Position numbers and translations under genes: made by a program. Of a stretch of 64,000 bases of DNA, positions 1 to 64,000 are shown piece after piece (position 1 is the first letter of the stretch; every line of letters starts with the position of its first letter). The stretch spans positions 85,711-149,710 of the forward strand of contig CAZHRF010000002.1 in the NCBI GenBank assembly GCA_964534625.1. Reading direction: 5' to 3'. Under the pieces are notes generated by a model that was not told where the DNA came from, ran no database searches, and saw only the letters and a program-made list of their open reading frames with translations. The stretch comes from an uncultured archaeon. Its GTDB lineage: Archaea; Asgardarchaeota; Heimdallarchaeia; Heimdallarchaeales; Heimdallarchaeaceae.

Positions 1-628
1 CAGGTGCAATGATTTCCCCTTTTCCTTGACATTGGCTACACGTTCGTTGAGAAATAAAACGACTGAAACCATATTGTTGGGTGACGCTTTCTACTCCTGA
101 ACCGCGACAATTTGGACATGTTTTGGGATTTTTACCTGATTTAGTACGAGATCCATTACATACAGGACATTCTTTTTTTATGGGGACATCAATGATTTTA
201 GATGTCCCATAAATGGCTTCTTCAAAACTTATTTCGTAATCCATAATCAAGTCAGAACCTTTTTCAGGTCCTGTTGGACTCCTTCTCCTTCCTCCACCTC
301 CAAAGAATGAACTAAACAAATCATCACCACCAAATATCTGTGAGATAAGATCTGACATTGTACCAAAATCTGTTGGGTCAACTCTTGCAAAGTCGGAATC
401 AACACCTGCAAAACCATAACGGTCATAAGCTGCGCGTTTTTCACTATTTGAAAGTACTTCATATGCTTCGGTGGCTTCTTTAAACTTTTCAGCAGCATCT
501 TTATCTTGGGTATTTCGATCTGGATGATATTTCATCGCTAGCTTACGATATGCTTTTCGAATTTCACTTTCAGACGCATCTTTTGAAACACCTAAAACTT
601 CATAATAATCTCGCTTGTTATCTGACAT
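1..628 (-). CDS. dnaJ: Chaperone DnaJ (runs off the window start)
   Basis: Manual translation from ATG at 628: [14 protein letters not shown]...KYHPDRN (J-domain HPD), G/F-rich region, CxxCxGxG zinc repeats; lies downstream of dnaK. Confidence 0.96.
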
Positions 629-714
629 CTATATCATCCTTTTTGTTTTTGATAAAAAAGAGGGGATATTAAATTTATCCTTTCTTCTGTAAAGAAGAAA
701 GAAAAATGTTGTTG

Positions 715-2634
715 TTAATCTTCTTCATCTGCTGGTTCATAATCAACATCAATAACATTCTCTTCATCAAAGTCCTCGTCCTCATCAGATGTTGCACCAC
801 TTGGAGGAACACCACCTGGCGGAACACCACCTGGAGGAACACCACCTGGAGGAACACCACCTGGGGCTTGACCAGTTTGTTGATAGATCCTTTGAGAAAT
901 TTTAAACATGGCTTCAAGCAATTCATCTGTTTTCTTTTTAATTTTAGAGACGTCATCACTTTCTAGTACTTCTTGTAGTTCTTCTCGCTTCTTTTCGATA
1001 TCCGTTCTTTCTTCTTCTTGAACTTTATCTCCTAACTCCTTAAGCGTATTCTCAGATGTATATATGGCTTGTTCGGCATTGTTTTTTGTCTCAATAAGTT
1101 CTCTCCTCTTTTCATCTTCTTCTTTGTATTTCTCTGCTTCTTGTTTCATGTTTTCAATTTCATTATCATCTAAATGAGAAGATTGAATAACGATACTTTG
1201 TTCTTTATTTGTACCTAAATCTTTAGCGGATACGTTGAGAATACCATTAGCATCAATATCAAATTTTACTTCTATTTGAGGAACACCTCTTGGTGCAGGG
1301 GGTATCCCAACAAGTTGGAAACGGCCTAAAGTTATATTGTCTTCTGCCATCGTTCTTTCTCCCTGTAATACATGAATTTCTACAGCTGGTTGATTATTAG
1401 CTGCAGTTGTAAATACCTTCTTCTTTGTTACAGGAATTGTTGTGTTTCTTTCAATTAATGGTGTCATGATACCACCGAGTGTTTCTACACCCAAAGTTAA
1501 TGGGGTTACATCCAATAAGAGAATATCTTTGACATCTCCTGCTAGAACTGCAGCTTGGACTGCTGCACCTAAAGCCACAACTTCATCTGGCTGCACACCT
1601 TTTTCTGGTTCTTTACCAAATAAATCTTTAACAGTTTCTTGGATCATTGGCATACGTGTAGCTCCGCCAACTAGAATAACTTTGTCAATCTCATTTTTAG
1701 AGAGCCCAGAATCTTTTAAGGCTTGTTTTGCTGGTTCTATACACTTTTTAACTAAATCTTTTGACATATCTTCAAATTTAGCTCTGGTAACTGTTAAATC
1801 TAAATTCTTTGGTTGTTGGGTTTTGGGATCAAAAGTAATATAAGGTAAATTAATATTTGTTTGGACTTTTGACGTCAATTCTATCTTAGCTTGTTCTGCT
1901 GCATCCTTTAACCTTTGCACTGTTTTGGGGTCTCCGGATAAATCTATACCTTCTGATTTCTTGAATTCAGCAATCATCCAGTCGATAATCTTTTTATCCC
2001 AATCACTACCACCAAGCAGATTGTTACCACTTGTGGAAACGACTTTGAAAAAGCCATCATCTAATTCAAGAATACTTACATCAAAAGTTCCACCACCAAG
2101 ATCCCAAACTAATACTGTTTCTTCTTCTTGTCTATGCAAACCATATGCTAAAGCAGAAGCTGTGGGTTCATTAACAATCCTAAGTACCTCTAAACCAGCA
2201 ATCTCTCCTGCATCTTTTGTAGCTTGACGCTGAGAATCGCTAAAATAAGCTGGTACTGTAATAACTGCTTTATTAATCTGTTGTCCTAAATAATCTTCAG
2301 CATCTTTCTTAAGCTTAGAAAGGATCATAGCTGAAATTTCTTCTGGTCTGTATTCGTCATCACCAATTTTAGCCATATATTTTGTACCCATTTTTCTTTT
2401 AATTTCAATTACTGTGCGTTCTGCATTGGCTACAGCTTGTCTTTTGGCTTGAATCCCAACAACACGAGTGTCATCTTCGTTAAAGGACACCACACTAGGA
2501 GTAATTCTACCTCCTTCTGCGTTGGGTATGATTTCGGGTTTTCCTGCTTCCATATATGCAATTGCAGAATTGGTTGTACCTAAATCTATACCTACTACTA
2601 ATTCTTTTTTGGTTGTTTCTTTCTTTTGACTCAT
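715..2634 (-). CDS. dnaK: Chaperone DnaK (Hsp70)
   Basis: [23 protein letters not shown] and GVPQIEV motifs; between grpE and dnaJ. Confidence 0.99.
802..864. repeat. 15-bp tandem repeat, 4 copies (tggMggaacaccacc), encoding (GGVPP)4 in the DnaK tail
   Basis: Units at 802, 817, 832 and 847 read directly. Confidence 0.95.
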
Positions 2635-2639
2635 TTTAA

Positions 2640-3398
2640 TTACACCTTCACTTTTTGATTTTGATTTTTATTTTGATTTTCTTTTTGATTATTGTTCTGT
2701 TTCGTTGATTTTTTTGCAATAATTACCTTAGCTGGGCGAATAACTTTATCATCCATTTTAAATCCTTTTGTAAATAACTCAACAATTTGATTATCCTCAT
2801 ATTCGTCATTTTCAATAACATGAATAGCTTCATGGTATCGAGGATCGAATTTGCCTTTACTAGGGGCGATAATATCGATGTTTAAACTCTCAAATGTAAA
2901 CTGCAAATTTTTGAATATCATCTTTAAACCCGCTACTATACTCTCTGGATCTGCGTTCTTATCCATAGAACCTAAAGCTCTTTCAAGATCATCATATAGG
3001 CTGAAAAATGTCTTCAATACCTGTATCTTCGTATTTCTGTTTGAGAATTCGATATCCTTAGAAACCTTTTTCTTATAATTCTCAAAATTAGCTTGAACTC
3101 TTTGTGAAGTGCCCAAATAGTCGTCTTTTTGTTCTTTGAGTTCAGTAATTTCTTTATGCATATGAATCATTTTATTGATTAAAGCATCTATACCTTGTTC
3201 ATCGTGTATTTGTCTGAATTTATCTTCTAGAATTTCTTCTTCGGATTTTTCAGGTTTTATTTGCTCTTCTGTGCTTTCATTTTCTATTTGAACTTCTATC
3301 TCATTTTCTTCGGATTTTTCAGGTTTTATTTGCTCTTCTGTGCTTTCATTTTCTATTTGAACTTCTATCTCATTTTCTTCGGATTTTTTATCGTTCAT
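2640..3398 (-). CDS. grpE: Nucleotide exchange factor GrpE
   Basis: [22 protein letters not shown]...VIRPAKV motifs; first gene of grpE-dnaK-dnaJ. Confidence 0.96.
3237..3388. repeat. Perfect 69-bp tandem duplication (about 2.2 copies) in the grpE 5' region
   Basis: Copies start at 3237, 3306 and 3375; [23 protein letters not shown] occurs twice. Confidence 0.95.
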
Positions 3399-3450
3399 CG
3401 TTATTTAAACCTCGAATCTGCTTCACTCATGTGAAATCGTTAATCATTGA

Positions 3451-3458
3451 TATATAAA
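3451..3458 (-). promoter_or_regulatory. Putative TATA box of the grpE-dnaK-dnaJ operon
   Basis: TTTATATA on the minus strand about 55 bp upstream of the grpE ATG. Confidence 0.5.
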
Positions 3459-3531
3459 TCTATGTATTACGCATAATTATTGCTGTATTAAGAATAAAAA
3501 ATAGAAACAGCTGAAAATAATAGTTTGAACT

Positions 3532-3546
3532 GATAAGGTTTTTATA
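3532..3546 (+). promoter_or_regulatory. Putative BRE/TATA promoter
   Basis: gataaggTTTTTATA about 21 nt upstream of the structured element at 3567. Confidence 0.5.
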
Positions 3547-3566
3547 GACTTGGTAAAACAAAACTT

Positions 3567-3643
3567 TGACCAGAGCTCATAGACCAGTACAGAGCGATGT
3601 CATGGCTAGCAATGATGTGTTGGAGCTCTCTGGTCACTTAATA
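3567..3643 (+). ncRNA. Candidate K-turn hairpin RNA (H/ACA-like sRNA or structured 5' leader)
   Basis: Perfect 9-bp basal stem TGACCAGAG/CTCTGGTCA, internal loop, 8-bp stem CCAGTACA/TGTGTTGG, tandem GA/GA with 3-nt AAT bulge and GC/GC closing stem. Confidence 0.5.
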
Positions 3644-3658
3644 ACGAGAGGTTATAAT

Positions 3659-4267
3659 ATGAAAGTTATAGTATTGACAGGATTACCACTATCAGGTAAA
3701 ACCACCTATGCCAAAAAAATAGGTCCTAAATATGATATGCCCTTATACGAAACGGGAACTGAAGTTCTAGAAGAAGTTACAAGTAGAGGATTAGACTTTA
3801 CTCCAGAAAATATTAAACGTGTAACTGATGACTGTAAAACTAAGAGTGATAGTTATTTTACAGAAAGATTAGTGAAGAAAGTTGATAAATTGGGTAAGGA
3901 TATACCAGGTGTATTTATCTCGGGTATTCGTGCTGTTTCTGAAATAGAATTTTTAAAGAACCATTTTGGATTTGATAATGTTAAAATAATTGCTTTTCAT
4001 GCATCAATGTCTACGCGTTTTTCGAGACTTTCTAACGTTGATAGGATGGAATCAACTGAAGGTGCCAAAGGAAAAGAAGATGAATTACTTAGAGATTTTG
4101 ATAATTTCTCTGCAAGAAATAAAAAAGAATTAGGATATGGTGTTGGTGATGTTATTGCAATGTCTGACTATCTTATAAACACAGAAAGTAATCATTGGCC
4201 CTATGCATCAGTAACAAAAAATTTGCGTATATTTGAGATCTGTCTAAGAGAAATTTTAGACTTTTAA
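3659..4267 (+). CDS. P-loop nucleoside/nucleotide kinase (UPF0200 / dephospho-CoA kinase-like)
   Basis: MKVIVLTGLPLSGKTT Walker A, SGIR, ELGYGVGDVIAMSDY; GAGAGG SD-like motif before ATG 3659. Confidence 0.8.
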   Translation: MKVIVLTGLPLSGKTTYAKKIGPKYDMPLYETGTEVLEEVTSRGLDFTPENIKRVTDDCKTKSDSYFTERLVKKVDKLGKDIPGVFISGIRAVSEIEFLKNHFGFDNVKIIAFHASMSTRFSRLSNVDRMESTEGAKGKEDELLRDFDNFSARNKKELGYGVGDVIAMSDYLINTESNHWPYASVTKNLRIFEICLREILDF

Positions 4268-4480
4268 TTTTCTTTTTTTTAACCAAATTTCTATTTTCAG
4301 AAGGTAAGCATGAAAATATTTGTAATTAGTATTAGTTGTAATTAGTATGATTTTAAATATCATCTAATGTTTTTTATTAGTATATCATTTGCTTGTTTTT
4401 TTGCAAATCCTTTAAAGCATTTACTCATCTGTTCTTGTTAGATTCCATAACTTATTAAGGACCAACACTAAAAAACTCTT

Positions 4481-5416
4481 ATGGCACAGAATCCTTATGG
4501 AATTGATGGAGACGAAACGGATTTAAGACGAATTAAACTACAAATGCAAGCGTTAAATACGCAGTTACAACAATTACAACACAGAATATCATCACAATCT
4601 AGTAAAATAGAAGAATTAAATGAGCAGATAGAAGAATTACAGCAAATAATCCAGAAAAAGGATGAAACCATCAAGGAATATAAAAATGCCTTAAGGGAAC
4701 AAGAAAACGTTTATGCATCTGCTCAAAAAAGATTCGAACAAGAAAAGGAAGGGTTCTTTAAAAAACTAAAAGATAAAGATCAAACTATTAATGATCTTGA
4801 AATTAGACAGGATGCACAATTACGAGAATTTGATCAAAAACGTATGAAAAAGTTAGAGGTCAATGATTATATTGATACTTTAATTGCTTATTACAAAAAA
4901 CCTACAAGTGAAGAGTTTTTGGATTCATTAATTGCCCTTGTTAAGTATTGTTCGGATGAGGGCACACCCGAACAGAAAGTTCTAGGTAAAATAATTCAAA
5001 CTAATCTTCCTGTTAAAAGTGATTATATATTAGAACAAGTAGCAATGGATGAAGGTAGAGTCAACCATATCCTTGAAACACTTAAAGAAAGAAATTTGAT
5101 TAAGAAAGCGGGCCAAGGGTATCTTCCATTAACTTCAGACTTTGCAGATGTAACAACTGTTTCAGAAGAGTGGGCGGATTTTTCAGAAATAGAAGCTATA
5201 AAAAATCTCAAATCTCTAATTATGGTTGGTACGGAACATGAAACACTTTCTGAAGCTTTTGTAAGAGTTAGGGATTTACTGATGGAGAAAGGATTGCTTG
5301 CTCCTATGGATCTCCATCGTTTCAGTACAATAATAAACAATCTAAAAAGACGATCAATGGATCCAAATGAACTAATTGAAGTAGTTGAACAAATCGAATC
5401 AAAAATTAATAGCTGA
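4481..5416 (+). CDS. Coiled-coil protein with winged-helix-like domain
   Basis: N-terminal ~110 aa Q/E/K heptads; ...GRVNHILETLKERNLIKKAGQGY resembles wHTH recognition helix and wing. Confidence 0.6.
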   Translation: MAQNPYGIDGDETDLRRIKLQMQALNTQLQQLQHRISSQSSKIEELNEQIEELQQIIQKKDETIKEYKNALREQENVYASAQKRFEQEKEGFFKKLKDKDQTINDLEIRQDAQLREFDQKRMKKLEVNDYIDTLIAYYKKPTSEEFLDSLIALVKYCSDEGTPEQKVLGKIIQTNLPVKSDYILEQVAMDEGRVNHILETLKERNLIKKAGQGYLPLTSDFADVTTVSEEWADFSEIEAIKNLKSLIMVGTEHETLSEAFVRVRDLLMEKGLLAPMDLHRFSTIINNLKRRSMDPNELIEVVEQIESKINS

Positions 5417-7187
5417 CATTTAGACCGAATAATCCCCTAAATCCTAATGCTATTGGTTCATAATCAGCTTTAATTATATAATCTACATCTTCATGTTTAA
5501 GTGAATGTTTAGAGGCTGAGGCTGAGTCAAATTTTATTTGTCCTTTAATGATTTTTAGTTGTTTCCCGATTTCTATATCATGAATAGAAACATCTTGATT
5601 TAGGAAAAGTGCAATCTTATCACAGTAAATTGGATTGGTAAGATAGATAACAATCTCTCTTTTTTTGTTACTCACAATTTTTTCACTATCATAAATATAA
5701 AACCAATCATTGAACATTTCGCTTAAGTTATTGATATTTTGATATGTGTTGTATTCTACCACTTGTTCTTTTCCTTTCTTTTTCGAGCACGGAATATTGC
5801 TGAATTCTTTTTCTTTGAGAAATAAAAAGGCTGTTTCTACTTGTGGAGGAATCCTTTCTTGTTTGTGATATGAAAGTACAATTGATAATTCTATAATATC
5901 CATGATAAGTCTTGATGCATCCATGTAAATAGCCATATACAGGGCTTGTCTAAGAAGCAAACTTGAAGCTTTTATTTGACCTGTTTGAAGGAATATGTAT
6001 CCTAATTGAGTAAGGAGTGAAATATCTTCTATATCATTAATAGCTGCTTTTTCATCAATTAAGCCTGATTCTATTACAGTAGATGCAACAATTATGATTC
6101 GGGTAAGCTTGGAAATATCTGGTCTTTTTTGTTGTTCACAGAGAAAAAGAAATTTTTCTGTATAGTAGCTTTGCAATCTTTCATGATTATTAGTGATAAG
6201 TAAAAAAATCATGCGTATAAATTGAAGATCCATGAAAATATCTGTAGAGACGTTAGGTTCTAGAAGCATTATTTCTGTTAAAGTGTTCAAGTTTTTCTCT
6301 AGATCTTTGAGTTGCAGTTGCATAAAGTTGATAATGCAAAGAAGATAAAGAATTCTCGATTTTAACCTCGTTGCTAATTTTTGAATGAATGAATCTTTTT
6401 CTCGTAGAGAGATTCGAATCTGCAAAGAAAGATCAGTAAGTGTTGCATATATCTCATTGAATTCATAGTTTAAGCCTACTATATTTTCGTTTTGTATTTC
6501 TTTCAAGTAATCCGGAAATTCAAATTCGATTTCATTCATAAATTCTATTAGTTTATTTTCTTCTTCTGAAAGATAAACTTCATCTCTCTGTTCTAATTCA
6601 TATGATGAACTTTTATTCTCATGAAGTACATCTATTGCATATTCTTGTATCTTTTTAATTCGAGTGACTGGATCAAATCTATCTTGACTATTAACAGAAT
6701 GGCGAATTTCATCTGATAAAATATTATCGTATATTTTGTCTAAAAAAATCAAATCTTGATTATTAACTCTCTCTTTAAGATATACAATAAATGAAGATCC
6801 AATCATGGCATTAATATTAAGTTTTTCACAGGTTTGAATTAAATCTAAATCACTACTGACAATTGTACCATTATTATTCATGGCTAAGGTAATATTAGAG
6901 AGGTCATTAAATTGTGGAAGTTTATCATTTTGCGTTTTCTCTAATTTTTTCTTCAGAAGACGAATATTTCGATTATCGGTGTCTATAATTTGAACTTCAG
7001 GTTGTATACGTCTCCTTAGGTACCACCGTAGTTCTTCAATAATATTGCTGGACATAACCAGTTGCATACCCATTCTTTGTATTAATGTGGAAAATTGGCT
7101 AAAAGAAGCAGGGTCTTTTTCGAAAGCACTAATCACAAAATTAGAATCAATAATAAAAATTGATTGTTGTGCACTAGACCGCATCAA
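5406..7187 (-). CDS. PIN-domain protein with long helical C-terminal region
   Basis: IFIIDSNFVI, EELR, NDLSNI and IVSSDLDL fit PIN acidic motifs in the first ~130 aa. Confidence 0.7.
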   Translation of the reverse strand: MMRSSAQQSIFIIDSNFVISAFEKDPASFSQFSTLIQRMGMQLVMSSNIIEELRWYLRRRIQPEVQIIDTDNRNIRLLKKKLEKTQNDKLPQFNDLSNITLAMNNNGTIVSSDLDLIQTCEKLNINAMIGSSFIVYLKERVNNQDLIFLDKIYDNILSDEIRHSVNSQDRFDPVTRIKKIQEYAIDVLHENKSSSYELEQRDEVYLSEEENKLIEFMNEIEFEFPDYLKEIQNENIVGLNYEFNEIYATLTDLSLQIRISLREKDSFIQKLATRLKSRILYLLCIINFMQLQLKDLEKNLNTLTEIMLLEPNVSTDIFMDLQFIRMIFLLITNNHERLQSYYTEKFLFLCEQQKRPDISKLTRIIIVASTVIESGLIDEKAAINDIEDISLLTQLGYIFLQTGQIKASSLLLRQALYMAIYMDASRLIMDIIELSIVLSYHKQERIPPQVETAFLFLKEKEFSNIPCSKKKGKEQVVEYNTYQNINNLSEMFNDWFYIYDSEKIVSNKKREIVIYLTNPIYCDKIALFLNQDVSIHDIEIGKQLKIIKGQIKFDSASASKHSLKHEDVDYIIKADYEPIALGFRGLFGLNVSY

Positions 7188-8805
7188 TTCTTCTCCTGTG
7201 TTTTTTTATTTTTTTTAATATTAGACAAATAGTTAACAATAGATAAAAGTTTAACTGAAACGAAGTTTTTTCAGTATGTTCAATTTCTTTATCAGGAGGC
7301 GATATGGTATTATTTGAAGATTCGATTATATAATCAAATATGTATTCATAATGCCACCTATATTCAAGAGGATCAAAGTAATTACTGATGTGTTGCTTTG
7401 CTGAAATAGAAAAACCAACCAGTTCACCTGTTGAGCTATAAGCTAACCAAGTACTAATATTATAAGTAAACTCTTGAACATGTGTTCTTTGGAAAACAGT
7501 TTGTGTATTGTTTTTTTGTATCCATATATTAAACTCACCTAAAAAGTAACGGATTGAATTATTCATTCGAAGTTCAAAATCAAAAGACATATCGCCGAGT
7601 GTAAAAAGGGTGTCTGTGGATGGACCAGTAAGCAAGAATTGGAATGGATCCATTTCATGTTCTAATTGTCCTAACAAACTCTGGACAAAGATAAGCATAC
7701 CATCCCACTTATCCCATGTGGGAATAATCCAAGGCAATAAGTATTGCAGCAGTGTACTGCTAATTGGTGAAGATTTCGTATATTCTTTATTTTGCAAAAA
7801 TAATTGATTATAATTAAGTTCTAATCCATTATTGTTTTTGTGTTCAAAGAGTAAACCCTGAGTATTATTTATGCTATTTATAGATTCTTTAAGGTTTTTT
7901 AAACTGTTATCCATGTTTTCATTAAAAATGATATGCTTATAATTGGCAAAACTATTTGAAATAAAGAAACTTTGGTTTTCATTAGAAATGTCTTTGTTAA
8001 TCCTATTAATCTCTTTAAATCTAAAAGCCAATACACTTTCCTTGTCTTCATATTGGAAATTAATAGAAAAGGTTTTCATGAGTCCAGTTTGCTTATCCCA
8101 TGTAACTCTAAATGAAAAGAATATTTCTGAAGCATACGTAATTGCCAATGAAAATTGCTTATGCCCGTCATTTAAAATATTAACTGACATATTATCAAGT
8201 AAGGCCAAACTTGCAAATTCTGCTTCATATCTGTTTTTATCTTTACCTAAAATGAAAGGAAGAAAGTTAAGAGATTCTAAACCTATCTCTTCCTCTAATA
8301 ACTTTCCAAAATCAGGTCGAGTAATTGTTGAAAAAAGAAATGGCAATGGTAAACTTGTTCCTTTGGGAATAGCAACAGAAATGGTTTTATTAGAAACAGC
8401 TTGATAATTCTCATGTATTAATTGTCCTAATAACGGACTTGATGTGTTTAAAATAAGCGTTAATTGACGCGTTGTTGTAAGATAATTTTCAATGGAAAAA
8501 GTAGTTACATTCTGATTAATGTATCTACCAGCATCAATAAAGTAGATCTCTCGATTCTCATAATATTTGTTTTTTAGTAACACATTAAAAGATGAACCAA
8601 TAAGGGATCCTTTAATGCCCAATCCATAGGTTGGAAACACCTGATCTATAGAATCTCCTTGAATGATTTCATAGGTGGCCTTATATCCATAATCAGTAAA
8701 TGGGTCATCCAATAAAGAAGAAGAACTAAATGATTGACTTTCAGAAGGTATAATTGTCATTAGAAGACAAATAATTATAAGCTGGGTTACTAACTTATTC
8801 TTCAT
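7174..8805 (-). CDS. Secreted, C-terminally membrane-anchored protein
   Basis: N-terminal signal peptide; C-terminal hydrophobic helix plus KKIKKHRRR; WDKQTGLM motif. Confidence 0.75.
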   Translation of the reverse strand: MKNKLVTQLIIICLLMTIIPSESQSFSSSSLLDDPFTDYGYKATYEIIQGDSIDQVFPTYGLGIKGSLIGSSFNVLLKNKYYENREIYFIDAGRYINQNVTTFSIENYLTTTRQLTLILNTSSPLLGQLIHENYQAVSNKTISVAIPKGTSLPLPFLFSTITRPDFGKLLEEEIGLESLNFLPFILGKDKNRYEAEFASLALLDNMSVNILNDGHKQFSLAITYASEIFFSFRVTWDKQTGLMKTFSINFQYEDKESVLAFRFKEINRINKDISNENQSFFISNSFANYKHIIFNENMDNSLKNLKESINSINNTQGLLFEHKNNNGLELNYNQLFLQNKEYTKSSPISSTLLQYLLPWIIPTWDKWDGMLIFVQSLLGQLEHEMDPFQFLLTGPSTDTLFTLGDMSFDFELRMNNSIRYFLGEFNIWIQKNNTQTVFQRTHVQEFTYNISTWLAYSSTGELVGFSISAKQHISNYFDPLEYRWHYEYIFDYIIESSNNTISPPDKEIEHTEKTSFQLNFYLLLTICLILKKIKKHRRRIDAV

Positions 8806-11722
8806 TATGTTCTCTCCTTTTTAGGATTTTTACGTTTTTATACGTTATTTTGTTTAAAGAAAGAGCAAATATTGATGGGATAATAAAAAAACGTGAAACA
8901 AAGATATGCAAGATAAGGCCAAACCCCATCCCTATTCCAAGTTGTTGGATGAAGGGAGAAGAAGAAAAGATGAGAGTGAAAAAAATACAAGTAAAGATAA
9001 TTCCTGATCCAGAAATTTGTTTCATGCTGTTTTTAATTGATAATAGAATTAGCTCCTTTTTGTCTTCCTTTTCCTTTTCGTTAGAAAAAATGAATAAATC
9101 TAAACAGAAAATATCAAAATTAACCCAACAGGGGGGTAAAATTGCATATAAGAAAATAGGTACAATCCAGTAAATAGAATTTGTGAAAAAGAGATTGATA
9201 AAAAGTGCTAAAATCCCCATACTCGTACCAAGCGATAGATAAATGGTAAATAACTCACTTAATGCCATTGTACTATTTTTCAGATAAATAATCAATAAAA
9301 GAAAGATGGTTGCTGGGATTAATAGAATTAATAATATCAGTTCTTGTTGGATTTGATTCTTACTATCCACAAGATAGCTTGCATAACCTGTAACATATAT
9401 TTTCCACTCTTCTAAACCTTCTTCATTTTTAAATTTCTGGATAAGCTGTCTAATAAATTCCACTTGTATGGAGAGCCTATCATCCCCCACTTCATACTGT
9501 GATTCTAAATAGGAAAATCCAGAATTGTCATTAATAACAAATGCCTTCATAGTTCGTTTAATTGCCTCTCTGATAAAATAGGCCTCATTATTGATAGACT
9601 GGTCATAGGGATTGCGTAAAGGATGGCTCAAACCAAAATGATATCCTATTGTTGTTTTGTTGATGATTTCATCGATGAGTCTTTTTATGTGATCAATTGT
9701 TTCATAATTCAATGTTCCGTTGTTGAACAAAAAGAATTCATCTTCCGGTAATTGATACGTAATAATTATTTGGCTTGCATATGTAGAACCATAATATTTA
9801 TTGATGGCCTCATCACCTCTACCTGACAAATACTTTTCTGATGTTGGCAATCCATAATCAACTGATGAGAAGAAAAAAATTGATGTTCCCACAACACTAA
9901 TCATAAAAGCTACTGATAATACTTTTATGGGATTTTGAATGCCGATTTTCATCTTTTGATAAAATTTTTCTTTGATTGTTCTTCTAAATTTCCATTTCTG
10001 AAACCACTCTCGACGTAAAAGAGCCAATATTGCAGGAACCAAAGTAATTGAAACAATCATAGCTGATAATACAGCTATAATCCCTGCTATCCCTATCCCC
10101 TTCATCTGTGGAATGGAGATGAAAAGTAAAGAAACAAATCCAATGGAAAGAATGAGAGAAGAAAAGAGAACTCTTTTCATTGTATATTTCAAAGTATCTC
10201 TGATACTTTCATGTTTTAACTTTTCTTTTTTTAGATTTCTCAAAAAATCTTCGATAAGAAAGAGGCTATAGAATGTTGTTGTACAAAAGAGCGTAACCGT
10301 TAAAATAATCGAACTCAGGTTAAATAGACTATGTATATGGTTATTCACAAAAAGAAAAAGAATTCTTGCAAGAGCTAATGCATTTGCTAAAACAAAAAGT
10401 AGCAGAAATATGAAAGTAGGTGAGTGATAAATGAGTAAAAGTATAATGATTACCAAGATAGTACTTATAATTAAAATTTGTCTGTTCTGGATTGTTAGAT
10501 CTTTAATTAGTTCGTATAAAAAGGGATTGATGCCCGAAATGTAAATTTCAAGAAAGGAGATTTCATCATTAAAGAATTTAATGAGTTCAAAAATCTCATT
10601 GTAGAGTTTTTTCCCTTCGTTACTAGTGTAATCAACTGTAATGTAAAAAGTGCTTAAGATGGTATCAACAAGAGGATTATATCTATAATTAGTAAATTGT
10701 GACAGAAATAGTTCTACCATTTGTTGATTAAAACAAGGGAGAACAACTTCTTCTTTCAATAGAGGTAAGAGATATTTGTTTTTTGCCAGAATGTATCCAT
10801 CAAGAGTCCCCTGAGCATAAACCTCTTCAATAAACTCTGCTGTACTAGTATCATTTTGATCATATAGAAAGACGGAACTGACTAAGTACGGATAAAAATC
10901 ATCTATCCATAAACTCGTATTATAACCACTAGAGAGTTCTAAAGCAATTTCTTGTTCTAAATTATCTGTAGTTATGAAACTAAAAAAGGTATCATTATTG
11001 GCAATAAAACTTTTTAACAAAGTTAAAACCTCATTATCAGAGGAAGGGATAGACGAAGAAGAGATAATGCTATCAAGAAAATTATCAGCCAAATGGCTGA
11101 TAAAAGAAGAGTACCACTCTATATACCGAGTGAGATTATGATTTTGTAAATAGTTGATAAAAAACACTTGATTCATTTCCAAGGTTTGGTTAGTTGCTTC
11201 ATAAATGTCATTAGACGTATTATAATGTGAAAGCCAAATGGCTGAAAATCTTTCAGTTCCTCCCCATATTGAAGATACTAGACCATGAATAGTCTCAGTA
11301 ACAAACCATTGGGATCGTAAAGATCGTCTTAACAAAGAATCTGCTTCATCAAAAAAAGAAGAATAAGGCTTCTTAGGAGAAAGGAAAGGTTCAATGTTTG
11401 AGTTGTTTAATATCATGTCGATGATATCTGTAATAATTTCTTTAATCTCAGAGGATAATATCGTACCATTTGTATTATGAATAAGAATTTGGAATGACGC
11501 AAGATAATCACTACCTTCTAATAATAATTCTTGACCATACTCTGCGTCGGTAGGTTTACTTAGTTGAAAAGACTTACTTCCATCAGTTAAATAAGAAGAG
11601 AAAAGCAATAATTGGTTTGCATTAACCGAAATGATGATTAACCAAAATAGAATGACAATGGTAGAAATGATTTTGGGTTTATTTCTGATAAAACTAGAGA
11701 AGTTCATACATTCGCCATCCAT
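8795..11722 (-). CDS. MMPL/RND family transporter
   Basis: Two repeats of large extracytoplasmic loop plus multi-TM module; IYISG and IYVTG motifs; SITLVPA and FFIIPS ends. Confidence 0.8.
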   Translation of the reverse strand: MDGECMNFSSFIRNKPKIISTIVILFWLIIISVNANQLLLFSSYLTDGSKSFQLSKPTDAEYGQELLLEGSDYLASFQILIHNTNGTILSSEIKEIITDIIDMILNNSNIEPFLSPKKPYSSFFDEADSLLRRSLRSQWFVTETIHGLVSSIWGGTERFSAIWLSHYNTSNDIYEATNQTLEMNQVFFINYLQNHNLTRYIEWYSSFISHLADNFLDSIISSSSIPSSDNEVLTLLKSFIANNDTFFSFITTDNLEQEIALELSSGYNTSLWIDDFYPYLVSSVFLYDQNDTSTAEFIEEVYAQGTLDGYILAKNKYLLPLLKEEVVLPCFNQQMVELFLSQFTNYRYNPLVDTILSTFYITVDYTSNEGKKLYNEIFELIKFFNDEISFLEIYISGINPFLYELIKDLTIQNRQILIISTILVIIILLLIYHSPTFIFLLLFVLANALALARILFLFVNNHIHSLFNLSSIILTVTLFCTTTFYSLFLIEDFLRNLKKEKLKHESIRDTLKYTMKRVLFSSLILSIGFVSLLFISIPQMKGIGIAGIIAVLSAMIVSITLVPAILALLRREWFQKWKFRRTIKEKFYQKMKIGIQNPIKVLSVAFMISVVGTSIFFFSSVDYGLPTSEKYLSGRGDEAINKYYGSTYASQIIITYQLPEDEFFLFNNGTLNYETIDHIKRLIDEIINKTTIGYHFGLSHPLRNPYDQSINNEAYFIREAIKRTMKAFVINDNSGFSYLESQYEVGDDRLSIQVEFIRQLIQKFKNEEGLEEWKIYVTGYASYLVDSKNQIQQELILLILLIPATIFLLLIIYLKNSTMALSELFTIYLSLGTSMGILALFINLFFTNSIYWIVPIFLYAILPPCWVNFDIFCLDLFIFSNEKEKEDKKELILLSIKNSMKQISGSGIIFTCIFFTLIFSSSPFIQQLGIGMGFGLILHIFVSRFFIIPSIFALSLNKITYKNVKILKRREHNEE

Positions 11723-12021
11723 CTTATTATTTTCTACTTTTATAATTATTATAAACCTTCTTGCTATTTAATACCTACGAAATAAAGTTGCAAACTCTTA
11801 CTTTTATTGGTTTTTTTTGTTTAAAGCGCATTTTATCTTGTTTTATATACATTAGAAAATAAGTGTTATTCAAAAACGTATAATGGATCACTAAACACAT
11901 AAAAATCGAATAGTTCTTCCGCTCCGAATTAGAAATATTCTCCAGATAAATTTAGTCGTGCATTTTTTTCTGAGAATTCGAAAGTATTAATTATGTGAAA
12001 AAATCTTTTAGCTTGAACTCT

Positions 12022-12723
12022 ATGAATGAGGAAGAAATTCAAGAAGAACTAGAAGAAGAACCTAAGCAAGCTGATATGGGTCCTACTATTATTAGTGAAA
12101 AGAAATTAAAAGAGTTGACTTCATCTGGAAAGCCTATTATTCTTCAAGCAATAGCATTAATGAAAAAGAACTTAGATGAAAACTTACGTCATCTGGAAAA
12201 ACATTTTGAATATGTTCAATCTGTTAGAGATCGATTATTATCTGACATACGGAGTAAAAACCGTATTTTCATTTTAGCCAGCGGTCGGTCAGCTATGGTC
12301 GGACAAATGTTTCAGACAAGATTGGAGCATTTTGGAGTCGAATGCAGATTTCTAACCAATAGTCGGTCGGTTCCAAAAGTACGCGAAGGGGAAACAATAT
12401 TGGTGGTTAGTGGATCAGGTACTACTCCTATTGTAAAAGCGATGTTAGAATCGTATCTTACTGTCAATCCTCATGTCATTGTTATAACCAGTTATCCTTT
12501 AAGTGTTATTGGCAGATTGGGAGATACCACTGTCAAACTAGTTGGTAGAACTAAAGAAGACTTAGTTAGACGCGATCAAGGGTTAGACAGTACCTTAGCT
12601 CCTGAAGGTACAATGTTTGAGGCTGCTGCTTTAACTTTTCTTGATGGTATCATCGCTGAACTTGCTGTTGCACTTCATCTAGGTAGTGATGACCTTTATG
12701 AGCAACACAATCAAGCGACTTAA
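12022..12723 (+). CDS. hxlB: SIS-domain 6-phospho-3-hexuloisomerase-like protein
   Basis: RIFILASGRS, VVSGSGTT and LAPEGTMFE match the PHI family; ATG 12022 preferred over GTG 11995. Confidence 0.75.
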   Translation: MNEEEIQEELEEEPKQADMGPTIISEKKLKELTSSGKPIILQAIALMKKNLDENLRHLEKHFEYVQSVRDRLLSDIRSKNRIFILASGRSAMVGQMFQTRLEHFGVECRFLTNSRSVPKVREGETILVVSGSGTTPIVKAMLESYLTVNPHVIVITSYPLSVIGRLGDTTVKLVGRTKEDLVRRDQGLDSTLAPEGTMFEAAALTFLDGIIAELAVALHLGSDDLYEQHNQAT

Positions 12724-12868
12724 TTTTTTTCTTCTTTGCGATTTTTACTACCGATAAATTTAAATCAAATCAATAGTAAAAGTTTTCATAGTTTATATAT
12801 CTTTATTTTCACGAAAAAGATATAAAGGAACAGAAAAAGAACATTATAATATATTGACGGTAGATACT

Positions 12869-13636
12869 ATGGGTAAACAACTAACCATTAAAGATATTTT
12901 TAAAGTTGACGGGCAAGGCATCCCCTATGTTAAAATAGTTATTTACGGACCTTCTTTATCCGGCAAGACAAGTATGCTTACTGTTTATAACGTCCTTCGT
13001 AAGGTTGAGGATCCTGAAGCCATTTATTCCTCTCTTAAAAAAATTGATGACCCTAGTGGTCGTACTATTTTTTATGATCAAAGTACCTTTGAATTACCCA
13101 AGGGTCAAGGCGTTAGTGTCCCAAAATTACGTTACCAAGTTTGGACTGTCGCTGGTCAAAAGCGCCATTATATTCAACGTAAGGTTGTTTTAGAGGGTGC
13201 TGATGGTCTCATTTTCATGTTTGATCCTAGTAAAAATATGTGGAACGACAACGTTGAAAGTCTCGATGAACTTATTAAATTGAAGGGGGATATTCTTGGT
13301 AACGCATTACCATTTATTGTCGTTTTAAATAAGGTTGATTTACCTGCTGAAACCCGCACTGATACTGATAAATTCTTGGATCTTTTAGTCGAAAAAAATC
13401 TTGCAAAAAATAAAGGAGAGGCTTACATGAATGTTATTGAGACATCCTGTTTAAATGCCCGAAACGATCTTATGTCCTTACTCCGTAGTCCTGATATAAA
13501 ATCGAAATTGGATGAATATGGTCGATTGAAGAAAGGAGCTCGTCCAAACAGCGTTCAAAAAGTATCCCAACCTATTGAGCAATTAACAAGAGAAATTATT
13601 GTTCATCGTATAAAAGATGCCAAAAATACTGCTTAA
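12869..13636 (+). CDS. MglA-like small GTPase, paralog 1
   Basis: KIVIYGPSLSGKTS (G1), RTIFYD (G2), WTVAGQ (G3), GADGLIF, NKVD (G4). Confidence 0.85.
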   Translation: MGKQLTIKDIFKVDGQGIPYVKIVIYGPSLSGKTSMLTVYNVLRKVEDPEAIYSSLKKIDDPSGRTIFYDQSTFELPKGQGVSVPKLRYQVWTVAGQKRHYIQRKVVLEGADGLIFMFDPSKNMWNDNVESLDELIKLKGDILGNALPFIVVLNKVDLPAETRTDTDKFLDLLVEKNLAKNKGEAYMNVIETSCLNARNDLMSLLRSPDIKSKLDEYGRLKKGARPNSVQKVSQPIEQLTREIIVHRIKDAKNTA

Positions 13637-13669
13637 CGTTATTAATATTTTATTAACTGCAGTCTATTT

Positions 13670-14371
13670 TTGATGAGTGAATCACCCATGCCTTTAGATA
13701 CAGTATCAGCTCGTATAATAACTGCAATCAAAGAAAAGCAACCGATTAATTTTCATTTGCTTACTGATTATCAGAAACAAAAACTTAATGACATATTAGA
13801 GGCTAGTGATGTTACATTTGAACATTTTTGCGATAATTCTGTATTGGAAGATAAACAAATTGGTAAAATTCTTTTTTCTTTAATTGCAGGTGGTGTTGAA
13901 CCTGCTTCTCTATTTCATCACCTTAGCTGGAGAAATTTCGAAATTCTTATTAATTTAATCTTTGATACCTTAGGTTTTAATGTTTTCAATAATTTCCGTT
14001 TCAAAGATGATATTACACGATATGAGATTGATGTCTTGGCTTTCAAATATCCTTATCTTTATTTAATAGATTGCAAATTCCATAAAAATCCCACTGCCAA
14101 TCTTAGACGTGCAGCTGAAAAACAAAAAATACGTACAGACGCTCTATGGCAATCTTTTCCTGTAATTCATGATCAATTGATAAGAATTCTCTCTTTACCT
14201 AAACAAAAAGAAATTTTACTCTTACCTCTGATTATTTCTTGGCGCAGTTTTACAGTCAATATTCATCAAAAAGTACCTATTGTGCCTTATAGTCATTTAA
14301 GTGGTTTTGTTGATGAAGTTCCTACTTACAGGGATCGTTTTTATCTTCTTAGTGTCAAAATACTTGATTAG
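13670..14371 (+). CDS. PD-(D/E)XK restriction-endonuclease-like protein (Mrr/NERD-like)
   Basis: WRNFEILI...LGF...EIDVLA...LIDCK motif. Confidence 0.75.
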   Translation: MMSESPMPLDTVSARIITAIKEKQPINFHLLTDYQKQKLNDILEASDVTFEHFCDNSVLEDKQIGKILFSLIAGGVEPASLFHHLSWRNFEILINLIFDTLGFNVFNNFRFKDDITRYEIDVLAFKYPYLYLIDCKFHKNPTANLRRAAEKQKIRTDALWQSFPVIHDQLIRILSLPKQKEILLLPLIISWRSFTVNIHQKVPIVPYSHLSGFVDEVPTYRDRFYLLSVKILD

Positions 14372-14477
14372 TATTTTTTTCATTCTTTTTATCCCTTTAT
14401 AAACTCTTGCTTAGATTTTACGAAATTAATTTAAAGCTATATTGTTAAAATATAGCTAGTAAAAAAGAGCTGGTAAA

Positions 14478-16265
14478 ATGGCCGTTGAAATTGATAGTCC
14501 TTTTCAGATTATTCGTAAAGTAGTTCAGAAATTCCTCGGTGAAATGAGAGTAGTTCGATCAAGTACTGAGGAACAAGCTAAAGCTAAGGCTGAGGAAATA
14601 AAGAGCAATTCTTTAGCTCCTGGAAAATCGCAGTATTCTGTCTCTGAAGTAGATAATATTGTTAGAGAGTTTAAGAAAAACTATGTTAATTTACTAAGGA
14701 ATCTACATTTGCTGATTGTAACCGAAAGTACAACTAAAATTAGACAAGCTGTTGAACAAGGTTTTGTTAATGGGGGGCTTATTACTGAAGAAATGCTTGA
14801 TCAGTTGGCAAAGTACAAAGAACGAGCTGAAAGGTTACCCGAGTTAGAAAAAAAATTAAAAGAACAAACTACCAGGAATAGAGAGATTGAAAACGAGTTT
14901 GCTAATTTAAAGAGTGAAAGTGAAAATCTAAAAACAACTGTTGCTGAAATGGAAGCCATCTTAAAAGAAAAAGATGCCAAAATAACTGAATTAATTGAAA
15001 GAACTTCAACTGTCGAAATAGATTCATCAGTTGTTGAAGAAAGAGATGAGTTGCTAAAAGAAAAAGAACGTACTATTCATAAATTGAATCTAGAAAAAAA
15101 TAATATTCAATCCGAGTTAAGTCGGGTTAAAATAGAGAGAGATTCATTGGCTTCTCAGGTGAAAGACTTACAAACCAAAGTTAATTCTATAAGGGCTGAA
15201 GCTGTTTCTAAGGAAGATAAACTGTTTGAAGACCTTCAAAAACAACTAAACAAATCACGTTCTATTGTTTTTAATCTTCGTAACCAATTAGCTGAAAAAG
15301 AAGACACTGTTAGAAATCAAAAAATAGACATTCAAACCAAGTCTTCTCAAATAGAGTCATTGAAACAACAAAATGAGCAACAGAAAAAAGAAATCGAAGA
15401 ATATATGGATACTACAAACCGGTTGAAAAATGAAATTAAATTATTGAAGCAAAAACTCGAAGAGGTAGAAGTTTCTTCTGCTGAACGCGCTGAATTAACC
15501 GAAGAAGAAACACGTCTTAAAGAAATAATTGAGGAAAAAGAAAGAGAAATAGTTAGTCTTCAATCTCAAATAGACACATATCAAACTCAAAATGAAAATA
15601 TGAAGGTTGAGTTAAATGAGCGTGATACAGATATCGAGCGTTTAGCTGAGTCAATGATTGAGTTTCAGCAAGAAATAAGTGGAAAGCAACAAGAATTACA
15701 TTCTCTAAAATCCCAATTGGACGAAATAATGCTTGAACTTGCAGAGAAAGAAGCTGTAATTAAAGAATTATCGGACTTTAAAGACCAGCATCAAGGAGAA
15801 AAACCGATTTATGAAGAGAAATTGGCTGAGAAGGAGCAAGAATTTGCTAAAATGAGAGAAGAATATGAATTAAGGTGCAAAGAATTAGAAACAGTAAAAA
15901 ATACTGTTGAAATGATGGAAAAACAAGGAACAATATCTTCTGAGGAAAAATATGCTTATGAGCTAAAAGTGCAAAAATTGAAGAAAAATATAGATTACCT
16001 TAAGAAAACAATTAAATCCGTGGAATCATTCTTGAACACTGATCCTAAATATAGAATATTATATCTATTAAGTGATTTCAATAGACCACTATCTTTTGAG
16101 GAAATCCAAAATATACTAAAAATCGAAAATGAAGTATTGAGTAAATACCTTTTTGAACTAGATTACTTTGGATATGTAAAGAAATCTATAGAAGGAACAA
16201 AAACAATGGTTATCAATACAAGTCTTTTAACTCCACCCTTATCATATGAAGAAGAGGAACAATAG
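14478..16265 (+). CDS. Long coiled-coil protein with C-terminal winged helix
   Basis: About 400 aa of E/K-rich heptads, no Walker motifs; C-terminal DPKYRILYLL...LSKYLFELDYFGYVKK. Confidence 0.7.
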   Translation: MAVEIDSPFQIIRKVVQKFLGEMRVVRSSTEEQAKAKAEEIKSNSLAPGKSQYSVSEVDNIVREFKKNYVNLLRNLHLLIVTESTTKIRQAVEQGFVNGGLITEEMLDQLAKYKERAERLPELEKKLKEQTTRNREIENEFANLKSESENLKTTVAEMEAILKEKDAKITELIERTSTVEIDSSVVEERDELLKEKERTIHKLNLEKNNIQSELSRVKIERDSLASQVKDLQTKVNSIRAEAVSKEDKLFEDLQKQLNKSRSIVFNLRNQLAEKEDTVRNQKIDIQTKSSQIESLKQQNEQQKKEIEEYMDTTNRLKNEIKLLKQKLEEVEVSSAERAELTEEETRLKEIIEEKEREIVSLQSQIDTYQTQNENMKVELNERDTDIERLAESMIEFQQEISGKQQELHSLKSQLDEIMLELAEKEAVIKELSDFKDQHQGEKPIYEEKLAEKEQEFAKMREEYELRCKELETVKNTVEMMEKQGTISSEEKYAYELKVQKLKKNIDYLKKTIKSVESFLNTDPKYRILYLLSDFNRPLSFEEIQNILKIENEVLSKYLFELDYFGYVKKSIEGTKTMVINTSLLTPPLSYEEEEQ

Positions 16266-16309
16266 TGACTTGTATTTCATTCTCTTTAAATTTTTTAAAA
16301 ATAATTGAT

Positions 16310-17500
16310 TTATTTGTGATCTGAAATCCCTTGCAAATATACGTGTCTTTCTTTTGATTCAAAAATGGGCATGAGTATTGCATCTGTTAAAGTGCGTAAA
16401 GAATCATTAATGCGATAGTATGCTTTCCTATTAATGGTTCTTTTGTGTATTATATCTTTATCTGAAAGTTGAGATAAATGATATGCGATTGTTGTTTTTT
16501 GTAAATTCATATTTTCTATTAGGTCTTCGTAAGTAATTCCAAGATCTAAGGCAATAGATCTCATAGCTATTAGAGTTAATATGAAGTTTCTGCTATTATC
16601 GTCTTTAGAAACTATTTCCATGAACTCGTCGATTAGAGTATATCTGAAAAGTGCGCGGATATCTTCAACCATTCGACGATTACCATAATCCAGTGCATTA
16701 AAATAACATTCCTCACAAACCTTATTACACATTCTAATAGCATTTTTCAAACTTTTATTAGCACCATATGCGATAGATTCAATAACCTCTTCTGTAAAGG
16801 GCTGTAAAATCTTATTCCGATTAGATAGTTTAATTTTAAGCAGTGTCACTATTTCTTCATTTCCAAGTGGTTCAAGATATAATGCAGGCAATGAATGATT
16901 GAATAAGTCATAATCTGCATATACCACATGACTCTTTAATCTAGCCCAAGCTGTGGGGGTTAAAATGAATAATATTGGGAGATCTGGAAATTGATACTCA
17001 ATTGATTGGCGAAAAGAAACAAAGAAATCAATCAAATAATCAGCGTGGTCAATAATCAAAATGGGAGTATTGTCCATGGTTTCAGCTATGGCAATTTTTT
17101 TTCTGAAATTTTGAATGGAAGCTGTTGGAAGATATTTATTGTCTTCAAATTCTACTAATTGGCTAGCATCTAACAGAATAAGATTAGATAATTCGTCATT
17201 TGAAGATTTTAGTAGATGGACTAAACTTGAAATAAGCGTTGATATACCGTTGTGAGAGGAACCAATTATGAATGCATCTAACAAATCTTCTTGTTCTTGG
17301 GAATTGATGAGTTGTCCGATAATGGTGGCAACTTTTCCAATACGTGGCTTAAGCAATTTTGCTTGTTTAATATCTTGAATGGACGTTTCACTAAAAGGAT
17401 TACCATCAAACCCAAAAGCTATAAAAGGATCTTCCGGAAGATAAGGTGTCTCTTTGCCTTTTTCGTAAGCTGATAAGACAAACTCAGTGAATTCGTCCAT
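16310..17500 (-). CDS. Degenerate AAA+/ExeA-like P-loop protein with C-terminal wHTH
   Basis: FGFDGNPF N-motif, Walker A-like GSSHNGIST (no Lys), Walker B-like ILIIDHAD, C-terminal KTTIAYHLSQLSDKDII. Confidence 0.65.
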   Translation of the reverse strand: MDEFTEFVLSAYEKGKETPYLPEDPFIAFGFDGNPFSETSIQDIKQAKLLKPRIGKVATIIGQLINSQEQEDLLDAFIIGSSHNGISTLISSLVHLLKSSNDELSNLILLDASQLVEFEDNKYLPTASIQNFRKKIAIAETMDNTPILIIDHADYLIDFFVSFRQSIEYQFPDLPILFILTPTAWARLKSHVVYADYDLFNHSLPALYLEPLGNEEIVTLLKIKLSNRNKILQPFTEEVIESIAYGANKSLKNAIRMCNKVCEECYFNALDYGNRRMVEDIRALFRYTLIDEFMEIVSKDDNSRNFILTLIAMRSIALDLGITYEDLIENMNLQKTTIAYHLSQLSDKDIIHKRTINRKAYYRINDSLRTLTDAILMPIFESKERHVYLQGISDHK

Positions 17501-17976
17501 TGTTAATCATATATCCGTATACATATACAGATAACATCGAACCTTTAAATCTTTTCGAATAGTTCAAATCATTCAAATTTTCGTATATTTGAGACCATTT
17601 AACCGACAATAATATAATAAAGAAAAAACTTCCTAAATTATTTCTATATTCGTCATGTTATTCTAAAAGAAATTTGTATATAAAGTCAACAATTTTAAAC
17701 TCACTATTTGGTGATCTTGATTTTCTCCCATTTCAATTTTAAGTGCTAATTAGAATAGTAAATTTTACGCATTAATTACACGTTGTATCTTCTTTCAGGT
17801 ATAGGATCTCATTAAGGGGAAGGCAACCCATTGTTCTCTTTTTTCGTTTTTGTTCTTGTTAATTCATTATATTAATAATTCAACAAAATTGTTTTAACAA
17901 TAGCTTTATAGGTGAGTTAGAGTAATGTACACTAGATATAAACAATAGATACCAATTAGCTAGATAAAACTTATAA

Positions 17977-18579
17977 ATGTATATACACAACGTACCTAGC
18001 CTTAAGGAAGATTATGATATGATTCGTAGAGACCAACTTGATGATCTAGAAGCACGGGCATTGTTAGATAATACAATGCGTCAAGCAGCAAAAATGTATG
18101 CTTTAGAGAGTGGTAAGCTTGTTCAGATCAATGAGGTTATTAGGTTACGAGAATTTTCTGCTCTATTAGGTTTGATAATAGCCTATAGTGCTGGTAGTTT
18201 TATGAGTTTAGATCGTTTTAAAATAGAAGATTTTCATCCTATTAGGTATAAGAGGATAATAAACAGGTTAAATTGTCAAAGTGGACAAATTCAAGGGGCT
18301 TTGATGATGGAATTACTGCGGATACGGGATAAAACAAAACTTAGTAAATATGATATTATAAGAAAAATCCAAAAGAAATATTTCAGTAATAAGCCTATTG
18401 GGACTAAAGATATAACAGAATCTTTGAATCGTATACTTCGAAAAACTTTTGATGAATATTTTTGGTTTGATGGAAGGTATTTCCGTAAGGGTAAATTTGA
18501 TGTAAGGATTATCCAACTACCTCCAGAAACAAGATATGAAATAGGGAAAATAACTCTTGATAATGTAATTAAAATATAA
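17977..18579 (+). CDS. Hypothetical protein (basic, possible C-terminal HTH)
   Basis: 200-aa ORF, no recognised family. Confidence 0.6.
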   Translation: MYIHNVPSLKEDYDMIRRDQLDDLEARALLDNTMRQAAKMYALESGKLVQINEVIRLREFSALLGLIIAYSAGSFMSLDRFKIEDFHPIRYKRIINRLNCQSGQIQGALMMELLRIRDKTKLSKYDIIRKIQKKYFSNKPIGTKDITESLNRILRKTFDEYFWFDGRYFRKGKFDVRIIQLPPETRYEIGKITLDNVIKI

Positions 18580-18705
18580 CCAGCAAAAAGGAATACTTTC
18601 TGAAAATTCTCTCATCTCTTTTATAAACTGGTCTAGAATTAAGCATATTTAATATAATACACTTTTTGCTTGTATATATTAAGATTAGAAAACCTATTAA
18701 TTTAG

Positions 18706-19182
18706 GTGTTTAAATACTCACTAATGACAGAAAAATGGCGTTGTGTTGTTGAATCTTTAACTAAAAAAGGAAAAATAACTCCTGTTGATTTCAATTTTAT
18801 CGATTATGAATCTGTTGTTGGTAAACCTGCGTTTTTGAATGCAGATTATTATTCTAAACTTATTAATAATGCTAAAAAATATGAGAAATATGCATTAACT
18901 GGGGGATTACTTGAACTAGAACATCCCTCTGGTGAGGATTATTCTGACAAAAATTTTTATGCTGTTTTTGGTGTGAACTCCCAAGATCTTCTTTTAGCTA
19001 TATTACTAGGACAACGAGACGATGATACATATGAGTTAGTTGGTTTTAATCCAGAATTTTTACGATCACAAATAGAAAAAGACCCCAAAATTATTTTAAG
19101 AATAGCTGTGGCATTGGTTAAACGTCCTAATGATTGGAAAAAAGTTCAAATAATGGCCCGTGGCATTAAAAGTAAAAAATGA
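18706..19182 (+). CDS. Hypothetical protein
   Basis: 158-aa ORF; ATG at 18724 is an alternative start. Confidence 0.6.
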   Translation: MFKYSLMTEKWRCVVESLTKKGKITPVDFNFIDYESVVGKPAFLNADYYSKLINNAKKYEKYALTGGLLELEHPSGEDYSDKNFYAVFGVNSQDLLLAILLGQRDDDTYELVGFNPEFLRSQIEKDPKIILRIAVALVKRPNDWKKVQIMARGIKSKK

Positions 19183-19227
19183 TGAAATACGAGAAAGGTA
19201 AAATAATTTTCCTTTTTAAGAATAGAT

Positions 19228-19986
19228 TTATTGCCCTCTCAGATATTCTAATCTTTGTGAAACAGCAAGTTTTGTAAGTTGTTGGATTGGTCTAACTATT
19301 AACCAAACAGAATCTGGACGTTTTGCGATACTGAGACGATTATTAACTAAATACTCTGAACGATTTGAAGAGTTGAGTATTTCAATTAGATCATTACGTG
19401 CATTTAAACAACTACCGGTCATTACATAATTAGCTGTTTGTTGTTCTGGGATTGCATCATGTTCAGCTAAAACTCTAATGAATGCTCTTTTATCTGTTCT
19501 TTGTTCAGAAGACAAATCTGATTTATTTATAAAGGCTACAACCGGTATCTTTTTCCCAAACTTCTCACCAACAAAATCTTTGGCCTCTCTAATCGTTTTA
19601 AGATTTTGATCCCATGCACTTTTTTCATAATTAAGTACCAATAAAACAGCATCAGCACCTTTCATTACTATCTCTCTTTGAACCTTATGTCTCTCTTCTC
19701 CTGGTATAGTCCAAATCTGATATCGTAACCTATCAAACTTCTTTCCTTTAAAAGGAGGAGTTTGAAAAACACCTTGATCAAAGAAAACTGTACGGCCAGA
19801 CACATCTTGAATCTTTGTTAATGAAGAGACAATTGTATCGGGATTTTCCATCCTTCTCAACGCATTAAATACTGTAACCATACTTGTTTTACCAGCCATT
19901 GTGGGACCAAATAAAACGATTTTTAGATTTGGAACACCTTCGCGGTCCACTGAGAAAATATTACTTAAGTCTAAATCAGCACTCAT
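19228..19986 (-). CDS. MglA-like small GTPase, paralog 2
   Basis: KIVLFGPTMAGKTS, RTVFFD, WTIPGE, GADAVL, NKSD; shares SCLNARNDL with paralog 1. Confidence 0.85.
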   Translation of the reverse strand: MSADLDLSNIFSVDREGVPNLKIVLFGPTMAGKTSMVTVFNALRRMENPDTIVSSLTKIQDVSGRTVFFDQGVFQTPPFKGKKFDRLRYQIWTIPGEERHKVQREIVMKGADAVLLVLNYEKSAWDQNLKTIREAKDFVGEKFGKKIPVVAFINKSDLSSEQRTDKRAFIRVLAEHDAIPEQQTANYVMTGSCLNARNDLIEILNSSNRSEYLVNNRLSIAKRPDSVWLIVRPIQQLTKLAVSQRLEYLRGQ

Positions 19987-20054
19987 AATGAATAATTTTT
20001 TCTAATCTTATATAAATATAACTTCTTAAGGACGACTGGATAGAAAAGAAAAGC

Positions 20055-22295
20055 TTATTTTCTTTTTACGTCTATACATATCGCTAGAAGTAAGAAAGAC
20101 AGCCAAATTGTTATCCCTAATTGAAATGAGACAAAAGTTGTTGGAGTTGAGCAACCAACAAAAATCGTTGTTTTATTAGTTTCAATTGATCTTTCAGCAT
20201 ATTTGAACCTGACAGTAAATGAATAATAACCCGAAGGCTTATCGGATAAATCTATATTAGAACTTTGCCAGTTGTTAGTAATGGGGCTATAAGATAAAAG
20301 AATATAGTCATTTAAAGAATCATCATCTTCAAAATAAAGAAAAAGAGTTACTTCTGCTTTTTGGGCAAATAGTTCTCTAGAGATTAATTGTGTGTAAGAC
20401 GCATTTACTGATACTGCATATATATGTGCTGTGTTTTCTAAGTATTCTGGTTCATCTATAGTTAACAAATGTTGAACGGATATTTCTTCTTCATATTTCT
20501 TCAATCCATAGACATTTTCTCCGTTAACTGAAACATGAATATTATATGTGCTTTCGTCAAAGGATTGTAAGGAGGCGTTAATATTCCATTTTAAATCAGA
20601 AGAATAGTTCATCAACATTTCAGTGTACAGTTTGTTTTCCCAACTGTCTATAAATTGTATAAAGACATCTAAATTATTGTCTGCAGTAATTTCTGTCCCG
20701 TTTGGATAAGAAATTTTAAGATCAAAAATCGAAAAGATCCATTCATTAGGTTCATATTTTAAGATATCATTTTGAAAATTAAGTGCAACTCCTGGAGATA
20801 TTGAATAACTCAAATATTCATAATATCCTAAACCAAATTGTTCATTCCAAGAAACTCGAGGTATTTTATTTTCCATCAATGATCGAACAACATAAACTGT
20901 TTGAATGTTAGTTCCATTTATTGATTTAACAATGGTAGAGCTATCCTTGCTGTTGATTTCTTGTGTGATAGAAAATCCTGTTTGATTCTTAACTATGACC
21001 GATGTTCCTAAATAGTAATTTATTGGGGTATCAATTGAAAATATTACATTATCAGGAGCATTGTCCATCTTTGAGACGCTCATCCCATAGTATCTATGAT
21101 GTGTTTCTTTCGAAACAGGATATGATTCACTTAACTGATAATCCATTATTTTAAAATCTATATTGTCGAATCCATATATCCCTGTATCAATACTTGGTTC
21201 ATCAATTGTTAAAGCTGTTATCCAATTCAAGTATAATTGATTAAAACTGATAGTGTGTCCATTGTTATTTAAAGAATGTCCAATACCTTCTGCCCCTACA
21301 AAAGTATTAGATACAATATCTTTAACTGTGTTTGCCCCATATTTTTCTGCTATGTAAAACATGAAAAGATAAGCTCCGCCATAGTCTATCGTGACATCAT
21401 ACCCGCTTTCAGAATAATAATTCCAGAAAAGTAGTGAATCTTGTGAATTATACTTGAAATTGTTTGTAAAGGGAGTTAAATTTGAGTTACTTAAATATCC
21501 TGTAACATAGGTTGCTAATTCTGCACATCCCTCATCAACAAACCATAATTCATATGGGTCATGATTAAAGTGAATAAGATGCTGGAATTCATGCGTCAAT
21601 ACAGAAAACCGTTGGTTTCCAGTTAAATAGTCGAAATTTACATGAACCAGCTCTCTTTCATTTGAATAGGGATTACTATTTGTTCTTGCATATTCGTGAG
21701 TGGGATCAAAATAACCTGCCACGTCTCCATCTAATGAAATTAGGAAAATAGTAACTCGTGGATCTCCATCTATATCCCCTAAATAACCATCTGGATGACC
21801 AAAGTATTGTATGTTCATAGGATAAATATTTGTTTCAAAATGATCCCGGTATGTTTCTGCTTTGCTTTTAGCTCCTGAAAACCCAGCTGAATCTATATTT
21901 TTTGTCGCAACATAAACATAGGAAAAATCTCCTATCGCTAGTAATTGTGCTTGAACTTTAATATAATTATAAGAAGTAGTTGTAAATGATTCTATCGTCC
22001 AAAAATCTATTGTTTGGTACAGTTCGTCACTTTTTTTTATTAGTGTCTCTGGGCTTGAGGTACTTGGAAGTTTGTTTTGCTTCTTTAAACTATCCATTCT
22101 TTTATTGACTTGAGCTTTGAGAATCTGTGTTGGGTTGGAAGGATCTAATTCATACAAGTCTTGGACAAGAGAGTTGCTAGTGTTCATCTCTTCTGTTCTG
22201 TCAAGATTCACATAAGTGTTTGTATTTGCTGAATTTAGTCCAGCTGACATAATACATATGCCAATGATTAAGGTCAATATTACATTCTTGTCCAT
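20055..22295 (-). CDS. Secreted membrane-anchored zinc metallopeptidase (M30/hyicolysin-like)
   Basis: Signal peptide, DIDGDPRV, AGYF, HEFQH...WFVDEG gluzincin motif, C-terminal TM. Confidence 0.8.
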   Translation of the reverse strand: MDKNVILTLIIGICIMSAGLNSANTNTYVNLDRTEEMNTSNSLVQDLYELDPSNPTQILKAQVNKRMDSLKKQNKLPSTSSPETLIKKSDELYQTIDFWTIESFTTTSYNYIKVQAQLLAIGDFSYVYVATKNIDSAGFSGAKSKAETYRDHFETNIYPMNIQYFGHPDGYLGDIDGDPRVTIFLISLDGDVAGYFDPTHEYARTNSNPYSNERELVHVNFDYLTGNQRFSVLTHEFQHLIHFNHDPYELWFVDEGCAELATYVTGYLSNSNLTPFTNNFKYNSQDSLLFWNYYSESGYDVTIDYGGAYLFMFYIAEKYGANTVKDIVSNTFVGAEGIGHSLNNNGHTISFNQLYLNWITALTIDEPSIDTGIYGFDNIDFKIMDYQLSESYPVSKETHHRYYGMSVSKMDNAPDNVIFSIDTPINYYLGTSVIVKNQTGFSITQEINSKDSSTIVKSINGTNIQTVYVVRSLMENKIPRVSWNEQFGLGYYEYLSYSISPGVALNFQNDILKYEPNEWIFSIFDLKISYPNGTEITADNNLDVFIQFIDSWENKLYTEMLMNYSSDLKWNINASLQSFDESTYNIHVSVNGENVYGLKKYEEEISVQHLLTIDEPEYLENTAHIYAVSVNASYTQLISRELFAQKAEVTLFLYFEDDDSLNDYILLSYSPITNNWQSSNIDLSDKPSGYYSFTVRFKYAERSIETNKTTIFVGCSTPTTFVSFQLGITIWLSFLLLAICIDVKRK

Positions 22296-22418
22296 TTTTC
22301 TCTAATCAAGGTAAAACCCTAAGCGCTTATAATGTTTGTCTAGTATCAACTCTTGAACAAAAATAATTATCACACATGATTATCTTTACCATTTTTTAAA
22401 AATATGATTGAAGAAAAT

Positions 22419-23192
22419 CTATCCTGATGGAGAATAGTAGAAGTTTGTTTGCAGACCTACTATTGTTGTTACGATTACATTAACTAAGAGCAAGGACAAA
22501 GAAAGTAACATGAGTTTTGTTGAAAAAATTTCTTTTCTTGCTGTTTTTTTTGCTTTTTCCATTTCTTTTCCCCAATATGTGTTTTCATCACGTTTAAACT
22601 CCCAATACTCTTGGTAATCTTCTTCATCCGCATCTGGATCACAAATGACTTTGATTTCATCTTTCATCAATTTATTCTCGTGATTTTTAGCTTCAGCTTT
22701 AATTGATAATGCAATTAAATTCTGAGGAGGTGATTTGAAGATTTTAGGTACAACATGGACATTATCTTTTCCCTTTTTTGATTTAACTTTTTTATGGTTA
22801 ACAAAAATCTCAATACTATTTTCTTGGACAAATTTTGGGTTATATTTTACGCTAATCTGGAAATTAGCAGGTATAACTGTTTGATCCTCAGGTTCATTTA
22901 TACGTATTTTGGGTGGGGGATTGTATCTTGATAATCCTCCCATACATCCTCCAATGATTAAAATGATTCCAGGGATAGTTATCATGGACCACTCAAAAAA
23001 TGCCCAAGGATTAAATTGGAAGAAATAAAGAAGAATACAAAAAATTGCATCTAAGAATAATATTATAGTCCCCCATTTGAGTACAAATAAACCATATGAT
23101 CGCCATTTTTCTTTTCGAGATAGATTTAGATAGTCTGGTTTATCTTCCTCCCTATTTCCCTTGTTTTTCTTATTTTTCTTTAATGTATTCAT
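22419..23192 (-). CDS. Membrane protein with central Ig-like beta domain
   Basis: Two N-terminal TMs, PPKIRINEPED-led beta-rich region, C-terminal TM. Confidence 0.6.
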   Translation of the reverse strand: MNTLKKNKKNKGNREEDKPDYLNLSRKEKWRSYGLFVLKWGTIILFLDAIFCILLYFFQFNPWAFFEWSMITIPGIILIIGGCMGGLSRYNPPPKIRINEPEDQTVIPANFQISVKYNPKFVQENSIEIFVNHKKVKSKKGKDNVHVVPKIFKSPPQNLIALSIKAEAKNHENKLMKDEIKVICDPDADEEDYQEYWEFKRDENTYWGKEMEKAKKTARKEIFSTKLMLLSLSLLLVNVIVTTIVGLQTNFYYSPSG

Positions 23193-23207
23193 ACTTGAAT
23201 GCCTCTA

Positions 23208-23477
23208 TCAATCTGTGATGATGTATTTGAAAGATGTATATGAATAATAGATTAGAAGAATAGATAGATGAATGCCTAAAAACGCCCCTACCATTGGATT
23301 ACTTTCGCCTTCTATTTCGATATTTCTAAATGCAGCGTAAACAAATAAAGCTCCACCACTAAATAGAAAAGTAACACTTAAAGCTAGTGCAGTCATCATT
23401 TTAATTACAATGAGATCAAACAAGGGATCTGGTTTTGGTTTTTTTTCCTTTTCTTTTTTATTATTCTGTTTCTTCAT
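23208..23477 (-). CDS. Small two-TM membrane protein
   Basis: Two hydrophobic helices; co-oriented with neighbours. Confidence 0.6.
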   Translation of the reverse strand: MKKQNNKKEKEKKPKPDPLFDLIVIKMMTALALSVTFLFSGGALFVYAAFRNIEIEGESNPMVGAFLGIHLSILLIYYSYTSFKYIITD

Positions 23478-23565
23478 ATTATCAATCCATTAGTCTCATA
23501 TCCTAATATAGTGTATCGATATCTATATATTAAGGTCATGTTAATACAAGTGATCTCATAGTTCC

Positions 23566-24426
23566 TCATTTATCATCTTGTACTAAGATGATCTGTTTAC
23601 CTTCTTTTTTGATTCTTATGTCTCTCTGTAATTTCAAGGAACTTATAATGTGTTTAGGTAATTGAATACTGCCATAGGTGTCAATGTACACATGATTAAG
23701 ATCTTCTAATCTCTTTATTTTCTCAGTTGGCATGTAACCAGATATCCTTCCATCGACTATTTGTATTAAACGATCTGAATTTCTTGCTACCTCCATTTCA
23801 TGTGTAACCATAATCGCTGTGATACCATATTCTTTGTTCAATCTTTTAAAGTAGTTCATAATCTCTTGAGTTGTAACTGAATCTAATTCTCCCGTTGGTT
23901 CATCAGCAAGTAATAATGATGGGTTATTAGCTAATGCAGTAGCTAAACCAGCTCTTTGCACTTGACCACCCGAAAGTTGAATTGGTTTATGATGTATTCT
24001 ATTACCCAATCCTACTTCTTTAAGTAATTCTTTAGCTCTTGTTATTCTAGTTTCTCTTGGAAAACCAAGTAAGCGCATGGGTATTTCTACATTTTCAAGG
24101 ATAGAGATCTCATAGATGAGATTCCTACTAGGTAGCTGCCACAAGGTTCCTACTCTTTTTCGCCTATATTCTGTACGTTCTTGATCGTTAAAATGATCTA
24201 ATCGCAAATTACCAACTCTAACTGTCCCTGAACTGACGCTAGCCATACCTGCTAAGATCAGAAGAAGAGTTGTCTTTCCACTTCCAGATGGGCCAATAAT
24301 AGAAATGAACTCGCCTTTTTTTACATCTAGTTCAATGCTACGTAATGCGGGGACATGTATATTTGTTTCTTTTGAGTGATAAATTTTTATTAAATCACGA
24401 ATCTCAATAAACGAATCTTTACTCAT
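23566..24426 (-). CDS. ABC transporter ATP-binding protein (LolD/MacB type) with AbrB-like C-terminal extension
   Basis: GPSGSGKTT, LSGGQ, LLADEPTG, VTH; C-terminal IDTYGSIQLPK. Confidence 0.92.
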   Translation of the reverse strand: MSKDSFIEIRDLIKIYHSKETNIHVPALRSIELDVKKGEFISIIGPSGSGKTTLLLILAGMASVSSGTVRVGNLRLDHFNDQERTEYRRKRVGTLWQLPSRNLIYEISILENVEIPMRLLGFPRETRITRAKELLKEVGLGNRIHHKPIQLSGGQVQRAGLATALANNPSLLLADEPTGELDSVTTQEIMNYFKRLNKEYGITAIMVTHEMEVARNSDRLIQIVDGRISGYMPTEKIKRLEDLNHVYIDTYGSIQLPKHIISSLKLQRDIRIKKEGKQIILVQDDK

Positions 24427-24437
24427 CTTTACTCACC

Positions 24438-27400
24438 TTATCCACTCTGTCTTAATTCTGAACCTACCTCTTTCTTTGCGTGTTGTATAGAAGGTACTAT
24501 TGCTCCAATCATCGTTGAAATTGAAAGAACCACCATAACTATAATTACTGTTATAAACGGATAAACCATTTGAAATGGCGGAACTGTCCGATTTACAGTT
24601 AGAATTATCATGAACATCCTGGAGGTTAATAATCCTCCAAAAAGACCAATAATAATTGAAAAAATTAATAGTAGTATATATTCAGCTAAAAATAATCGTA
24701 TAAGCTGATTTGTTGTAATACCTATCGCTTTCATGGTGGCAACTTCTCTTGATTTTTCTATGAGTTGTATAGATGCAAATAAAGCTAGTATTATTGCATT
24801 TATAGTAAAGGACATGATAAGAGTAGAATTAATAGCAGAATAAAGGATAGATGATCTGGCTGTATTGGGTTTTACAAAAATTTGTTCATTAACATTTTGT
24901 ATTTCTTTATTTCCAATAATACCAGCTATTTCGTCACTTATATTATCTATATCTGAATCTTCTGCTACATCTATGTAGAGATAGTCTATCACATCAAAAG
25001 AATACACTTCTATTTGATTCATAAATTCGAGATTGGTTATTAATTTGTAATTAATGCTTCTAACGTTGCCTGCATTTTCATCTTTTACTAATCTGGGCCA
25101 ATAAGTAAATTTGTCTACTACTGTGACAGCTATTTCAGCGTAATAAAAAGGCGATCCTTGTGATGTACGTAATGATTCGTTATACGCTCTATATTTAATG
25201 GATATCTGATCATCAACGTCACGCTTTAAATCATTAAGAATTGTTTCTCCAGCAAGAACATATGTTTCATTTGTGAGTTTTGCTATTAGCTCTTTATGTG
25301 ATTTTGCTGCAAAGTCATCCCTAAAATAGGCTGTTTGTGCATATTCTGAACTGTTAATAGCAAGAACACTATACGTTATACTATAATCCCCAGACACATC
25401 TTGGAGATTTACAAATCTTACATAAGCTGTAGAAGAAACACCTGAAATTTTTTCAATTTGATTTCTTAAATAAACATTTTCTTTTGGGAAATTTCTAACT
25501 ACTATATCTGCTCCCAAATCATAATATGCACCATCATAATTGAATTTTTGATATGAAGCTGGTACTATGATGCAACTTATAACAATAGCAAATGATAAAC
25601 AAAGTATGATAGAGGAACGAGAAAAACTGTGTTGATTTCTTAGAACTTGTTTAATACCTACAGTCACAACATTATTCTTGAGCTTTTCAGTTAATTTAAT
25701 TAGTAATTTACCAAACCAAGGAAATAATCTTTGACTTACAAGGATTACACCAAACAGTATTAAAACAGCAGCTGGTATTCCAATGTACTTTGAAGTTGTT
25801 GCCCTAAATCCACTTAATGCAGGCAGCTTAAACAATACCCATATTATAACACCAGTCGAAAGTATCATGAAATCAACGAAGTAATAGTAATATTTAGGCA
25901 ATTTTTTTTCAACTTGCCCATAATCTTCTACTTCTCTACTTTTTAGTAAAGTAAGTATGTTAAAGATTTGTATTAATAATATTGTTCCAATGCTTCCTAA
26001 AAGAGCAATTATTACTGATGTGATATTCAATTGTAATTGAATGATTTCTAATTTGAAAGTCATAAAACCAGAACTCTTTGATAATAGAAGTGCTAAAGGT
26101 ATACTTAAAGTAATCCCTATTATCAAAGATAAGGAACCAAAAATAAAAGCTTCCAAAATAAGATAAGCAGCAATTTCTCTTTTTTTCGTACCTCGCTCAG
26201 ATAAAATAGTTAACTGTCTATCTCTTTTTTTACGAACGAGATTGGCTGCATATACTGTTAATATAATTGTCAAAATTATTATCGGAGCTAAAAATGAATA
26301 AATAAAAATCTGATAGAGATTATATTCCTCTTGAAAACTTTCTATAGCATAAAGCAAGTAAGAGTTGATCTCAATTTGCGAATAAGAACCTAAAGTAAAG
26401 AATGAATCCTTCAATTCAAGAGTTATTTGTTTGAGTAATCTAATTTCGTCTCCAATATTAAACGAATCAATCAAAGAAACATCGTAGAACAGGTCTAAAT
26501 ACAAACTAGCTACTGAACTTGTGAGAGCTATATTGCCAAGTATGTTGGCTGCAATTGGCCAATTTGCATATGCTACTCCACTAGCTGATAACTCAAAAAG
26601 ACTTTCTAAAGGTATTTCCTTTTGTGATCTCAATATTTCATATGGTTCAATATCATCGATAAAAACTATACCTGAAACTGTTGCGTTGGTTTGGGCAGTA
26701 GGCATTGTAAGTGAGGCTTCTTTACTAAGTGAAACGGGTATATATAATGAAATAGTAGAATTTACATCAATATGAGAGTTATTATAAAAATCTGATGTTA
26801 TAAGCAGTACAACTTCACCTAGGTTTGTTGCGGGTTTTCCTATGTGAATATTATTCTGAATAAAACTATCTAACCTTCCCCCTCCTCCTATTAAAGGCAT
26901 ATTAGGAAGTGAATACGATCCAGTTGAAGGATCTTTACTATAGGTAAAAGTACCACGTTTAAAAAATAGATCTTGTTGTAAAAATCTATCAGTGACATTC
27001 ATTTTTTCTAATGCTAGCTCTCCAATTCTATTGATTAATTGATATTGAGACATTTGTTGGCGAATCATTGTATTTTCTATCTCAACTTGTATATATGTTC
27101 TCGATTCTTCTTCCATATAAAGATCAAACGCTTGATATTGGTAGGAATAAATGAAAAAAACATATTGGGAAATGATTGTAACTGCCAGAGTTACTCCGAT
27201 ACAAGTAATCAGACCATATTTCCAGCCTGCTTTGAATAAAGGTTTGAATATATGTAATCCTGGGATGAACAATAGAAGGAAAATATCTATTAATATTGGA
27301 AAAACGATAATCCAAGAAAAAAGAATGGCAATTACACTATAAAAATAATGTTTAATTCTATTGTTATTATCCATTGAATTAATGATATTGGTTGTTTTTT

Positions 27401-27557
27401 TGAGAGTAACACGTGTTATGATAAATATGTTTTGTCTTATTTGTCTCTCTCTCTTAATTTGTTCAACATTATCACTCATATTATGTTCAGTAGCAGAAAT
27501 ATCTATAAATATTATGTTGGAATAAAATAAAATGGTTTGATTACGGATAAAACCCAT
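24438..27557 (-). CDS. FtsX/MacB-like ABC permease with duplicated module
   Basis: ILSERG, LGADIVV and EVATMKAIG motifs; multi-TM; true start may be ATG 27479. Confidence 0.85.
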   Translation of the reverse strand: MGFIRNQTILFYSNIIFIDISATEHNMSDNVEQIKRERQIRQNIFIITRVTLKKTTNIINSMDNNNRIKHYFYSVIAILFSWIIVFPILIDIFLLLFIPGLHIFKPLFKAGWKYGLITCIGVTLAVTIISQYVFFIYSYQYQAFDLYMEEESRTYIQVEIENTMIRQQMSQYQLINRIGELALEKMNVTDRFLQQDLFFKRGTFTYSKDPSTGSYSLPNMPLIGGGGRLDSFIQNNIHIGKPATNLGEVVLLITSDFYNNSHIDVNSTISLYIPVSLSKEASLTMPTAQTNATVSGIVFIDDIEPYEILRSQKEIPLESLFELSASGVAYANWPIAANILGNIALTSSVASLYLDLFYDVSLIDSFNIGDEIRLLKQITLELKDSFFTLGSYSQIEINSYLLYAIESFQEEYNLYQIFIYSFLAPIIILTIILTVYAANLVRKKRDRQLTILSERGTKKREIAAYLILEAFIFGSLSLIIGITLSIPLALLLSKSSGFMTFKLEIIQLQLNITSVIIALLGSIGTILLIQIFNILTLLKSREVEDYGQVEKKLPKYYYYFVDFMILSTGVIIWVLFKLPALSGFRATTSKYIGIPAAVLILFGVILVSQRLFPWFGKLLIKLTEKLKNNVVTVGIKQVLRNQHSFSRSSIILCLSFAIVISCIIVPASYQKFNYDGAYYDLGADIVVRNFPKENVYLRNQIEKISGVSSTAYVRFVNLQDVSGDYSITYSVLAINSSEYAQTAYFRDDFAAKSHKELIAKLTNETYVLAGETILNDLKRDVDDQISIKYRAYNESLRTSQGSPFYYAEIAVTVVDKFTYWPRLVKDENAGNVRSINYKLITNLEFMNQIEVYSFDVIDYLYIDVAEDSDIDNISDEIAGIIGNKEIQNVNEQIFVKPNTARSSILYSAINSTLIMSFTINAIILALFASIQLIEKSREVATMKAIGITTNQLIRLFLAEYILLLIFSIIIGLFGGLLTSRMFMIILTVNRTVPPFQMVYPFITVIIVMVVLSISTMIGAIVPSIQHAKKEVGSELRQSG

Positions 27558-27669
27558 CTTTATTTTAGTTATTTGCTTAAATCAAAGATGACAAAGTATA
27601 AATTCAATCTATTCTTACGACAACAATAACTAATAAATATTAGTTGCATTAATACATGATGTGAATATT

Positions 27670-28725
27670 ATGAGCCCAGTAGCAGAAATGACACGTGCTG
27701 TCGGTGTTGATTTAGGTACTAGTACCATTAAATTAATTTCAGGGGAAAAAATGTTTAAACTACCTTCAGTTATTGGTACACCTAACCCTGGATGGGGTGG
27801 CATGTCTCAAGATAAAACATGGCAAAATAATTTGATTATTGAAGATGTTAATAAAAGTGAATTATATATTGGCGAATTAGCAAGGCTTCAAAGTGAAATA
27901 AGAAAACCTTTAGCATCTGAAGGCAAAATGAAATCTATTGATAACAGCCTTTTGGCTCTTAAAGCTGCTCTAAGTTTGACAATGGAATCTACTTATGAAC
28001 AATTTATAGTCGCAACTGGTGTTCCAATTGCCACAGGAATTGAGGAAAGCAAAATGCTTAGTAAGGGATTAAAAGGCACGCATGAGATCAAGGTTAGAAA
28101 TGATGCCACAGGTGAAACTAAGAATCTAAAAATCTTAATTGAACAAGCTTATGTCTTACCTGAACCCTATGGTACCTACTACACCACATTAAAGGATTTA
28201 GGTGTTAAGTCCGCAGTTGATTCTGTAATCGTTGATATTGGACATGGTACTACAGATCTATTATGCATGTATAAGGGAAATATGATGAGAGCTGCATCTG
28301 GCTCTTTAGAAGAAGCAACTGACAGTTTAACCAATGCTTTAGCAAGAGCAATACAAGAGAAAACAGGTAAGATAATTAGGCCTTTTGATTTAATGAAGGC
28401 TATAGAAGAAGGAAAACGTCAAGTTTTAGTTACAGGTAAGGCTTTAGATATTGGTTCTGCTATTGATCAAGCCGTTGCGTCGATTTCTGAAGTAATAATT
28501 GATGAAACGAACCGTTTACTTAACAATTTACCACCAGATGCGTGGATTGAGAAAGTCATTGTTTGTGGTGGTGGCGCATATATCTTTGGTTCATATCTCA
28601 AACAAGCTTTCTTCGAAGCAGATATCGTTAAATCAATTGAAGAAGTTATCATTCCAGAAAACTCTGTTATGTCAAACGCAAGAGGTTTTGAGCAAATAGC
28701 AAATGCCAAACTAAAAAAGAAATAA
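27670..28725 (+). CDS. Actin-fold ATPase, ParM/StbA (Ta0583-like) family
   Basis: VGVDLGTSTIK (phosphate 1), VLPEPYG, IVDIGHGTTD (phosphate 2), VCGGGA, SNARGF. Confidence 0.88.
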   Translation: MSPVAEMTRAVGVDLGTSTIKLISGEKMFKLPSVIGTPNPGWGGMSQDKTWQNNLIIEDVNKSELYIGELARLQSEIRKPLASEGKMKSIDNSLLALKAALSLTMESTYEQFIVATGVPIATGIEESKMLSKGLKGTHEIKVRNDATGETKNLKILIEQAYVLPEPYGTYYTTLKDLGVKSAVDSVIVDIGHGTTDLLCMYKGNMMRAASGSLEEATDSLTNALARAIQEKTGKIIRPFDLMKAIEEGKRQVLVTGKALDIGSAIDQAVASISEVIIDETNRLLNNLPPDAWIEKVIVCGGGAYIFGSYLKQAFFEADIVKSIEEVIIPENSVMSNARGFEQIANAKLKKK

Positions 28726-28752
28726 AAATATCCTTTTTTTCTTCTCATTTTT

Positions 28753-29496
28753 TTATTCCATTTGGTTCTTTTTCCTCTCAAGAAACAAGACGTATTGAGG
28801 TCCAAATGCCATGTAAATTAACATCCATACAGATAATACATAGCCTGGATATTTCATCAAATCAAATGGTAACACTGCAATTGATAGAATAATTATTGTG
28901 GTAGAGATAACCCAGAACAAATCAAATGCCTTCCAATCTCCTTTAAATGAAGGAAACGGCGTTTTCGTTATCATAAATATTGCAACAGCTAGTGTTGTAA
29001 CTAAGATGGCCCATTCAGGTGTTTCCTCTAAAATTATAAGAGAACCTATTACCATGGCTGCAAATGGTGAAGGAACCCCCTCAAAATAAAGGGTAAAAAG
29101 AGGATCTCTTTTTGTAAATCTATATAAGCGATATATGGCTGCAATAAAGTAGATTAAACCTGACATTATCCCTGCAACCACATGAAAGTTTTTTATATAA
29201 AAACCAAGAAATATCGAAGGGAGTAAAGCAAAAGTAACTGCATCTACAATTGTATCAATGTCAACAGCTAAAATCTCTGACAATCCACTTATTCTAGCTA
29301 GTTTTCCATCAGTAAAATCTAAGATACAACAAACAGCGAGAACTTTAGGAAACCATACTATATAATTTGTAAACGATTTAAACATGTATATTATGCTAAA
29401 TATTGCCAATAAAAAGCTAGAAAGGGTCATTAAATTAGCTACTATCCAGCATATATACTTTATTATTTTATTTTCCAAAACGATTTTAAATTTCAT
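28753..29496 (-). CDS. pssA: CDP-alcohol phosphatidyltransferase (archaetidylserine synthase)
   Basis: ANLMT, DFTDGKLAR...DTIVD, RLYRF, FEGVPSP; adjacent to psd. Confidence 0.85.
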   Translation of the reverse strand: MKFKIVLENKIIKYICWIVANLMTLSSFLLAIFSIIYMFKSFTNYIVWFPKVLAVCCILDFTDGKLARISGLSEILAVDIDTIVDAVTFALLPSIFLGFYIKNFHVVAGIMSGLIYFIAAIYRLYRFTKRDPLFTLYFEGVPSPFAAMVIGSLIILEETPEWAILVTTLAVAIFMITKTPFPSFKGDWKAFDLFWVISTTIIILSIAVLPFDLMKYPGYVLSVWMLIYMAFGPQYVLFLERKKNQME

Positions 29497-29514
29497 GATA
29501 ATAGGCCTCGAAAA

Positions 29515-30201
29515 TTAATTGAAAGTTGCAAGTAATGTTATTCCAGCGCGTACTGATTGATATTCTTTTACTTGAATGGAGATATTTCTTTCCGTTTCTA
29601 TTTCTAAGTGAGTTATGGATCCAAAACGGATATGACCAATACTTGCACTTTGTTCAACTGTGTCATCAAAACTTACATATGCTATTGTTCTTCTTGCAAA
29701 AATGCCAGAAACTTGAATTACTTTGATCACCAGTGGTATTTTGTCATTACGTATTATGATTGTATTCCGTTGATTCTTCTTCGCATAATTGGGGAAGTAG
29801 ACTGGCCAGTGACTTCCTTTCTGGAAGTGCACTCCAGATACTTTTCCATTAATTGGACTTCTTGTCATGTGAACATCAAAAGGAGACATTCTTATAGTTA
29901 ATTTCCATGTTTTTCCTTCTTTTGTGATGTCTGTTACGATTCCATCAGCAGGAGAAATAATTCCTTTATTATTTATCGTTAAATCTCTTATAGGATCTCT
30001 AAATGTCCATATTATGAAGAAACTAAATATAATTATTGCTACTAATCCTAAACTGATTAACCAATATATTTTATTTAAGTATAATATTATTAGAATTGCG
30101 ATGCTAGCTAAAACCATATCAATTGCTAACATAATAAGGATATAATTAATTGTGTCTTTTGCAATTGACATGTTATGTCTCCAGAAGATTGATCCACTCA
30201 T
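29515..30201 (-). CDS. psd: Archaetidylserine/phosphatidylserine decarboxylase proenzyme
   Basis: FRDP, SPADG, MSPFDVH, RFGS self-cleavage motif. Confidence 0.92.
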   Translation of the reverse strand: MSGSIFWRHNMSIAKDTINYILIMLAIDMVLASIAILIILYLNKIYWLISLGLVAIIIFSFFIIWTFRDPIRDLTINNKGIISPADGIVTDITKEGKTWKLTIRMSPFDVHMTRSPINGKVSGVHFQKGSHWPVYFPNYAKKNQRNTIIIRNDKIPLVIKVIQVSGIFARRTIAYVSFDDTVEQSASIGHIRFGSITHLEIETERNISIQVKEYQSVRAGITLLATFN

Positions 30202-30271
30202 ATAAGAATCTTGTAACTTTCATCAAAACGTGAAAATATACACTTAAAAAATTATTGGATGAATTGTGAAA

Positions 30272-30322
30272 GAAAAAAATGAAAAATGAAAAAATAAAAT
30301 GAAAAAATAAAATGAAAAAAAA
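30272..30322 (-). terminator. T-rich tract with short repeats after the S8 protease; likely archaeal terminator
   Basis: Repeated aatgaaaaaataa-like units on +, giving poly-T runs on - immediately after the stop. Confidence 0.4.
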
Positions 30323-33300
30323 TTATCTTTTTTTACGTCTTATTTGTTTTGCTAATACTGATATTGCAGCTAATCCAATGAAGAGTCCAATTGAGCCAAA
30401 ATGTGTTTCTTTAGGTTCTTCACCTACTTTGATGATATATCTGACATCTAATTTATTTCCAGTAATGTCAGTTGCGGTTATATCTAAGATATTGGATCCG
30501 TCAATTAGGTCTTTTTTAAATATTGAAACTACACGTGTTTGTGATGTTACTTTAGTAACTGTTAAACTTTCTTCGTTCAATGTTGCTTTGACAGAAGCCA
30601 ATCCCATATCATCAAAAATGGTAAATTCAATTGTAGCTAAGTCTGTAGCAGTATTGTTCTCGAATCCTTCAGTATATGAAACGCTAGGTGCTGTAGTATC
30701 ATACATGAATTTAGCCAAGTATTTATCATCCTCAGTTATAACTTCAAAAGTATAATAACCATCTTGTTCATATATTAAGGAATAACTATATTGTCCAGTT
30801 GAATCTTCAGTTAGATCTACATTAGTGGTAGTTGTGGTTCCTGTTCCATCAGTAACATGCACATATGCTTGATAAAATATCTCTGGGGGATTAAATGTAA
30901 TATTAAAATCTACTCCCGTACTGGTTTCTATATAGGTTCCTGTTGTCCTATTGTTAGCTGTTAACCAATTAAATGTTTGTAGACCAAATAAATCGTTCTG
31001 AGTTCCCGGATTATTGTCATTGATGAAACCCGCAGTATCTATGTGGAAGTTGGTAGTTGATATGACAACCCTTGATCCTATTGGACTTTCCCAGGCCGAT
31101 GCAACTGGTTTTCCATCCCATGAAGAGAGCACAGTACTGTTACCTGTTTCATCAAGAAAAGTACCATAGTGATCTATTTTTGTAACACCTTCAGTAATCG
31201 CATGAATATTAGTGGTGCTAGCGGTAACAACATCCATATCTGTTGAATAGTACGAATCTGATACACTCACCCCATAGGGTTTTAATAATTCATTTGTCAT
31301 TGAAATATTATTTCCAAATACAAGACCATAGTCAGTATTATAATATTTACCAAGTAGATTAACGTATAAACCTCCTCCATTTTCGACAAAGTTATGAATT
31401 GCATCTATTTCTGATTCTGTTAATGGATTATGCGTGTCTGAATAACTATTCGGAAAATTAGGGTATTGAAGATTAAACGGATCAGCAAACCATATCATAT
31501 CATAACCATCTAATAAGTCTGAGGTAATAGTAGCACTTGTATAAGAGTTGACAGCTATACCTAGATCTTTTAAACCTTCAATGAAATGTCTATATTGACC
31601 CAAATAGTGATCGCTGCCCCAATTTGTATGCATCTTTGCATAAAAAACTTTTTTTATACCTCTGATAACTTCAAATTCTAGATGGGTCTCTGCAGTAACA
31701 CCTGCAGCTGTTTCAAATGTAATAATACCCGAATATACACCTAACGCAATCTCACTAGGAACATCAATCACGAGTTCATAGTTTTTAGTCCAGTTGGGAG
31801 AAGCAGATGTGGTGTTAAGTAAGCTAACTATCTCGGTTATATTACCTGTCAAAACAGGAGGAAGATCTTCATCTGGTGTTGATGAAACAGATTGGACATA
31901 TAGTTCTGCATGAAAACCTTGAGGTAGTGCATAGTATTCTTCTACCGGCATTTCAGGCACTGCCCACATTAGGACAGGAAAATCAGAACCATTAGTTGGT
32001 GCAGTTCTTACTGCGTGAAATGCGTCTCCAATATCAGCTAGTCCAGCACCAAAGGTAAGATAATTTTCATTTGGCTTTTGCGTAGCTGTAAGCATCATAG
32101 CAGCTTTTATTAAACCTGGATCGTAAGAAATTGTCTTTGCATTAAGTGCTTGTACTAATACATTCGTTGCACCAGCAATATGTGGTGAAGCCATTGATGT
32201 ACCTTGAAGTGAAGCATATGCAGTAGACGAATCAATATAAGGTGCCCAAATATTTACACCTGGTGCTGCAATATCTGGTTTTGGAAAACCATCGGCAGAA
32301 GGACCTATAGAGCTGAAATAAGCTCGGCTATTCGTAAGACCCAATGCAGCAACCGCAATGCAATCTGCAGCGGTAGCTGGGGTTCCTACAGTGTAATACC
32401 CATTAGCTCCTGAATTACCAGCTGAAGAAGCCACAGTAATACCTGATTTAGTAGTCTCACGTATCACTCTTTCAAGCAAATCTTCTCCCTCTCTATCTCC
32501 GCCACCAATACTGAGATTAATGGCATCAACTTTATCAAGACTAATGGCATAATCAAATGAAGCTACTAGTCCGGGGTTGGTTATTACATCACGTGTACTT
32601 CCATCACCTCGCCCAACTCTGCCAACAATAATCTCAGCTGATGGTGCCATACCTATGTAATCGGAATTTGCTTTTCCGGCACCCGCTGCGGTTCCTGCAA
32701 CGTGGGTTCCATGTCCTCCAATATCATCTATTGACGGATCATTTTCAGGATAACCATATTGTGACAAGATAAAAGATTTACTGTCTGCTGTGTTAATTCT
32801 GTCCCCAAAATCAACATGATCTTGATTAATCCCTGTGTCAATAATCATAATAATTGTGTTTTTTCCATTATACCCTTCATCCCAAAGACCACTAACGTTG
32901 ATAGCACCTGCTGTATTCACAGTATGCTTTATGCCTTCAGGAGTGGATAGTGTGTATATTGGTTCTTGAATTGGTTTAAGGGTTTCAAAACGTGTGTTTG
33001 TGACATCAATTACCTTTTCAACTCCAGGAATGCTTTGTAATTCTTCCTTCTTACTCAACATCTCATCGACAAAGACCATTTTTACATTATGAAAAACATG
33101 CTTTGGTTCGTTATTAATGAGAAATTCATTTAAATATTCATTTGATGTGAAATGAATAACAAAATTCCTTTCACTATCAATAAAGGGTTGAGAGAGATCT
33201 CTATTTAAACTATTATCGTGTTGTTCAACAATAACTGTCGCCTTTGGTGTGGGACCTAATCTCATCCCCATTTGTAAGGCAAAAATTGACAGCAATATGA

Positions 33301-33337
33301 AACCTAACACTAATTTCGTACTTCGGTTCATAGACAC
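30323..33337 (-). CDS. Membrane-anchored S8 subtilase, site-1 protease (SKI-1/MBTPS1)-like architecture
   Basis: Signal peptide and prodomain; IIDTG, GHGTHVAG, SAGN, GTSMASP catalytic motifs; downstream Ig-like and GATase-like (DUF4350-type) domain; C-terminal TM plus RRKKR. Confidence 0.85.
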   Translation of the reverse strand: MSMNRSTKLVLGFILLSIFALQMGMRLGPTPKATVIVEQHDNSLNRDLSQPFIDSERNFVIHFTSNEYLNEFLINNEPKHVFHNVKMVFVDEMLSKKEELQSIPGVEKVIDVTNTRFETLKPIQEPIYTLSTPEGIKHTVNTAGAINVSGLWDEGYNGKNTIIMIIDTGINQDHVDFGDRINTADSKSFILSQYGYPENDPSIDDIGGHGTHVAGTAAGAGKANSDYIGMAPSAEIIVGRVGRGDGSTRDVITNPGLVASFDYAISLDKVDAINLSIGGGDREGEDLLERVIRETTKSGITVASSAGNSGANGYYTVGTPATAADCIAVAALGLTNSRAYFSSIGPSADGFPKPDIAAPGVNIWAPYIDSSTAYASLQGTSMASPHIAGATNVLVQALNAKTISYDPGLIKAAMMLTATQKPNENYLTFGAGLADIGDAFHAVRTAPTNGSDFPVLMWAVPEMPVEEYYALPQGFHAELYVQSVSSTPDEDLPPVLTGNITEIVSLLNTTSASPNWTKNYELVIDVPSEIALGVYSGIITFETAAGVTAETHLEFEVIRGIKKVFYAKMHTNWGSDHYLGQYRHFIEGLKDLGIAVNSYTSATITSDLLDGYDMIWFADPFNLQYPNFPNSYSDTHNPLTESEIDAIHNFVENGGGLYVNLLGKYYNTDYGLVFGNNISMTNELLKPYGVSVSDSYYSTDMDVVTASTTNIHAITEGVTKIDHYGTFLDETGNSTVLSSWDGKPVASAWESPIGSRVVISTTNFHIDTAGFINDNNPGTQNDLFGLQTFNWLTANNRTTGTYIETSTGVDFNITFNPPEIFYQAYVHVTDGTGTTTTTNVDLTEDSTGQYSYSLIYEQDGYYTFEVITEDDKYLAKFMYDTTAPSVSYTEGFENNTATDLATIEFTIFDDMGLASVKATLNEESLTVTKVTSQTRVVSIFKKDLIDGSNILDITATDITGNKLDVRYIIKVGEEPKETHFGSIGLFIGLAAISVLAKQIRRKKR

Positions 33338-33487
33338 GTCTTAGTTCATCCATTCATAAATTTTTTCTAGTGGTGTTTTATTAATTATTTCAGCTTTTTA
33401 TAGCGCATTTCATGGTAAACATTTAATTAGGCTGACAAAAAACAGAAGATAGAGATAAATAACATGGGTTTATCATAAACACATAGG

Positions 33488-33538
33488 ACAATGAATGATT
33501 TGGGAATAGAATAACAATGAATAATCTGGGAATAGAAT
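33488..33538 (+). repeat. 26-bp-period direct repeat duplicating the HMG-CoA synthase start; creates uORF MNDLGIE* (33491-33514)
   Basis: acaatgaatgatttgggaatagaat versus acaatgaataatctgggaatagaat. Confidence 0.85.
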
Positions 33539-34557
33539 CTTATGGTATATATATACCAATATATCGGATTTCAATTGAAGAGATTGCAAAAATATGGGAT
33601 GAAGATGCAACAGAGTTGAAATCCCAATTACAAGTATTTAGTAAATCAGTACCCGCAAATGATGAAGATGTTGTAACCATGGCAGTAGAAGCAACAAAAA
33701 ATGCAATTAGCATTTGGTCTGGTGATTCCAAAGATATTGGAGCTCTTTATGCTGGGAGTGAATCTCATCCTTATGCAGTAAAACCAACAGCTACTATTGT
33801 TGGTGCTGCTATTGATGCTGAACCAACTTATACTGCTGCAGACTTAGAATTTGCTTGTAAAGCTGGAACTGCAGGTATACAGATGTGTATTGGTCTAATT
33901 GCGTCCAACATAATTAAGAAGGGAATAGCTATTGGAGCTGACAGTAGTCAAGCAAAACCAAGTGATCCTTTGGAATATACTGCTGGTGCGGGTGCTGCTG
34001 CCTTCATTATTGGTAAAGACAAAGTAATTGCCAATCTAGATGGGACATATTCGGTGACAACTGATACCCCCGATTTTTGGAGAAGAGAAGAAGCTGCCTA
34101 TCCATCTCATGGTCAACGTTTTACAGGAAAACCAGCTTATTTTCGACATGTTATTGATGCTACAAAGGGTTTAATGGAAAAATTAAATAGTTCTCCTGAT
34201 GATTATGATCATGTAACTTTTCATCAACCAAATGCAAAATTTCCTCTTGCAGTAGCCAAAATGTTAGGGTTTTCAAAGGAACAAATAATGGGCAGTTTGG
34301 CATGTCAATATATTGGTAATACATATTCTGGATCCTCTATGATAGGATTAGCAGCTATACTTGATGAAGCAAAACCAGGAGAAAAAGTATTGATGACTTC
34401 ATATGGGAGTGGAGCGGGTAGTGATGCTTTTGCTTTTACAATTACTGATGAAATAGCTGAAATTACCTCGGAAAATACTGTTAAGAAGTATATAGAGAAA
34501 AAAAAAGAGATCACATATGGAGAATATGCAAAATTAAAAGGTATATTAAAGGTGTAA
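33517..34557 (+). CDS. mvaS: Hydroxymethylglutaryl-CoA synthase (archaeal type)
   Basis: GSESHPYAVKP, DLEFACKAGT, DTPDFWRR, FHQPN, IGNTYSG, SYGSGAGSD. Confidence 0.96.
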   Translation: MNNLGIESYGIYIPIYRISIEEIAKIWDEDATELKSQLQVFSKSVPANDEDVVTMAVEATKNAISIWSGDSKDIGALYAGSESHPYAVKPTATIVGAAIDAEPTYTAADLEFACKAGTAGIQMCIGLIASNIIKKGIAIGADSSQAKPSDPLEYTAGAGAAAFIIGKDKVIANLDGTYSVTTDTPDFWRREEAAYPSHGQRFTGKPAYFRHVIDATKGLMEKLNSSPDDYDHVTFHQPNAKFPLAVAKMLGFSKEQIMGSLACQYIGNTYSGSSMIGLAAILDEAKPGEKVLMTSYGSGAGSDAFAFTITDEIAEITSENTVKKYIEKKKEITYGEYAKLKGILKV

Positions 34558-34560
34558 TTG

Positions 34561-35730
34561 ATGAACAAAGTATATGTTATAGGTTATGGTTTAACAACTT
34601 TTGGAGAACATTATGAGAAAGATGGAGCTGAGTTAGCAACAGAAGCTGTAAACTCTGCAATAGATGATAATAATATCTACAAAGAAGAAATAGACATGGC
34701 ATATTTTGGTACAATTAACTCTCCCGCTGATTATATGTCTTCAGTCCAATTTCACGCTCTCAAAAATTGTGGTTTAAAGATACCCTCGATCAGAATAGAA
34801 GCTGGAAATGCAAGTGGAGCTGCTGCTTTTAAACAAGCCTATTATTCAGTTAAAGGTGCAGCCACTGATTTAATTGTGGTGATAGGTGTAGAAAAATTAT
34901 CTGATTTTGTAAAACCCGAAATGATGGAAGAAATTGCAGCAAATACAATAGATTATCAATGGGAATATGAGATGGGGGCAACAGTAACGAGTCTCTATTC
35001 ATTAATAACTCAAGCTCACATGGAAAAACATGGTACAACTATGGAAGAGTTGGCTGCAATCCCAAGTAAAAATCATGCGCATGGTGTGAATAATCCTAAT
35101 GCCCAATTTCGTAGGGCTCTGTCAGCTGATAAATTCTTGAATGCAAAAAGAATAGCTGATCCAATAGGTAGATTTGATTTGGCAACACCATGTGATGGAG
35201 CTGTAGCTATCATTTTGGCATCTCAAGATTATGTTGAAAAAAACAATATAGAAAAAAAAGTGCCTGTGTTAGCGTCAACACAAGCATCTGATTATCTTGC
35301 ATTACATGATAGAAAAAGATTAGATGAATTTATTGCAACTAAAATAGCTGCAGATAAAGCATATAAACAAGCTGAGATTGGTCCGACTAAAATATCGTTT
35401 GCTGAAGTGCATGATTCTTATCCAATAGGTGAAATTCTTTCTTTAGAAGATTTGGGGTTTTTTGATAAAGGACAAGCTGCAAAAGCAGCAATTAACGGTA
35501 TTACTCATATTGGAGGAGAAAAACCAATTAACCCTAGTGGAGGATTAAAAGCACGTGGTGATCCTTATGGGGCAACGGGGTTGGCTCAAATAGTAGAAGT
35601 TGTCCAACAGCTACAAGGTAAGGCAGAAAAAAGGCAAATAGATGATGCAAAATATGGGTTAGCCCAAAATGTGTATGGAACAGGTGCAATGACATTTGTG
35701 CATATATTAGGTAAGGAGGAGATTCGATAA
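34561..35730 (+). CDS. Thiolase-fold protein of the HMGCS-thiolase-DUF35 triad, catalytic residues substituted
   Basis: Thiolase motifs KNH, DGA, INPSGGLKARG and GATG are present, but EAGNASG, HDSY and GDP replace EAACASG, HDCF and GHP. Confidence 0.9.
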   Translation: MNKVYVIGYGLTTFGEHYEKDGAELATEAVNSAIDDNNIYKEEIDMAYFGTINSPADYMSSVQFHALKNCGLKIPSIRIEAGNASGAAAFKQAYYSVKGAATDLIVVIGVEKLSDFVKPEMMEEIAANTIDYQWEYEMGATVTSLYSLITQAHMEKHGTTMEELAAIPSKNHAHGVNNPNAQFRRALSADKFLNAKRIADPIGRFDLATPCDGAVAIILASQDYVEKNNIEKKVPVLASTQASDYLALHDRKRLDEFIATKIAADKAYKQAEIGPTKISFAEVHDSYPIGEILSLEDLGFFDKGQAAKAAINGITHIGGEKPINPSGGLKARGDPYGATGLAQIVEVVQQLQGKAEKRQIDDAKYGLAQNVYGTGAMTFVHILGKEEIR

Positions 35731-36122
35731 TGAAACAACCACCAAAAATTTGGAGAGAGAGAAGACAAAGATATTTTATGGAAGGAATACGCTGTAATAA
35801 GTGTGGAAAAAAAACTTTCCCATCTGCAAGTTTCTGTCCAGAATGTGGAAGTGAAAATTTAACCCCCTATAAACTGGAAGAAAAAGGAAAAATACTCTAT
35901 TTTACAATTAGCCGAATTAATACTCAAAATATAATTCGTGCTACATCTAGCATACTAGCTTTAATTGAATTAGATGATGGGTTAAAGATCACTGCACAAA
36001 TAGTGGATATTGATCCTGATAATGTAAAAAGAGGGATGAGAGTTAAAAATGTGTTCCGAATATTGTCAAAAGATGAGAAAGATGGATTAATACAATATGG
36101 ATTAAAATTTAGTCCAGTCTAA
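35730..36122 (+). CDS. DUF35 Zn-ribbon/OB-fold scaffold protein
   Basis: CNKCG...CPECG, GMRV...FR, IQYGLKF; overlaps the thiolase stop. Confidence 0.93.
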   Translation: MKQPPKIWRERRQRYFMEGIRCNKCGKKTFPSASFCPECGSENLTPYKLEEKGKILYFTISRINTQNIIRATSSILALIELDDGLKITAQIVDIDPDNVKRGMRVKNVFRILSKDEKDGLIQYGLKFSPV

Positions 36123-37485
36123 TATTCATTATTGATTGGATCTTTAAGCCTTCTTTCTTTATTTTATCTTTTATAACTTGAATTTCTTGATTATACTCTT
36201 GCTGTATACCATGCTTGAAAGCATGGATTCCTCCTTGATGTAAATCATTGAGTACAATAATTCCCCAGCCACAACCATTCTTTTCTTCGTTACAATATTT
36301 GCAATACGAATTGTCTTTGGAAATTTCAACTTCAATATTGAGCTCTTGTAGCAAGTAATCAGGTATGTTATTTTGAACAGAAGAACTTTGATCACAGAAA
36401 GGACATTTTTCAGAGAACATATCACGAATTCTTCTTTTTGCTTCATCAAAAACAGAATTGAAAAAGTAACCTGTGGATGATTTTAATAACTCAGACATTG
36501 AAGTATCGGAAATTTCTGTAAGTTTTCCTATTTCTCCAATTTCATCAACATCAGCAATTTCTATCAAATTTTCAAATCCTTTAACGGTCGTCTTAATAAC
36601 TATAGGGCTATCAAAAGTTTCACGAACTTTTGCGCTGTCATTTGGTATATATGGTTTGATATAATTTTCATTTTTATCTTCAGTAATAATGTTGAAAAAT
36701 ACTGCATTGATCATTTCAGGAAATTTGGCTTGTTTTAGACTATAATGATGTACAGCATAATCCATGAGTTTTGGATGAATTAGTTCGTCTTCTTCGTCGA
36801 TTAAAAATATCATTATTACCTCATTTTTTGTTAAATTAACAGCAAGAGGAGGTAAGGTTGGTTTATCAAGATGTAATGTTTTTAGGATTCCCATACGTTT
36901 GGATGCCAAAATTGCTTCAATTTCCTTTACTGTATTTACAATATGTTCATCAATGATATTTTCTTGTGGTTCAGAAACCTCAAATCCTTGTTCTAAAATT
37001 GAATGAGCGAAATCATCATTCCAATAATTTTTCATCCATTCCCAGGGGATAAATATAACATTCTTCTTCTTATACCATAATTTGGTTTTTCTTGTTTCTC
37101 CATCATAGTAATAGAAAAGTGGATGATTACGAGAAGCTTTTTCCATTATAATAATAGGTACGGCTTTTAACCCTTGAAATTCTTTACAATTTTCTTCATC
37201 AACCCCCTCATGTAAAGCTTTAATGCAACTTAATAATTTTAAAGCGGGTTCCTGAAGTTTTTTTTCTATTTGATCATCACTTCCAGTAAAAGGATCACTA
37301 GCAGAGCCACTCCTAGCGCGAATACATAAAAGTAAATCATCTTTGTACGCACACATTATTACTCTTTTGTAACTTTCATAATAATCGACACCTTTAGTAT
37401 AAATCTGACACATATTAACTCTGAACCCTTTATCTTGAAGAAAAGCTTCAATAAGATTCATGAAGTTCGATTTGAACAAACTCAT
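36109..37485 (-). CDS. Hypothetical protein with C-terminal CxxC...CxxC motif
   Basis: 458-aa ORF; CPFC and CKYC near the C-terminus. Confidence 0.6.
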   Translation of the reverse strand: MSLFKSNFMNLIEAFLQDKGFRVNMCQIYTKGVDYYESYKRVIMCAYKDDLLLCIRARSGSASDPFTGSDDQIEKKLQEPALKLLSCIKALHEGVDEENCKEFQGLKAVPIIIMEKASRNHPLFYYYDGETRKTKLWYKKKNVIFIPWEWMKNYWNDDFAHSILEQGFEVSEPQENIIDEHIVNTVKEIEAILASKRMGILKTLHLDKPTLPPLAVNLTKNEVIMIFLIDEEDELIHPKLMDYAVHHYSLKQAKFPEMINAVFFNIITEDKNENYIKPYIPNDSAKVRETFDSPIVIKTTVKGFENLIEIADVDEIGEIGKLTEISDTSMSELLKSSTGYFFNSVFDEAKRRIRDMFSEKCPFCDQSSSVQNNIPDYLLQELNIEVEISKDNSYCKYCNEEKNGCGWGIIVLNDLHQGGIHAFKHGIQQEYNQEIQVIKDKIKKEGLKIQSIMNIRLD

Positions 37486-37530
37486 AGCTTAATAATGTCT
37501 ACATCAAAAATAAATGTTACCCTCGAAAAT

Positions 37531-38031
37531 TTATTCCATAGGAAACAAACTAATAATATATTGAGCTATTCGTAAACTGTCTGATCTGTCTTCAGAAACA
37601 TCTAGCTCAATTGAACTACAAACTACATGTGGATGTATCTGAAAAATGATTTCATTTTCTTCTGATATTCGTGTTGCAAAAGGATAAATTCTGCAAGCCA
37701 AAGGTTTGAATTGATGGATTTTGCACATTTTATCTTCTGTGAGAAATACACAATCATTTATGAACGGCTTTTTTCTCATAATATAGGCTTTAACAAATTT
37801 ATCTCTAATATTTTTACTTTTAATCAGTACAGGACTGATCTCTTCAAGAATTTGATCAATATCAATTCCTAATTGTTGTATACGTGATATGTCTTTATCT
37901 GTTACTGGAATGCGATTAACTTCGCAACATAAAGCACAATTGGAACATTCAAAAGAGATATGTCTGAGAACTACAATCTGTCCATTTTTATTTAATTTAG
38001 CAAACGAAATATTAGCAATGTCTTGTTCCAT
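37531..38031 (-). CDS. YkgJ family cysteine-cluster (CxxCxxCC) protein
   Basis: FECSNCALCC, CVFL, CKIH..KPLACRIYPF; ATG 38031 preferred (longest ORF to 38070). Confidence 0.9.
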   Translation of the reverse strand: MEQDIANISFAKLNKNGQIVVLRHISFECSNCALCCEVNRIPVTDKDISRIQQLGIDIDQILEEISPVLIKSKNIRDKFVKAYIMRKKPFINDCVFLTEDKMCKIHQFKPLACRIYPFATRISEENEIIFQIHPHVVCSSIELDVSEDRSDSLRIAQYIISLFPME

Positions 38032-38163
38032 TATAAAACAAAAAACCATTGTAAATATAAAGGCAATCATTAGTCACTGAACTACTCCACCCCAAGTGAG
38101 TGAGCATTCTGGCTAGGCAAGGTAAAATATCCGTGAATCGAATTTTTCGTTTTTTGGTAGAAA

Positions 38164-39381
38164 CTATGGTTCGGCTTGGAGTAGGTTATAAAGCCAAGGA
38201 TTTAAAGCTGAGGTTAAATCACGAATAATCATATCATTAATTGAAGCTGATTTTGCTGAACCACTTCGCCAAAAAATTGTGTACCCTTCACTTCTAGGCA
38301 AATAGACCTTTTGAACAATTAAGCTCCCTTCAGGATTCATGATGTCTCTTTTTAATAGTAAAGATGTAAAAGACTGTGTATTTTTTTCGGTTACTTCATG
38401 ATATGCTGAATATACATGTGATAGTACCATACTATGTTGTTTTTCAGAAATATATAAACCAATTAGAAGTCCTTTATCATCTAAAAGCGTCAACCCATCA
38501 AAATCATTAGCCACAGCAAATTCTTCCAATAAACTATTAATCAGTGAAAACACAGGAAATATTCTAGTTAAACCTTTAGCCATGCTTACATAGATGCTTG
38601 ATGGTGTGAATATGCTCGTGTAATGTATGTCATAAGCTAATTCATCGAAATGCTTAATTTTCTCTTTGATTTTTTCAACTAATATTGGTGCTTTGTGTTT
38701 AAGTATATAGGCTTTATCTTGGTCATATTTGTGGATTAATATAGATAGCTCTGGTGCCTCGTTAAGATATCTATATATGGAGAGGATTCTAATCAAGTAA
38801 TCAATTGAGGTTTGATAATTGTCTTCATCTTGGATATCGACTACATAAAATACAATCTTTGCATTTGCAAAGTATAATTCAGGTTTTTCTAAGTAAGCAT
38901 CGCGGAATGTTTTTTGTCCTCCCATATCAGTCACACGTAAAGGGATTCCAGCCAATTTAAGAACTTCTGGTTTGGCACCAAGAGTGGGAGAGGGACTACG
39001 ATAGATGGCTTTAAGGCGATCAATTATACTGGTTTTACCTGCCTCAGATAATCCTGTAAAAATGATTTTACCATGTTGTTCCACCCCCTCTGCTCTGTTA
39101 ATAATTATTTTAGATGCTATTGACCATTTTGTAGTAAGTTTTCTTGAAATTCCTAGATTTTTTTTCTTATCAACATCAGGCAAATCTTTAATCTTCTTAA
39201 TTCCTTTTTCTTTCAATATAGATGCATAAGTTGGTCCAATGCCTCGTAATTTGGAAACATCTAAACGAACGACATCGATTAAACTAAGTTTTGAGAAATC
39301 TTCGATACCAGTTAGCAAGAATTTGATATTATCTGGAATCACTTTTACACACTCTATACTTATTCTAATATCATTAGACAA
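38164..39381 (-). CDS. Rag/Arf-like small GTPase with N-terminal helix-hairpin-helix and C-terminal roadblock-like domain
   Basis: LRGIGPTYA (HhH); GLSEAGKTS, PTLG, DMGGQ, HKYD, TSIF; C-terminal LTLLDDKGLLIG. Confidence 0.8.
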   Translation of the reverse strand: MSNDIRISIECVKVIPDNIKFLLTGIEDFSKLSLIDVVRLDVSKLRGIGPTYASILKEKGIKKIKDLPDVDKKKNLGISRKLTTKWSIASKIIINRAEGVEQHGKIIFTGLSEAGKTSIIDRLKAIYRSPSPTLGAKPEVLKLAGIPLRVTDMGGQKTFRDAYLEKPELYFANAKIVFYVVDIQDEDNYQTSIDYLIRILSIYRYLNEAPELSILIHKYDQDKAYILKHKAPILVEKIKEKIKHFDELAYDIHYTSIFTPSSIYVSMAKGLTRIFPVFSLINSLLEEFAVANDFDGLTLLDDKGLLIGLYISEKQHSMVLSHVYSAYHEVTEKNTQSFTSLLLKRDIMNPEGSLIVQKVYLPRSEGYTIFWRSGSAKSASINDMIIRDLTSALNPWLYNLLQAEP

Positions 39382-39443
39382 GTGTTATTTTAAGTATTAT
39401 GCAATTCCCCAATAATTTAAATATACTGTATTATTTTTTGCAT

Positions 39444-40076
39444 ATGAAAGAAGAACAAAGGAATGGCGATTTAAGTTTTTGGAAGTCAAATTCTGTGACC
39501 AAAAATCTTCTCCTTTTGATATGGATTACTTATGGGTTTCTGACAATTGTAAATTTACTCTTTTTCACCCAAATTTCTAACTTATATGATGTATTGACTA
39601 TCTCTAATGGATTGTTATATCTCGTAGCGCAGAGTGGGAAAAGAATATTTCAAGGTCATATATATTTGTTATTTACTGCTATAATTGTACATATTGATTT
39701 TCTGCATCTCTTTTCTAATTCTCTTTTCCTAGTTATTTATGGTCTAAGGGCAGAAGAAAGTATGTATAACAAGCATATTTGTTTGGTGTTTATACTTTCT
39801 GCATTTTTAGGAAATATATTTTCTTTAATTATTTTTAATCCAAATACTATAACTGCAGGTTCAAGTGGGGGTGTATTTGGGTTGTTAGGAGCTGATCTTA
39901 TTTTGGGACATGAAGAAAATAATAGTAAATCTATATGGGTTTATATTGCCATAGGCTTTTTTTTTCTAATATTGTCCGCGGGACCCAATATCAATTTTTT
40001 CGCTCATTCAATAGGCATTATCATGGGCCTTTTTCTTACACGTTTTGTTTTTAAATCTCGGATTAACGATAAATAA
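39444..40076 (+). CDS. Rhomboid intramembrane serine protease
   Basis: H...HLFSN, AGSSGG (catalytic Ser), AHSIG (catalytic His), six TMs; longest ORF starts 39399. Confidence 0.9.
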   Translation: MKEEQRNGDLSFWKSNSVTKNLLLLIWITYGFLTIVNLLFFTQISNLYDVLTISNGLLYLVAQSGKRIFQGHIYLLFTAIIVHIDFLHLFSNSLFLVIYGLRAEESMYNKHICLVFILSAFLGNIFSLIIFNPNTITAGSSGGVFGLLGADLILGHEENNSKSIWVYIAIGFFFLILSAGPNINFFAHSIGIIMGLFLTRFVFKSRINDK

Positions 40077-40760
40077 TCATTTTGAATAGAAATACTCCTC
40101 TAATTTTCTATTTTGTTTTGTATACTTTTGTTTTATGTTTTTAATGGTATTCCACGAGTGTCTAACATATAAGGGGAATTTTTTGTGTTTATTATAGTAT
40201 GCTATAAGAAACTTTTTTGTATTGGGATCTGAGGGATACCCCGACCCTATTTTTCTCCCTAATTCTCTCTCTATTTTACGAATTGCTCTATCTCTTTCAA
40301 CTTTTGCGATAATTGAAGCAGCTGAAACTACAGGATAATGCTTATCTGCACCATGTCTTGATATAATAGTTGAATTTGGACATGCTGCTTTAAATGGAAT
40401 ACCAAATCTCTCTTCTTTTACATCCGCAGCATCTATGTATATAGTCGATGGATTGACTTCCAAATCTTTTGCTAATTTTAACATCATTTTTTGTTCAATT
40501 ATATTTAAAGAATGACGTTTCCTTAATTCATCAATATCTATTGCTGTGATGTGATGAGTTTTATATTTAAACGCAAGTTGACATAAAATATCATATAAAT
40601 CATTTCTCTTTTTTTCAGATAAGAGTTTAGAGTCTTTAACACCTAAGTCTGTTAACTTTTTGGTGGTGGATTTTTCTATCGAATATGCACAAATAACTAA
40701 AGGGCCGATTACAGGACCTCTCCCTGCTTCGTCTATTCCCATGATAATCTCAGAACTCAT
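40077..40760 (-). CDS. rnhB: Ribonuclease HII
   Basis: GIDEAGRGPVIGP, DSK, SAASIIAK, GSGYPSD; C-terminal PIP-box-like QNRKLEEYF. Confidence 0.97.
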   Translation of the reverse strand: MSSEIIMGIDEAGRGPVIGPLVICAYSIEKSTTKKLTDLGVKDSKLLSEKKRNDLYDILCQLAFKYKTHHITAIDIDELRKRHSLNIIEQKMMLKLAKDLEVNPSTIYIDAADVKEERFGIPFKAACPNSTIISRHGADKHYPVVSAASIIAKVERDRAIRKIERELGRKIGSGYPSDPNTKKFLIAYYNKHKKFPLYVRHSWNTIKNIKQKYTKQNRKLEEYFYSK

Positions 40761-40768
40761 TTTTCCAC

Positions 40769-41947
40769 CTATTTTTCTAATGTTTCTATTGTTTTTAAAA
40801 GCTCGTAATAGGGAATGTTTGTTTTGATAGCCATAGGATCAAAATGGGTTCTAGTAACGATATGGTTTTTTTCTTTAATGGCATCTATCACGGTCTGAGT
40901 TCTAACTGAGTTCATCTTGAACATTTTAAATAGGTAAGGTAAGTGATAAAAAAGAAAAGGACCATTTACTTCTTCTTGAATTGTTTTAAGGATTTTAATC
41001 AATTGCTTATGGGAAGGTAGATTTAATTTGTCAATAATAGATAACATCTCCTTAATTGTTTTCTGGTCATGTAAACGTCCTAACCATAGAGGACCTACTT
41101 TTTCTAAATCCCTTTGACATTGAGGACATATAGTGGTATGGGTGTATTCTTTTAATTTATAACTTATATAGTATGAGCAATATTTACAAAAGAGTACAAA
41201 ACCAATTAAATCTTGTTGCTTATTTGCTAATTGTTTATTTTTTAATAATTTAATATGTAATCTAAAAAAATGTTGATAACTTAATGAAATAAGGGGGTTA
41301 ATTGCCATACCATGACGACCTGCTGATTTTAAGACAGTATAAAGTAATATTCTAACGGCAATTTCGTGGCACATATATGCATTAGTTGTCATTGAGCCAT
41401 AGATTCTTAAACAAGATTTTTGATACTTACCACATAAAACTTGGTGATCTGTTGCAGTAACAAAAAGATATCCTTCTCTACCCTTTAGAAGACGAATAGA
41501 CATTTCAAGAAATTCGATGGGAGAACCAAAGGGATCTAAATCTATTACATCTATCCCCTTACGATCTGGAAGATATGAAGTAATGAATTCTAGGGCTTCT
41601 GTATTTCTTACAACTACATTACGTTGAATATCCAGTAATTCAATGTTTTTCTCGATGTTTTGTATTGCTAGAGGATTTATATCACATAGGTGAATTTCCT
41701 TTACAAATTCTCGTGGAAGCTCATTAAGAATGCGATATGCTCTAACTCCACAACCAGCAAGAGGATCCAGCATTCGCATATTTTGTTTGTGATTTTCTCC
41801 TAGTGCAAATAAGTGTAAGAGACAAATATCTCTATTAATTGTCATCTTTTGGTTATAAAATACTGAAGAATCATATATATTTGGAGAATCAACAAATAAC
41901 AAAAAGTCTGTTTCTCCTTCTTTAATTGTTTTCCATTTGTTATTCAT
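40769..41947 (-). CDS. trm1: tRNA (guanine-26-N2)-dimethyltransferase
   Basis: VFYN..M..NRD, DLDPFGSP, VTATD, GPLWLG, RTHF. Confidence 0.95.
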   Translation of the reverse strand: MNNKWKTIKEGETDFLLFVDSPNIYDSSVFYNQKMTINRDICLLHLFALGENHKQNMRMLDPLAGCGVRAYRILNELPREFVKEIHLCDINPLAIQNIEKNIELLDIQRNVVVRNTEALEFITSYLPDRKGIDVIDLDPFGSPIEFLEMSIRLLKGREGYLFVTATDHQVLCGKYQKSCLRIYGSMTTNAYMCHEIAVRILLYTVLKSAGRHGMAINPLISLSYQHFFRLHIKLLKNKQLANKQQDLIGFVLFCKYCSYYISYKLKEYTHTTICPQCQRDLEKVGPLWLGRLHDQKTIKEMLSIIDKLNLPSHKQLIKILKTIQEEVNGPFLFYHLPYLFKMFKMNSVRTQTVIDAIKEKNHIVTRTHFDPMAIKTNIPYYELLKTIETLEK

Positions 41948-41958
41948 TTGTTTTCCTC

Positions 41959-42543
41959 TTATACTATCAATCCTTTACCAACAGCAAAAGTTTCTGCACT
42001 TTTTTTGCGAGAAGCTTTGGGTTTATACATTTTGTTAAATCTAAATGAATCTCTAAGTTCAGTGATAAAGTCTTCAAAATCTCTCCCTTGAAATACCTTA
42101 CAGACAAACGCCCCGTCACTATCTAATACTCTTTTTGCAATAAAAAGTGCTCGTTTGGCGAGCATAATCTGAATTGCTTGGTCTCTATCCCAATTTCCAG
42201 ATATATTTGGCGCACAATCGCTTAATATGACATCTACCTTGCCATATTGCTCTTTTATAAGCGAAATAATCCCATCATTCATGATGTCAAATAAAACCGT
42301 TTCAATGTTGTTCTTCTCCCGAAATTTTGGAATATATGCCCTATCAATTGAAACTACTAAACCCGGATTCCCTACATATTCGGATGCTACTTGAGACCAA
42401 CCACCTGGTGAACTCCCTAAGTCAACAACGAGTTGTCCCCGTTTGAAAATTTTGTATTTGTTAGTAATTTGCTTAAGCTTATATGCTGCTCGGGAACGGT
42501 ATCCTTTATCTCTGGCTTTCTTATAATAATGATCTTCACGCAA
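41959..42543 (-). CDS. rlmE: 23S rRNA Um2552 2'-O-methyltransferase
   Basis: GYRSRAAYKL, DLGSSPGGWSQ, SDCAPN, KPKASR..SAE. Confidence 0.95.
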   Translation of the reverse strand: MREDHYYKKARDKGYRSRAAYKLKQITNKYKIFKRGQLVVDLGSSPGGWSQVASEYVGNPGLVVSIDRAYIPKFREKNNIETVLFDIMNDGIISLIKEQYGKVDVILSDCAPNISGNWDRDQAIQIMLAKRALFIAKRVLDSDGAFVCKVFQGRDFEDFITELRDSFRFNKMYKPKASRKKSAETFAVGKGLIV

Positions 42544-42680
42544 AAAGAATCATCCTATAGTTCAATATACAAGAAAGATGAAAATAAGAATTTTATAAAA
42601 CTATAGATTTTGTACCTTAAATTATCATTTTTGATAAAAAATAAAAAATGAACTAAGTGAGGAGTAGTAATGTAATTGGT

Positions 42681-43238
42681 TTAGGCTGTTTTTTTAACTT
42701 CCTCTTTTTCTTCACCATTTTCTTTTTCTTCTTCATCCTCTTCTTCTTCTTCATCCTCTTCTTCTCCTTCAAACTCATCATATTCGACAAATTTGAAAGG
42801 TTGAATGGATGAAGTGTCATCTTCTTCTAATAACCATTCGTTAAATGCTTGGCAAGAAACGGGATTGACTGGGTTACCAATTTCACATTCATGAACATGT
42901 GTGCACGTGAAACAAGGACAAGCTACCATGGTATCCCATGCTATATCTCTCTTCCGAGGAATTGTTAACACAAAATCTTTAACATTGCCAATTTTTATTG
43001 GAATTTTTAAAATTAAGTTGTTAAAGACTAGTTCATCTACTTTTAACTTGATATTTTCGTGGTCTCCTAACAGCTCTAATACCTCTCTGTAAAGCAACTG
43101 ATTATTCTTCGTTCTACTTATCTGCTCTAAAATCTCTTCTCCAAGAGCTAAACTATAACTTCTCTCCGTCTTTATTCGTTGTAATGGTATCACAGGGATC
43201 ACTCTTCTATCTGAATATAAATCGATATTGCTACTCAT
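42681..43238 (-). CDS. TFEbeta / RPC34-like protein (wHTH plus Fe-S motif) with acidic tail
   Basis: PCFTC....C......PVSC..FNEWL four-Cys pattern after a wHTH-like region; poly-E tail. Confidence 0.75.
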   Translation of the reverse strand: MSSNIDLYSDRRVIPVIPLQRIKTERSYSLALGEEILEQISRTKNNQLLYREVLELLGDHENIKLKVDELVFNNLILKIPIKIGNVKDFVLTIPRKRDIAWDTMVACPCFTCTHVHECEIGNPVNPVSCQAFNEWLLEEDDTSSIQPFKFVEYDEFEGEEEDEEEEEDEEEKENGEEKEEVKKTA

Positions 43239-43369
43239 TATTGGATATCCGTTTAAATCTTTTAATGGCGCACTTTTCCTATTAAAATGTTATTTTAATG
43301 ATATATAAATATTAACACAGTGCCAATATGTATTGGAAATATGTATCTATTTCACCAGGGGAATTGTGT

Positions 43370-44758
43370 TTATCGGTTTGTGAGCTTTTTTTTAAGCTGT
43401 TTTTTCCGTTTTAAGAATGTAAAAATCACTGAACAGAACATTACTAGTGGCAAGTAAAAAGAGTATTGTGCTGGTATTGAATCTTTCATTTGATGCTCAT
43501 ATGTAAGTTGTTCTTTTGACCAACCATAACTTGAAAGCGCCATTAATCCATATAAGCATGATTCTGCTGTGATGTTTCTTGAAACTTCATTCATTATGAA
43601 AATTTTTTCATCTAAAAATTCATCTAAAAGTATTTCAAGGCTTTGATTACCGACTGTGTTTAGTTTCATTAGATAAGATAACAAGGAGAAGTAATACTGA
43701 TTGATAATTGAACCATGACTATTCTTATATGGTTTGATTAGTATTTTTAGGTCTTCGGTGGTAAAATCATTTATTATTTTATCATGTAATTGATAGCTAT
43801 TGAAATCGACTGAAAACATTTCATCGGGAATTTTGACCGTTCGAGATACCCCTAAAGTGAAAAGAATGAGATTAAGAGAATAATATTCCCCAAAAAACAC
43901 CATAGCAGAATGATTGTGCATATGATAGAATTTTTCTACTTTACTATCATAGAATTTATACAAAATGGTGTTTAACAAAGATTGTATGATCTTTATCAAA
44001 TCAAAACCTGAAACAATTTTTAAATTGGTCATCAAAACAAATGTGGCAATTGACCATAATGCCAGTGATTGAACATCTAAATAACTGATATTGTTATTAT
44101 TAGACTCAATGAAAAAACCCCATTGAGATGAACTCTCATAACTATAATAAGATTGACAAATCCCCCTCAAGAGGCCATATAGATCATCAACTAGTATGCT
44201 ATACTCAGTACCTCGCAATAGATAGTATGTCTGGGTGACTGTATAAAAACCTAATAATTGATCAAATAAAGCAATTTTTTCAGAAGAATTATGGTACTCT
44301 CGAAATGTATTATCAATAACGAAACTTTGTACAGTATTGTATTCTTGATTAATGAGGGAATAATTTGAAATGTAGTTGGCTCTTGATTGCATTATATAAG
44401 AAAATAAGTTTAATATTTGTAATCTTGTTGTAGGGATTTTGTCTTCAAAATTGAATAGATGGCCTTCCATGTTTGTGAAATTATTTTGAATAATCTGTCT
44501 TGTTTGTTCAATAAGCTTCAATGTTGGGTCTTCTGGTTGGTGTTTTGGTTTGTATACAAGTGGAAAAGTTATTGTTGCGCAGATGATAAGACACACAATC
44601 ACTAAAGCTACTATATTTTCCTTTAATCGCCATTTCAGTTTACGTTTTACATTCTTTCCTTCTTTTAAGCGTTTAACGTTATCCTTGGCTTCTATTAAGT
44701 ACTCTTTAGTTTTCTGAATACTCGTATCAATTGACTTTTTTGCATCTGTTCCAGTCAT
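43370..44758 (-). CDS. Membrane protein with N-proximal and C-terminal TM helices
   Basis: Basic N-terminus, TM at about aa 49-67, helical ectodomain, C-terminal TM plus KRKK. Confidence 0.65.
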   Translation of the reverse strand: MTGTDAKKSIDTSIQKTKEYLIEAKDNVKRLKEGKNVKRKLKWRLKENIVALVIVCLIICATITFPLVYKPKHQPEDPTLKLIEQTRQIIQNNFTNMEGHLFNFEDKIPTTRLQILNLFSYIMQSRANYISNYSLINQEYNTVQSFVIDNTFREYHNSSEKIALFDQLLGFYTVTQTYYLLRGTEYSILVDDLYGLLRGICQSYYSYESSSQWGFFIESNNNNISYLDVQSLALWSIATFVLMTNLKIVSGFDLIKIIQSLLNTILYKFYDSKVEKFYHMHNHSAMVFFGEYYSLNLILFTLGVSRTVKIPDEMFSVDFNSYQLHDKIINDFTTEDLKILIKPYKNSHGSIINQYYFSLLSYLMKLNTVGNQSLEILLDEFLDEKIFIMNEVSRNITAESCLYGLMALSSYGWSKEQLTYEHQMKDSIPAQYSFYLPLVMFCSVIFTFLKRKKQLKKKLTNR

Positions 44759-44767
44759 GCTTATACC

Positions 44768-45532
44768 CTATACTAGTTCATTACTTATTTCTTTTATTTT
44801 GCTCAGAAATTGTTGATTTGGTTTTTCGTCGAATGCATGAATTCTTTCACTTAGTACGCCATAATTGGGTATTTCAAAAACAATATCAAAATTACTTTTT
44901 CCCAATTTGTGAAGTTTCTTTAGATTAGCATTAAATATTTCTTTGTCCCTTTCAACTCCTTCTGTGCCAATTTTGTTGATTAAAAGGATCATTTTTTCGG
45001 TTTCGTCTTTTAACATACCATAAATATTTGAGCATAATTCTTGTAATCCATTTACATCTGATGTAGATGGTGTGGTGACGACGATAATTATGTCCGATAT
45101 CATTAGTGCATCAATCGAACGATAGAAGAAACCTGGAATTGTATCAAGAAACATATAATCATAATTATTCTTTGCGTGTTCTTGCAGATCATATAATTTA
45201 CCTAGGAATTTAGTATCGTCTCGAGAGAGTTTATCTCTTTGATTTGAATGTTGCTTGAGAAATTCCATAGATGAAAGAATTAAATCCAGTTGTTTATCTT
45301 GGTTGAACTTGCAGTTAATTTTAACATTAGAAAAAGTTGCATTATCTAAGAGATAATCCGATAAATAATTTGTTGTATTTGCTACAAAATATGATTGGAA
45401 AGAAGGTGCTCGTAAATCATAATCAACAGCTAAAATGTCCTTTCCATCAATAGCCATTTTTCCAGCTAAATTAAGTAAAAACGTTGTTTTGCCTGTACCT
45501 CCCTTATAAGAATGCGTAGATATAGTTTTCAT
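44768..45532 (-). CDS. MinD/ParA family ATPase
   Basis: Deviant Walker A SYKGGTGKT, DYDLRAPS, LDTIPG, INK. Confidence 0.92.
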   Translation of the reverse strand: MKTISTHSYKGGTGKTTFLLNLAGKMAIDGKDILAVDYDLRAPSFQSYFVANTTNYLSDYLLDNATFSNVKINCKFNQDKQLDLILSSMEFLKQHSNQRDKLSRDDTKFLGKLYDLQEHAKNNYDYMFLDTIPGFFYRSIDALMISDIIIVVTTPSTSDVNGLQELCSNIYGMLKDETEKMILLINKIGTEGVERDKEIFNANLKKLHKLGKSNFDIVFEIPNYGVLSERIHAFDEKPNQQFLSKIKEISNELV

Positions 45533-45900
45533 ATTTCATCTTCCTCTATAAAATATTTGACTTCTGTGCCTGTTTTGCCCGGGTCATCTAAAGGAACTCT
45601 TTCTTTACCAAGTAAACCTGCTTCATGAAGTCTTGCAAGGTATCTTGATTCTAGATTATGTGATCTTCCTGTAACTTCAGCAACTTCAGTACATGTTGCA
45701 GATTCTAGTTTTTGTACAGCAAAATAAGTTTTATGTTGAGATTTGGGAACTTTCATGAGCAACTCTAAAACAGATTTTGGGGTATCGGCAGTTGGTCTTT
45801 CAGAAGCATTTATTGTGTCCATTTTATTTTCAATGTCTTTCAAACGGTCATCAATTCTTTCTAAAACATTAACAATTTTTGTTAAAAGTTTGTCACTCAT
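45529..45900 (-). CDS. Winged-helix DNA-binding protein with N-terminal coiled coil
   Basis: ATCTEVAEVTGRSHNLESRYLARLHEAGLL; ATGA overlap with the ParA/MinD gene. Confidence 0.8.
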   Translation of the reverse strand: MSDKLLTKIVNVLERIDDRLKDIENKMDTINASERPTADTPKSVLELLMKVPKSQHKTYFAVQKLESATCTEVAEVTGRSHNLESRYLARLHEAGLLGKERVPLDDPGKTGTEVKYFIEEDEI

Positions 45901-46014
45901 TAATGCTAAATGAATTTAACATGTTATAAACATATCGCTATGTTGATATGTCTGTGTTGTTACCGACGATTGATATCTAACATATTTAAATAATTGAATA
46001 AACCATGGTAATAC

Positions 46015-46770
46015 ATGAATAAAAATGAACAACTAAAAGAAATAGCTAATATAATACTTGAATCAGATAAGATTACTTTTTTTACGGGTGCAGGTATATC
46101 AGTACCATCCGGAATTCCCGACTTTAGATCACCTACAGGATTATGGGCAAAATATGATCCAATGGAATATTGTAGTATGGTTGGTTTTAAAAAAAACCCA
46201 GATAAAGTATGGGCTTTTTTAACAGATTTATATGAAAAATACAAAGATTACACGCCAAATCAAGCACATTATGCCATAAAAAAAATTCAGGATATAAAAG
46301 GGTCTAATAATGTAATAGTGATAACTCAAAATATTGATACATTACATACAAAGGCTGGAACTGAATCTGTGTACGAAATTCATGGTTCACCTGAAATTGT
46401 CCATTGTGTTGAGTGTTCATTCGAGGAACCGTTGAATGAACACTATTTGAAAATGAAAAGCTGTCCAAGATGTCCAAACTGTAATGCTTTAATGAAACTA
46501 AAAATAATCATTTTCGGGGAACAATTAGATTTAACTGTATTTTCACAAGCAATGAACCATTCGCGAAGTAGCGAGATTGTTATAGGTGTGGGGACGTCTT
46601 TAGAAGTAATTCCTGCTGCCAATATATTTTTGTCTGCTCCACCATACACAAAAAAGGTTTTGTTTAATTTAGAACCCACTTTTTATGGTAAAAAACTAGA
46701 TTATTTTGTCCGCGGTGATGTTATTGAAACTTTGCCTGAACTAGTTTCTATCATAAAAGAAATGGTTTGA
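46015..46770 (+). CDS. cobB: NAD-dependent deacylase, Sir2 family
   Basis: GAGISVPSGIPDFR, TQNID.LH..AG, EIHG, CxxC..CxxC, GTSL. Confidence 0.95.
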   Translation: MNKNEQLKEIANIILESDKITFFTGAGISVPSGIPDFRSPTGLWAKYDPMEYCSMVGFKKNPDKVWAFLTDLYEKYKDYTPNQAHYAIKKIQDIKGSNNVIVITQNIDTLHTKAGTESVYEIHGSPEIVHCVECSFEEPLNEHYLKMKSCPRCPNCNALMKLKIIIFGEQLDLTVFSQAMNHSRSSEIVIGVGTSLEVIPAANIFLSAPPYTKKVLFNLEPTFYGKKLDYFVRGDVIETLPELVSIIKEMV

Positions 46771-46874
46771 TTCTTTCAAATTGAGCGCATATAGCATTAT
46801 TTGTTTTTTATCGAAAAAAAATGGTATATCATAATATCGATATGTTTATATATCCTTATGTTGATATGTTGTGT

Positions 46875-49019
46875 ATGAACAAAAAAAGGACACGAAAACA
46901 ACAAGTATTGTTTTTAATTGTGGTATTTATGATACCCCTATTTATGCACTCTGGATTGGAGACTTCTATAGCTTTAGAAAAATCCCCCACTCCGATTATA
47001 GATGGTTCAATCAATTCAGAAACGAATTCATCCTACCAAACAGAAGTTAACATGCTTACAAATTTGACTTCCTATAGAGAAGATGGCATTCCATCTACAA
47101 GAACACCTACAACTGTTTCTGTGCAATTCAACATAACTAATACTGGTAGTGAAACACTTTTGTTACCTGAATTAAGTGTTGAAACAAGCAATCATGGTGA
47201 AATAGATGATAATTTTAATTCAACTACTGATTATTTAGTTGCAAATACTTCTTGGCTAACCCCCGAATATATCATCAATATTGAAGAATCAGGAAATATT
47301 GCAAGTTCTCCTCTTGATCTATCAATTATACTTGATATTTCAGGTTCTATGCGTGATGAAATAGACGTTTTAGCTAAGCAATTAGTAGACGTAATAGAAG
47401 AAGTTCATTATATGGTACCTGATGTACGTGTGGGGTTAACCTTGTATGGTGGAACGAATGCTCCCGATTTAGAAGATTTCAGCCATATTATTATTTATGA
47501 TTTAACCACAGACATTGAATATATATCTTCTATTTTAGAGTCAACTAAAGCTTCTGGTGGATATGAACCTTTAGGGGATGCCCTTTATTTAACAAAAAAT
47601 GAACTTTCATGGAGAAATAATGCTGTTAAATTGATGGTTCTATTAACTGATGAACCTTGTGACAATGGGTATTATATAGGCGATGAAGACCTTGCTTGGT
47701 CTATTGATTATGATGGTCCATTATTGTATAATTTATTTGAAGAGTTGGCAGCAGATGACTTCATTATCTGTTCTGTAGCTGCATCTGGATCATGTTCATT
47801 AACTTTAAAACAGTTAAATGCTGCTGCTACTATAACTGATGGCACTTTTATTACAATTGGTGGAGAATATCCCCAGACATCAGATATACCAGATATCATA
47901 GGCGAGTTAATAGTTACCTACGCTATTGAGTATAATCTAAAGATAACTACCACCTTGAGTTACTTGAATTCAAGTGATGTTAGAACATATAGTGAATATG
48001 GTTTTTCAATTATACTTGATGATATCCCTCCCCAGATAAGTACCACTACTTATTTGAGTGAGGATTTATACACAGATTTAAAGTATATAACAATCTTAGC
48101 TCATGTAAAAGATATTTCTGGGGTTAATTATGTGGGCATATTCTATAAGTACGACACAATGGATTATTGGCTTGTTTCAAATGCAACAAAACAAGAAAGT
48201 GATTCCTATGCTTTAAAACTTAATTTTACTTTAGATTATGAAAAACTTTACTATAAGGTTTATGCGGAAGATAATTTAGGCAATAGCAATACTACTGCTA
48301 TATATGATGTAAATCTGCTTGCAGTTTTAGAAACAGAAATTCTTGATGTTAATAGAAAGAAAGAATATGTGTTAGAAACAGGAACTTCTTCTAGCCTTTA
48401 TCTATCTGCAGAACCCGATCAAAGTACCTATGGAGTAATAATCTGTGAATATGGTGATCTTGAAGTAATTGTATTAGATGTTAATGAGAGTAAGGTTATA
48501 CTAAATGAAAAATCAACCAACTATATGGGATTCGAGATAATGCAAGGGCACACTATCAAGGTAATTTTGCTCTCTTTATCAGCGTCAATTAGTGCAAGAT
48601 TTTCAGTAAGCCATGCGATCATGCAAACATTTGAATTTGGATCCCAACAATTGATTAACGTTGAATCAGATAGTAGCATTTTATTGAATCTTAATAATGA
48701 AATTGACTCAAATCGGACAAGAAGCATCTTAGCGGATGCTGAGAACATAGGTACAACAATTTATGTCTTTAATGAAAGCTGGGGAATAGAGCTAGTGGGA
48801 CAAAACGAAGTGGAACTCCCAGCAATAAAGTGCTATGTTCTAATAATGCCTGAATATCGTACAGGTGAATTGAATATTTCATTTAATTTTGAGGATTTAA
48901 ATAGCCCAGAATACTATTTCAGAGAAGAGCAAGCGGCTATGAATTTCCCCCTGTTTAGTATCATGTTAGGTATCATATGTATGGGGATAGTGATTATCAC
49001 GAAAAAGAAGAGAAGATAA
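46875..49019 (+). CDS. Surface VWA-domain protein, C-terminally anchored
   Basis: Signal peptide, MIDAS DISGSM, LLTDE, Ig-like repeats, C-terminal TM plus KKKRR; longest ORF from 46821. Confidence 0.85.
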   Translation: MNKKRTRKQQVLFLIVVFMIPLFMHSGLETSIALEKSPTPIIDGSINSETNSSYQTEVNMLTNLTSYREDGIPSTRTPTTVSVQFNITNTGSETLLLPELSVETSNHGEIDDNFNSTTDYLVANTSWLTPEYIINIEESGNIASSPLDLSIILDISGSMRDEIDVLAKQLVDVIEEVHYMVPDVRVGLTLYGGTNAPDLEDFSHIIIYDLTTDIEYISSILESTKASGGYEPLGDALYLTKNELSWRNNAVKLMVLLTDEPCDNGYYIGDEDLAWSIDYDGPLLYNLFEELAADDFIICSVAASGSCSLTLKQLNAAATITDGTFITIGGEYPQTSDIPDIIGELIVTYAIEYNLKITTTLSYLNSSDVRTYSEYGFSIILDDIPPQISTTTYLSEDLYTDLKYITILAHVKDISGVNYVGIFYKYDTMDYWLVSNATKQESDSYALKLNFTLDYEKLYYKVYAEDNLGNSNTTAIYDVNLLAVLETEILDVNRKKEYVLETGTSSSLYLSAEPDQSTYGVIICEYGDLEVIVLDVNESKVILNEKSTNYMGFEIMQGHTIKVILLSLSASISARFSVSHAIMQTFEFGSQQLINVESDSSILLNLNNEIDSNRTRSILADAENIGTTIYVFNESWGIELVGQNEVELPAIKCYVLIMPEYRTGELNISFNFEDLNSPEYYFREEQAAMNFPLFSIMLGIICMGIVIITKKKRR

Positions 49020-49061
49020 AAATGAAAAAAAAGATTTATTTCTTCTTATCTTTTACTTTCT

Positions 49062-49562
49062 TTGTTGGTGATAAATGTAAGAGGGGGTTCGACTTTTTTA
49101 AAAGACCAAACTATCGAAGATCCCGTCGTATTCAATACCCGAGTTGATTTAAGTATAAATCAAACCATATTTTTCTTCCAGATAGAAACAAGTGCAACAT
49201 TTAAGTTTAGCTTGGTTTGTTTAAACTGGGGTAAAAAGATGTCATCTGGATATGCTGGTTTAGTTATACGTATTATTAAAGATAATAATAATCAAACTAT
49301 ACGCAGTTTGATGATATTACACGAAGATACCAATGAGCATATTTTTGAAACAGAAGAGAACATCATTGGGATTATAAGGATATTATTTGCATTAGAAAAT
49401 ATAGAGTCAGTTGATCTATCTTGGCAAACAGCGAAAAAAAATATTTGGAGTTATTCTAATTCATTTTTGATTGACAAAGACCCAATTGATTTTTACTTCG
49501 GTATAGAACGTTCTGAAAATAATTACTCCTTAACTGAACTTTTCTACAAATATTTCTATTGA
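49062..49562 (+). CDS. Probable ectodomain fragment of the RING membrane protein
   Basis: Beta-rich ORF ending 1 nt before the RING ORF. Confidence 0.45.
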   Translation: MLVINVRGGSTFLKDQTIEDPVVFNTRVDLSINQTIFFFQIETSATFKFSLVCLNWGKKMSSGYAGLVIRIIKDNNNQTIRSLMILHEDTNEHIFETEENIIGIIRILFALENIESVDLSWQTAKKNIWSYSNSFLIDKDPIDFYFGIERSENNYSLTELFYKYFY

Positions 49563-49563
49563 A

Positions 49564-50337
49564 TTGTGGAAAAATGAATTAATCGGACAAGAAATAAAGG
49601 AGGTTTTGACAGCGTACAATACTCAATTAGCTCTTTCTATTAATCAACCTTTAGACTACAACAATTGGTATAAATTACGTATATCGAGTAATTCATCTGT
49701 CTATTTAAATCAAAAATTATTTTACCATTCATGGAAAGAAGAGTCAATAGTTAGGTTATTTAATTATGTAAATTCAGATAAACCGATTAGTAACATACCA
49801 ATTGATTCTGTACATTTACACGCAGATTTTTTTTGGAAAATAGATGATCAATTTAATACTACTAACCCATATGAACCACCAATCCCATATACTCCTTCAC
49901 CGCCTTTTATATTTAGATTTTTAAATAATTTTGCTTACTTTTTACCAATCCCATCTGTTATTATTATTGCCTTTACGCTATTTATCGTACTAAAATATTC
50001 TTCAAAAAAAGAAAAAGAACGCCTTACTAAACAAAAAAATATAGATCAGAGTATACCTTCTGCCAAATATGTAAAACAAGAAGCCAGATATGATCCACAA
50101 ACGGTCTATAGAATTCAAATACCTGTTGATGATGAAAATAAATTTGAACTGAAAACAGAACAATCTAACAATATTACATGTGTAATATGTTATCAAAACA
50201 TTACTGATAATAATCAAATATTAAGGTGTCCCTCATGTGATGTGGCTTTTCATAAAAACCACCTCCTTCAATGGGTGTTTGAAAATCAAAAATGTCCAAT
50301 ATGTAAAGCCAAACTTCGATATTCAGCAAAGGTATAA
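49564..50337 (+). CDS. Single-TM protein with C-terminal RING-finger (E3 ligase-like) domain
   Basis: TM followed by CVIC-x12-CPSC-x4-H-x2-H..W...CPIC. Confidence 0.8.
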   Translation: MWKNELIGQEIKEVLTAYNTQLALSINQPLDYNNWYKLRISSNSSVYLNQKLFYHSWKEESIVRLFNYVNSDKPISNIPIDSVHLHADFFWKIDDQFNTTNPYEPPIPYTPSPPFIFRFLNNFAYFLPIPSVIIIAFTLFIVLKYSSKKEKERLTKQKNIDQSIPSAKYVKQEARYDPQTVYRIQIPVDDENKFELKTEQSNNITCVICYQNITDNNQILRCPSCDVAFHKNHLLQWVFENQKCPICKAKLRYSAKV

Positions 50338-50431
50338 ATTGTTTTTATTCTTTTTTTCTTCATGTATATGTGCAATAATTTTTATACTGTTTCCTTAAGA
50401 TTGACAAAATTAGTTTAAGAGAGTGACATAA

Positions 50432-50665
50432 ATGTCTCAATTAGCATATGTTCTACTAAATGTTCAACCTGGGAATCTTGAAAATGTTCAAATTGGATTG
50501 AAAAAAATAGATGGTATCAGAGAGATCCATGCTGTTTATGGCGTCTATGATCTCATAATCAAAATAGAATTCGAAACAATGGATGAACTTAAATCAAGAA
50601 TACTAAATAATAGACTTATTAACGAAGGAATCAAAAATAGCATGACGATGATTTGTGTGGCTTAA
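50432..50665 (+). CDS. Stand-alone Lrp/AsnC ligand-binding (RAM) domain protein
   Basis: AYVLLNV.PG...HAVYGVYDLIIKI; no HTH. Confidence 0.88.
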   Translation: MSQLAYVLLNVQPGNLENVQIGLKKIDGIREIHAVYGVYDLIIKIEFETMDELKSRILNNRLINEGIKNSMTMICVA

Positions 50666-50707
50666 GAATTCGTTATATTTTTTACAATTTTTCATTAGAA
50701 TATTACT

Positions 50708-51913
50708 CTATGAAATCCCTACTTTTCTTTTGAGGATTTTCTCTATCCTTTCAACCAGAATAGTTGCTGGTATATCATATGTGTTTATTTTTGCTCTTCT
50801 ACCTCTTCTTCCAGGTGAAATTGGGCCAACTGCTTTCCCTATTATCCCCACTTTATTTAAGGTTTCAATAGCAGACCTAAATGTAGACTTACCTTTGGAT
50901 TCTTGACCAAATTCTTCTGCTACAATTAAGTATGATTCATAGCTTTTATCAATTGTAGTAGATGGAGCGTCTCCTTTTGCCAAACTTCTAGCAATGGCTA
51001 AAGCTGTAACTAACTCTTGGGTTCGTAATTCAGTTAAAACATCCCTTCTTAATTCTGGATATACATCTGCTTTCGCAGCACGGAGATAATCAGGATGAAT
51101 GAAACTTTCACCCTTTCGGTCAGCAATTTTACCAGCGCGATAGAGTATTTCAATAGCATGACGCGCATTTTGAGCACGATCACACATATCTACCGCCATT
51201 TCTAGGATCTCTTCAGAAAATACTTCTGGATTAAGAGCAAGTTCTGCTCGATAACGAAGTATAGTTAGTAGCTGGTTGCGATTATAACCAGGGATATCCA
51301 TTTGGTCATGGATATGACCAGATAATGGGACGTTAAGCAAAGAAACCCATTCACTAGGTCTTGAAATGACACATGTGGAAATCATGCTTTTCTCGGAACC
51401 GAAATATTCCCCCGCATGGAAAATACTAAGAATATCATCCGAATCAAGCATATTTGCCTCATCTAAGCCAATAATTAGACGGATATCTTCTTTCGTTAAA
51501 CGTTTAACAAGCATTTCTAATATTTCTTCATCAGAAAAACCCCGAGATTGGATGTGGAAGTTTTCTGATAAAATGTTACGTAATATAGCTGTTTTAGATC
51601 TAAATGAGTGACAATTATAGTAAAGGAATTTGACTTTAATATTTCTTTTAAGAGCTATCTCTTCAAACTTTGACATAGTATATTTACAAATGGCGGTTTT
51701 ACCAATCCCAGCTTGTCCCACTATGGCAACATTAACTGAAAATGAGCCTTCTTTACCTAATAATGTACGGAAATTACTTGCAAGTCGCCTAATTTGTTTC
51801 TCTCTTTCTGGTAAGTTGGGGGGTACATATTCAGGAAAAAGTGTAGATTCTTTGCCCTTTTTGAAAATAGATTTACCGAACATAGAATCTTCGATGATTT
51901 CTTTACCATCCAT
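50708..51913 (-). CDS. cdc6: Orc1/Cdc6 replication initiation protein
   Basis: LFPEYVP..LPERE, GQAGIGKT, YYNC, LDEA, NARHAI, C-terminal wHTH with RRGR. Confidence 0.95.
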   Translation of the reverse strand: MDGKEIIEDSMFGKSIFKKGKESTLFPEYVPPNLPEREKQIRRLASNFRTLLGKEGSFSVNVAIVGQAGIGKTAICKYTMSKFEEIALKRNIKVKFLYYNCHSFRSKTAILRNILSENFHIQSRGFSDEEILEMLVKRLTKEDIRLIIGLDEANMLDSDDILSIFHAGEYFGSEKSMISTCVISRPSEWVSLLNVPLSGHIHDQMDIPGYNRNQLLTILRYRAELALNPEVFSEEILEMAVDMCDRAQNARHAIEILYRAGKIADRKGESFIHPDYLRAAKADVYPELRRDVLTELRTQELVTALAIARSLAKGDAPSTTIDKSYESYLIVAEEFGQESKGKSTFRSAIETLNKVGIIGKAVGPISPGRRGRRAKINTYDIPATILVERIEKILKRKVGIS

Positions 51914-52076
51914 TGTAATTCATTATTATTATATATAATGGCATATAAAAGAATACCTACTACTATTAAACGCCAATAAGTAATTCAGATAACAATTTAA
52001 ACTTAATACGTTCTGAACATTTAGCTTTTTAAAAGTAAATAAAGATTTAAATTAATGACGTATTTAACATTGTTAA

Positions 52077-52526
52077 ATGGACGAATCAAAATCTTCCCCA
52101 ATCAAGGAAAGAATTAGAATAAAACTTATAGATGTGGATGATGTACCAGCCCAGTTCTTCCCATTCTTTACATCTTATACTATATTTTTTGATTCTAGTG
52201 TTAATTTATATGGTTTTTATGCTAATAAAGAGTTAATAGCTGTGACTGCCTTAATTACAGATGATCCAGAAAGGAAAGATGGTTTTTTAACATATGGCTA
52301 CGACATTATTTATGTATTTGAAGTTCGACAAGATTTGAGAAATAAAGGGTATGGCAAGATCTGTGCAAGAATGATAATAGAAGAGCTGGTTGATGGTGAT
52401 ACCGTACAATTGTGTTGTTCAGCTATGGTTGCTCCATTCTGGGAGAAAGTAGGTTTTGAACTTAGATTTGTTGATCAATCTTTATATGTCCATAAGATGA
52501 TATTTGAGCGAATTGAAGAAAAATAA
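52077..52526 (+). CDS. GNAT acetyltransferase
   Basis: FEVRQDLRNKGYGK, FWEKVGF. Confidence 0.85.
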   Translation: MDESKSSPIKERIRIKLIDVDDVPAQFFPFFTSYTIFFDSSVNLYGFYANKELIAVTALITDDPERKDGFLTYGYDIIYVFEVRQDLRNKGYGKICARMIIEELVDGDTVQLCCSAMVAPFWEKVGFELRFVDQSLYVHKMIFERIEEK

Positions 52527-52540
52527 AGATAAGAATGCTA

Positions 52541-54085
52541 TTAACTTTTTTCTAAATTCTTAGGTCCAGATGAAATTCTTTGTAATATCATCCCTTCCAA
52601 GACATATGGCTTTAAACTCGTAGCTAATGCTATAGCTTCTGTCAAACGGGATTCATTGTCAGAATAAATTGTCATTAAAGCTTCATCTTTCCTCACAAAT
52701 TCGCCTAGTTTTTTGTTTAAATATACCCCTGCAGCTTTATGTTTCGGATTTCCTGCTGCTTTACAAACTTTTTTTACTCCTGAATTAGATACTTGTACAA
52801 TATATCCATCCCTTGGTGCCTTAATCTCATGTTTGTGTGGTCCTATTTGTATGTCATCTGGTTTGATATTTGGATCACCATTTTGCGCTCCTATGATCTC
52901 GCGGAATTTTTTAAGGGATTTACCACTTTTAACATATTTAGTGGCTAGGTTTGAACCTTGTCCTTGTTTAGCTAGGTTAGCCATTTCGAATAATATTCCC
53001 GCAAGTTCAACACTTTTTTCTAATACACTATGAGAACCTTCTCCCATTAATGTCATTAAAGCTTCTTTTGCTTCTAAGGCTGGACCAACCGCACGTCCTA
53101 ATGGTTGTTCTCCATAACTTAGTGCTGCTTCAATAACAATTGACAATCTTCTACCTAATTCCGTGCATTCTTGTGCATATTCAAGGGCGTCTTGACGAGT
53201 AGGCATCTTTGTACCTGCTCCAGTTGGAATATCTAAAACCAAGTAGTCAACACCAGTTGATACTTTCTTACTAAAAATACTTGCTAACATTTGACTATGT
53301 GGATCAATTCCTAATGGTTGTTCTACCTTGTGGATAACAATTTCATCCAATGGTGATAAGTCTAGTGTACCTCCCCAAACTATCATACCCCTTACTTTGG
53401 GAGCAATTTCTAAAATTTCATCTGCAGAAAAGTCCACATCACATAAGACTTCCATGGTATCTGCTGTTCCTGAAGGACTAGTTATAGCTCGAGAACTTGT
53501 CTTGGGGATCAGTAAACCTGCCGCAGCAATAGTTGGAACAATAAGTGGACTCACTTTATTTCCTGGTATACCTCCAATACTATGTTTATCATAAACTGGC
53601 TCATCAAATTGTAGTGTTGTACCATATTCTGCCATATGTGTTGTTAAATATTGGACTTCGTCCATATTAAGACCCAAATAATATTGAGCCAAAGTGAACA
53701 TAGAAATTTCTAGATCTGTGTATTGATTACCGCAGATATCATGGACTATAGTTCTGATTTCAGATTCTGACCAGATTTGTCCTTTCCTTTTTGTTTTTAT
53801 ACATTCTAATGATGCGGGTTTTCTACGTGAAAAAATGGAAATCTCATCGCCTTCTTTTACTTTAAGTTTATTAAAAATTTCTTCAGGTAAACCGATAAAA
53901 TTGGGTTCAACCAATGACCCAGTACTAATTACCTGACCAATAAGTTCTTGGGAACCATTTTTAAGCTTAATGTAATCTGATGTTCGAATTTTTTGCTTAT
54001 CTAATGTTTCTTGATTTATTAAAACTAAATCACTATCAATTGTTAAATCTACTTTTTGTATTTTTAAACTTGTCAAATAAATCAC
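52541..54085 (-). CDS. deoA: AMP phosphorylase (archaeal DeoA type)
   Basis: N-terminal double-psi barrel, DKHSIGGIPGNK, KTSSRAITSPSGTAD, GPALEA. Confidence 0.93.
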   Translation of the reverse strand: MIYLTSLKIQKVDLTIDSDLVLINQETLDKQKIRTSDYIKLKNGSQELIGQVISTGSLVEPNFIGLPEEIFNKLKVKEGDEISIFSRRKPASLECIKTKRKGQIWSESEIRTIVHDICGNQYTDLEISMFTLAQYYLGLNMDEVQYLTTHMAEYGTTLQFDEPVYDKHSIGGIPGNKVSPLIVPTIAAAGLLIPKTSSRAITSPSGTADTMEVLCDVDFSADEILEIAPKVRGMIVWGGTLDLSPLDEIVIHKVEQPLGIDPHSQMLASIFSKKVSTGVDYLVLDIPTGAGTKMPTRQDALEYAQECTELGRRLSIVIEAALSYGEQPLGRAVGPALEAKEALMTLMGEGSHSVLEKSVELAGILFEMANLAKQGQGSNLATKYVKSGKSLKKFREIIGAQNGDPNIKPDDIQIGPHKHEIKAPRDGYIVQVSNSGVKKVCKAAGNPKHKAAGVYLNKKLGEFVRKDEALMTIYSDNESRLTEAIALATSLKPYVLEGMILQRISSGPKNLEKS

Positions 54086-54377
54086 CTAAATTTATAGGGA
54101 AATAAAAGATGTATCTGCCACTATATAATCCTTTTGGGTTAAGAGTATTAGATGATCCTTTTTAGTAAATAAATAATACTTATTTTAGTAAATTAGAAAA
54201 GAAATACTCGTATAATATGAAATTAAACAAAAAAAAACATAGACCTTAGAGTTCATCTCACTTGAGAAATATATGGACAGCTAAGTATGCTTAAACCATC
54301 GCAAAAAAGTTTACTGAGATGAACTTTGAAGCTCGTGAAAAAAAAGGAAAAGAAATAAAAATAAAACAAGAAGCACT

Positions 54378-55337
54378 TTACTCTCGTTTAGCAAGTTTCC
54401 GTGCTTCAAGTCTTAGTTTAAGTTTTTGTATTAAATTAAGTCTAAATACTATTATTATACTTAAAATCACTACAATTATAGGTACCCATACAACTAGCGT
54501 AGACATTGTGTATGGTAGCCCAAAACCATGTAATCTTATAAGTTCCATATATCCCGATCCAATCAAACTTTCCTCTTCATCATATAGATCTGCCTTATAA
54601 GTCATTTCATTGAGTAGACCAGTTTTCATATCAAATGTTAGCGTGGCGTCAATAATTTTACCAGATGAAACTGAACCACCCGAATAATCATAAATGAGTA
54701 ATCCATTTTCTATTTGAGTAAATACCCAATAGTCATATCCCTCAATATCTTCATGGTTCTGACAGAATTCAAGGAATACTGCAAAAGGAACTATTCCATC
54801 TCCAGTAATATATTGTGGGTCGTCTAAATCTGCTGGAGTATACTCACCTTTGAAAAGACTGGTCATATTCACCTCTATAGGTAGTACGTATTTTAAAACT
54901 CCTCGTATTTTATCTGAAGTAGATTGATAGCCGGCAGCTACATCATTTACATAGACTTGACCCCAATTCTCAGGATTGCCTGGAATTAAATCTGGTCTAC
55001 TCTGAATTTGTAATTCAATATTATCTCTTATTTTAATTCTCTTGTCGCCTTCTGCCATATGCACGTCCTCATCTCTCTCGATTTCTTTAACTCTCCATCG
55101 GAATCTTGAGTCAACAGAGATAGAACTGTGATATGTAAAGTTAGAAAGCTGTCTCAAATTAGGGTACATGCCTGGAACTGCTGTGTTTTCTTGACTTAAA
55201 GTTATATTCGTATCTTTCTTTGTTGTTACTTGTTCTAAAGCATTTACAGAAGAATAAGTATTTATCAAAAAAGCAGGTATTAGTAATATAATCATTACTG
55301 AAAAATAAATTTTTGATTTCTTCATTATCATCACCAA
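54378..55337 (-). CDS. Secreted, C-terminally anchored protein
   Basis: Signal peptide, FDMKTGLL motif, C-terminal TM with basic tail. Confidence 0.7.
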   Translation of the reverse strand: MVMIMKKSKIYFSVMIILLIPAFLINTYSSVNALEQVTTKKDTNITLSQENTAVPGMYPNLRQLSNFTYHSSISVDSRFRWRVKEIERDEDVHMAEGDKRIKIRDNIELQIQSRPDLIPGNPENWGQVYVNDVAAGYQSTSDKIRGVLKYVLPIEVNMTSLFKGEYTPADLDDPQYITGDGIVPFAVFLEFCQNHEDIEGYDYWVFTQIENGLLIYDYSGGSVSSGKIIDATLTFDMKTGLLNEMTYKADLYDEEESLIGSGYMELIRLHGFGLPYTMSTLVVWVPIIVVILSIIIVFRLNLIQKLKLRLEARKLAKRE

Positions 55338-55450
55338 ATAGGTTCTTTACACTTGTTCAAGTGTTAATTGAAACATTTTTAAGTCTATCGGATTAAACTG
55401 AAATAAAAAAGTTATTTACCTTTTAATAGTTTTTGAAGAAAGACTATAAA

Positions 55451-55588
55451 AAAACCTCGCTTATGACAGGGTCACCTATCCCAGAGTTAGCTTTTTTGAT
55501 CACAAGAAAAGAAAAAAGATATAAAACCTCGCGGGTGACAAGTCACCTATCCCAAAGTAAGCTTTTTGATCTCAAGAAAATAAAAAAG
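55451..55588. repeat. Imperfect intergenic direct repeat (two copies, period 72 bp) with TGAC-N2/3-GTCA core
   Basis: aaaacctcgc...tgac...gtcacctatccca...agcttttt..gatc.caagaaaa at 55451 and 55523. Confidence 0.85.
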
Positions 55589-55723
55589 TTACAAAACAGT
55601 AAGTATTCACATAAGAGAACTCATTAGTGATTAACACAATTGATTGAAAGGAAACAAAAAAATGGAAATATGAAGATCAAGATACTTTTTTTATTTGAAG
55701 GAAATTTCCATAAGAAAAAATCA

Positions 55724-56443
55724 TTATGGTTTTACTGTGAAATACAATCTCTTGTTATTTTTTCCTCTGCTTTCTGATTTGATTGGAATGAATTTTCCAA
55801 TTTCTACTGTACTAGAAACATGAATTCCCCCATCAGCCTGTTTATCAACCCCTACTATTTCAACTATGCGTATTGTTTTGATGAATTCTGGAATAAGGTT
55901 AACTTTAGTACGAATAAGATTTGGGTCTTTTAATGCTTCACTTCTTGGGATATAAGATACTTGAATGGGATGATTTTCGTCAATTATTTTCTGAATATGT
56001 TCAGTAATTTCATTCACTCTATTCTTATGAAGGTGATCAATTTCAAAATCTACTCGTGCTTTTTCTGGAGTAATATTACCGCCTGTTACAACCGCGCCAT
56101 ATTTTTTATATAGCATACCTGAAATGGCATGTAAGGTTGTATGCAATCTCATTTGCCGATAACGTGGTTCCCAGTTGATTCTACATATTGCTTCTTTTCC
56201 AATCAAATCTTTACTTGGGGGAGAGAGAGTATGGTGCAACACTTGACCTTTTTTTGAGGTAACTTTTTGAATTTTAAATGACAAATTATTCGTAATTTTG
56301 ATAATGCCTGAATCAGAATCTAAACCCCCTCCTCGAGGAGAAAAAGCTGTTTTATCTAAAATTAAGGCATTGTCTTGAATGTCAATGATGTTTGCAGTAA
56401 ATTTTTTCAAATATGAATCTTGTTGGTAAAGTAACTCAGTCAT
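55724..56443 (-). CDS. alaXM: Alanyl-tRNA editing protein AlaX-M
   Basis: LYQQDSYL, GGG..SDSG, MRLHTTLH, ARVDF, ADGGIHV. Confidence 0.92.
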   Translation of the reverse strand: MTELLYQQDSYLKKFTANIIDIQDNALILDKTAFSPRGGGLDSDSGIIKITNNLSFKIQKVTSKKGQVLHHTLSPPSKDLIGKEAICRINWEPRYRQMRLHTTLHAISGMLYKKYGAVVTGGNITPEKARVDFEIDHLHKNRVNEITEHIQKIIDENHPIQVSYIPRSEALKDPNLIRTKVNLIPEFIKTIRIVEIVGVDKQADGGIHVSSTVEIGKFIPIKSESRGKNNKRLYFTVKP

Positions 56444-56580
56444 ACATAAAAAAATAGTAATTCATTTTTTTAACTTTTCATTGTGGTGAATCAATAATCC
56501 CATGATTTATAAAACCCGAATATTTTTTCAAGGATACGAGCCATAAGGGCTCAAAAAGTCCAATGAATTGTGATAAAAAC

Positions 56581-57033
56581 ATGTCAATAGAGATAGACGT
56601 GATGAATACAGAAAAAGAATTAAATGAACTAGATGAACTATCAAAAGATACCTTTGTTAATTTTCTTCATAAATATTTAGGAGAATATGGTGATAGTAAA
56701 TCAGCAATAAGAAAATCAATAGATTACGCTTTTTGTAAAGAGAAAGGAAAAGGAGGATTCGTTCTAGTTGCTAAAGAAAATAGTGAACTAGTTGGTGGAT
56801 TGGTAATGAACAAAACAGGAATGGGGCAGTATATACCAGAAAATGTTTTAGTTTATGCAGCAGTGCGAAAGAGTGATAGAGGGAAAGGCTATGGAACCAA
56901 AATCATAAAAAAAGGGATCAAACAAGCAACAGGCAATGTAAAACTGCATGTTGAATATGATAATCCCGCTAAAAAACTCTATGAACGATTAGGCTTTGTT
57001 AACAAATATGCGGAAATGAGGTTCAAGAAGTAG
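56581..57033 (+). CDS. GNAT acetyltransferase (racemase-associated type)
   Basis: KTGM.QYIPENVLVY, RGKGYG, LHVEYDNPAKKLYERLGF. Confidence 0.9.
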   Translation: MSIEIDVMNTEKELNELDELSKDTFVNFLHKYLGEYGDSKSAIRKSIDYAFCKEKGKGGFVLVAKENSELVGGLVMNKTGMGQYIPENVLVYAAVRKSDRGKGYGTKIIKKGIKQATGNVKLHVEYDNPAKKLYERLGFVNKYAEMRFKK

Positions 57034-57044
57034 AGTTGGTATAT

Positions 57045-58127
57045 ATGGCAACAATGACCATTGACATTGAACGAATAATAGCTAATGTAAAAAAACTTGA
57101 TAAATTTTTGAAAAAACATGATAAGACTTGGTCGTTGGTGGTTAAAGTTCTTGGTGGGCATTACAAAGTGCTTGAATCACTATTGGTACCAGAAGTCTTG
57201 TCTAGGATTGATTCAATAGCAGATTCAAGATTACATTCACTTAAAAACATAAAAGAAATTAATCCCGATATAAGAACGATGTATATAGCCCCCGCACCAG
57301 TGGATGCAGCGAGAGAAGTTGTAAAAGTTGCAGATGTATCACTTAATACTTCGTATAAGGCTATTAAAGCTCTTAATAACGAGGCAAAGAAACAAAATAA
57401 AATACACGATATTATTGTTATGATAGAACTGGGCGAACTGAGAGAGGGAATCCTTAGAGAGAATGTTGTAAACTTTTTTTCTAAAGTATTTAAGATGGAA
57501 AATATTAATGTGTTAGGCTTAGGTACAAACTTAGGTTGTATGCATGGTGTACTGCCCAATAGAGATAAATTAATTCAATTGTGTTTGTATAAGCAGATAA
57601 TTGAAATGAAATTTGATACAACGCTATCAGTACTATCTGGAGGTAGCTCAATAAGTCTTCCTTTACTTGAACAAGGAAAATTTCCTGTAGATGTAAATCA
57701 TTTGAGAATCGGTGAAGCTGCATTTCTTGGTACTTCTCCTTTTGATAACAAAAAATTTGACGGATTGAGTACAGAAGCATTCGAGTTTAATGCGTCAGTT
57801 TTAGAACTTGAAAAGAAAGAACAAGTACCCGAAGGAATTATATCAGAGGGCAACATAGGACATACTGTTCCTATAAGTGAAGAAGATAATAATACAGACA
57901 AAGAGTACAGGGCGGTAGTGGATTATGGCCTTGTAGATGTTGAAGCAGACGATTTAGAACCAAAAGATCAAACTTTACAGTTAGCAGGAACAACTTCTGA
58001 TATGACTGTATATAGACTAGCTGAAAAAAGCGATTATTCAGTTGGCGATTTAATATTCTTTAAACCAAATTATACGGCTGTAGCTCGTATTATGAATTCA
58101 AAGTTTATATTGACAAGAGTAAAATAA
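57045..58127 (+). CDS. PLP-dependent alanine/ornithine racemase family protein
   Basis: VVKV (PLP Lys), ADSR, MIELGELREG, GTNLGC, SGGSS, LRIGE, SDM. Confidence 0.88.
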   Translation: MATMTIDIERIIANVKKLDKFLKKHDKTWSLVVKVLGGHYKVLESLLVPEVLSRIDSIADSRLHSLKNIKEINPDIRTMYIAPAPVDAAREVVKVADVSLNTSYKAIKALNNEAKKQNKIHDIIVMIELGELREGILRENVVNFFSKVFKMENINVLGLGTNLGCMHGVLPNRDKLIQLCLYKQIIEMKFDTTLSVLSGGSSISLPLLEQGKFPVDVNHLRIGEAAFLGTSPFDNKKFDGLSTEAFEFNASVLELEKKEQVPEGIISEGNIGHTVPISEEDNNTDKEYRAVVDYGLVDVEADDLEPKDQTLQLAGTTSDMTVYRLAEKSDYSVGDLIFFKPNYTAVARIMNSKFILTRVK

Positions 58128-58369
58128 ATGCTCCAATTACTCTGTCTTTATCTTTATTAGTAAAGATGGAACAAAAATTATCTTTCCTTATTTTTTATGT
58201 GTTTTCAGTAGAAGCTAATTGGCTTATATTTTATGTTTAAAAAAAGAACTTAAACGTAATACATAAAAATAGCATAAAGATAAGAAGTTTGCAATTTTAA
58301 AAGCATTATATATTTAGCTTTTAATACTGATACAATACACATTATCATATGCTATGGAACTAGATAATT

Positions 58370-60127
58370 ATGAAGCAAGGTTATAAAAAATGGTTTGTAA
58401 GGCAAATCTTAAGAGAAAAATTACTTACGGGAATAATGATTCTCTGTTTGATCGCTTACATTGGGACAGTATCATTGACTCCCCTGTTTTTAGGTGATAT
58501 TTTTGAAGAATTAACTCAACCAAATCGTTCTTTTGTAAAAATTCTTCATAGTTCCTTATTCATTGCCTTAGCAGGACTAGTTAGGGCAGGAGGAGATTTT
58601 GTTCAAAGTTATATAAATGAAGTAATAGCTCATAAAGTCACAAAAAATGTCACTGAGGAATTTTATGATAATATGCTAGAAAAAAGCCAAGAATTTCATG
58701 ATCGTGTAAAGGTGGGCGATATTATGGCGAGAGCCACCTATGATACAAGACAGATGAATATTTTCATAGCTCCAGGTTTAAAATTTCTGTTTGAAGCTTT
58801 CTTTCAAATACTTTTTTCTGTTTCTTTAATGATCTGGATAAACCCAAAATTAACTATAATGCTTCTAGTAGCTTTGCCGCTATATGTAGTAACAATTCGT
58901 GATTATAATAAGAAACTAAGACCCATATCAAGAGCCCAAATGGAGCAAAACAGTCTATTGAATTCGATTCTTCAAGAAAGCATTACGGGTATAAGGGTAG
59001 TTAGAGCATTTGTAAAAGAAGAGGAAGAAATTCAAGAATTCGATAAAGAAGTAGATGAATTGCGAAAGATTAATACTGAAAGGGGCATCATTAGTGCAAA
59101 GTATTATCCTGTTATAATAACTGTTATTCTGATTGCATTGTCTTTCCTTTGGGGAGCATATGAAGTTACACAAGAAAGTCTTAGTCTTTCCCAGTTAATT
59201 ACCTATGTTCTCCTTATGATGACATTAACCATGCCTACATGGCAGGTGGGTTGGACTATAACTCAGTTTCAGATTGGGATGGCAGCATCAAGAAGGATAT
59301 ATGAGATGTTACAAAGAGAAGAGTATGTACCAGAACCCGCAGAACCCACGAAATGGGAAAACAAGGAAGGTAAAGTTAGATTTGATAACGTATCTTTTTC
59401 ATATAATGGTAAAAGTACAAGACGGGAAGCGCTGAAAAATATTAGTTTTGACGTTCCAGCTGGAGCAACTGTAGCGATCATTGGTAACCCTGGTTCTGGC
59501 AAATCCACACTTGTTAAATTGTTAATGAGATTATATGATCCTACTGCAGGGGTGATCTATATCGATGGGCATGATATACGTAAGATTGATTTAAGCCAAT
59601 TGAGAGATAATATTGGTGTAATAGAACAAGAAGTATTTCTATTTAGTAAAAGTATAGCAGATAATATTGCCTATGGAAAACCAGATGCGAATCAAGAAGA
59701 AATTGAAAATGTTGCCAAACTAGCCCAAGCTCATGAATTTATTATGAGTTTTGATGAAGGATATGATACAGTTGTAGGCGAGCGAGGAACCACGCTTTCT
59801 GGAGGGCAAAAACAACGGATAGCAATAGCACGAGCGTTATTAGTCGATCCTATTTTATTAATATTGGATGATGCATCAAGCGCAATAGATGCAGAAACAG
59901 AACGACAAATACAAACCGCAATAGCGAATCTACTGAAAGAGAGAACAACATTTGTCATTACACATAGATTAGCTACCATAAAAAATGCAAACTTAATAGT
60001 GGTTCTAAGAGATGGTCATTTACAAGATTGTGGAACACATTCAGAGCTTATCATGCGAAATGAAGATTATAGAAACTTGTTCGAAAGGTTTTCTGAATTA
60101 CCACCGATACAAAAGGAGGAGAAATAA
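58370..60127 (+). CDS. ABC exporter half-transporter (TMD-NBD), degenerate Walker B subunit
   Basis: Six TMs, GNPGSGKST, LSGGQ, LILDDA. Confidence 0.93.
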   Translation: MKQGYKKWFVRQILREKLLTGIMILCLIAYIGTVSLTPLFLGDIFEELTQPNRSFVKILHSSLFIALAGLVRAGGDFVQSYINEVIAHKVTKNVTEEFYDNMLEKSQEFHDRVKVGDIMARATYDTRQMNIFIAPGLKFLFEAFFQILFSVSLMIWINPKLTIMLLVALPLYVVTIRDYNKKLRPISRAQMEQNSLLNSILQESITGIRVVRAFVKEEEEIQEFDKEVDELRKINTERGIISAKYYPVIITVILIALSFLWGAYEVTQESLSLSQLITYVLLMMTLTMPTWQVGWTITQFQIGMAASRRIYEMLQREEYVPEPAEPTKWENKEGKVRFDNVSFSYNGKSTRREALKNISFDVPAGATVAIIGNPGSGKSTLVKLLMRLYDPTAGVIYIDGHDIRKIDLSQLRDNIGVIEQEVFLFSKSIADNIAYGKPDANQEEIENVAKLAQAHEFIMSFDEGYDTVVGERGTTLSGGQKQRIAIARALLVDPILLILDDASSAIDAETERQIQTAIANLLKERTTFVITHRLATIKNANLIVVLRDGHLQDCGTHSELIMRNEDYRNLFERFSELPPIQKEEK

Positions 60128-61942
60128 GTGTTTCGTAGTGCAGCAATGAAAGAAGATTATGATCGAGTTTATACAGACAAACAATTGATACAACGATTTT
60201 GGAAATATTTAAATGAGCACCAGAAACAATTGGCAATTATAATAGTAGGCATATTGTTTTCCGCTGTCCTTAATATTTTACCCCCAACAATGATCAGAAA
60301 CGCATTTGATGTATTAGATGTGGGAAAACCTTCTTGGGAATCAGTTGCCCCTTACGCTATTGCTTATGTGCTACTTTCAATAGTTTTATGGGGATTACAA
60401 GTTGTAATACAAATTCTAGTAACCAAAGTAACACAGACAATAATTAAAAAAATTCAGTTACAAACATATGAAAGCTTGCATGAGCATGATCTATCCTTTT
60501 TTGATAAACAAGCAACTGGTAAAATAATGAGTCGTATTACGAACGACACACAAGAAATGAATAATATGATTAATGTTGTGGCTCAATTCATAAGCAATTT
60601 CGTCATTGTATTTACTGTTCTTGGAATTATGTTTTATGTTAATTGGCGTTTGACACTCGTTACTTTGGCTATGGGGCCTGTGGTTATTTTTGTTGGTTTG
60701 TTATTTAGAAAACTTATTCGAAGGACGAGTGGTAACTGGCGCGCATCAATAGGAGAAGTAAATGCATCGTTTCAAGAAAGTGTAGCTGGAATATCGGTGG
60801 CCAAAGCATTTGGGCGAGAAGAAAAATCAAAAGAAGAATTTGAAGTAATTAATGATAAAACCTTCCAAATAGCTAAAAGGAGAGCGATTGCAATAACTGG
60901 GGTATGGCCAGTTATGGACGGGATAAGTGTATTGGGCATGTTTGGCATAACTCTATTTGGTAGTTTTTTAATATTCGAGGATTTGGCATCAGCTTCAGTA
61001 ATTTTATTATTTATCTTATTATTAAATCGGTTTTTGTATCCACTAATGAGGGTTTCATCACAAATATCAACAATACAAAGTGGGTTCGCTGCAATGGAAA
61101 GAATATTTTCAATAATTGACGCAGAGAAAACAGTAACAAATCCTATAAATCCAATTAGGAAAAAACTTGAAGGTAGAATCACCTTCGAAAATGTATATCA
61201 TGAATATGAACCTGAAGAACCTGTTTTGACAAACATTACTCTTGATATTGCTCCTACTGAATCGATAGCCATTGTAGGACATACTGGGGCAGGAAAGACA
61301 ACTATTGCTTCGTTATTAATGCGTTTTTATGACATTAAAAGTGGATCAATCAAAATAGATGGAATTGATATTCGCGATTATGATTTACACGCGTATAGAG
61401 CACAAGTGGGTTTGGTAAGCCAAGATGTATTTTTGTTTAGTGGCAGTGTTTTAAATAATATTAGATTTAGTAAACCTGATGCAACTCTTGAAGAAGTACA
61501 AAAGGTTATTAAAATAGTCTCTGCTCAAGAATTTATTGAAGCATTACCTGATGGTCTTCAAACAGAATTGGGGGAAAGGGGAAAAGGGCTTTCAGCGGGG
61601 CAAAGACAAATGATTTCTTTTGCAAGAACATTATTAACCAATCCCAAAATATTGATACTTGATGAAGCTACAGCAGCAGTAGATGCCTACACAGAGTATA
61701 AAATACAAAAGGCGTTAGATACACTGTTAGAAAATAGAACATCAATAGTTATCGCTCATCGCTTAACAACAATTAAGAATTCGGATAGAATAATAGTTCT
61801 TGATCATGGAGAAATTGTAGAACAAGGAAATCATGAATCATTAATGAAGAATGGCGGTTTATACTCTGAACTTTATGACACATACTTTAAACACCAATCA
61901 GCTGAATGGATCAGCGAGATAAGTGATGTGTTTACAGATTAA
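60128..61942 (+). CDS. ABC exporter half-transporter (TMD-NBD), consensus Walker B subunit
   Basis: GHTGAGKTT, LSAGQ, LILDEA, IAHRL; heterodimer partner of the preceding gene. Confidence 0.93.
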   Translation: MFRSAAMKEDYDRVYTDKQLIQRFWKYLNEHQKQLAIIIVGILFSAVLNILPPTMIRNAFDVLDVGKPSWESVAPYAIAYVLLSIVLWGLQVVIQILVTKVTQTIIKKIQLQTYESLHEHDLSFFDKQATGKIMSRITNDTQEMNNMINVVAQFISNFVIVFTVLGIMFYVNWRLTLVTLAMGPVVIFVGLLFRKLIRRTSGNWRASIGEVNASFQESVAGISVAKAFGREEKSKEEFEVINDKTFQIAKRRAIAITGVWPVMDGISVLGMFGITLFGSFLIFEDLASASVILLFILLLNRFLYPLMRVSSQISTIQSGFAAMERIFSIIDAEKTVTNPINPIRKKLEGRITFENVYHEYEPEEPVLTNITLDIAPTESIAIVGHTGAGKTTIASLLMRFYDIKSGSIKIDGIDIRDYDLHAYRAQVGLVSQDVFLFSGSVLNNIRFSKPDATLEEVQKVIKIVSAQEFIEALPDGLQTELGERGKGLSAGQRQMISFARTLLTNPKILILDEATAAVDAYTEYKIQKALDTLLENRTSIVIAHRLTTIKNSDRIIVLDHGEIVEQGNHESLMKNGGLYSELYDTYFKHQSAEWISEISDVFTD

Positions 61943-62047
61943 ATGATGTATAATTCCCTTTTAACTTACTTTATTTAAGCTTGAGTTCTATAACCCACTT
62001 ATTCTTTCTTTACGTATTGTTTATAAGATTGAATTACTTATTATATC

Positions 62048-63904
62048 TTGATGGGTATTTATTTAAATGGCGAAAGATTATCACTTAAAGGTTCCTCAAT
62101 TAGCGTTTTGCATATAGATGATGAAAAAGCTTTTCTTGAGCTCACTCGTTTTTATTTACAAAAATTAAATGAAGCCAATAGTATTAAATATTATTCTTTT
62201 ACTGATCCACAATTAGCTTTAAATGATTTGATTCAGAACCCAACCAAATATGATGTCATAATCTCTGATTATCAAATGCCTATATTAACTGGTCTTGAAT
62301 TCCTCAAGATTATACGTGATACTAAGATAAATATTCCCTTTATCATATTAACTGGCAAAGGGCGAGAGGAGGTTGTAGTTAAAGCCCTAAATCTAGGGGC
62401 TAATAGATATATACGTAAAGGATTTGATTCTGTAAGTTTATACAAAGAGTTACTACATACAATAAAATCATTACATGCGTATTTCACTTCCGAAAAAAAG
62501 ATTAAAGAGAGAGAAGAACTCTACCATCATTTGATTGAAACCTCTCCTGATGCCATTTTGAATGTTGATCTACAAGGAGAAATATTTTTTATAAATAAGC
62601 AAGGATTAGCTCTTTTCGGATATAAAAACCCTGAGGATATCTATGGAACAAATATCTTTGATTTTATGATAGATGAAGAAAAAGAAATTGCTGCAAAAAA
62701 TATCCACACAATTATTGAAGAACATAAATCCATCATTGCTGAGAGAACATTTAAGCATAAAGATGGTAGTTATCTCTTTTGCTCTGTTCATGTGACTAAA
62801 ATTCATCATCCTATATTGGGAGATGAGTGTTTAATGGCAATTATAAGAGATCTAACAGAAAAGAAAAGAATGGGAGAACAATTAAAAGAAGAAATTAGTC
62901 ATTCTGAAAAACAAGAAGCTTTTTATCAATCGATCTTTGAAAATACTGGAACAGCAACAGTAATAATTGAAGCTGACAGGACAATTTCTTTAGCAAATAC
63001 AAAATTTGAACAACTATCCGGATATAAAAAAAATGAAATTGAATACAAGAAAAAATGGAGTGATTTTGTTGTTCAAGAAGATTTAGAAAGGATGCTTAAA
63101 TTTCATAAAGAAAGAAGAAAAGGAAGAGAAGAAATACCAACTGAGTATGAATTTGTTTTTGTAGATAGATTTGGTAACAAGAAAAATATCTATTTACGAG
63201 TTGATGTCATTCCTGGAACAATGAAAAGTGTAGCATCCTTGGCTGATATCACAAATGTCAAACAGCTTGAACAAGAGTTATTATATTATATTCACCTGAC
63301 TAATCATGAATTTAAAAACAATCTTTCAAAGATTAGAGGTTATTTATCTTTGTATGAAGAAGAGAAAAATGAGCTTTATCTGAGAAGAATAGAAGCCAAT
63401 ATAAATTATCTAGAAGAGATGATGATAGGCTCGGAAGTAATAACAAAGAGTAATGATATCTCTTTGGAAAAATCGGAGGTCAATTTAAACGGAGTTATAC
63501 ATAACATAGCGTTTATGATGATCGACAAAACTATTGAACTAAAAGGTGATGTTCTCCCAACAGTTATTGCAAACTCGATAAAAACATATCAAATTTTCAA
63601 AAATTTAATAGAAAATGCAGTTAAACATGGAGATCCTTCATCAATACAAATAAAGTGTGAAAGAAAAGAAGGGAGTACAATTATTTCTGTTATAAATGAC
63701 GGTACATTATTGAATAGAGACCTAGTACAAAAAGTATTTACAAAACAAGAATCGTTTATGGGTATTAGTGATAAGAAAGGTTTACACATAGTGAAAAAAC
63801 ATGTAAGAGCACAAGGGTGGTGTATAAAACTAGATGAGAGAACAGACAAAGTGTCTTTTTCAATAATAATTCCTCAAAGTGATGTAATAGAAAGAAATAC
63901 TTGA
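62048..63904 (+). CDS. Hybrid REC-PAS-PAS histidine kinase
   Basis: LHIDDE, ISDYQMP, LTGKG (REC); two PAS repeats; HEFKNNL; NLIENAVKHG, NDG. Confidence 0.9.
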   Translation: MMGIYLNGERLSLKGSSISVLHIDDEKAFLELTRFYLQKLNEANSIKYYSFTDPQLALNDLIQNPTKYDVIISDYQMPILTGLEFLKIIRDTKINIPFIILTGKGREEVVVKALNLGANRYIRKGFDSVSLYKELLHTIKSLHAYFTSEKKIKEREELYHHLIETSPDAILNVDLQGEIFFINKQGLALFGYKNPEDIYGTNIFDFMIDEEKEIAAKNIHTIIEEHKSIIAERTFKHKDGSYLFCSVHVTKIHHPILGDECLMAIIRDLTEKKRMGEQLKEEISHSEKQEAFYQSIFENTGTATVIIEADRTISLANTKFEQLSGYKKNEIEYKKKWSDFVVQEDLERMLKFHKERRKGREEIPTEYEFVFVDRFGNKKNIYLRVDVIPGTMKSVASLADITNVKQLEQELLYYIHLTNHEFKNNLSKIRGYLSLYEEEKNELYLRRIEANINYLEEMMIGSEVITKSNDISLEKSEVNLNGVIHNIAFMMIDKTIELKGDVLPTVIANSIKTYQIFKNLIENAVKHGDPSSIQIKCERKEGSTIISVINDGTLLNRDLVQKVFTKQESFMGISDKKGLHIVKKHVRAQGWCIKLDERTDKVSFSIIIPQSDVIERNT

Positions 63905-64000
63905 TCTCTTTGGTAACTAATTCAATTTTTCTTTGATGGCTTAATTTTTAGTTTTAGAAACTTTATATAGTACCAAATGCTTAATAAAATGAGAAAAATG

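Follow-up and report, generated by a model that had tools for sequence, protein, structure and literature searches.

Several described systems resemble parts of the locus analysed here. Tk-SP of Thermococcus kodakarensis is a secreted subtilase and is not known to have a membrane anchor. In eukaryotes, site-1 protease (S1P, also MBTPS1 or SKI-1; PDB 8UW8, 8UWC, 9CSD) follows the order propeptide, S8 catalytic domain, beta-sandwich ('P-like' subdomain) and GIFT domain, according to PMC11231238. In the intraflagellar-transport complex and the oligosaccharyltransferase complex, the GIFT proteins IFT52 and OST48, respectively, act as scaffold subunits. Finally, PMC7157517 describes that artA adjoins pssA and pssD in Methanosarcina, and that both PssA and PssD are required for ArtA-dependent processing in Haloferax.

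The window (the whole stretch of 64,000 nucleotides that was analysed) belongs to a Heimdall-group Asgard archaeon that encodes a membrane-anchored subtilisin-type protease built like eukaryotic S1P. The gene lies among genes of lipid synthesis, and the original prediction had read this arrangement as a possible ancestral circuit in which an S1P-like protease is functionally tied to lipids.

Gene arrangement and transcription of the locus

The features of the locus, in positions of the window, are as follows:

28753-29496 (-): pssA-like CDP-alcohol phosphatidyltransferase (TIGR00473, 56.7 bits; cut-off 107)
29515-30201 (-): psd, phosphatidyl/archaetidylserine decarboxylase (PF02666, 7.9e-28)
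30243-30252 (-): TATA-like element, some 40-50 nt before the ATG of psd
30253-30322 (-): T-rich stretch just 3' of the S8 stop codon, with T runs of 8, 6, 6, 5 and 7
30323-33337 (-): S8-GIFT membrane subtilase (P0001, 1004 aa as listed; Peptidase_S8, 3.9e-48)
33338-33516: divergent spacer between the S8 and HMG-CoA synthase genes, 179 nt
33517-34557 (+): archaeal HMG-CoA synthase (NF003274, 514 bits)
34558-35730 (+): thiolase
35730-36122 (+): DUF35 / ChsH2-type OB fold with zinc ribbon

The genes lie at the coordinates and on the strands that had been predicted, and the divergent region, put at about 180 bp, measures 179 nt. The listed S8 reading frame opens with GTG. Nevertheless, almost all sequences of the family alignment keep Met3 (ATG at 33331), and this ATG is the likelier start of the gene. 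The decarboxylase carries an FGS(I)T self-cleavage-type motif and no second psd copy was found in the genome, while the pssA-like gene is one of two CDP-OH transferases encoded there. HMG-CoA synthase, thiolase and DUF35 (33517-36122) correspond to the opening steps of the mevalonate pathway in archaea. This block is regarded here as a neighbour, not as a demonstrated part of one system with the S8 gene.

The psd and pssA genes are separated by 18 nt, and the S8 and psd genes by 121 nt. Runs of at least five T occur at the same place of the S8-psd spacer in all 10 loci examined, and the T-rich stretch is likely an archaeal terminator. An element of the form TTTT(T)AA(C/G), usually TTTTTAACA, is also present in the 10 loci, with a looser T-rich version in one of them (L032), and is likely the psd-pssA promoter. 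As judged from these signals, the S8 gene and psd-pssA would be transcribed as separate units.

Build of the protease and its relation to site-1 protease

The protein is divided as follows, with positions again those of the window:

33254-33322 (-): N-terminal hydrophobic stretch (residues ~6-28, from hydropathy windows; helix 7-22 in the model)
32978-33175 (-): subtilisin-type propeptide (residues ~55-120; beta-alpha-beta-beta-alpha-beta unit in the model)
32000-32929 (-): S8 catalytic domain (residues 137-446)
31658-31999 (-): beta-sandwich (residues 447-560), in the position of the S1P 'P-like' subdomain
30950-31657 (-): GIFT (GATase1-like) domain (residues 561-796)
30422-30949 (-): stalk of two Ig-like beta-sandwich domains (residues 797-972; strand pattern in the model)
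30326-30406 (-): C-terminal membrane helix (~978-998) and basic tail to residue 1004, ending RRKKR

The N-terminal stretch may be either a signal peptide or a signal anchor. From model residue 52-55 on, the propeptide can be aligned to subtilisin E, Tk-subtilisin and Tk-SP in their pro-forms, and the S8 domain superposes on subtilisins with an rmsd of 1.7-1.9 A over about 270 residues. Across 22 family sequences, no substitution occurs at the catalytic triad and oxyanion positions (D167, H209, N308 and S381), and these D, H, N and S residues are likewise conserved without exception in 28 diverse Asgard S8-GIFT sequences. A weak Big_13 match covers residues 895-964 of the stalk, and a hydrophobic segment with a basic C-terminal tail after it is found in all 22 family sequences listed. 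The protein has 12 N-x-S/T sites and a single cysteine. It is apparently a catalytically competent, membrane-anchored subtilase.

An S1P-like build had been proposed, and in the predicted models both the domain order and the three-dimensional build agree with it, human S1P being the best Foldseek match of the sandwich-GIFT model and of the full model alike. With the full model (AlphaFold pTM 0.72, so that the arrangement of the domains is itself a prediction), S1P chains 9csd_A and 8uw8_A were matched at E-values of 6.5e-37 and 1.6e-34, with TM-scores of 0.64-0.67 normalised on S1P, followed by Tk-SP at 1.7e-24. VIA-align superposed model residues 137-797 on S1P 190-874 (8uw8_A; Z 38.7, rmsd 3.1 A over 592 residues). 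With the sandwich-GIFT model (pLDDT 91.9, pTM 0.89), S1P was again at the top (3.1e-16); its residues 478-875 align with residues 7-351 of that model, and among the matches listed it is the sole chain aligned over both domains (309 residues).

The catalytic domain gives a different answer. Its best sequence match, searched as a single sequence, is Tk-SP (121.6 bits). A family profile of the domain scores Tk-SP at 193 bits and S1P at 149.6, while with a clade-wide profile S1P (208 bits) is outscored by Tk-SP (277), Vpr (249) and about 48 subtilisin entries. All 30 Atlas matches of the S8 part alone are plain S8 clusters. The S8 phylogeny that had been suggested was run in part, with 28 Asgard S8-GIFT catalytic domains and 64 other subtilases but without eukaryotic S1P; all 28 Asgard domains, that of this protease included, lie on one side of a branch that separates them from the other 64 (SH-aLRT 94).

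The post-catalytic GATase-like domain that had been proposed proved to be a true GIFT domain by profile (S1P residues 651-856, E 2.4e-9), and both motif stretches quoted as recalling S1P are present in the translation. The second (GNNISMTNELL...) is where Pfam MBTPS1_4th matches (residues 673-705, against positions 135-167 of the Pfam model), weakly, at 12.5 bits with the whole protein and 17.6 with the domain alone. When the end of the sandwich is added to the profile, the match to S1P improves to 2.8e-11. Nevertheless, the GIFT domain itself is nearer to IFT52 than to S1P, both by profile A2 (4.6e-16 and 62 bits, against 40 bits for S1P) and in structure (Z 23.8 against 19.0). Among 27 aligned relatives, the Pfam model IFT52_GIFT matches 17 and MBTPS1_4th matches 10. 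The S1P-specific GIFT model stays below its cut-off in this genome and in all 28 other genomes of the family (best of the 28, 30.8 bits), and passes it in 12 of 301 Asgard genomes. In the beta-sandwich, no sequence match to the S1P third-domain model PF23094 was found.

These observations bear on whether eukaryotic S1P descends from an archaeal stock formed by the Asgard S8-sandwich-GIFT membrane subtilases, in which case its build would be inherited and not assembled twice. The shared domain order, the superposition of 592 residues as one rigid body, the profile homology that continues from the end of the sandwich into the GIFT domain, the membrane helix and basic tail of both proteins, and the grouping of the Asgard S8 domains all speak for such a descent. 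So does a search with language-model features, which returned a Thorarchaeota cluster at 0.96 and then, scoring at least 0.9, nine eukaryotic MBTPS1 clusters (0.91 for those shown), and IFT52 and OST48, the other best-matching solved GIFT proteins, are likewise eukaryotic. By contrast, the S8 domain has no special likeness to S1P, the GIFT domain leans towards IFT52, and the S1P-specific models fare as described above. Moreover, the S8 domain of Tk-SP is also followed by a beta-sandwich, so that only the addition of the GIFT domain is specific. Descent of S1P from this stock is therefore possible but rather doubtful, and common ancestry of the two proteins is not shown.

Conservation of the gene order and the question of a lipid link

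Near-full-length matches to the protease (E 1.2e-194 or better) are present in 25 of the 28 other genomes of its family (f1), and remoter matches in other Asgard families extend from the S8 through the GIFT region, some at full length. Thus, S8-sandwich-GIFT membrane subtilases are widespread in Asgard archaea. The gene order is not: the synteny with lipid genes, which had been proposed as a test across Asgard genomes, is kept within one family only. Of the 17 f1 genomes where psd was found, this one counted, 13 have S8, psd and pssA side by side. Together with an actin-like gene they form a block in 9/9 f1 loci whose flanks are intact; these loci come from three other genera. In five other families, none of 10 loci showed this adjacency; psd lies there either on a different contig or at a distance of hundreds of kb from the S8 gene. 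The HMG-CoA synthase gene adjoins only in this genome (G000) and in G003, G074 and G026, from three genera, and is absent from this position in all seven loci of a fourth genus. In the nine f1 loci the block is kept although both flanks vary between genera and the protease is only 41-47% identical (tblastn), which leaves room for an unseen functional tie.

Neither adjacency pattern, nor the terminator- and promoter-like signals between S8 and psd in all 10 loci, bears out the proposed S1P-lipid circuit. In such a circuit, S1P-like proteolysis would free a membrane-bound regulator that controls isoprenoid and phospholipid genes, including the divergent HMG-CoA synthase gene. The S1P-like build is real, and the 179-nt spacer is common to both genes. 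The S2P-family (M50) peptidases that the original prediction proposed to look for do exist, three of them in the genome, but 14 of 14 control genomes have them too, so that their presence carries no weight. No match to a sterol-sensing domain was found in the genome, while the model matches in 7 control genomes. HLH and INSIG models gave no match either; as the control genomes are equally silent, nothing can be read from these two results. The analysis turned up no candidate substrate, and a catalytic head raised on two Ig-like domains fits poorly with cutting a short membrane-adjacent loop. Consequently, a circuit of this kind is extremely improbable; no sign was found that the lipid-gene adjacency reflects SREBP-like control, and the lipid link of the protease is weak.

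Alternatively, the protease and psd-pssA might form an envelope module, for instance in surface-protein processing that needs archaetidylethanolamine, by analogy with archaeosortase, PssA and PssD. The adjacency within the family and the single psd copy found are in line with this, and PMC7157517 offers the artA-pssA-pssD precedent of Methanosarcina and Haloferax. However, the signals in the S8-psd spacer and the separation of the genes in the five other families speak against it. In addition, a heimdallarchaeosortase of this genome is encoded on a different contig (NF045528, 239.9 bits), psd and pssA fall far short of the NCBIfam models for a 'protein sorting system', and the protease tail is unmatched by known C-terminal sorting-signal models. 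A module of this type is thus very unlikely.

Instead, the protease is probably an exported, membrane-tethered, active subtilase zymogen with an S1P-like head, standing outside any SREBP-type regulated-proteolysis circuit. Its domains, catalytic residues, structural match and gene-order distribution are matters of observation, and the course of events may be pictured as follows. After export, the protein would be held at the outer side of the cell membrane by its C-terminal helix and short basic tail, with S8, beta-sandwich and GIFT domains packed as in the S1P ectodomain on the two-Ig-domain stalk. The propeptide would most likely be removed autocatalytically, and the mature enzyme would then most likely cleave extracellular or cell-surface proteins, perhaps in surface-protein maturation or shedding, or in peptide supply. 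Relatives in two other families (L046, L047) adjoin oligopeptide ABC-transporter genes; these neighbours, which would support peptide supply, belong to those families and not to f1. The psd-pssA adjacency would be an order of genes passed down in a single family, the two units being transcribed separately, and the HMG-CoA synthase neighbourhood a still more local arrangement.

Comparison with known systems

The artA-pssA-pssD cluster resembles this locus in that a membrane protease gene lies beside two genes that make archaetidylethanolamine, but archaeosortase is of an unrelated family and, as described in PMC7157517, acts through an active-site cysteine. IFT52 and OST48 (PDB 5FMR, 5FMS, 8B6L, 6S7T) are the best matches of the GIFT domain by itself (IFT52, rmsd 2.4 A over 204 residues; OST48, Z 20.2), yet they have no protease, nor a preceding sandwich in the aligned part. 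Tk-SP (PDB 3AFG, 9UES) is the best VIA match of all, from the propeptide into the beta-sandwich (Z 44.1, 389 residues); its aligned chain stops in the sandwich region, at model residue 550, and thus lacks a GIFT domain.

Compared with S1P, the archaeal S8 domain is no nearer to it than to bacterial subtilisins, the protein fails the S1P-specific Pfam models, and the context of SPRING, SCAP, INSIG and SREBP was not found for it. Its GIFT domain, at about 236 residues, is smaller than that of S1P (617-998), two additional Ig-like domains precede the membrane helix, and its predicted place is the cell surface, while S1P is in the Golgi. Even so, both proteins share the order of propeptide, S8 domain, beta-sandwich and GIFT domain, and both end in a membrane helix with a basic tail.

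The protease and its locus

Six genes make up the locus, and the coordinates and families originally predicted for them are borne out by Pfam and NCBIfam matches. Those for HMG-CoA synthase (HMGCS), thiolase and the DUF35-type protein are divergent from those for the S8 subtilase, psd and the pssA-like protein, with spacers of 179 nt between S8 and HMGCS and of 121 nt between S8 and psd. Met3 of the protease (ATG at 33331) is nearly invariant among relatives, and this codon is the likelier start of the gene, judging from sequence. Names such as Heimdallarchaeota and Heimdallarchaeaceae among the relatives, together with a heimdallarchaeosortase encoded in the genome, mark the organism as a member of the Heimdall group of Asgard archaea.

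Genes of the locus, with families from Pfam and NCBIfam (window coordinates, strand, product)
28753-29496, -, pssA-like CDP-alcohol phosphatidyltransferase (weakest assignment)
29515-30201, -, psd
30323-33337, -, S8 subtilase, 1004 aa
33517-34557, +, archaeal HMG-CoA synthase
34558-35730, +, thiolase
35730-36122, +, DUF35-type OB/zinc-ribbon protein

The pssA-like protein matches its family weakly, with 28.6 bits against PF01066 and 56.7 against TIGR00473, whose cut-off is 107. By eye, Ala apparently takes the place of the second Gly in its CDP-alcohol motif. Its presumed substrate is deduced solely from the adjoining psd. This psd is the only copy found in the genome, so that the two genes are best seen as a housekeeping pair and not a dedicated one.

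Several other genes lie close by. An actin-like gene (27661-28725, +; Pfam ALP_N and archaeal MreB-like_C) lies next to pssA, on the other strand, in each of the nine loci with intact flanks from the family of this genome (f1), and its identity across genera, 76-79%, is far above the conservation of its neighbours. On the other side, a 458-aa protein (36109-37485, -) matches no Pfam or NCBIfam model; it is also found beside DUF35 in three related genomes (G074, G026 and G003), at 50-53% identity. Farther on, a small GTPase of the Gtr1/RagA-Arf type, extended by about 90 residues at its N-terminus, is encoded beside a rhomboid protease (38164-39381, -, and 39399-40076, +). The rhomboid gene and one for a CxxCxxCC protein are near the S8 locus in G003 too.

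The protease itself has a clear Peptidase S8 domain (PF00082, 3.9e-48). Its catalytic triad, in subtilisin order (D167, H209, S381), and the oxyanion residue N308 are invariant in 22 full-length f1 members, and the corresponding Asp, His, Ser and Asn do not vary among 28 diverse relatives from Asgard archaea either. With such conservation, the protease should be active. In the full-length AlphaFold model (mean pLDDT 80.0, pTM 0.72), about 270 residues align with subtilisins at an rmsd of 1.7-1.9 A, and with the pro-forms of subtilisins the alignment starts at model residue 52-55. Residues 447-800 were also modelled separately, with a pLDDT of 91.9 and a pTM of 0.89.

Domains of the protease in the full-length predicted model (residues, domain)
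about 55-120, subtilisin-type propeptide
137-446, S8 domain
447-560, beta-sandwich
561-796, alpha/beta (GIFT) domain
797-972, two Ig-like sandwiches
after 972, membrane helix

A hydrophobic stretch is present at the N-terminus, and a second one at about 978-998 is followed by RRKKR; this C-terminal stretch and its basic tail are found in 22/22 f1 sequences. There are 12 N-x-S/T sites in the protein, and a single cysteine. From this anatomy, its most likely role would be the cleavage of extracellular or surface proteins, which would follow the autocatalytic removal of the propeptide. Taken together, these features describe an apparently active, surface-tethered subtilase with the build of the eukaryotic site-1 protease (S1P, MBTPS1).

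Likeness to S1P and spread of the family

In the cryo-EM structure of human S1P, as described in PMC11231238, a Peptidase S8 domain (187-478) is followed by a 'P-like' beta-sandwich (479-616) and by a GIFT domain (617-998). With the full model of the archaeal protease as query, Foldseek placed S1P-SPRING entries first (9csd_A, 6.5e-37; 8uw8_A, 1.6e-34), with TM scores of 0.64-0.67 normalised on S1P over 734-749 columns, and Tk-SP followed well behind at 1.7e-24. VIA-align superposed 592 residues of the model on 8uw8_A (model 137-797, S1P 190-874; Z 38.7, rmsd 3.1 A), much the longest alignment among the matches listed, while matches to subtilisins only had similar or higher Z scores over about 270-390 residues. 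The Foldseek comparison of the post-catalytic region with MBTPS1, for which the original prediction had called, also gave S1P as the best match (3.1e-16, TM 0.64 on the query), and this was the sole chain listed that spans both the sandwich and the GIFT domain (309 residues; model 7-351, S1P 478-875).

Sequence profiles agree with this picture. As a single sequence, the C-terminal half of the protease returned nothing significant against the PDB, and profiles were required. A profile built from the GIFT domains of 27 diverse Asgard proteins (A2) matches S1P residues 651-856 with an E value of 2.4e-9; when the sandwich is added (A3), the match improves to 2.8e-11 and begins at S1P residue 602. 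A language-model search returned a Thorarchaeota cluster (0.96) and then nine eukaryotic MBTPS1 clusters of at least 0.9 (0.91 for those shown), which is taken as a lead only. The second motif singled out in the original prediction, GNNISMTNELL..., is the part of the protease matched by the Pfam model MBTPS1_4th (PF23090). Thus, of the S1P likeness first proposed, the domain build stands, with S1P at the top of the Foldseek results, 592 residues superposed at 3.1 A and a GIFT profile match, but the S1P-specific Pfam models do not recognize the protease. Against a cut-off of 27 bits, PF23090 gave 12.5 for the whole protein, 17.6 for the domain alone and 11.9 in the genome scan, and it had no match at E <=1e-4 in any of 28 other f1 genomes. 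It exceeds the cut-off in only 12/301 Asgard genomes, this one not among them, with a best score of 30.8 bits. The model of the third S1P domain, PF23094, found no match in nine proteins scanned at E up to 5, although the beta-sandwich of the predicted model agrees with S1P in fold and position. In Tk-SP, too, the S8 domain is followed by a beta-sandwich (aligned to model residue 550), and consequently only the addition of GIFT is specific to S1P among solved structures.

The family is widespread. Of the 28 other f1 genomes, 25 encode a near-full-length match (E 1.2e-194 or better) and one contains a fragment; no match was seen in the last two, whose completeness is 76% and 72%. Distant matches that run from the S8 domain through the GIFT region, some of them full length, are found in several other Asgard families. 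A word-based search with protease residues 252-311, in which 72 candidates were scored, returned only the near-identical P0002. The genome of the window also encodes a second, very divergent S8-sandwich-GIFT paralogue of 941 aa (contig 16, L073:5729-8554, +), for which Pfam shows an S8 domain only and hhalign against A3 gives a probability of 97.2%. A further class of such proteins in Asgard archaea is about 1250 aa long and bears a zinc ribbon on the cytoplasmic side of the membrane helix (P0239, P0026, P0188 and P0210; loci L056-L065). This class, one member of which carries the name Odinarchaeia, is a branch of its own in the S8 tree and has the top scores on the S1P GIFT model (31.2 bits for P0239).

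The S8 tree was built by a quick search from a pool of 122 sequences, of which 30 were dropped for covering <=230 profile positions. In this tree, a branch with an SH-aLRT of 94 separates all 28 Asgard S8-GIFT proteins from 64 other subtilases, which were drawn from the best generic matches. This split is consistent with one old fusion event in the Asgard archaea.

Whether S1P itself stems from that fusion is a separate question, and as for orthology, several tests appear to point the other way. The S8 domain scores 93.9 bits against S1P and 121.6 against Tk-SP as a single sequence, and 149.6 against 193 as an f1 profile. A profile that takes in the whole Asgard S8-GIFT group raises S1P to 208 bits, below Tk-SP (277), Vpr (249) and some 48 entries for subtilisins BPN', E and Carlsberg. 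When the f1 profile was run against 1.84 billion representatives, the best 150 matches all reached at least 229.8 bits, and human S1P, at 149.6, therefore falls below that list. All 30 matches of the S8 part alone in the Atlas are plain S8 clusters. The GIFT domain, in turn, is closer to IFT52 than to S1P, both by profile (62 vs 40 bits) and by structure (Z 23.8 vs 19.0). Nevertheless, a surface-tethered subtilase with the S1P build and an Asgard-wide family make an archaeal root of S1P plausible, and descent of the eukaryotic enzyme from Asgard S8-sandwich-GIFT membrane subtilases is possible, if somewhat doubtful. No published account of the origin of S1P was found in the literature searched, nor any joining site-1 protease or MBTPS1 with Asgard archaea. 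The main text and three supplements of PMC12872458 do not mention MBTPS1, site-1 protease or subtilisin; IFT52, OST48 and protease are also absent from the main text, and Peptidase_S8 from the supplements.

Gene order and the proposed lipid link

The original prediction also tied the protease to lipid synthesis, and it called for a test of synteny with pssA, psd and HMGCS across Asgard genomes. When 20 fetched loci were searched by tblastn with the proteins of the window, this synteny proved to be confined to one family, and its HMGCS part to three genera of it. The order S8-psd-pssA, with the actin-like gene on the other strand, is found in 9/10 f1 loci; in the tenth, the contig ends after a second S8 copy. 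By comparison of coordinates, psd was located in 17 f1 genomes, that of the window included, and it adjoins S8 in 13 of them. In three of the remaining four, the two genes are on different short contigs, and the fourth (G142) is ambiguous. HMGCS-thiolase-DUF35, by contrast, adjoins S8 only in this genome, G003, G074 and G026 (genera g1-g3) and in none of seven g4 loci; in one of these, L036, Pfam identifies PhzF-like, epimerase, Hsp70 and DnaJ genes upstream. Tandem duplicates of the S8 gene were observed in several g4 genomes, and G026 has a repeated segment with a truncated S8 copy, HMGCS and thiolase; the loci and genomes concerned are L033 (G026), L037 (G142), G154, G205, G274 and G283.

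Outside f1, ten loci from five families were covered, all of them by tblastn and eight also by Pfam scans of the closest genes, and neither psd nor pssA nor HMGCS was seen within about 8 kb in any of them. The neighbours are instead ThiN, parts of an oligopeptide ABC transporter, a ROK kinase with a P-type ATPase, or an amidohydrolase with glutamine synthetase. In these families, psd is on other contigs or hundreds of kb from S8.

Even in f1, the genes seem to belong to different transcription units. Directly after the S8 stop codon (30253-30322, -) there are T runs of 8, 6, 6, 5 and 7, followed by a TATA-like element (30243-30252, -) that lies some 40-50 nt ahead of the ATG of psd. In 10/10 loci examined, the spacer contains T runs of at least 5 and then a TTTT(T)AA(C/G) element, usually TTTTTAACA, with a looser T-rich version in L032. 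Read together, the T runs and the TATA-like element suggest an S8 terminator and a separate psd-pssA promoter. The T-rich spacer (30253-30322, -) is also a loose tandem repeat, with units such as TTTTCATTTTATTTT.

This apparent separation bears on another reading of the locus, in which the protease next to psd-pssA would be an analogue of the ArtA/PssA/PssD module. According to PMC7157517, pssA and pssD are neighbours of the archaeosortase gene artA in Methanosarcina, both PssA and PssD are required for ArtA-dependent processing in Haloferax, and archaetidylethanolamine is the proposed lipid acceptor in the pathway. The S8 gene likewise adjoins psd-pssA. However, besides the seemingly separate transcription, the genome has a heimdallarchaeosortase of its own (NF045528, 239.9 bits; cut-off 130) on another contig, away from psd-pssA (contig 34, L071:1246-1980, +). 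Moreover, the products of psd and pssA fall far short of the cut-offs of the 'protein sorting system' models (NF038086, 36.8 vs 200 bits; NF038088, 116.2 vs 240), and the tail of the protease fits no sorting signal, as neither its C-terminal 60 residues nor three relatives match any NCBIfam model of this type. The analogy thus has a low probability, and cleavage of extracellular or surface proteins by a tethered subtilase is preferred.

Proteolytic activation of SREBP, ATF6 and related factors begins with S1P, which cuts membrane-bound transcription factors under the control of SCAP/INSIG, and S2P performs the second step. S1P prefers a basic residue at P4 and a hydrophobic one at P2. A check for S2P through M50 peptidases, as originally suggested, did return three in this genome, but it was rejected as uninformative because M50 matches are universal among the controls (14/14 genomes). 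No sterol-sensing domain was matched in the genome by a model that is positive in seven controls. HLH and INSIG also gave no match, but their controls were silent too, so these two blanks carry no information. The look for membrane-bound regulators covered the HLH family and identified none. As to the proposed S1P-lipid regulatory circuit, its support does not extend beyond gene order, which is that of one family (three genera for HMGCS) and probably spans separate transcripts; the locus is thus a caution for such readings. That S1P descends from the Asgard family and, jointly, that an old tie to lipids lies behind the place of S8 beside psd-pssA and, for three genera, HMGCS is very improbable.

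Comparison with known systems

In the archaeosortase system that works with PssA and PssD, the sortase gene is beside those of sorting-type PssA and PssD, and the present locus differs in both features. The likeness to S1P is of another kind. S1P is a type I membrane protein with a short basic cytoplasmic tail, to which the 978-998 stretch and RRKKR of the Asgard protease correspond. Its head, in which the S8 domain, the beta-sandwich and GIFT pack together, is matched by the predicted model of the Asgard protease, in which S8 and GIFT are predicted to touch near the oxyanion loop. With a head that superposes on human S1P, this protein is a concrete candidate for the origin of S1P, and it offers a tractable prokaryotic model of how a GIFT domain supports a subtilase.

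Follow-up and report, generated by a model that had tools for sequence, protein, structure and literature searches.

The complex formed by a thiolase, HMG-CoA synthase (HMGCS) and a DUF35 protein is presented as the near-universal way in which archaea overcome the unfavourable reaction that opens isoprenoid synthesis; it channels the endergonic thiolase step. In the window considered here (the whole 64-kb stretch of DNA that was analysed), the three genes of such a complex stand in a single operon, and the thiolase-fold subunit lacks the catalytic residues of a thiolase. For what purpose, then, is such a subunit retained? The best reading, to which we give a probability of about 0.6, is that it is a non-catalytic scaffold, kept for the HMGCS/DUF35 complex and for the CoA site shared within it.

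A three-gene operon and the residues missing from its thiolase-fold subunit

The operon (33517-36122, forward strand) consists of three co-directional and tightly coupled ORFs. The first (33517-34557, forward strand) encodes an HMGCS of 346 aa that matches the HMGCS chain of the solved archaeal complex 6esq with an E-value of 3e-124; its membership of the family is indicated by a score of 514 bits, far above the equivalog cut-off of 244 of NCBIfam NF003274, and by the retention of the catalytic tetrad. This tetrad (E82, C114, H236 and N268), of which the preliminary description of the locus had correctly listed the Glu, Cys and His as kept, is invariant in 23 orthologues. The second ORF (34561-35730, forward strand), the ATG of which lies 3 nt downstream of the HMGCS stop codon, is intact as had been described and encodes a thiolase-fold protein of 389 aa, of the SCP2/archaeal type (Pfam Thiolase_C_1, 1e-36; Thiolase_N, 1.5e-14), without thiolase catalytic residues. 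The third (35730-36122, forward strand), whose start overlaps the stop of the thiolase-fold gene by 1 nt, encodes a DUF35 protein of 130 aa made of a zinc ribbon (Pfam zf-ChsH2, 5e-6) and an OB fold (OB_ChsH2_C, 2.6e-10). The only invariant cysteines of this DUF35 protein are the four that bind zinc (C22, C25, C36 and C39), and the idea that it supplies an extra nucleophile was rejected for that reason.

The genes that flank the operon are unrelated to it: a subtilase, an unknown ORF, a CxxCxxCC protein and a RagA/Gtr1-like GTPase. Directly 3' of the operon, on the opposite strand, lies an ORF of 458 aa without any Pfam match (36109-37485, reverse strand), and the same strand carries a 405-aa small GTPase of the Gtr1/RagA and Arf type (38164-39381, reverse strand), a eukaryote-like signature protein. 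Small GTPases of the Gtr1/RagA and Arf types are typical of Asgard archaea. The whole 64-kb stretch is contained in four microbial-mat metagenome DNA runs, possibly its source; the run search listed these four only, and no RNA dataset containing the stretch was among them.

Residues of the thiolase-fold protein were paired by HMMER alignment with those of two solved archaeal thiolases, 6esq from M. thermolithotrophicus (E 5e-67) and 7yvy from P. furiosus (E 8e-70). Where these references read EAACASG, HDCF (HDAF in 7yvy) and GHA or GHP, three substitutions are found. Asn83 (codon AAT, 34807-34809, forward strand) occupies the position of the nucleophilic Cys, so that the CxS motif reads NAS in the context IEAGNASGA. 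The HDCF motif has become HDSY (CAT GAT TCT TAT, 35410-35421, forward strand), in which His284 and Asp285 of the HDxF motif are kept, Ser286 stands for Cys and Tyr287 for Phe; the position of Ser286 is Ala in the P. furiosus thiolase. Finally, Asp334 (codon GAT, 35560-35562, forward strand; context RGDPY) replaces the His of GHP. All three sets of codons are exactly those originally claimed, and the alignment to the Methanothermococcus thiolase, originally proposed as a check, puts N83, S286 and D334 opposite the nucleophilic Cys, the HDCF Cys and the GHx His. As AAT differs from TGT by two base changes and orthologues in more than 20 genomes share the pattern, Asn83 is not to be attributed to sequencing error or chance.

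CxS, HDxF and GHx are the ACAT motifs, and in the archaeal complex the single substitution H284A in HDxF abolishes the formation of HMG-CoA from acetyl-CoA (PMC12960953). Of the attributes of an archaeal acetoacetyl-CoA thiolase, the present protein displays the SCP2/archaeal-type fold, with similarity to match, the His of the HDxF motif and the operon shared with HMGCS and DUF35; both the CxS nucleophile and the GHx His are absent (Asn83, Asp334). Its NCBIfam scores lie below the cut-offs, at 345.6 against 600 bits for the equivalog NF053570 and 405.1 against 420 bits for the subfamily NF004720. From the sequence, the thiolase step probably cannot run by the known mechanism with N83, S286 and D334 in place.

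Conservation, selection and recurrent loss of the cysteine

The 120 nearest homologues belong to Heimdallarchaeia (51-58% identity) and to Methanomassiliicoccales/Thermoplasmata (~47%), and almost all of them are without the three residues. At the nucleophile position they have Gly (54), Asn (48), Thr (12), Asp (4), Ala (1) or Cys (1); the position of the HDCF Cys is Ser in 58 and Asn in 52; and the GHx His is replaced by Asp in 110 of the 120, across two distant clades. His284 is present in 119. Within the window's own family (f1), called Heimdallarchaeaceae here after the sources of the best matches, the HMGCS-thiolase-DUF35 operon was found in 22 of the 24 genomes searched, and every genome with the gene has the Cys-less form, tightly coupled, with Asn or Thr (Ala is also seen) at the nucleophile position, Ser or Ala at the second position and Asp at the third. 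All six operons examined in the sister families f3 and f4 are likewise Cys-less and tightly coupled, with the triplet G/E, I/S, A/Y, and the triplets of Heimdallarchaeia overall take the forms N/T-S/A-D, G/E-I-A or E-S-Y. As to whether N/S/D is conserved in orthologues, the Asp is kept throughout the family, whereas the Asn varies to Thr or Ala and the Ser to Ala, and the sister families differ.

The arrangement of the genes themselves varies in a few Asgard genomes. A closed genome resembling Ca. Heimdallarchaeum (G004, C1:1294000-1306000) carries the pair of HMGCS and Cys-less thiolase genes twice, ~4 kb apart, with a DUF35 gene after the second copy only. HMGCS-DUF35 fusions (ORF of ~510 aa) occur in two other Asgard families (G051, G082), with the fused DUF35 at the C-terminus in one family and at the N-terminus in the other.

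The thiolase-fold gene is under purifying selection at a level similar to that of its two neighbours, with a median pairwise dN/dS of 0.118 compared with 0.087 for HMGCS and 0.137 for DUF35. Forty-six columns are invariant across 32 thiolase-fold sequences, and at 79 positions both nearest clades share a residue conserved to at least 95%. The AF2 model of the protein (pLDDT 90.7) has the Methanothermococcus complex thiolase (6et9_C/6esq) as its best fold match, with a TM-score of 0.94, and the thiolase fold is thus intact in the model despite the loss of the residues. The predicted complex of HMGCS, DUF35 and the thiolase-like subunit scored 0.85, and a control in which HMGCS was replaced also reached 0.75.

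Loss of the cysteine extends well beyond this clade. In a tree of 136 full-length representatives, out of the 150 nearest 50%-identity clusters, the Cys is absent in 50; the tree requires 12 changes, and its strongly supported branches alone force at least eight independent ones. The replacements across the family (D, E, S, G, N, P, A, Q and T) are chemically unrelated to one another and no common new catalytic set accompanies them, which points to a loss of catalysis rather than to one new chemistry. No cysteine conserved across both nearest Cys-less clades was found in the alignment of the two. In an Asgard sample anchored on HMGCS, the operon thiolase has the Cys in ten families, and Glu, Asp or Gly at that position in f6, f13, f17, f23, f4 and one f21 copy.

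Active thiolases in other lineages and the supply of acetoacetyl-CoA

In all other lineages checked, the gene content indicates a division of labour, in which an active thiolase is encoded elsewhere and HMGCS is accompanied by a dead thiolase-fold partner. Four Asgard families (f6, f13, f17 and f23) combine the dead operon subunit with a canonical C/C/H thiolase that stands beside its own DUF35 gene at a separate locus, and two closed genomes of genus g5 likewise have a dead operon subunit and a canonical C/C/H thiolase/DUF35 pair elsewhere. Families f3 and f4 hold 5-9 thiolase paralogues, and on one contig the operon with the dead subunit directly adjoins a classical thiolase and a 3-hydroxyacyl-CoA dehydrogenase. 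Closed Methanomassiliicoccaceae genomes seemed in a protein-query search to hold the Cys-less form only; this was rejected when a search with the Thiolase_C family recovered a classical thiolase from every one of them.

The genome from which the window comes is another matter. It measures 3.37 Mb and is 89.8% complete by marker genes; it is probably nearly whole, since closed g5 genomes reach 92-93% by the same measure. Five independent searches (a protein query, the profiles PF00108, PF22691 and PF02803, and tblastn with the canonical SCP2-type and classical thiolases of relatives) found exactly one thiolase-fold gene. The proposed search for other Cys-containing thiolases thus gave none in this genome, and a second thiolase of any type was found neither here nor in 20 relatives from genera g2, g3 and g4. 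One weak tblastn match of a canonical thiolase, on contig C20, was spurious and corresponds to a PEP-utilising enzyme. Acetoacetyl-CoA synthetase was not found in the Heimdallarchaeaceae family, and this genome gave no family-I CoA-transferase, no convincing 3-hydroxyacyl-CoA dehydrogenase and no DUF35 gene besides the operon copy. The earlier conclusion that acetoacetyl-CoA must come from elsewhere is therefore not borne out here, as no other thiolase or obvious source was found. HMG-CoA reductase is present in the genome, and HMG-CoA is thus presumably made.

Genes of malonyl-CoA metabolism are present. The genome encodes a biotin-dependent acyl-CoA carboxylase with all its parts (biotin carboxylase, BCCP and two carboxyltransferases), and 22 of the 24 family genomes have an acyl-CoA carboxyltransferase. 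It also encodes an intact type III polyketide synthase of the chalcone-synthase family (contig C70:6458-7564, reverse strand), adjoining an OYE-type flavin oxidoreductase; this enzyme was rejected as a general source of acetoacetyl-CoA, since only 10 of the 25 family genomes have it and the most complete ones all lack it.

Malonyl-CoA metabolism is further represented by a putative megasynthase. Contig C11:4461-17970 carries a biotin ligase and an acyl-CoA carboxyltransferase, then an ORF of 3360 aa, then an alpha/beta hydrolase. The domains of the 3360-aa ORF (NMO-type ER, KS, AT, a second KS-like domain, ACP, KR, DH and PPTase) make it look like a type I megasynthase of the fatty-acid/PUFA-synthase (FAS/PKS) kind. 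This giant KS-bearing ORF recurs in 25 of the 26 genomes of the order and, wherever coordinates were compared, lies no more than a few kb from the carboxyltransferase. Archaeal ether lipids begin with GGGP synthase (Pfam PcrB); searches for it found nothing in this genome or in 12 of the 15 family genomes, the two closed ones among them, whereas one family genome (G009) has a strong PcrB match. As the family has the type I megasynthase and GGGP synthase was not found, the thiolase question bears on the membrane lipids of these archaea; if the absence of GGGP synthase holds, the demand for isoprenoids may be below that of typical archaea.

The scaffold reading, its rivals and known systems

In the favoured reading, a subunit without thiolase chemistry would be kept as an obligatory structural partner of HMGCS and DUF35. 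It would supply the dimeric core, the docking surface for DUF35 and its own half of the CoA-binding cleft shared with HMGCS; HMGCS would perform the sole catalysis, the condensation of acetoacetyl-CoA and acetyl-CoA into HMG-CoA, on acetoacetyl-CoA delivered from outside the complex. Such a role is consistent with the loss of the Cys/Cys/His set in a subunit whose fold and operon are kept and whose gene is under purifying selection, with the recurrence of this loss and with the separate active thiolases of other lineages. In the archaeal complex, thiolase and HMGCS share a fused CoA-binding site and, when each is expressed alone, the thiolase is insoluble and the HMGCS inactive (PMC12960953). 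A precedent for a dead subunit is provided by PhlABC and MucABC, in which the HMGS-like subunit is inactive and its assembly is still required (PMC12960953). We infer that the Heimdall subunit, too, still assembles with HMGCS and DUF35 and is needed for HMGCS to function. The preliminary description had offered a pseudo-enzyme scaffold or a different chemistry; that the protein is not a working thiolase stands, computationally, on selection, operon and recurrent loss, and the aldolase analogy that it drew fails (see below). The counter-point to the scaffold is the lack of a second thiolase in searches of this genome and its 20 relatives: with HMGCS and HMG-CoA reductase intact and no source found, a pure scaffold leaves HMGCS here without a known substrate supply. 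In addition, the near-invariance of Asp334 and the 79 shared conserved positions suggest a constraint beyond what a mere spacer might require.

This gap is the main motivation for the principal rival, which we regard as unlikely: catalysis would persist, in the subunit or in the entire complex, by the use of malonyl-CoA, and the family would then need no thiolase. In one version, the Cys-less subunit would decarboxylate malonyl-CoA in the manner of the Cys-to-Gln/Ser ketosynthases of polyketide HMGS cassettes; in the other, HMGCS would condense its acetyl-S-Cys with malonyl-CoA to give acetoacetyl-CoA. KAS III and NphT7 have the same Cys-His-Asn set as HMGCS, but we know of no HMGCS with malonyl-CoA-condensing activity. 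That no other source of acetoacetyl-CoA was found in 21 genomes speaks for malonyl-CoA, as do the complete acyl-CoA carboxylase and the wide occurrence of its carboxyltransferase in the family, the resemblance of Asn at the nucleophile position to the amide of KS-Q, the strong conservation of H284, D285 and D334, and the weak malonyl-CoA decarboxylase activity of TbSLP, another Cys-less SCP2-thiolase-like protein (PMC12329534). However, the nucleophile position varies (N, T or A in the family, E or G in sister families), and measured against KS-Q/KS-DC enzymes, which have Gln, Ser or an amide together with two His, the protein has Asn where its orthologues have T, A, E or G, and retains only one (H284) of the two His used by decarboxylating ketosynthases. 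The N/G-x-D form is also present in g5 and Methanomassiliicoccaceae, which have active thiolases, and is thus not tied to the absence of a thiolase; moreover, one closed Methanomassiliicoccaceae genome is without a carboxyltransferase. The bolder proposal is more doubtful still: that Heimdallarchaeaceae, except Ca. Heimdallarchaeum, enter the mevalonate pathway without a Cys thiolase through an acetoacetyl-CoA route so far undescribed for archaea, for which the top candidate would be a malonyl-CoA-dependent condensation by the HMGCS/Cys-less-thiolase/DUF35 complex, fed by acyl-CoA carboxylase.

A normal thiolase that uses another cysteine as nucleophile, such as C211 in the TPCDG motif, is improbable. 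In the Heimdall clade C211 reaches 97% conservation, but 98% of the sister Cys-less clade and the active M. thermolithotrophicus enzyme have Ser in this column, and Cys occurs there in the P. furiosus thiolase, which has its nucleophilic Cys; the column thus varies independently of catalytic status. The His of GHP that activates the nucleophile is also gone, the sister families are without both, and C211 is on these alignments an unlikely substitute. That the protein is an Ltp2/Sal-type retro-aldolase acting together with DUF35, the analogy drawn in the preliminary description, is very improbable even though a Cys-less SCP2-type fold is indeed paired with DUF35 and the model matches Ltp2 (6ok1) with a TM-score of 0.86. 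Such aldolases are defined by a catalytic base, Tyr in YDHF/YDCY (PMC12329534); the corresponding residue here is His284 of HDSY, a His that 119 of 120 homologues share. In place of Y287 and Y336 most orthologues have Phe, the thiolase of the archaeal complex is a much closer match (E 5e-67) than Ltp2 (E 1e-20), and the protein shares its operon with a bona fide HMGCS. The weakest alternative, a decaying and functionless pseudogene as the lost catalytic residues might suggest, is refuted by a frame that is intact in all genomes, a dN/dS of ~0.12, the 46 invariant columns in 32 sequences and the conserved operon.

The thiolase half of the complex is most likely catalytically dead yet kept across a whole Asgard order. 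Losses of this kind are widespread in the protein family, and for one family near the eukaryotic stem no replacement thiolase was found. Automatic annotation names these genes acetyl-CoA acetyltransferases, so that metabolic reconstructions of Asgard archaea, Methanomassiliicoccales and other archaea credit them with a thiolase step that the present one probably cannot run. These lineages also offer a natural test of the non-catalytic role of the thiolase subunit for HMGCS.

Many archaeal AACT homologues outside the early-branching clades are without the CH motif (Hoshino & Gaucher 2018, PMC6107057); a description of Cys-less operon thiolases was not found in the literature search. The closest known system is the M. 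thermolithotrophicus thiolase/HMGCS/DUF35 complex (2018, cited in PMC12960953), with the same three genes in one operon, an HMGCS matched at E 3e-124 with its tetrad intact, a DUF35 protein with zinc ribbon and OB fold, and a thiolase that is the best match of the subunit in both sequence and fold (E 5e-67, TM 0.94); it differs in having the nucleophilic Cys, the HDCF Cys and the GHx His, for which N83, S286 and D334 stand here. The steroid aldolases Ltp2-ChsH2(DUF35) and Sal-Shy(DUF35) (PDB 6OK1; PMC12329534) are Cys-less SCP2-thiolase folds bound to DUF35, but they have a catalytic Tyr in place of His, are much more distant in sequence and have no HMGCS partner. TbSLP of Trypanosoma brucei (PDB 5AB4-7) is a Cys-less SCP2-type fold that binds acetoacetyl-CoA and malonyl-CoA and whose function is unresolved; in comparison with the Heimdall subunit it has a YDCF motif, is eukaryotic, is without HMGCS or DUF35 partners and shares only ~22% identity. 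A further parallel is with PhlABC of Pseudomonas and MucABC of Streptococcus (PDB 5M3K, 9VBO; PMC12960953), which have the same HMGS/thiolase/DUF35 architecture and in which one subunit of the thiolase superfamily is dead and still needed for assembly, as the scaffold reading would have it here. There, the HMGS-like subunit is the dead one (its E-C-H-N set is lost) and the thiolase-like subunit keeps its Cys; the Heimdall operon is the mirror image and, whereas PhlABC and MucABC serve secondary metabolism, it sits in the mevalonate pathway.
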